From positions 1-20,655 of the forward strand of contig DAOVET010000042.1 in the NCBI GenBank assembly GCA_030668825.1: 20,655 nucleotides of DNA, in the 5' to 3' direction. Position numbers and translations under genes: made by a program. The first letter of the stretch is position 1; every line of letters begins with the position of its first letter. Below the pieces are notes generated by a model. The model was not told the DNA's origin and made no database searches. It saw only the letters and a program-made list of their open reading frames with translations. This DNA comes from Candidatus Heimdallarchaeota archaeon. GTDB lineage: Archaea > Asgardarchaeota > Heimdallarchaeia > Heimdallarchaeales > Heimdallarchaeaceae. Positions 1 through 20,655 of the stretch are shown in pieces.

Positions 1-129
1 ATTCTCCTATTGGTTCATCCTGTACTGGACCTGCTCCTCCAGGAAGTAATTCTCCTATTGGTTCATCCTGCACTGGACCTGCTCCTCCAGGAAGTAATTC
101 TCCTATTGGTTCATCCTGCACTGGACCTG
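1..129. repeat. 48-bp in-frame tandem repeat, at least 2.7 copies (1-48, 49-96, 97-129)
   Basis: Unit attctcctattggttcatcctg(t/c)actggacctgctcctccaggaagta. The only difference is a synonymous GTA/GTG change. No spacers. Confidence 0.97.
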
Positions 130-211
130 AATTGACAACAATGAACGAGCTTGCTAATAATACAAACAAAGATACTACAAATAATACTCCAATTGATTTT
201 TTTAATTTCAT
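1..211 (-). CDS. Secreted tandem-repeat protein or peptide precursor, 3'-truncated by the window edge: MKLKKSIGVLFVVSLFVLLASSFIVVNS-(GPVQDEPIGELLPGGA)n
   Basis: Manual translation from ATG at 211..209 stays open to the window edge. Basic N-region plus hydrophobic core, then 2.6 visible identical 16-aa units. SD-like GGTGGA (225..220) and TATA-like TTTAAATAT (269..261) lie upstream. Not in the supplied ORF track. Confidence 0.85.
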   Translation of the reverse strand, partial: MKLKKSIGVLFVVSLFVLLASSFIVVNSGPVQDEPIGELLPGGAGPVQDEPIGELLPGGAGPVQDEPIGE

Positions 212-260
212 TTAACTCTTCCACCAGCTAAATTGAACTCAAGTTTACGTTTTCATATGA

Positions 261-320
261 ATATTTAAACATTGTTACGAATTTCCATAATTACCGATTC
301 CGTGGAAATTTGTAACATTG
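261..320 (-). promoter_or_regulatory. TATA box of the repeat-peptide gene with an adjacent inverted repeat (candidate operator)
   Basis: TTTAAATAT on the minus strand at 269..261. tgttacgaatttcca (273-287) and tggaaatttgtaaca (303-317) form a 15-bp inverted repeat with 1 mismatch and a 15-nt spacer. Confidence 0.6.
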
Positions 321-550
321 ACGTTCTCATGTTGCATTACAATTATGTTTCAACTCCCGACAAAAAATAGGTTGCTCCACTTCACTTTACTTAGCTGTTT
401 GCTTAAGTGTAAGGCAAACATTACTTTTGGATTACTTTCGGCTTAAATATGAACATATATACGGAGAAAATACCTGGATATGTGTGCAAAAATATGCACA
501 TACGTTTTGTCTGAATCATATGGACTTAGTTATGAATCAATTTTATTCTG

Positions 551-563
551 AAAGGTATAAATA
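551..563 (+). promoter_or_regulatory. Archaeal BRE/TATA promoter for the RING gene (probably leaderless mRNA)
   Basis: AAAGGTATAAATA ends about 28 nt before ATG 591. Confidence 0.6.
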
Positions 564-590
564 TTCGATTAGCTATTTCCTTTCTTGATT

Positions 591-1109
591 ATGCCGGTCA
601 TTAGATGCAATCACTGTGGAAAAAGAGAAATTGACACTAAAATTTCTAATTCCAGAAACGCCTTCTATATGAAACGAAAGGATACCTATTATTGTTCTAA
701 AGAGTGTTATAGAATTGATAACGTGGGATTGAACTTTGCTTATCTTCCTCTTTGGTTATTATTACCGATCTATCCTTTCTGGATAACATGTATTATTCAT
801 ATTGTCAAGGGAATTAAACTACGCAAAGCCATTAATTATAAGCAAAGTAAGAAAATCAAACTTTGTTTTTATTGTCAATCTGAAATTGCTGAAATTCCTG
901 AAGGTAAAAGCGTTTGTATGAGTTGTGGCGAAATAATTCATTTCTGTGATCTATGTCAAAAGCATATATTTGCTGATGATAAAATTCTTCAGCTTGAACC
1001 TTGTGGGCATATTTTCCATAAAGGTGAATTACTTGATTGGATTGACAACAACAAAGTTTGTCCTAAATGTGCTGTTGAAGTAGATTTTGTGGATATTGAA
1101 CCTGAATAA
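591..1109 (+). CDS. Membrane-associated zinc-finger/RING-H2-variant protein (putative E3 ubiquitin ligase-like)
   Basis: N-terminal CNHC...CSKEC Zn site, hydrophobic segment LNFAYLPLWLLLPIYPFWITCIIHIV, CFYC...CMSC ribbon, then CDLC-x15-CGHIFHKGELLDW-x6-CPKC. ATG 591 preferred over TTG 585. Confidence 0.8.
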   Translation: MPVIRCNHCGKREIDTKISNSRNAFYMKRKDTYYCSKECYRIDNVGLNFAYLPLWLLLPIYPFWITCIIHIVKGIKLRKAINYKQSKKIKLCFYCQSEIAEIPEGKSVCMSCGEIIHFCDLCQKHIFADDKILQLEPCGHIFHKGELLDWIDNNKVCPKCAVEVDFVDIEPE

Positions 1110-1138
1110 GATCTGGAAATTTTCACTTTAAATGTTCT

Positions 1139-1732
1139 TTACTTTGTTTTGATTAAACTCCGTTTTTTCTTTGTTTCTACAAAATCTTTTTTCTTGGTAT
1201 AATTTCTTGTCAAGACGATAGTCGCTGTAAGGATAGCTAAACCACCTATTGAACCTATGATCACCCATTCATTTACACCTGGGAGAAAAACTTCGATTAG
1301 AATCTTCACACTTTGCCCAGTGGTTGGAGCTCCAGCTGGTATGTAATTAGCATTTTCTGAAACAATATAATAGGTAACATCACCTTGACTTCCTAAGATG
1401 TTAATTTCAGCTTCATGCGATACACTGCTGAGTGCTGAAATATCCCTTTCATAGTCAATAGTAACATACTCATTTGATTTAAAACCAGCATAAAAGGAAT
1501 AATATTTCTCATAATCTGAAAAAACCAGCAAATCTGCCAATCGATTACATTCCCATTCTAGAATATACTTGTTTCCTCTCTCTAAATGTACAACCCAATG
1601 TACCATTGAATAAGCCTGCAATTCTATTTCTGCATAGAGTTTAACATCCTTTGCTTTTGCTTCCGATGTATTAGCTACTAATGGTGTCATAGCTAATAAC
1701 AAAATGATTACCAACCTATTCTTTTTCTTCAT
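1139..1732 (-). CDS. Exported single-pass membrane protein (signal peptide, beta-rich domain, C-terminal TM helix, basic tail)
   Basis: MKKKNR plus hydrophobic stretch and AEAKA site. C-terminal WVIIGSIGGLAILTATIVL followed by a Lys-rich tail. AAAGGTTATATA promoter upstream on the minus strand. Confidence 0.8.
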   Translation of the reverse strand: MKKKNRLVIILLLAMTPLVANTSEAKAKDVKLYAEIELQAYSMVHWVVHLERGNKYILEWECNRLADLLVFSDYEKYYSFYAGFKSNEYVTIDYERDISALSSVSHEAEINILGSQGDVTYYIVSENANYIPAGAPTTGQSVKILIEVFLPGVNEWVIIGSIGGLAILTATIVLTRNYTKKKDFVETKKKRSLIKTK

Positions 1733-1756
1733 CTTAACAATGACTTGCTTTAACTG

Positions 1757-1770
1757 AATATATAACCTTT
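1757..1770 (-). promoter_or_regulatory. BRE/TATA promoter for 1139..1732 (possibly bidirectional)
   Basis: The minus strand reads AAAGGTTATATATT about 25 nt upstream of the ATG, with the same AAAGG-TATA layout as 551-563. Confidence 0.55.
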
Positions 1771-1802
1771 ATTTTTGAAATTAACCTTTCTCTCTTTTAA
1801 TT

Positions 1803-1922
1803 ATGGTACATACAGCCAGAACAACCTTCAACTTCGATCGTGGTCCAATGCCAGGAATGGCACACTATGTAACTCCTGGAGTAGACTTAGCCTTCATGAA
1901 CAACTATTTTGTGCCTTATTAA
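1803..1922 (+). CDS. Candidate 39-aa small protein MVHTARTTFNFDRGPMPGMAHYVTPGVDLAFMNNYFVPY
   Basis: ATG 1803 to TAA 1920-1922. Locally more GC-rich than its flanks, and followed by a hairpin and a T-run. Confidence 0.45.
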   Translation: MVHTARTTFNFDRGPMPGMAHYVTPGVDLAFMNNYFVPY

Positions 1923-1944
1923 GCATAAACCACCCTTGGTATAC

Positions 1945-1994
1945 GCTCCACTCTGCTCTAATCAAGCAGATATTGGAGCAAAACCCATTTTTTT
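1945..1994 (+). terminator. Stem-loop plus oligo-T (terminator-like or structured RNA)
   Basis: GCTCCA(1945-50) pairs with TGGAGC(1974-79) and TCTGCT(1952-57) with AGCAGA(1965-70). T7 run at 1988-1994. Confidence 0.55.
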
Positions 1995-2052
1995 AAACTA
2001 ATTTTTCTTGGTCTTTTTATATTTTCTTTCTTTTCTCTTTAATGAAAGTATT

Positions 2053-2316
2053 ATGCTTTTAGAATCACCTAGAACTGATGAAGAATTCTCTGACTATACT
2101 ATTGATTATATTCTTGCTGAATCCTTCAAATCTTATTATGCTACTATTGATGGTCTGACTATTGAACCTGTCTGGATTCCCAAATCTTGTGTAAATAAAG
2201 ATTATCGTATCAAAATCTGGTGGATGAAACAGTTTAAATCTGGCAAGAGCACTAGGAAAAAAGTTGAGACTAAGGTTGTTCAAAAGAAATTGAAACATTT
2301 TTTTGAAACTCAGTAG
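2053..2316 (+). CDS. Hypothetical small protein with a VWIPKS motif
   Basis: ATG 2053 preferred because the TTG extension from 2008 is low-complexity T-rich sequence. Acidic N-terminus, basic C-terminus. Confidence 0.6.
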   Translation: MLLESPRTDEEFSDYTIDYILAESFKSYYATIDGLTIEPVWIPKSCVNKDYRIKIWWMKQFKSGKSTRKKVETKVVQKKLKHFFETQ

Positions 2317-2413
2317 TTTAAATGTTGAGAAACTAAACTAGGCTGTGTATTCATACTATTGATAATTTGTTTTCATATTTTTATAATCAAATCACTTCAC
2401 TTGTTTGATTGAC

Positions 2414-2779
2414 ATGGCTCTTATTTGGGGAGATACTAAGGAAACACAGGAAGTTGCTAAAAACTCTTTTGAGGAGAATATAGAGCGGATTCTAAAACAA
2501 AAAGAGAAAATTAACCTTGATGACTTGATGAAACTAATTAGTCATGATACTAATCTGCTAACAGACTATCAGCGATTACTAAAAGGAATAGACCAATTGC
2601 TAGAAGAAGGAAAGATAATTATTGATCAAGATAAAAATATCCGAATGACAACTCTATCAGTTTTAGGTTCTAATGGAATAGAGGAGACGCCTGTTTGGGA
2701 TCTCATCCATAAGGAAGAAGATATAGAGTTGAAAAAAGAAATAATCAGACGTTATAATCAGATTAATCCTTTACTCTAA
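2414..2779 (+). CDS. Hypothetical protein, possible winged-helix domain
   Basis: Helical pattern IERILKQKEKINLDDLMKLI...LLKGIDQLLEEGKIIID resembles wHTH folds. ATG at 2414. Confidence 0.6.
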   Translation: MALIWGDTKETQEVAKNSFEENIERILKQKEKINLDDLMKLISHDTNLLTDYQRLLKGIDQLLEEGKIIIDQDKNIRMTTLSVLGSNGIEETPVWDLIHKEEDIELKKEIIRRYNQINPLL

Positions 2780-3615
2780 AGATTATTTTTCTTTTTCCAT
2801 TCTTTAGGTGAAACAACTGGAGGATGGACATATCTTTCATGCTTATCTATTGCGTCAATCTTTTGAATATCTTCATCTGAAAGCTGTAAATCCAACGCTG
2901 CAAAATTATCCTTCAAATGGTCAAGACTCGTTGCTTTAGGTACTGGATAAGCTCCTTTGTCAATCACCCAAGCTAGACAAACTTGTGCTGCGCTAAATTT
3001 GTTCTTCCTAGCTATTTCATTGATTACTGAATCTTTTAGAGCTTTACCTCTTCCTAAAGGTGAATAAGAAACCTGAAAGATATTGTTCTCTTTGTGAAAT
3101 TTTAGAACTTCTGGTTGTTGAAGATAAGGATGATGCTCTATTTGATTTGCAAATATAGGCTTATCAATGACTTCTAAAGCATCTTTTATCAGTTGAGGAG
3201 TGAAATTCGAAACTCCTATATGTCTTATTTTCCCTTCATCAACTAGTTCTCCTAGAGCTCCTAATGTCTTCTTATGAGAATATCCCAGCACAAAAGCTGG
3301 GAAATGAATATACATTATGTCGACATAATCCAATTGAAGTCTTTTTAAGGACTTATATGTTGATTTTACAGCTGCTTTTGGTCTTATGCTCAGAGGAGAA
3401 ACTTTAGTTGAAACAATTACTTCTTCTCTCTTAGCAATTCCCTTTTCAAAAACCTCTTGCAGTCCATCTCCTACTCCCTTCTCATTTCGATAAGCTTGAG
3501 CTGTGTCCACAAATCTATATCCAAGTTTGATAGCTTGAATAGTGGAATATCTAGCTTCATATGGTTTGAGCATCCAGGTTCCTAATCCAATTTTAGGGAG
3601 TTTCATTTCTGACAT
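2776..3615 (-). CDS. Aldo/keto reductase (DkgA/DkgB-like)
   Basis: IGLGTW, GYRFVDTAQAY (catalytic Asp/Tyr), STKV, YIHFP, IGVSNF, NQIEHHPY, YSPLGRG and PVPKA motifs. Confidence 0.95.
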   Translation of the reverse strand: MSEMKLPKIGLGTWMLKPYEARYSTIQAIKLGYRFVDTAQAYRNEKGVGDGLQEVFEKGIAKREEVIVSTKVSPLSIRPKAAVKSTYKSLKRLQLDYVDIMYIHFPAFVLGYSHKKTLGALGELVDEGKIRHIGVSNFTPQLIKDALEVIDKPIFANQIEHHPYLQQPEVLKFHKENNIFQVSYSPLGRGKALKDSVINEIARKNKFSAAQVCLAWVIDKGAYPVPKATSLDHLKDNFAALDLQLSDEDIQKIDAIDKHERYVHPPVVSPKEWKKKNNL

Positions 3616-3714
3616 GATTCTTTTAATAAAAATTGTTCTAAATAAAACTTTAGGAAAATCCAGAAAAAGCGTTTTTTACTAAATATTTAAAATCTGAAGA
3701 ACTCTTCAATTTCT

Positions 3715-5280
3715 ATGGAATACCGCATGGTTTTTGATGCAGGTTCAAAAATACTCAAGTGCGCTATTGCGGATGAAAATAATTCTATTATCTCTTTAGA
3801 AAGTATCATTCCAGAGGTTGTGCAATCTGAAGATGGATTCGGAAGATCATGGAAGATAACTGATTATTGGAAGAACCTACTTCAATTAGCTGAGAAAACG
3901 ATTAAGAAAGCATCAATTGACCCTCAGAAGATTAGATATGTCACATCAAGTACTATTCGACCTAGTTGTGTTTTTTCAGATGAAGATTTCAATCCATTAT
4001 ACATCGGTTCGAGTTTTGATATTCTGGGTATTCATTATGGAGATGAAATTGAAGAGCAATTTACTGAATTAACAGGAGAGAGTCTATATCACTTTACAGG
4101 TCATTTTCCTAGCTTCTTAATGCCTCCTGCTAGATTTGAATGGTTGAGAAACAACCCAGATTTCATTAATAACGAAACAATTTCTCATTATATCCCCCTA
4201 GATAGTTGGATATTGATGAAACTTGGAGGAGAATTTCATACAAATTATACAAGTGCTATGGAATCAGGTTTCTTTGATGTTCGAAACAAGTTGTGGCATG
4301 ATGAATGGTATTCTATCTTTGAAATTGATGATAGTTTTTTCCCGTTTCCTGTACTCTCAGGAGAGGTTATAGGCAATGTTTCAAATAAAATTAAAGAGAA
4401 ACTCAAACTTAGTATTGATACAGAAATAGTGGCAGGAATCACTGATACCCAAGCAGCTTTATTGGCATCAAATTCTATCAATCCTGGGGATATAGGAGTA
4501 GTTTTGGGGAGTACAACACCCGTTCAAGCTGTTGCTGATAAGTTCTATATAAGCGACAAAGAACGTGTATGGACCACGGGAATTTCTGTGAAAAATTTAT
4601 GTGATAACTATGTTGTCGAATCAAATATGGGAATCACAGGTCAGGTCATTAAGTGGGTAGCACATCTTTTCTTTTCCAAGAATAAAAAAGAAATTTCAGA
4701 ACCAACAACAAAACAATATGAAGATATAGGAAAGAAATACCAAGAATTTGATGTTTTTGAACAAGAAGAATCTATTGAAAATGTATCTTCTCAAGGTGTG
4801 TATGCTAATCTTGGTCCTTCAACTTTAGAATCAGTAAGTAGTGAAAGATCAGGTGGTGAATTTTATTTTCCAAGCCCTGGAGGAGTGAATGAATTCTATA
4901 TTACTCAGAAACAGCTTATTGGAGCAGTCTTTGACAATATTATGTTTGCTGTAGCAAGAAATATTGAAATTGCAAAAGAAATTGCTCAACTAGATAAAGT
5001 TTCATTAGCAGTGCTTGGAGGGCTTTCAAGATATAGTTTATTATGTCAAAGAACTGCTGATCTACACAATACTCCTGTAAAATATCTAAGCAATCCTGAA
5101 GCATCTATACAAGGAATGTTATTGATCTGTGATGTAGCAAGTGGAACGATAAAGAATCCTTCTGATTTAGAAAAAAGACTAGTTGAGAAAGGAGAATTAA
5201 GCCAATTAAATCCTCGTTCTTCTATGAACCAAAAATTACAAGATAAATACAAAAAATGGGTGAGTATCACCAGAATCTAG
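3715..5280 (+). CDS. FGGY-family carbohydrate kinase (xylulokinase/LsrK-like)
   Basis: N-terminal FDAGS, catalytic DTQAA, LGSTTPVQ, C-terminal GGLSR...CQRTADL and EASIQG. Length 521 aa is typical of the family. Confidence 0.9.
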   Translation: MEYRMVFDAGSKILKCAIADENNSIISLESIIPEVVQSEDGFGRSWKITDYWKNLLQLAEKTIKKASIDPQKIRYVTSSTIRPSCVFSDEDFNPLYIGSSFDILGIHYGDEIEEQFTELTGESLYHFTGHFPSFLMPPARFEWLRNNPDFINNETISHYIPLDSWILMKLGGEFHTNYTSAMESGFFDVRNKLWHDEWYSIFEIDDSFFPFPVLSGEVIGNVSNKIKEKLKLSIDTEIVAGITDTQAALLASNSINPGDIGVVLGSTTPVQAVADKFYISDKERVWTTGISVKNLCDNYVVESNMGITGQVIKWVAHLFFSKNKKEISEPTTKQYEDIGKKYQEFDVFEQEESIENVSSQGVYANLGPSTLESVSSERSGGEFYFPSPGGVNEFYITQKQLIGAVFDNIMFAVARNIEIAKEIAQLDKVSLAVLGGLSRYSLLCQRTADLHNTPVKYLSNPEASIQGMLLICDVASGTIKNPSDLEKRLVEKGELSQLNPRSSMNQKLQDKYKKWVSITRI

Positions 5281-5284
5281 ATAC

Positions 5285-7024
5285 TTAACTATTCATATCT
5301 TTCATTATATCATAAATCTCTTTTTCTGCTTCTTCTGCTTCTTCAGGTATAGCATAAATAGTTCCTAAAAGAGAAGCTCTGTATTGAATCTTTGCTGCCA
5401 TTTCTACTTGTTGACACACAGTCCAAGCTTGGTCTAGATCTGAACCACAAGCCACATTACCATGGTTTGCGATAAATACAGCAAGATTTTCTCCTAAAGC
5501 TGCAACAGCATTATCAGCTAGTTCATCAGTACCAGCCATACCAAATTCAGCAACTTCACACCCTCCAATGAAAGGAATAACTTCATCAACAATTGGTCCT
5601 ATTGGCATTCTGGCAATTGACAAAGCTGTTGAATAAGGAGCATGAGAATGGACTATAGCTTTGATATCTTCCCTAGTTCGATAGATTGCTAAGTGCACTC
5701 TTTTTTCAGAAGTAGGATTTCTTCTACCTATGATTGTATCTCCGTTACTATCAATTAATACAATATCTTCAATGTCCATCTCATCATATTTAACAGAACT
5801 AGGAGTTACAAGAAACGCATCTTGACCATCTGGTAATTTAACTCTAACAGAAACATTTCCTGCAGTTCCAACAATATATTCTTTTCTAATCATCTCTTTG
5901 CAAACATAGATTATCTGTTGTATTTTTCCTTCATAATGGTAAAGAGAAGGTTGAATGTCTTCGAGTTCTTGAGTCTTGTCAAATTGTTTATCAACTGTTG
6001 AATATCCTTCCAGAACTTCCGGATTCTTGATATTTTCAGGAATCTTTTTGTTGAGAATTTGTTTGATTCCTTCCACCATCATCATCGCATGTCGATGATT
6101 AGTTTCAAAAGTGTCTCCTCCTATGTGAGGGGAGACAATCACATTATCTAACTCAAGGAATTCATTATCTTGATCAACAGGTTCGATTGAGAAAACATCT
6201 AAGGCAGCACCAGCTATTTTTTTCTCCTTTAAAGCATCTAGCAGAGCATGTTCGTCCACTACTGAAGCTCTAGCAGTATTGATAAACAAAGCATGTTTTT
6301 GCATCAGAGTAATCTGTTCTTCACCTATCATATCATCTGTTTCATCAACAGGTGAACAATGAACGGTTATTATGTCTGATTTTGCCATAAGAGTGTTTAA
6401 ATCAACTTCTTCTCCTTGAATAGCATTTAATCGTGTTGGGTTCACATAAGGGTCATAAACAAGGAATTTAACTCTGAAAGGAAGCAGAAGTTTAGCTACA
6501 GTAAAACCTATTCTACCTAAACCAACTATACCTACAGTTTTCCCTTGAAGTTCAAATCCTTTGAATTCATTATAATATTTGATATAATCGGAGAAATCAT
6601 TTACTTCAAACTTATTTTCAGTATGTAAAATTCTTTCGATGGAATATAGTTTTCTTGCTAAGGAAAGTATTAACCCTACAGTTAATTCTGCTACAGACAC
6701 AGTATTTCTATTAGGGGCGAAAAGCACTGGAATTCCCTTCGCTGTTGCTGTTTCTAAATCTATATTGTTTGGATCTCCACGAGTTGATCCTATTATCTTT
6801 AAATCAACATTTTCTAAAACAGTTTTTTTGACGTTATCTCCCTCACAAATGAATATTTCTGCACCAATTTCCTTTATCTTTTGTATGAGATCTTCATCTT
6901 TGAAATAAAGGTTACTTGTCTCTCTCCAACTCTCGTAAACTATTTCATCCTCTAAGATTTTCTTAAGTTCTTCAAGAGCTTCTGGTGAGAATTCAGCTGT
7001 TATGTATGCTTTCATTTTTTTCAC
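5285..7024 (-). CDS. Fusion: D-isomer-specific 2-hydroxyacid dehydrogenase (SerA2-like) plus class II aldolase (FucA-like)
   Basis: N-domain: GLGRIG, YDPY, INTARA, FSIEP, SPHIGG (Arg/Glu/His triad). C-domain: GNVSVR, TPSS, PTSE, VHSH, ANHG (Zn-binding His and catalytic Glu). Confidence 0.93.
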   Translation of the reverse strand: MKKMKAYITAEFSPEALEELKKILEDEIVYESWRETSNLYFKDEDLIQKIKEIGAEIFICEGDNVKKTVLENVDLKIIGSTRGDPNNIDLETATAKGIPVLFAPNRNTVSVAELTVGLILSLARKLYSIERILHTENKFEVNDFSDYIKYYNEFKGFELQGKTVGIVGLGRIGFTVAKLLLPFRVKFLVYDPYVNPTRLNAIQGEEVDLNTLMAKSDIITVHCSPVDETDDMIGEEQITLMQKHALFINTARASVVDEHALLDALKEKKIAGAALDVFSIEPVDQDNEFLELDNVIVSPHIGGDTFETNHRHAMMMVEGIKQILNKKIPENIKNPEVLEGYSTVDKQFDKTQELEDIQPSLYHYEGKIQQIIYVCKEMIRKEYIVGTAGNVSVRVKLPDGQDAFLVTPSSVKYDEMDIEDIVLIDSNGDTIIGRRNPTSEKRVHLAIYRTREDIKAIVHSHAPYSTALSIARMPIGPIVDEVIPFIGGCEVAEFGMAGTDELADNAVAALGENLAVFIANHGNVACGSDLDQAWTVCQQVEMAAKIQYRASLLGTIYAIPEEAEEAEKEIYDIMKDMNS

Positions 7025-7033
7025 ACTTTGATT

Positions 7034-7849
7034 TTAGAACATTAACTTCCTAAGTTTCAGCATGTTTTTCATTTCGCCTTTAACTTCTAGATTGCCACTA
7101 GAGTAGGCTTTGACAGGATTTATCTGCTTTGTCATCATTTTAACAAAAACAGTTGAATCCATTTTAACTTGAACGGCTGCTTCTTTATCAACACCTTCTG
7201 AGAGTTCTATTCCTTCTCCGCCATTAATTTTGAATAAGTAGGATTTAGAGATATCTGGAAAAGTCATCATCAATGTGTTATACCAATTTCGAAAAGCTTT
7301 CATGACCTTTTCAGTATTATATCTATCTACTATATTCTGAAGGCCATCTTCGTAGGTGAAATCACTAATAGAAACGTCATCCACTTTTGCAGCTTTTACA
7401 GGTTTAGCTCTGGCAACTGGTTTTACTACAGATTTTTTGACCTCTTTGACAACAGCTTTTTGTGTAGTTTTTTCTTCGTGACTTACTTTTTCTTCCACTT
7501 TCCTAGGACTTTCTGGTCTGATAATTTGCAATTTGCTTCGACCACCAGAAGTAAGAGAGGAGCCAAATTCCGATAATTCTCGTTCTATACTATATTCTTG
7601 TATACTTCCTTTCATTTGCAATGATTTAATAGCTCCAAAACAACCTAAAATAAGTAGAGCAAATCCAAGAAAGGCAAACACATAGATGAATATAGATAGC
7701 AAAGTAGAATACTGTGGAATAGTTGATTCATATTCAAGAAGTTTGGAAATTAAAGCAACAGTTAGACCTAATAATCCTAAACCAGTTGCTAGAAGAGCAA
7801 AAACTGTCATCTGATTATTGACAATTTTGTCTCTTATTCTGTGAACCAT
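7034..7849 (-). CDS. Membrane protein with two TM helices, a charged linker and a C-terminal SCP2 (sterol carrier protein 2) lipid-binding domain
   Basis: C-terminal AAVQVKMDSTVFVKMMTKQINPVKAYSSGNLEVKGEMKNMLKL is the SCP2 signature. Two N-terminal hydrophobic segments. ATG 7849 preferred over GTG 7885. Confidence 0.85.
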   Translation of the reverse strand: MVHRIRDKIVNNQMTVFALLATGLGLLGLTVALISKLLEYESTIPQYSTLLSIFIYVFAFLGFALLILGCFGAIKSLQMKGSIQEYSIERELSEFGSSLTSGGRSKLQIIRPESPRKVEEKVSHEEKTTQKAVVKEVKKSVVKPVARAKPVKAAKVDDVSISDFTYEDGLQNIVDRYNTEKVMKAFRNWYNTLMMTFPDISKSYLFKINGGEGIELSEGVDKEAAVQVKMDSTVFVKMMTKQINPVKAYSSGNLEVKGEMKNMLKLRKLMF

Positions 7850-7909
7850 AAGATATTCTCGAGTTTGAGTTTTAAAATGTTTCACAGAAAATTTGATTTT
7901 CCTCTATCT

Positions 7910-7937
7910 GGCAGAAATTTTTGCCGAGTTTATATTC
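7910..7937 (-). promoter_or_regulatory. TATA-like box with a downstream palindrome upstream of the SCP2 and dehydrogenase-aldolase genes
   Basis: The minus strand has AATATAAA near 7936..7929, followed by the near-palindrome GGCAGAAATTTTTGCC at 7910-7925. Confidence 0.4.
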
Positions 7938-8051
7938 TAAAGTGATTATTATACTAGTAGAAGCTAGCAAAACTATCCTAATAGCTGCATTATCCCCATC
8001 CTTTATGTCTATGTAGCTAGCTTCTCTCCCCCTTATCCCTGCAGTTGTAAC

Positions 8052-8333
8052 TTATCCACCGGAGATAAAAGGAATGATAGAGATTACTTGATCTGCTTTG
8101 ACAATGGTTATGTCAAGATCATCTTTTTTGATGTTATCTTTATCTAGTTGTATGAAGTAAAACTCCCTTATTCTTCCATCAGTATAGAGCAATTTTTCTA
8201 GTTCTGGACCATATTTAGAAACAAAAATGTCCAGTGCTTTAGTAATGGTTATTTTATCTTGAACGTCTAAAATAACATATCTTTCTTTAGCTATTGTTCT
8301 TATCTGTCCAAAGCATTGAACTGAAATCTCCAT
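8052..8333 (-). CDS. MoaD/ThiS/SAMP-family ubiquitin-like sulfur carrier
   Basis: Beta-grasp pattern (ISVQCFGQIR...ITITKALDIF...DQVISIIPFISGG) with a free C-terminal GG. SD-like GAGAGGT precedes ATG 8333. Confidence 0.9.
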   Translation of the reverse strand: MEISVQCFGQIRTIAKERYVILDVQDKITITKALDIFVSKYGPELEKLLYTDGRIREFYFIQLDKDNIKKDDLDITIVKADQVISIIPFISGG

Positions 8334-8374
8334 GTTTTTACCTCTCTCTCGCATTATTTAAGAACTATCTTCAA

Positions 8375-8935
8375 TCAAATATTCTTCATAAATTTATTTT
8401 TGATTTCTTTAGGTTGCCAAGGGATATTTTCTAAGTTCTCAATATCTTCTTCTACATTTATATGCAAAACAGCTGTTTGTTTGCTGGTTAGAAGAATTTC
8501 AAAGGCTTCAAGTAATTTTGAAGGACTTTTGACCAAGTTTAAACTCCCATAGTGTTGAATCCCCAATCCTTCCAACAGTTTGAGATAATCTACGGTTGAA
8601 GATACAGTTTCTTGCCCTCCAGTAGTAGCATAGATCTCATTATCTAATATGATTATTTTGAGGTTGTCGGGTTTGTAATTTCCTATGGTGGTCATTGAGC
8701 TCAAACCCATCAAGAAATTACCATCTCCAGTAATAACTAGTACTTGTTTCTCTGGTTGTGCTAAAGCTAGTCCTAAGCCAATAGACATGGGTAAACCCAT
8801 ACTCCCTCTAAGATAGACTTGAGGTCGAGGTAGAAAGTTGTAAGTTTGTCGACTGACATTACCATTTGAACTAACAATAAGTGTATCATCAGAGATAAAT
8901 TCTTTCAAAGAAGCTATAACTTCTTCACCTCTCAT
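8375..8935 (-). CDS. comE: Sulfopyruvate/phosphonopyruvate decarboxylase-like, beta (TPP-binding) subunit
   Basis: GSMGL...IGLGLA, GDGNFLM...ILDN and TTGGQET motifs. Start overlaps the stop of the upstream alpha subunit. Substrate not established. Confidence 0.8.
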   Translation of the reverse strand: MRGEEVIASLKEFISDDTLIVSSNGNVSRQTYNFLPRPQVYLRGSMGLPMSIGLGLALAQPEKQVLVITGDGNFLMGLSSMTTIGNYKPDNLKIIILDNEIYATTGGQETVSSTVDYLKLLEGLGIQHYGSLNLVKSPSKLLEAFEILLTSKQTAVLHINVEEDIENLENIPWQPKEIKNKFMKNI

Positions 8936-9429
8936 CAGATGATAGCCCCCTTTTCAACAAGAATACAAACTACAGAAGAATCTTCGTTCATACGCTCCAA
9001 TGCTTTATCTAGAATTTTTCTCCAATTTTCCCCTTTCATATTCCAATAAGGAATTCCATAAGCTTTCAGAACAGCTTCAGTGACTTTCCCCATTATAACA
9101 TGTTCTGGAAAGGTTTTATCAGGTTCAAGTCCTCGATAACTGACAAATATCAATAAGGGAATTTCATAGAGTTGAGCAAGAGAGGTAAAAGCATCTCCGA
9201 TTGTAGCTAAACCGGAATTTTGCATAATCAAGAAGCAATTCTTTTTTCCAAGATAATAACCACAAGCAATACCAACAGCTTCATCTTCTCTAGTTGCAGC
9301 AATATACTGTATATCGGTACTTTTACCTATCTCAATAAGGAGCTCTTTGAAATAGGAACAGGGAACACCAGTTGAGAGCTCAAAATTTTTCTCAGAGAGG
9401 TAATTCAGAATATCAACAGATTTAATCAT
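8935..9429 (-). CDS. comD: Sulfopyruvate/phosphonopyruvate decarboxylase-like, alpha (PYR) subunit
   Basis: GVPCSY, TREDEAVGIACG, MQNSGL and VSYRG motifs. ATG 9429 follows a GGAG SD-like sequence. Confidence 0.8.
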   Translation of the reverse strand: MIKSVDILNYLSEKNFELSTGVPCSYFKELLIEIGKSTDIQYIAATREDEAVGIACGYYLGKKNCFLIMQNSGLATIGDAFTSLAQLYEIPLLIFVSYRGLEPDKTFPEHVIMGKVTEAVLKAYGIPYWNMKGENWRKILDKALERMNEDSSVVCILVEKGAII

Positions 9430-9512
9430 AAAGATTACTCCAACAAGATGAGAAACTTTCACAGATATAAATAAATTAGGATGTAGAAAAAAGTAAAAAG
9501 AAAATTAGATAA

Positions 9513-10076
9513 TTACTTACTTTCAACAGTCATTTTTTCAAAATAAGCAGAAATGTTTTCTGTTAAAACACTGAAAACGGTTTCAACATTTAAACCAGTC
9601 TTAGCTGAAGTCTCGATGTAAGGGATGTAGAAACCTGACCATTCAGAAAGTTGATCAGCATACTCTTGAGCATATTCTTTTGGAACAGAATTAGGTGTAC
9701 TCTCACGAAGATCAGCTTTGTTACCAATTAAAACGAGTGGAACTATTCGATTCTTATTATTACGAATAAGTTCATGCAGCCAATTTGGAAGTACAGAATA
9801 GGTTTCAGGACGAGCAATATCAAAAACTAATAAAGCCCCAGCAGTACCGCGATAGTAGACTTCCCTTACCGCTGAAAATCGCTGTTGACCCGCTAAATCC
9901 CAAATTTGTAGTGTGTAATCAACGTTCTTATGGACCATTTTTTTAACAGCGAAGTCAGCACCGATTGTCATCATGTACCCCTCTTTAAAGCTCTCTCCTA
10001 GGTATCTTCGACGTATACTTGTCTTACCGACTGCGCCTTCTCCTAGCAACGAAATTTTGAAAATCCTTTGGCTCAC
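9513..10076 (-). CDS. Rab-like small GTPase (Ras superfamily)
   Basis: G1 GEGAVGKT, G2 TIGADF, G3 WDLAGQ, G4 NKAD, G5 ETSAK, plus RabF-like TLQIW, YYRGT, LVFDI. GTG start with GTGGTG SD. Confidence 0.96.
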   Translation of the reverse strand: MSQRIFKISLLGEGAVGKTSIRRRYLGESFKEGYMMTIGADFAVKKMVHKNVDYTLQIWDLAGQQRFSAVREVYYRGTAGALLVFDIARPETYSVLPNWLHELIRNNKNRIVPLVLIGNKADLRESTPNSVPKEYAQEYADQLSEWSGFYIPYIETSAKTGLNVETVFSVLTENISAYFEKMTVESK

Positions 10077-10274
10077 TATTACACCACTTTCCTATAGTAT
10101 TTTCTCTCTTCCATACTTTTAAATGATTTGTTAGAGGGAATGGGTTAATATTGAATAATTTAAGTGTTGCTGGTCTCAACTTATTCATTTAAACTTAAAA
10201 AAGTGTCTAGTTTTCATAAATCATTAAAAAGAGAGAGGAAAAAAAAGTAGGGTATGAATTTGTTCTGAAATATC

Positions 10275-11123
10275 TTAAGTTTTGTTTCTTTTCTTTCTTC
10301 GTAAGGTTATGACTCCAAAAGTAATCAGTACAGGAATTCCTGCAATCCATCCAAAAGGAACAGAAACTAGTATATTTTCATCTGTAATTTCTAACAAAAT
10401 TTCAGCTTCATCTGTTTCTCCACTGGATTTCAGCCTAAACTTTAACTCATATGAACTAAGCACTCCCCATTCTTTATTATATGTCACTCTCGCTTCTTCA
10501 TCAATCTCTATATTTCCGCCAAAGAAACCACTGTATTTCACATGAAGTTCTGTATTAATTGAAAATACCTCCTCATTGTTAGTTATTTCATATTTTGCTT
10601 GTGGAATAGAACCTTCATACTGATGGTAAACTTCGTACAAATAGTCAAAAGTACTGGTTACTGATCCATTTGCTAGAATAGTTTTTGGATATATGAAATT
10701 GATTGGGAAATAACCTATATTCGGTTGTATTGCATTAAAATCAATCTGACTTGCATCATCTCCTAGTAAATCTGTATTTAGACGAAATTCTGCCCAAGTT
10801 TCAGTCGTAGTGTATAAATCCTCATAATTACTTATGTTTAAATTGTCTGGATCTACTAGGAATTTTATCTTGAAAATATCCCCTTGTGTCATATTAGTTC
10901 CTGAATTAATTTCCCAAATAAATTCTTCAGGGGAACCATACCCAGTTACAAAAAATGTTTTCATTTCCCAAGATAATTCAAGGGGTGCTACAAGATCATC
11001 ATTATATGTAAAATCGTCTATTCCAATAGCATTAACAAAGTTTTGACCATAACTAAGTGAAAATAGAATTGCTATTAGAGATATCGATAAAACTGCTATT
11101 TTCTTTTTATTTATTTTAAACGC
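10275..11123 (-). CDS. Exported surface protein, paralog 1 (signal peptide, C-terminal PFGW-TM-basic anchor); start codon non-canonical or lost
   Basis: The frame is open 53 codons upstream of ATG 10964 and aligns without gaps to the N-terminus of 11312..12154 (FKINKKKIAVLSISLIAILFSLSYGQNFV...). That extension has no ATG/GTG/TTG. Confidence 0.8.
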   Translation of the reverse strand, partial: AFKINKKKIAVLSISLIAILFSLSYGQNFVNAIGIDDFTYNDDLVAPLELSWEMKTFFVTGYGSPEEFIWEINSGTNMTQGDIFKIKFLVDPDNLNISNYEDLYTTTETWAEFRLNTDLLGDDASQIDFNAIQPNIGYFPINFIYPKTILANGSVTSTFDYLYEVYHQYEGSIPQAKYEITNNEEVFSINTELHVKYSGFFGGNIEIDEEARVTYNKEWGVLSSYELKFRLKSSGETDEAEILLEITDENILVSVPFGWIAGIPVLITFGVITLRRKKRNKT

Positions 11124-11153
11124 CTCCGTGCTTACTAAAATATGTGTTTACTC

Positions 11154-11182
11154 TTAATTGTATATAAATTCTAGGTCTAGAA
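11154..11182 (-). promoter_or_regulatory. TATA box plus palindrome upstream of paralog 1
   Basis: The minus strand reads TTCTAGACCTAGAATTTATATACAATTAA. TTCTAG-GT-CTAGAA at 11169-11182. Confidence 0.65.
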
Positions 11183-11311
11183 ATGTTTAATCAAAGAAAA
11201 TCCTAATTTTACTCAAAAAGATATAGTCCGAAGCAAATAAGAATCTAAAAATTTATTCAATTTGAGGTAGTTAAACAAAAAAAATAAAATAATAGCAGAT
11301 TTTGTATTGAA

Positions 11312-12154
11312 TTATTTATAGATTAGTTTTCTCTTTCTTCTTATAACAATAACTCCTGCTATTAACAGAACAGAAATTCCCGCAATCCATCCAAAAGGCG
11401 CTACTTTTATATCCTCGTCAGTTATTTCTAACAATATCTCAACTTCTTCTACAACTGAATCAGTTATCCTAGTCAAGTGTAATTCATATGAACTAAGTAC
11501 TCCCCATTCTTTGTTATATATCACTTTAGAATCTTGAGTGATATCTGTCTCTTCAAGTCCAACCATCACTATCAAATGAATTTTTGCTTCTATTGAAAAT
11601 AATTTTGCTTTATTAGTTAATTTATACTTCATTCCCATCATAGAGAATTCATATTGTTTCAAATCATCATATAAGTAATCAAAAGTACTGATTTCAGCTC
11701 CTCCTACTTGAACAGTTTGTGGATAAATGAATTTTACTGGAAAGTAGTCTAGATATGGATTTATATCATTAAAAGCAATCAAACTGGCATCATCTCCTAG
11801 TAGTACTGAATTTAAATAAAATTCTGCCCAAGTTTCAGTCGTAGTGTATAAATCATCATAATTACTTATGTTTAAATTGTCTGGATCTACTAGGAATTTT
11901 ATCTTGAAAATGTCTCCTTGTGTCACGTTAATTTCTGAAGTTATTTGCCAAATATAGTCTTCCGGAGTATCATAGACCAAATAAAATGTTGTCATAACCC
12001 ATGATAATTCTAAGGGAGCTTCAAGATTGTTATTATATGTGAAATCTTCTACATTGTTAGCAATAACAAAGTTTTGACCATAATTAATTGAAACTAAAAT
12101 TGCTATCAGAGTCAATGATAAAACTGCTTTATTCTTTTTATTAATTCTAAACAC
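11312..12154 (-). CDS. Exported surface protein, paralog 2 (signal peptide, C-terminal PFGW-TM-basic anchor)
   Basis: Shares TQGDIFKIKFLVDPDNLNISNY, YNKEWGVLSSYEL and PFGWIAGI blocks with paralog 1. Confidence 0.85.
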   Translation of the reverse strand: MFRINKKNKAVLSLTLIAILVSINYGQNFVIANNVEDFTYNNNLEAPLELSWVMTTFYLVYDTPEDYIWQITSEINVTQGDIFKIKFLVDPDNLNISNYDDLYTTTETWAEFYLNSVLLGDDASLIAFNDINPYLDYFPVKFIYPQTVQVGGAEISTFDYLYDDLKQYEFSMMGMKYKLTNKAKLFSIEAKIHLIVMVGLEETDITQDSKVIYNKEWGVLSSYELHLTRITDSVVEEVEILLEITDEDIKVAPFGWIAGISVLLIAGVIVIRRKRKLIYK

Positions 12155-12184
12155 CTCACTGTTTTCTAAAGTATGTGTTAACTT

Positions 12185-12213
12185 TTAATTGTATATAAAC
12201 ACTAGGTCTAGAA
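12185..12213 (-). promoter_or_regulatory. TATA box plus palindrome upstream of paralog 2
   Basis: The minus strand reads TTCTAGACCTAGTGTTTATATACAATTAA, near-identical to 11154-11182. Confidence 0.65.
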
Positions 12214-12255
12214 GTCATACACAAAAAAAATATAGTACTAATCATAGTTAAATCC

Positions 12256-12717
12256 ATGGAAATAATAGTTAAGCCAATTGGTTTAATCGAATCTCCTTTC
12301 AATGAATCAGAAAAAGGTCCTATTCAACCCGGTTTCTCAGAATCTTTTGGAACTGTAGTTGTTAATATGGAATACATCGAGGGACTTAAAGAGATTGATG
12401 GTTTTTCTCACATTATTTTGCTTTACTATTTTGATCGAGCAGAGACCGTTGACCTGAAAGTTATTCCTTATCTAGATACTACCCCTAAAGGAATTTTCGC
12501 GATTCGTCATCCTAACAGACCCAACAAAATAGGGTTATCTATTGTTCAGTTAGTAAGTGTTGAAAAAAACAAACTTCTCGTTAGGGGTATTGATGTTTTA
12601 AATAATACTCCTCTACTAGATATCAAACCTTTTGTACCTGAATTTGATATCAAGGGTATCAAAGATACTCGAATAGGTTGGTTATCTGAAAGATTACGAA
12701 AAGAAGAAGGTGAATGA
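12256..12717 (+). CDS. tsaA: tRNA (N6-threonylcarbamoyladenosine(37)-N6)-methyltransferase TrmO/TsaA (YaeB family)
   Basis: KPIGLI, GLKEIDGFSHIILLYYF, GIFAIRHPNRPNKIGLS and GIDVLNNTPLLDIKP motifs. Confidence 0.92.
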   Translation: MEIIVKPIGLIESPFNESEKGPIQPGFSESFGTVVVNMEYIEGLKEIDGFSHIILLYYFDRAETVDLKVIPYLDTTPKGIFAIRHPNRPNKIGLSIVQLVSVEKNKLLVRGIDVLNNTPLLDIKPFVPEFDIKGIKDTRIGWLSERLRKEEGE

Positions 12718-13804
12718 CATTCCCAAGGTAGATTGTGCTGTTATTCTTGCTGGAGGTAAAGGCTCTCGTTTAAGTCCACTAACAACTAACAAACCTAAAC
12801 CTTTGATTCCTGTTACCCTTACACCAATGATTGATTTTGCTTTCAAACAAATCACTGATGCAGGAATCTCTAAAATCATCGTTGCAGTGAAATATCTAGG
12901 AGAACAGATTATTGATTATTTGAACAATTCTACTAAATTTTCTGATTTAAAGATCATTATTCCAGATATAAATCCCATTGGAACAGCTGATGCAGTTAGA
13001 AATGTTTCAGATATTATCGATGGAGATTTTGTAGTATCTATGGCAGATATAGTTTGTGATCTTTCGATTAATAAGATGCAGAAGTTTTTCTACTCAACTG
13101 ATGCTTACGCAACAATCAGCTTGAAGAATATAGATTTTCCCACAAAGAAATTTGGAGTTATACTTCTTGATGAAGAGCAAAATATAGAGATATTTTTAGA
13201 AAAACCCAAACCAGAAGAGATGTTATTTACAACAATGGCTTTTGCTTATCGACCTGTAGCTGAATTCCATCAAAATTTGGTTAATACTGGAATATATTTT
13301 TTTAAACATAGGGCTCTAGAAATTTTAGATAATTTCAAAGATATTGTAGATTTTGGGCAAGATATGTTTCCTTATCTTCTTCAAGAAAAATTCAAACTAA
13401 ATGGATATGTGGGTGATTACTATTGGATAGACGCGGGGAATGTTAGAAGTTATCTGTGGGCTAACTATGACGTTCTAAGAGGTTTTGTCTCCGATTATTC
13501 CCCACCAGGCAAGAATAAGAAAGGTATATGGATGGGTGAAAATTTAACAATTGACGAAACTGCAAAAATTATTCCTCCTGTTGTAATCGGGGATAATGTG
13601 GAGATTTCTAAAAATTCTGTAGTTGGACCATTTTCAGTTCTACATAAGGATGTAAAATTAAGAGAAAATGTTTCGGTTGAACGTAGTGTAATTTGGGAAA
13701 ATTCTGTGATCAATAATAATGCTTTCATTAAGAATTCTGTTGTTTGTGAAAATGTAGAAATTGAGGAGAACAGAAAGATAATTAAGTACTCAGCAATTAG
13801 CTGA
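12710..13804 (+). CDS. NDP-sugar pyrophosphorylase (mannose-1-phosphate guanylyltransferase-like) with a C-terminal left-handed beta-helix
   Basis: ILAGGKGSRLSPLT..KPKPLIP, GTADAVR, FLEKP, NTGIY, YWIDAG motifs and hexapeptide repeats. Confidence 0.9.
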   Translation: MNDIPKVDCAVILAGGKGSRLSPLTTNKPKPLIPVTLTPMIDFAFKQITDAGISKIIVAVKYLGEQIIDYLNNSTKFSDLKIIIPDINPIGTADAVRNVSDIIDGDFVVSMADIVCDLSINKMQKFFYSTDAYATISLKNIDFPTKKFGVILLDEEQNIEIFLEKPKPEEMLFTTMAFAYRPVAEFHQNLVNTGIYFFKHRALEILDNFKDIVDFGQDMFPYLLQEKFKLNGYVGDYYWIDAGNVRSYLWANYDVLRGFVSDYSPPGKNKKGIWMGENLTIDETAKIIPPVVIGDNVEISKNSVVGPFSVLHKDVKLRENVSVERSVIWENSVINNNAFIKNSVVCENVEIEENRKIIKYSAIS

Positions 13805-13823
13805 ATAAAGAAGATTGATATCT

Positions 13824-14444
13824 ATGGCTTCTAAAAAAAATGCTTCAAAGTGGTTCATAGTTTTGAGTTTAGCTTTTCTTCTCTATACTTCTTCTGTCGT
13901 AAGTAGTGCTTCAAACACGAGTATTTTCTTCTGTGATATGAACATGGAACTTGATGATGTTAACGACTATGAAGGGATAAAATTAATTGTGTTTTTCCTA
14001 CCGACTTGCCCCAGTTGTATTGATGAATTACTTATTTTGGAACAAATAGATGCCAATTATAATCTAACCATTTTCATGCTGGATGTTTATAAACAAACAA
14101 CAAATCAAAGACTCATTGATTATAAGAATAACCATACTTTATCAGATGATTGGATTATTGGATATTCAACTAGTGAAACTAATTCATTCTTTGATCTCTA
14201 TTCAGTACCAACACTAGTTATAATAGATGATTTAGGAAGGGTTGTAGCTTTAATAGTAGGACAAGCAAGTTACAGTTTTCTCGAAACAAAAATACTTGAT
14301 GCAATAAATCACAATACAGACAATTATAATACAGAATACAATGAAGACCCCTCAAATCAAATAACAGCTATTTTCATAATTGTTGGAGTGGGAATAACAG
14401 CTGTTGTAACTTATTTTCTTGTAAAAACATTAGTAAAAAGATAA
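13824..14444 (+). CDS. Exported TlpA/thioredoxin-like protein with a C-terminal membrane anchor
   Basis: CPSC active site and cis-Pro motif SVPTLVIID. N-terminal signal sequence, C-terminal TM helix. Confidence 0.85.
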   Translation: MASKKNASKWFIVLSLAFLLYTSSVVSSASNTSIFFCDMNMELDDVNDYEGIKLIVFFLPTCPSCIDELLILEQIDANYNLTIFMLDVYKQTTNQRLIDYKNNHTLSDDWIIGYSTSETNSFFDLYSVPTLVIIDDLGRVVALIVGQASYSFLETKILDAINHNTDNYNTEYNEDPSNQITAIFIIVGVGITAVVTYFLVKTLVKR

Positions 14445-14453
14445 GTAGAAAAT

Positions 14454-15398
14454 TTAACTTTCCACTTCTTTTCCACAATTAGAACATTTTTTTGCGTCCT
14501 CATAAATTACTAATCCACAATCGCTACAGAATACAGATTCAGTAGAATTGAAGGAAATGTCTGTAGGATCATCCTCATTATCAAAATAGATTAATGATGG
14601 ACCTTCAAAAGGTTGTCTCTCTCTTTTTTCTTGTTCATCAAGATTTTGCAATAGCTGTGCTCTGTTGACTTTTTTACTATCTCCCCAGAGAACTATGAAA
14701 AATCCTACAGCTACTACGGCTGAGATATAGGTCATGACTACCTCAGAATAAGCTATAAACAAATAAGGACTAATTGTTAAGAGAGGTACCATAAATAACA
14801 TGATGAATGATGCTAAATATCTAATAGCTGGATTCAAAGCAAACAAAGAGTAGAACACACTCTCTCCAGTAATTACTTTCTTGTATCTACCTATTGTATT
14901 AATTAAATTTTTAACTATATTCATACTATAAAAGTGTGCAACTATCATTAACATAAATGGAACAGTGAGATCACTCTGATGACTATAACTAAGATCTTTT
15001 TGTAGTATCATAAGAGCTTCATAGAGACCTAGAGCAAAAGCTGTTACTAGTAGAGCAAAAATAGCATTTCTTGCTTTCTTTTTATTTTCCAATCCAATAT
15101 TAGAACTTCTCCATTGAAGAACCTGAATGGCTATTAGAATAAACATGATGGCATAAAAAACTGAATCTGCAATTCGCCAGAAATCCATAACTTCTTCAGA
15201 AAAAATTGGTTCTCCTGTCTGATCTTCATAGAAAAATATGAACAAAACCCTATTGACCATTTCAATTATATAATATAGCATCATACCAAAACAAGCAAGT
15301 TTTATCCAGAAAAATGAAAACCTTTCTTCTCCATAGACTTTGACAGGATATTTATTGTTCATCAAATATGATAACCAATGAAAGTAAAGTTGAAGCAT
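14454..15398 (-). CDS. Multi-pass membrane protein with a C-terminal zinc ribbon
   Basis: About 6 hydrophobic segments, then C-terminal CSDCG-x8-CSNCG. The start could be the second Met (MNNKYPV). Confidence 0.8.
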   Translation of the reverse strand: MLQLYFHWLSYLMNNKYPVKVYGEERFSFFWIKLACFGMMLYYIIEMVNRVLFIFFYEDQTGEPIFSEEVMDFWRIADSVFYAIMFILIAIQVLQWRSSNIGLENKKKARNAIFALLVTAFALGLYEALMILQKDLSYSHQSDLTVPFMLMIVAHFYSMNIVKNLINTIGRYKKVITGESVFYSLFALNPAIRYLASFIMLFMVPLLTISPYLFIAYSEVVMTYISAVVAVGFFIVLWGDSKKVNRAQLLQNLDEQEKRERQPFEGPSLIYFDNEDDPTDISFNSTESVFCSDCGLVIYEDAKKCSNCGKEVES

Positions 15399-15411
15399 TT
15401 ATTTACTTTAC

Positions 15412-16890
15412 TTAATCTCTCTCTTCTGAATCTTTTTTAATTTCTTTTACAGACTTCTTCTCTTCTGCTTTTTTTTCTTCCATTGGTAGTTGTTTTGGAA
15501 TTGGAATAGTTTCTGTATCGGTGGGTCTTCCAATATATCCTCTAGCATCTTTGACAATACCCTCAGCTTTTGTCTCTATTGTTTTTACTTGTGGTTTAAT
15601 ATCTGATTTAGTTTCTATTGTTTCTACTAAGGGTATCAAAGATGGAATAGTTTCAATGGGTTCAATATCTGGTTTGACAGAATCTTTAGTTACAATTGAA
15701 TCAAAATCAGGCTTTATTGAAGTAGTCGATTCAAGGACATGAGATTTAACCTCTATTCCTGTTGAATCCTCTCCCACAGAATCAATTTCATCTTTAAACT
15801 TTATTCCTTCTTCATGCTGAAGTTGAATTCCTTTTTCGATTTTCTTCTTTAGTTCTTCTTTGTCAGTTATTTCTTCTGCAACAGGTTTGCTAACTATTTT
15901 AACCTCACCAATGTCATAGGAAAGTTGAAGTTTACTAGCAATCTGAGGAATTAATTTCTGGTAAAGTTTATTTGAGCCTTCTTTCCATTTTACAACATCA
16001 TTTTCTGCATCATAATCAAAATTCATGTCTAGTTTGCAGAATTTCTGAAGGGTAGATGATATGGTATTTGATGCTAACTCAATAGTTCCTCTTTTTGGAT
16101 TATCAGTTAATCCCAATTCAAAAATAAATTTAATATGTTTATCGTCTAAATTAGATGTAAATGCTAATAGAGAGATTATTGTTACTATTATTCCAATTGG
16201 CAGAACATATTCTGGAAAAATAGTTGTAGCTGGTATTGATAAAACAATAAGTACAATACCTGTAAGAATACCAATTATTTTAAGGAAGAGAAAAACAACA
16301 CTTTCTTTAACATAAGTATAAGGACCAAAAAGGGAGTAAAAAATCCAGTAGTTTAATGATTGGGGGTTGATATAGGATTTTGATGACATACCAAGATAGT
16401 TGCTTCTTTCAATCTGGTTTTGTTTTTCAATTTCTCTTATTTGGGAAAACTCAAAATGAGCAGAAGCATAGACTTCTTTCTTATCATAAAACAATAATTG
16501 AAAATAATTCTTTCCTTGTTTTATTGAACTTTTAAAAGATATATCTCTGAACCAGACTTCCTCAGGTTGAATAGTAATCGTTTCAACTTTTCTGGTTTTT
16601 TCATGCTTACGAAGGTCACTAAACCATCCTACAATTGAAAATCGGATAGATAAAGTGATAGGTTGACTTTCATTATTTGTTATAAAAACTCGAACAATTC
16701 CTTTTTTATCTTCAGGTATTTGATCAATTATTGGTAGCATAATAAAAGATATAGCATTAACTGATTCCATCTCTATATTGTCTCTGAGATCTTTGTCTAA
16801 TTCGCTATAGTGAATGAATTTAGAAACAAACTTTGAAGCAAAAATAGGATTCTCAAGAATTTCATTAGTCATGTTCCTCAGTATTGCCAT
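15412..16890 (-). CDS. Hypothetical membrane protein (beta-rich N-domain, TM hairpin, low-complexity E/K/P-rich C-terminus)
   Basis: Long ORF with a central hydrophobic pair and an Ig-like strand pattern (VRVFITNNESQPITLSIRF...ITIQPEE). Confidence 0.8.
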   Translation of the reverse strand: MAILRNMTNEILENPIFASKFVSKFIHYSELDKDLRDNIEMESVNAISFIMLPIIDQIPEDKKGIVRVFITNNESQPITLSIRFSIVGWFSDLRKHEKTRKVETITIQPEEVWFRDISFKSSIKQGKNYFQLLFYDKKEVYASAHFEFSQIREIEKQNQIERSNYLGMSSKSYINPQSLNYWIFYSLFGPYTYVKESVVFLFLKIIGILTGIVLIVLSIPATTIFPEYVLPIGIIVTIISLLAFTSNLDDKHIKFIFELGLTDNPKRGTIELASNTISSTLQKFCKLDMNFDYDAENDVVKWKEGSNKLYQKLIPQIASKLQLSYDIGEVKIVSKPVAEEITDKEELKKKIEKGIQLQHEEGIKFKDEIDSVGEDSTGIEVKSHVLESTTSIKPDFDSIVTKDSVKPDIEPIETIPSLIPLVETIETKSDIKPQVKTIETKAEGIVKDARGYIGRPTDTETIPIPKQLPMEEKKAEEKKSVKEIKKDSEERD

Positions 16891-17017
16891 TAATTTAAAC
16901 TATAAAAAAACTTCCCCAAGATGCAATGAAATCTGTTAATTTTGGTTTTTGATAATTGTGCTAGTACTGTAAGAACGTTTAATAAATATTTACCCATTAT
17001 TTATCTTGTGAGATAGT

Positions 17018-19054
17018 TTGAAATCAGATAATTTTGATTTACCTAATGAGTTTTCTAGATTTGAAAAATTCATCAAATCTGATTTTGAACAATTCTTTCC
17101 AGTTTTTCAAAAGTATCAAGAAATGCAGCATAGTTCTTTTCAGTCATTAGTCTATGCATCTGATGATTTAGCTAATACCCCAAGCATTCCTGAGTTTTCA
17201 CGAATTAATTATACTCAAATTACAATGATAGGGTATTTTCTTCTCTCACAATTTAAAAAAGTACTAACTTTTCCTATTCCTGAAGATAATTTTGAAGCTA
17301 TGTATTTCAGAATGAAATCAGCTAAATTTACTGGAGATAGGAAAGTAGTTTCTGCACTGATAGCAAACACAATTGCTTTGATGGTTGAACTTAAGAAGAC
17401 AGATCCTTCTATGCATAAAGCATTTTCAGCCATATTATCAATGGAAATAGCTTCTATGAATTCTGATGTTCAGACCGTTCAGCAATATTCCAAGGTTTTC
17501 CGTTCAAATCTGTTTGATACAGTTCTGATCGAAAAATATCCTCTTCTTACACTTCAAGTTGTTAGCGATTTAGCATATAGAGAATTCAGAACAGGAGACG
17601 AAGCTTATTCTGGTTGGTTGGAAATCTATAAAGAACTTGCTGAAGCCTTGAATATGGATACAAAAAGATTAGATTGCTACACAATGTTAGGTGGTCTTTA
17701 TCGATTCAAAGGTTATTTAGAAGAAGCTTCTGAATATTACGGCAAAGCTATAGTGATTGCTGAAAAAATAGGTAATAAGGAATTTATTGCATCACTCATT
17801 GCTAACATGGCAGATTTAGAACATACCAGAGGGAACTTGGAAAAAGCTCTTTCATTATGTCAAGAAGCTCTCAAGGATCCTGAGATTTCTCAATCCAAAC
17901 CTACTATTTATGTGAATATTGCTGAAGTTCTTATTAAACAAGAAAAGTATGGGGAAGCTTTGGAATATTTGGACAAGGCTCAGAATCTAACAAATAGAAA
18001 TTCACCAATTGTAAATCTTCTATATGGCTATTCTCTCACAAAAATTCCTGGTAAAAGTAATCTACAAGAAGGGATTAAATATCTTGAAAAGGGAGGAAAT
18101 CTAAGTGAAAAAACTAAAAACCAAAGATGGTTAACTACCTATTATTATTACATGGGGAGAACTTATCTTGATACATATGATTTATCTTCCTCAATTGAAT
18201 CTTTTAAAAAATGCTATGAACTAGCTATTATAAGTGAGTTCCAATACGTTGTTCTATCGCAATTATACTTAGCTGAAGCCTATCTTCACAGATATAAGAT
18301 TTCACAATCAGAAGCAGATTTAACAAACTCTGAAAGATATTTGGCGAATGTTATTTCCATCTGCCAAGAACAAGATTTACCCATTCTAGCAGAGGTTCTT
18401 TTTATCAGCGGACAACTTCTAGTAGCATTAAATGAACTGGTAGATGCTGAATATGTATTTGAACAAGCTAGAGATTTGGCAGAGAAAAATGCTAATTTTC
18501 CACTAATTGAAAAATGTGCAAAGAGTGTTTTGATGATTCAATCAAATGAAATTGAAAAGCCTATGTTCATTATCCACGAAATAACAGATGTAATTAATGA
18601 TCTTGCTAAACACTCATACATAAAGAAAACAAAACGTATGCCTCAAGTCTATTTCTTGAATATTTTCACTGATGAAGGATCTTATGTCTATTCATACTAC
18701 TTTAACAGACAATTTCCAATAAATGAAGTTCTAATTTCTGGGTTAATTTCTGCAATAAGAACTATGTCCTCTGAAGTTTTTGGAAGTGGGCTTAGAGGAA
18801 TAGATTTTGAGGGGAAAAAATTGCTTGTGGAGAGTTTTGGTAGATTTTGTGGCATTCTTGCTTGTGACAGAGACAGTTTTAATGCACGAACTAAGCTCTA
18901 TAATTTTGTGCAAAGATTCAATCAGAAATTCGAAGATAGCTATAAAAACATCAAAGAAAATGAAATTCTAGAACATTTTCAAAAAGAAGCAGATTTTCTT
19001 ATAGATATCATTTTTGAAAAATCTGAGAGGACGATTGTTACTCCGTCAAAATAG
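17018..19054 (+). CDS. TPR-repeat protein with a C-terminal longin-like domain
   Basis: TPR motifs (LGGLYRFKGYLEEASEYYGKA, MADLEHTRGNLEKALSLCQEA). C-terminal YFLNIFTDEGSYVYSY...LISGLISAIRTMSSEVF...LYNFVQRFNQKF pattern. Confidence 0.85.
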   Translation: MKSDNFDLPNEFSRFEKFIKSDFEQFFPVFQKYQEMQHSSFQSLVYASDDLANTPSIPEFSRINYTQITMIGYFLLSQFKKVLTFPIPEDNFEAMYFRMKSAKFTGDRKVVSALIANTIALMVELKKTDPSMHKAFSAILSMEIASMNSDVQTVQQYSKVFRSNLFDTVLIEKYPLLTLQVVSDLAYREFRTGDEAYSGWLEIYKELAEALNMDTKRLDCYTMLGGLYRFKGYLEEASEYYGKAIVIAEKIGNKEFIASLIANMADLEHTRGNLEKALSLCQEALKDPEISQSKPTIYVNIAEVLIKQEKYGEALEYLDKAQNLTNRNSPIVNLLYGYSLTKIPGKSNLQEGIKYLEKGGNLSEKTKNQRWLTTYYYYMGRTYLDTYDLSSSIESFKKCYELAIISEFQYVVLSQLYLAEAYLHRYKISQSEADLTNSERYLANVISICQEQDLPILAEVLFISGQLLVALNELVDAEYVFEQARDLAEKNANFPLIEKCAKSVLMIQSNEIEKPMFIIHEITDVINDLAKHSYIKKTKRMPQVYFLNIFTDEGSYVYSYYFNRQFPINEVLISGLISAIRTMSSEVFGSGLRGIDFEGKKLLVESFGRFCGILACDRDSFNARTKLYNFVQRFNQKFEDSYKNIKENEILEHFQKEADFLIDIIFEKSERTIVTPSK

Positions 19055-19093
19055 GAAACATTTTTTATCTGTCCTTCATTTGGTAAATCACTC

Positions 19094-20281
19094 ATGGTTG
19101 AATTGGATTATGATAATATCACTTCTACTGCTTTTCAGTTGAGATGTACTGCATGTGGGGATATTCACAATATCGACTCAAAACATAAACTCTGTTCTTG
19201 TGGAAAAGTTTTGTTTGTAGATTATGATCTAGAAAAAGCTAAAGAAACTTTGGATAAATCTTCTTTTCATAAACGAAGATATGATATCTGGCGTATGGCT
19301 GAGATAATGCCTGTTTTTGACAATAAATACCGTTTCACTTTAGGTGAAGGATGGACCCCCATAGTGAAAATTAACAATCTAGGAGAGATGATGGGGTTAA
19401 AGAATCTTTATCTTAAGGATGAAAGTTTTAATCCTACAGGGTCATTTAAAAGTAGAGGTTTATGTGCAGCTGTTTCAAGAGCTGTGGAATTAGGAATCAA
19501 TGATTTTGTTATCCCAACAGCTGGGAATGCTGGAGCTGCTTTAGCTGCTTATGCGGCAAGAACTAAATCGAAAGCTCATGTATTCATGCCTGAGGATACA
19601 CCTCCTTTCATCGTAAGAGAAATTAAAGCTCTTGGTGCTGATGCTAGACTTGTTGATGGAATAATAACTGATGCTGGAAAAATCGCAAAGGAAGAAGCTG
19701 AAAAAGAAGATTGGTTTGATATTTCAACCTTAAAAGAACCTTATAGAGTGGAAGGGAAGAAAACAATGGGTTTGGAACTTGCAGAGCAATTTAATTGGTC
19801 TCTTCCTGATGTGATTGTTTACCCTACAGGTGGAGGAACAGGAATCATCGGAATGTGGAAAGCCTTTGATGAATTAGAACAACTTGGATTTATTGATAGT
19901 CAAAGACCTAGAATGATTTCAGTTCAATCAAGTACTTGTGCCCCTATAGTTAAAGCATTTAAAGAAGGCAAAGACCATGCAGAATTTTGGGAAGATGCTC
20001 ATACAATCGCAGCAGGACTAAGAGTTCCATCTGCAATAGCTGATTATTTAATTCTTAAAACTATAAGAGATTCTAAGGGTACAGCAATCGCAGTTGATGA
20101 TTTAACAATTAAAATAGCTATGAATCAACTAGCAAAAGAAGAAGGAATTATGCTTTCACCAGAAGCAGCAGCGACAGTTGCATCACTGGATCTTTTAATT
20201 GATGATGGTGATATAACTAAGGAAGAAAAAGTAGTTATTTTTGGAACAGGTTCTGGATTAACTACACCTGAAGAGTGGTAA
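19094..20281 (+). CDS. thrC: Threonine synthase (PLP fold-type II, N-terminal Zn ribbon)
   Basis: CTACG...CSCG, LGEGWTP, NPTGSFKSRG (PLP lysine), GNAGAALAAYAA, EGKKTMG, YPTGGG and TGSGL motifs. Confidence 0.88.
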   Translation: MVELDYDNITSTAFQLRCTACGDIHNIDSKHKLCSCGKVLFVDYDLEKAKETLDKSSFHKRRYDIWRMAEIMPVFDNKYRFTLGEGWTPIVKINNLGEMMGLKNLYLKDESFNPTGSFKSRGLCAAVSRAVELGINDFVIPTAGNAGAALAAYAARTKSKAHVFMPEDTPPFIVREIKALGADARLVDGIITDAGKIAKEEAEKEDWFDISTLKEPYRVEGKKTMGLELAEQFNWSLPDVIVYPTGGGTGIIGMWKAFDELEQLGFIDSQRPRMISVQSSTCAPIVKAFKEGKDHAEFWEDAHTIAAGLRVPSAIADYLILKTIRDSKGTAIAVDDLTIKIAMNQLAKEEGIMLSPEAAATVASLDLLIDDGDITKEEKVVIFGTGSGLTTPEEW

Positions 20282-20285
20282 GAGA

Positions 20286-20655
20286 TTAAACTTTTGGAAT
20301 AATTTCTTCTACTAATATTTTCATCTGTTCAATTTCCTTATTTTGAGGAACCATGAAAATGAATTGTTCAACACCTAGTTTCGAATAAGCTTTTAACCAT
20401 TCTCTTATTTCTTCTATTGTTCCATGCATAGAACCTTCATAGCGTTTTTCAATTTCTTCTGGTGTAAATCCTCTTTTCTCAGCTACTTCTTTCCAAACTT
20501 TTTTCTTCTCTTCATCTGATTCATAAATTCTAGACCAAACACCATATGTTCTTCGTAGAGAATCAGGTGTTCTTTCATATTTCTCACAAAGCTCATCTAG
20601 CTGATTCATTTTATCTTCAAAATCCTCTAATGTATAAGCCCAAGCTAGATTGATT
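20286..20655 (-). CDS. C-terminal part of an LLM-class (luciferase-like, possibly F420-dependent) oxidoreductase, 5'-truncated by the window edge
   Basis: The frame is open to the edge (INLAWAYTLEDFEDKMNQLDELCEKYER...). GTIEEIREWLKAYSKLGVEQFIF is the typical LLM C-terminal pattern. Confidence 0.8.
   Translation of the reverse strand, partial: INLAWAYTLEDFEDKMNQLDELCEKYERTPDSLRRTYGVWSRIYESDEEKKKVWKEVAEKRGFTPEEIEKRYEGSMHGTIEEIREWLKAYSKLGVEQFIFMVPQNKEIEQMKILVEEIIPKV

Follow-up and report, generated by a model that had tools for sequence, protein, structure and literature searches.

How is a gene to be read that couples a signal peptide directly to a run of identical 16-residue units and leaves the assembled DNA before it ends? 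The locus lies at the left edge of the window, by which we mean the whole stretch of 20,655 nucleotides analysed here, from a Candidatus Heimdallarchaeota archaeon (C102:1-20655). A preliminary description had proposed a secreted multi-copy peptide precursor in an Asgard-like host, and the relatives found in the parent family described below indeed carry the source names Candidatus Heimdallarchaeum, Kariarchaeaceae and Hodarchaeales. Positions 2..211 of the reverse strand hold the 5' part of this repeat-peptide gene, with the ATG at 209-211 in the ORF list; the frame reads MKLKKSIGVLFVVSLFVLLASSFIVVNS, followed by 2.6 units of GPVQDEPIGELLPGGA, and exits the window at its left end. Tandem Repeats Finder reports the repeat at window 1-129 (period 48, 2.7 copies, 98% matches, score 251), which together with the ORF bears out the fusion of a signal peptide to identical units. 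The single synonymous base by which the units had been said to differ was found as well: units 1 and 2 are the same in DNA and unit 3 has one change, GTG to GTA. The features of the locus are the following.

2..211, reverse strand: 5' part of the repeat-peptide gene, from the ORF list; the remainder is at the end of contig C93.
128..211, reverse strand: predicted Sec signal peptide of 28 aa, judged by eye from the sequence.
2..127, reverse strand: 2.6 tandem 48-nt units, each coding GPVQDEPIGELLPGGA, from Tandem Repeats Finder and the units standing in register.
221..225, reverse strand: GGTGG, Shine-Dalgarno-like, 9 nt before the ATG; function putative.
262..269, reverse strand: TTTAAATA, TATA-box-like, ~54 nt before the ATG; function putative.
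272..280, reverse strand: TCGTAACAA, candidate operator abutting the TATA-like box.

Since window position 1 is base 1 of contig C102, the truncation of the ORF reflects the contig end and not biology. Elsewhere the 48-nt repeat occurs only at C93:13609-13908, an end of contig C93, where the frame continues for a 16-aa tail past the last full unit, ends after GPLEPIGSHAYGAFKI and meets a stop. In genome G009 a single contig bears the gene order of C93, the repeat gene and the genes of C102, which supports joining C102 to C93; the assembler split the gene inside its own 48-nt repeat. In four runs from four studies the repeat is collapsed to a 78-nt loop unitig, whose depth is 2.2-2.75 times that of the flanks in three runs and 4.3 times in the remaining one; a join with 4 cores would predict a ratio of 1.83 and one with 7 cores a ratio of 3.6. 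The search beyond the window thus supplied the stop, on C93, and a number of ~5-8 units, the latter being a depth-ratio estimate from Logan contigs. The same contigs speak against an assembly artefact, as the repeat is present in these independent runs. None of the locus-bearing runs listed is recorded as RNA, and the one guessed to be RNA, probably DNA, takes in just window 52-129 along with a few further pieces. The organism occurs in cold-seep and marine-sediment metagenomes.

The whole product is therefore well supported as a small exported protein in which a signal peptide precedes ~5-8 acidic units of 16 aa, nearly identical to one another, and a tail of 16 aa closes the chain. The unit has 3 acidic and 0 basic residues (net charge -3), 3 Pro and 4 Gly, and is without Cys, Ser and Thr. 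The lack of a folded domain, first noted for the visible part, holds for the whole protein. The preliminary description had also allowed for a spacer within a larger surface protein, an alternative that we reject because the frame ends after the tail without a globular domain or C-terminal anchor; complete homologs likewise have 62-142 aa, that of G009 being 142 aa long. Pfam and NCBIfam yielded no family for the repeat protein. Collagen-like repeats were ruled out, as Gly is not at every third residue, and a type IV pilin-like signal was set aside by eye, as neither G nor A stands behind the basic N-terminus where such a signal would be cut.

The signal peptide was judged by eye: its N-terminus is basic, its core is hydrophobic and the residues at -3/-1 ahead of the first unit are small, with S or A at -1 and V, A or T at -3 in the homologs. 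Another possible cut would fall after residue 22 (..LLASS). The N-terminal hydrophobic stretch of ~21 residues is also compatible with an uncleaved membrane anchor, which counts against a peptide signal. In a crude scan, 343 of 8,027 genome ORFs of at least 45 aa were signal-peptide-like, and an exact tandem repeat was present in only three of these 343: the repeat gene itself, the frame antisense to it on C93, and a multi-pass membrane protein. The combination in the repeat gene is hence more than chance.

Matches to the repeat protein were found in 12 of 24 genomes of the same genus and in 0 of 16 genomes of other families, and six further members of 78-94 aa with the same layout were recovered among 5.8 billion protein clusters. 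Repeat-only proteins are thus well supported as a genus-restricted family. Complete homologs in the genus have 2-7 cores, and all keep a signal-peptide-like segment and the stop. The invariant element is P-x-x-D-E-P-I-G, and the spacers between cores, 2-6 residues long, are species-specific. In one subclade (G002, G005, G008, G022) a single K or R stands at the unit borders in place of GGA, and GGA, whose Gly-Gly the preliminary description had related to a common type of processing site, is for this reason not a conserved cut site. Homologs have 4-16 residues beyond the last core, with no hydrophobic helix or C-terminal anchor signal. No longer or fused forms (250-2000 aa) were found, which is weak evidence. 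One protein with AGPVEDEPVVD-like repeats and a different C-terminal domain (P0008) was judged unrelated, its motif being convergent.

Across 49 cores the codons vary: D is GAT in 30 and GAC in 19, E is GAA in 34 and GAG in 12, I is ATA in 32, ATC in 12 and ATT in 3, and G is GGA in 26, GGT in 17, GGC in 2 and GGG in 4. Only five residue changes occur and the D-E-P-I-G core is constant, the variation being focused on third codon positions in this frame only. Upstream of the gene, AGCTGGTGGA is kept in 14/14 orthologous regions and T[TC]TAAATA stands at equal distance in 13/14. The repeat gene is therefore very likely translated, since codons vary under a fixed core and the upstream motifs are conserved. 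Next to the TATA-like box, T[TC]GTAACAA is found at -69 (+/-4) in 12 of 14 orthologs and may, speculatively, be an operator; where the window has TCGTAACAA, most relatives have TTGTAACAA, a 9-bp palindrome.

Directly downstream of the repeat gene, on the same strand and on C93 at 11,855-13,246, lies a gene for a fused tandem Lrp/AsnC-type HTH protein, with TTGTACA(A) sites ahead of it. The search among neighbouring genes thus had a mixed outcome: the expected HTH protein is there, while no dedicated peptidase, modification enzyme or exporter adjoins the repeat gene. None of these three was detected among the ORFs called on C93 and C102 either, Pfam named only HTH, RING finger, aldo/keto reductase and sugar kinase among 13 of the nearest neighbours, and the loci of relatives showed no recurring modification, leader peptidase or exporter gene. 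Orthologs of the HTH protein, with at least 57% identity, are present in 17 other genomes of the genus, and a repeat-type or intermediate gene lies directly upstream in 16 of them, the contig being cut in the 17th. Conserved gene order within one genus is expected from descent, a point that counts against the peptide-signal reading. The gap between peptide and HTH genes is 355-421 nt in this genus as opposed to 9-97 nt in the parent modules, so co-transcription of the repeat and HTH genes is not evident. Rfam and tRNA scans of this spacer gave no match, and all that RNAalifold recovered from a MAFFT alignment was an invariant outer stem.

The HTH partner has 463 aa, including inserts and a disordered C-terminal 40 aa, and its AF2 model (pLDDT 84.5, pTM 0.82) contains two wHTH plus beta-alpha-beta modules per chain. 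Fused NirDL was the best fold match (E = 1.6e-10), followed by many Lrp/AsnC regulators and archaeal FFRPs; no TPR receptor was among the fold matches listed. Only AsnC-type HTH families were found in Pfam, at 28.4 bits against a cut-off of 27, and in NCBIfam the protein stayed far under every equivalog cut-off (e.g. AhbA, 20 bits versus 140). As modelled, the partner is of the Lrp/AsnC type, an AsnC-type wHTH being followed by a RAM-like beta-alpha-beta domain. It resembles the Lrp/AsnC (FFRP) regulators and the fused siroheme decarboxylases NirDL / AhbA-AhbB in its fold and AsnC-type HTH match, and differs from them in its length, its inserts and the absence of a haem-pathway context. NirDL, its nearest fold match, is an enzyme, an observation that counts against a peptide receptor. 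The known ligands of Lrp/AsnC proteins are amino acids and other small molecules, not peptides, and we know of no member of the family paired with a secreted protein. Co-folding of partner residues 1-422, supplied with an alignment, and the 42-aa repeat segment scored 0.01 against a mark of 0.32, a result without controls that speaks neither for nor against binding. The genome of the window, G000, has a second tandem-Lrp paralog, on C82, which falls outside the family; the gene upstream of it codes for a glycoprotein of 298 aa that is unrelated and is anchored at its C-terminus.

Such HTH pairing reaches far beyond the genus. In related genera, the site of the repeat gene appears to be occupied by a gene of an unannotated parent family of secreted proteins of ~150 aa, with a beta-sandwich domain of ~100 aa and a conserved C-terminal tail that consists of FDPPGG and ~12 residues and reads ..D-E-P.. 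in members at the corresponding locus. With the parent profile, 39 of 47 genomes in the order gave 117 rows, and 60 of 83 in the class Heimdallarchaeia gave matches. A listed HTH match lies directly downstream in at least 67 of the 115 parent rows used, and all 18 sampled parent loci that had no listed match or belonged to other orders do have an HTH gene, with profile E-values of 1e-98 to 2e-10. In the control, the HTH profile matched only the two true paralogs among 35,662 decoy ORFs. The pairing spans the whole class and its paralogs. A conserved membrane-protein gene located further downstream on C93 reappears behind the HTH gene in G044, G045 and G046. Under the definition of the FDPPGG-tail family used here, the window protein shares the HTH adjacency and not the domain: it is without the parent beta-sandwich, and the parent profile had no match in the G000 genome.

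The secreted members are absent from Pfam, NCBIfam and the source annotation, and the ESM Atlas returned 'hypothetical protein' clusters only. Foldseek against the PDB gave no match for the parent domain at E <= 0.001, and a wide VIA structural search found only generic beta-sandwich matches, with 68 chains at Z >=8. Z is 10.1 for a bacterial alpha-2-macroglobulin MG domain and 8.8 for the B. subtilis proteinase inhibitor Ipi (rmsd 3.1, 98 aligned), two of the many tied neighbours. In the parent model the extreme C-terminus pairs as a strand, which counts against a peptide signal, and because the folded domain is conserved the tail is not the sole functional part of the parents. Tails are 8-24 residues long, 15-16 aa in 34 of 50. 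The tail is more conserved than the domain in five of the six closest pairs and less conserved than it among 199 distant pairs (0.21 versus 0.28), a pattern that speaks for the tail as a possible determinant of specificity. Twelve of 65 parent-family matches, eight of 178-231 aa and four of 70-116 aa, were read and not one had more than a single tail; the long proteins owe their additional residues to N-terminal mis-starts or acidic inserts.

By position and by motif, the repeat gene appears to derive from the C-terminal tail of a parent. A P-G-G ... D-E-P motif, seen by eye, is common to the window protein and to the tails at the corresponding locus of G041, G044, G045 and G046. An HMM of the intermediate forms detects the repeat-only forms of G004 (E = 3.5e-13) and G021 (E = 4.5e-8), and reaches the parents at an E of about 8.5 only. 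Likewise, hhalign of the parent alignment with the G002 and G009 proteins gave no match, and when all of the 35,662 stop-to-stop ORFs in G000 were searched with a parent-tail HMM, the window gene was not among the top matches. The link between repeat unit and parent tail is without support from sequence statistics.

Based on this analysis we tentatively propose, at less than an even chance, that the repeat gene is a multi-copy precursor of extracellular peptides that are read out by the adjacent regulator, a Rap-Phr-like arrangement made of unrelated parts. The beta-sandwich domain would have been lost stepwise in this genus while the tail was amplified. The precursor would be exported by Sec and cleaved by signal peptidase, and extracellular proteases would cut the disordered repeat array, releasing a short acidic peptide in several copies. 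The neighbouring tandem-Lrp regulator would sense how much of this peptide is present, either directly, once it is re-imported, or by an indirect route, and would control its own cassette. The logic would then be that of the Rap-Phr/RRNPPA propeptide-receptor cassettes, including those with tandemly duplicated propeptides, built from unrelated proteins in an archaeon.

RRNPPA propeptides are described as 50-120 aa long, Sec-exported, encoded next to the receptor gene and matured by extracellular proteases, with the pheromone usually C-terminal and sometimes present in 1-4 copies (PMC11343458; PMC5199041). Measured against those accounts of the Bacillota systems (Rap-Phr, PlcR-PapR, NprR-NprX, AimR-AimP), the Heimdallarchaeial modules are alike in that a small Sec-exported product is encoded beside a cytoplasmic regulator, the putative active element stands at the extreme C-terminus of the product and several paralogous cassettes occur per genome. 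The lengths of the repeat homologs, with a signal peptide judged by eye, correspond to the size range given for the propeptides, and the adjoining HTH gene corresponds to the receptor gene, its receptor role being putative. Secreted proteases, the maturases of RRNPPA systems in the same accounts, are frequent neighbours of the Heimdallarchaeial modules. The differences are substantial: the receptors Rap, Rgg, NprR, PlcR, PrgX and AimR are of TPR type, whereas here the partner belongs to the fused tandem Lrp/AsnC type; the modules come from archaea, their parent precursor has a conserved beta-sandwich of ~100 aa, and the 16-aa unit occurs in 2-7 or more copies. For maturation to a 5-10 aa peptide and its re-import by Opp, the counterpart here is known from generic machinery genes alone. 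The G000 genome has 10 OppA-type (SBP_bac_5) and 7 S8 matches, which is necessary and not specific.

Two other known layouts were compared. Fungal alpha-factor and KEP precursors consist of a signal peptide and tandem identical cores and nothing else, with dibasic sites between the cores. The repeat gene has the same layout, but the window units contain no K or R, single K/R residues occur only in the subclade named above, and the fungal precursors, unlike the repeat gene, belong to a eukaryotic secretory pathway and have no adjacent receptor gene. In PGF-CTERM and PEP-CTERM archaeosortase/exosortase signals, a motif is followed by a transmembrane helix and a basic cluster. The likeness is a short conserved Pro/Gly motif near the C-terminus of an exported archaeal protein, whereas the residues beyond the motif are here only 4-16 and non-hydrophobic.

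Extended to the whole class, the proposal becomes a doubtful one that we nevertheless take as possible: Heimdallarchaeial peptide-signalling cassettes in which a dedicated subtilase would free the tail, the tandem-Lrp protein would be the receptor and the tails would be paralog-specific, the window gene being a streamlined version with 5-8 copies per translation product. An S8 gene lies within 3.5 kb of at least 24 of 115 parent genes, counted among the best 150 of 458 S8 rows, compared with a chance expectation of ~2% by our own arithmetic. In the five S8 proteins examined, all were prodomain-less, consisting of the catalytic domain only, with the domain starting at residue 66-110. In family f1 an S8 gene is nearby in four of 60 among the matches listed, and in this genome no S8 subtilase stands beside the repeat gene.

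Several other explanations compete with the peptide precursor. It is possible, though on the unlikely side, that the product is never processed and remains an intrinsically disordered polyanion, located on the cell surface or in the surrounding medium and either free or tethered by an uncleaved N-terminal helix, with a bulk physical role such as cation binding, hydration, anti-fouling or multivalent adhesion; the HTH gene would then only regulate transcription or be linked by descent. The acidic, Pro- and Gly-containing composition of the unit agrees with this, as do the transmembrane-helix length of the hydrophobic N-terminus, a copy number that ranges from 2 to 7 among species as in many surface repeat proteins, the cold-seep and marine-sediment provenance of the host and the lack of a processing enzyme adjoining the gene in this genome. 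Nevertheless, bulk physical roles rarely need an invariant 5-residue core under purifying selection with a free spacer, the HTH pairing extends class-wide and across paralogs, and a C-terminal anchor signal is absent.

An unlikely, yet far from negligible, explanation is that the tail motif is a recognition sequence for the secreted subtilases. The parent tail would dock in the prodomain-less protease as an inhibitor, trans chaperone or anchoring partner, and the repeat-only protein would be a multivalent substrate, decoy or competitive inhibitor tuning extracellular proteolysis. The S8 genes near the parents, with their catalytic domain only, argue for it, as do the MG domain and Ipi among the beta-sandwich neighbours. 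Reactive sites of protease inhibitors vary among paralogs, a pattern into which the paralog-variable tails fit. However, the fold matches are generic, and the parent beta-sandwich probably differs from the subtilisin I9 prodomain, whose fold is alpha/beta. The HTH gene is moreover kept in every module even without S8 nearby, as in most of f1 among the matches listed, no S8 gene adjoins the window gene, and a floppy repeat array without scaffold would make a poor inhibitor.

A multi-core RiPP or antimicrobial precursor, whose units would be modified and released cores, is very improbable. The leader-like N-terminus followed by identical tandem cores does recall such precursors, but no modifying enzyme, leader peptidase or dedicated exporter was found among the called ORFs and none recurs in relatives, a Sec signal peptide would carry the precursor away from cytoplasmic modification enzymes, and the units are strongly acidic and lack Cys, Ser and Thr. 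The net charge of -3 and the absence of any basic residue per unit argue in particular against the antimicrobial role suggested in the preliminary description, at least one of the classical cationic type. That the stretch is a non-coding tandem repeat or an assembly artefact with frames open by accident is close to refuted and has hardly any probability left: although every reading frame is open across the repeat, a contig end falls here and three odd substitutions mark the final unit at the tip of C93, the start codon, ribosome-binding-like motif and TATA-like box are conserved, third-position variation is confined to this frame, all complete homologs keep the signal peptide and stop, and independent runs of four different studies contain the repeat.

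Cell-to-cell signalling by gene-encoded peptides is, to our knowledge, established in bacteria and eukaryotes and not in archaea, and in the literature on Asgard archaea we found nothing comparable to a peptide-signal cassette. If the cassettes proposed for the class are real, archaea would have their first genetically encoded peptide pheromone system, and it would belong to the lineage nearest to the eukaryotes. Independently of this reading, the analysis defines a concrete and widely conserved Heimdallarchaeial gene pair, often a trio, whose secreted members are without annotation, and gives a clear example of repeat protein evolution through domain loss and tail amplification. Even if signalling is wrong, the module offers a handle on the archaeal control of extracellular proteolysis or surface properties. 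The window gene amounts to a natural deletion experiment: it is without the carrier domain, has the tail in several copies and is still linked to the regulator, and the signalling hypothesis is therefore directly testable.

The open reading frame at the edge of the window and the regulator gene that follows it are located as follows, C93 being a second contig of the source genome (G000).

Window 2..211, minus strand: 5' part of the repeat-gene ORF, with its ATG at 209-211 and open at the left end of the window.
C93:11,855-13,246, same strand as the repeat gene: HTH gene, ~460 aa, directly downstream of the repeat gene.

Translation of the first reads MKLKKSIGVLFVVSLFVLLASSFIVVNS and then two and a half copies of GPVQDEPIGELLPGGA, and Tandem Repeats Finder assigned window 1-129 a period of 48, 2.7 copies and 98% matches, so the signal peptide fused to identical repeats of the preliminary description was correct; the same plan is found in all family members. 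The DNA of units 1 and 2 is identical and unit 3 carries one synonymous base change. Since the window begins at the first base of its contig (C102), it is the assembly that truncates the ORF. Elsewhere in the 138-contig genome the 48-nt repeat occurs only in the final 300 bases of C93, with unchanged orientation, where the minus strand encodes five further units, then GPLEPIGSHAYGAFKI and a stop codon. The join of C93 to C102 is supported by the relative G009, in which the C93 gene order, a complete repeat gene of 142 aa and three homologues of window genes 2008-3615 follow one another on one contig. The complete repeat protein is built of a signal peptide, the repeat units and a tail of 16 aa, with neither globular domain nor anchor; the lack of a folded domain, first noted for the visible part, extends to the whole product, and the suggestion that the repeats are the linker of a large surface protein is excluded.

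The assemblies of G013, G012 and G018 likewise terminate within the repeat, and in contigs of four sequencing runs, drawn from four studies, it is collapsed to a 78-nt loop (48 + 30), the expectation for a perfect 48-nt repeat at k = 31. Loop-to-flank depth ratios in the four runs were 4.3, 2.6, 2.2 and 2.75, against predictions of 1.83 for a minimal-overlap join (4 cores) and 3.6 for plain concatenation (7 cores), and the gene therefore holds roughly 5-8 cores, a number that may differ between strains. The unit at the tip of C93 (L021 13852-13908, L021 being the same contig) reads GPVHDERIGELLAGGA; it differs from the other units by three non-synonymous changes, follows an odd VCA and may be an assembly tip error or a genuine variant unit, and the minimal-overlap join requires its trimming.

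A recognisable homologue was found in 12 of 24 genomes of the same genus and in none of the 16 genomes of other families searched alongside, and 5.8 billion protein clusters contained six more family members of 78-94 aa. In all members the signal peptide closes on a small residue exactly ahead of the first unit, and 2-7 cores, each ending D-x-P-[ILV]-[GQS], are separated by 2-6 species-specific residues plus (P)GGA and followed by 4-9 terminal residues. Across 49 cores compared, the D-E-P-I-G residues show five changes and their codons vary freely; selection thus acts on the protein in this frame. Just upstream of the ATG lies AGCTGGTGGA (14/14 orthologues), with a T[TC]TAAATA box at constant distance upstream (13/14) and T[TC]GTAACAA adjoining this TATA-like box (12/14; window 272-280, minus strand, in G000). 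Ahead of the HTH gene, 10 of 15 species have related TTGTACA(A)/TTGTATAA sites (L021 ~13323-13370), eight of them as a pair at ~-124 and ~-77. Both kinds of site may be shared operators of the peptide and HTH genes; TTGTACAA occurs 82 times in the genome and TTGTAACAA 48 times, so neither motif is rare. The repeat gene is the sole secreted-type ORF with an exact tandem repeat in G000. A database protein from an unrelated source (P0008, 201 aa) combines an N-terminal hydrophobic segment with AGPVEDEP[VL]VD-like repeats ahead of a PF27542 domain; its GPVEDEP motif looks convergent, and it is probably no relative.

In 17 other genomes of the genus there is an HTH orthologue of at least 57% identity, with a repeat-type gene directly 5' of it in 16 and the contig cut in the 17th. 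Pfam recognises only an AsnC-type HTH at the N-terminus. The AF2 model (pLDDT 84.5, pTM 0.82; last 40 aa disordered) comprises two wHTH plus beta-alpha-beta modules in a single chain, for which the top Foldseek match was the fused siroheme decarboxylase NirDL (E = 1.6e-10); next came AsnC, Lrp and archaeal relatives, some of whose structures contain amino acids as ligands. Since it has no signal peptide, the HTH protein is presumably cytoplasmic.

Between the repeat-gene stop and the HTH start, a GC-rich block of ~190 nt (L021 13397-13586) is kept in 15/15 genus members examined, with invariant stretches and a central hairpin with a GAGGTC loop, whose arms appear to covary between species. Rfam yielded nothing in it at E of at most 1, and no tRNA was found; the block folded with z = -1.9 on the gene-sense and z = -0.3 on the antisense strand, and is a candidate structured RNA or UTR element. 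Other features nearby are the following.

Window 585-1109, plus strand: RING-finger protein, 174 aa (C-terminal PF13639, E = 4.9e-8), divergent from the repeat gene.
Window 1139-1732, minus strand: 197-aa ORF with a signal peptide; its C-terminal part has a hydrophobic segment and then basic residues.
Window 9513-10076, minus strand; L021 6934-7485, plus strand; L021 3698-4285, plus strand: small Ras/Arf-family GTPase-like ORFs, recognised by eye.

The RING protein has a Cys-rich N-terminal segment and, by eye, hydrophobic segments, and homologues stand near the repeat gene in G001, G006, G016 and G024. The 197-aa ORF matched no Pfam family and had no homologue in the relatives' loci compared. 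The putative GTPases show, by eye, G-x4-GK[ST] near the N-terminus and would fit an Asgard genome.

Four genus members without a match to the peptide query (G002, G005, G008, G022) carry, upstream of the HTH orthologue, a gene for a signal peptide, a ~25-aa conserved segment and 2-3 units bounded by K or R. A gene for a ~150-aa secreted protein, here called the parent, lies upstream of the HTH gene's nearest relatives outside the genus, and also of more distant paralogues. The C-terminus of this protein is a single FDPPGG plus ~12 residues; the tails of G041, G044, G045 and G046 read ..D-E-P.. at the corresponding position. In G044, G045 and G046 the gene after the HTH gene is a conserved membrane-protein gene also found further downstream on C93, and these loci are therefore positional counterparts of the repeat-gene locus. 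The secreted protein of G044 is a reduced form (102 aa, one tail). From position and motif we infer a series that would run from full domain with one tail, through reduced domain with one tail and remnant with 2-3 tails, to no domain with 2-7 or more tails. An hhalign comparison of the parent alignment with the G002 and G009 proteins gave no match, and a tail-only HMM did not place the window gene among its top matches in G000. An HMM of the intermediate forms linked significantly to repeat-only proteins of G004 and G021, ranked the two fragments of the window gene first among 35,662 decoys, but at E = 2.4 and 4.1, and reached parent proteins at E ~8.5. Hence, derivation of the repeat from the parent tail is not established by sequence statistics.

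The parent proteins belong to no Pfam or NCBIfam family, are 'hypothetical' in every naming source (Heimdallarchaeum, Kariarchaeaceae, Hodarchaeales and a few other Asgard labels), and an Atlas search returned nothing beyond hypothetical proteins. In their AF2 model (pLDDT 83.7) seven strands form a beta-sandwich, whose structural neighbours are generic, and the tail is lower in confidence. The parent profile gave 117 rows in 39 of the 47 genomes of the order and matches in 60 of the 83 class genomes, spread over all 18 genera, with up to 8-9 per genome. Of 24 genus members, 19 carry 1-3 copies; G000 has no match, and it holds only two tandem-Lrp paralogues against up to 8 matches in relatives; this shortage is either loss or an effect of the 90.6% genome completeness. 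For the pairing count 115 rows were used, two second fragments being dropped. Among the matches listed, an HTH-family match lies directly downstream in 67/115, namely 57/60 within family f1 and 10/55 outside it, where the HTH query, a single sequence, was weak. In ten 'unpaired' loci and eight from other orders, fetched individually, an HTH gene was directly downstream in 18/18 (profile E-values 1e-98 to 2e-10), and among 35,662 decoys this profile matches only the two true paralogues. Thus the pairing is conserved across class and paralogues, which is much stronger evidence than synteny inside one genus.

Furthermore, at least 24 of the 115 parent genes have a secreted S8 subtilase gene no more than 3.5 kb away, a lower bound drawn from 150 of 458 S8 rows, with a chance expectation estimated at ~2%. 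Those neighbours examined have a catalytic domain only (5/5), starting at residue 66-110. Small subtilases beside the pairs in relatives (L062-L066 and other loci; e.g. L065:1119-2156, minus strand) are 333-377 aa long, with signal peptide, short Gly/Pro-rich linker and S8 catalytic domain alone, without I9 prodomain. Of the 6 closest pairs, 5 have a parent tail that is better conserved than the domain, and among 199 distant pairs the tail is the less conserved of the two, a small sample of related, non-independent sequences; on these comparisons the tail behaves as a specificity element would. The connection with the regulator would depend on the tail, which was probably kept and multiplied on domain loss and would diverge between paralogues, not between orthologues.

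A literature search of main texts turned up no relevant counterpart, whether in Asgard or in other archaea. A Kex2-type repeat precursor was ruled out, the repeat protein having no dibasic sites, as was a PGF/PEP-CTERM protein, there being no C-terminal helix. The layout of repeat gene and HTH gene resembles the RRNPPA cassette. According to two papers (PMC11343458; PMC5199041), RRNPPA propeptides of 50-120 aa adjoin the receptor gene, are exported by Sec and matured by extracellular proteases, and their pheromone is usually C-terminal, in some cases in 1-4 tandem copies. Because its partner has a predicted Lrp/AsnC fold, in contrast to the TPR fold of RRNPPA, the repeat-gene cassette falls outside that group.

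We regard as shown the gene structure, the family, the protein-level selection, the unvarying association with a tandem Lrp/AsnC-type gene and, for the parent modules, the frequency of a nearby subtilase. We tentatively favour a precursor of acidic peptide copies, since this fits most of these points and those inferred for the tail: a disordered repeat array would be exported and cleaved to give the same acidic peptide several times over, and the adjacent regulator might read out the abundance of this peptide. Against it count the small-molecule nature of the known ligands of Lrp/AsnC proteins, the conserved domain retained in the parent, and the 355-421 nt between peptide and HTH genes in this genus. 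An unprocessed polyanionic protein, at the surface or secreted, is a somewhat unlikely alternative, and a protease-directed substrate, decoy or inhibitor, for which the subtilases of the parent modules would come into question, is a little less likely still. Of the neighbours sought after the preliminary description, the HTH gene is present, and no modification gene was seen among the ORFs called on C93 and C102 (13 Pfam-scanned), which rules out a RiPP locus; a RiPP or antimicrobial precursor is very improbable. With selection acting in this frame, a non-gene is scarcely credible. The repeat gene is real and unusual, and its HTH partner, the parent family and the subtilase context make the putative role as a peptide precursor testable.
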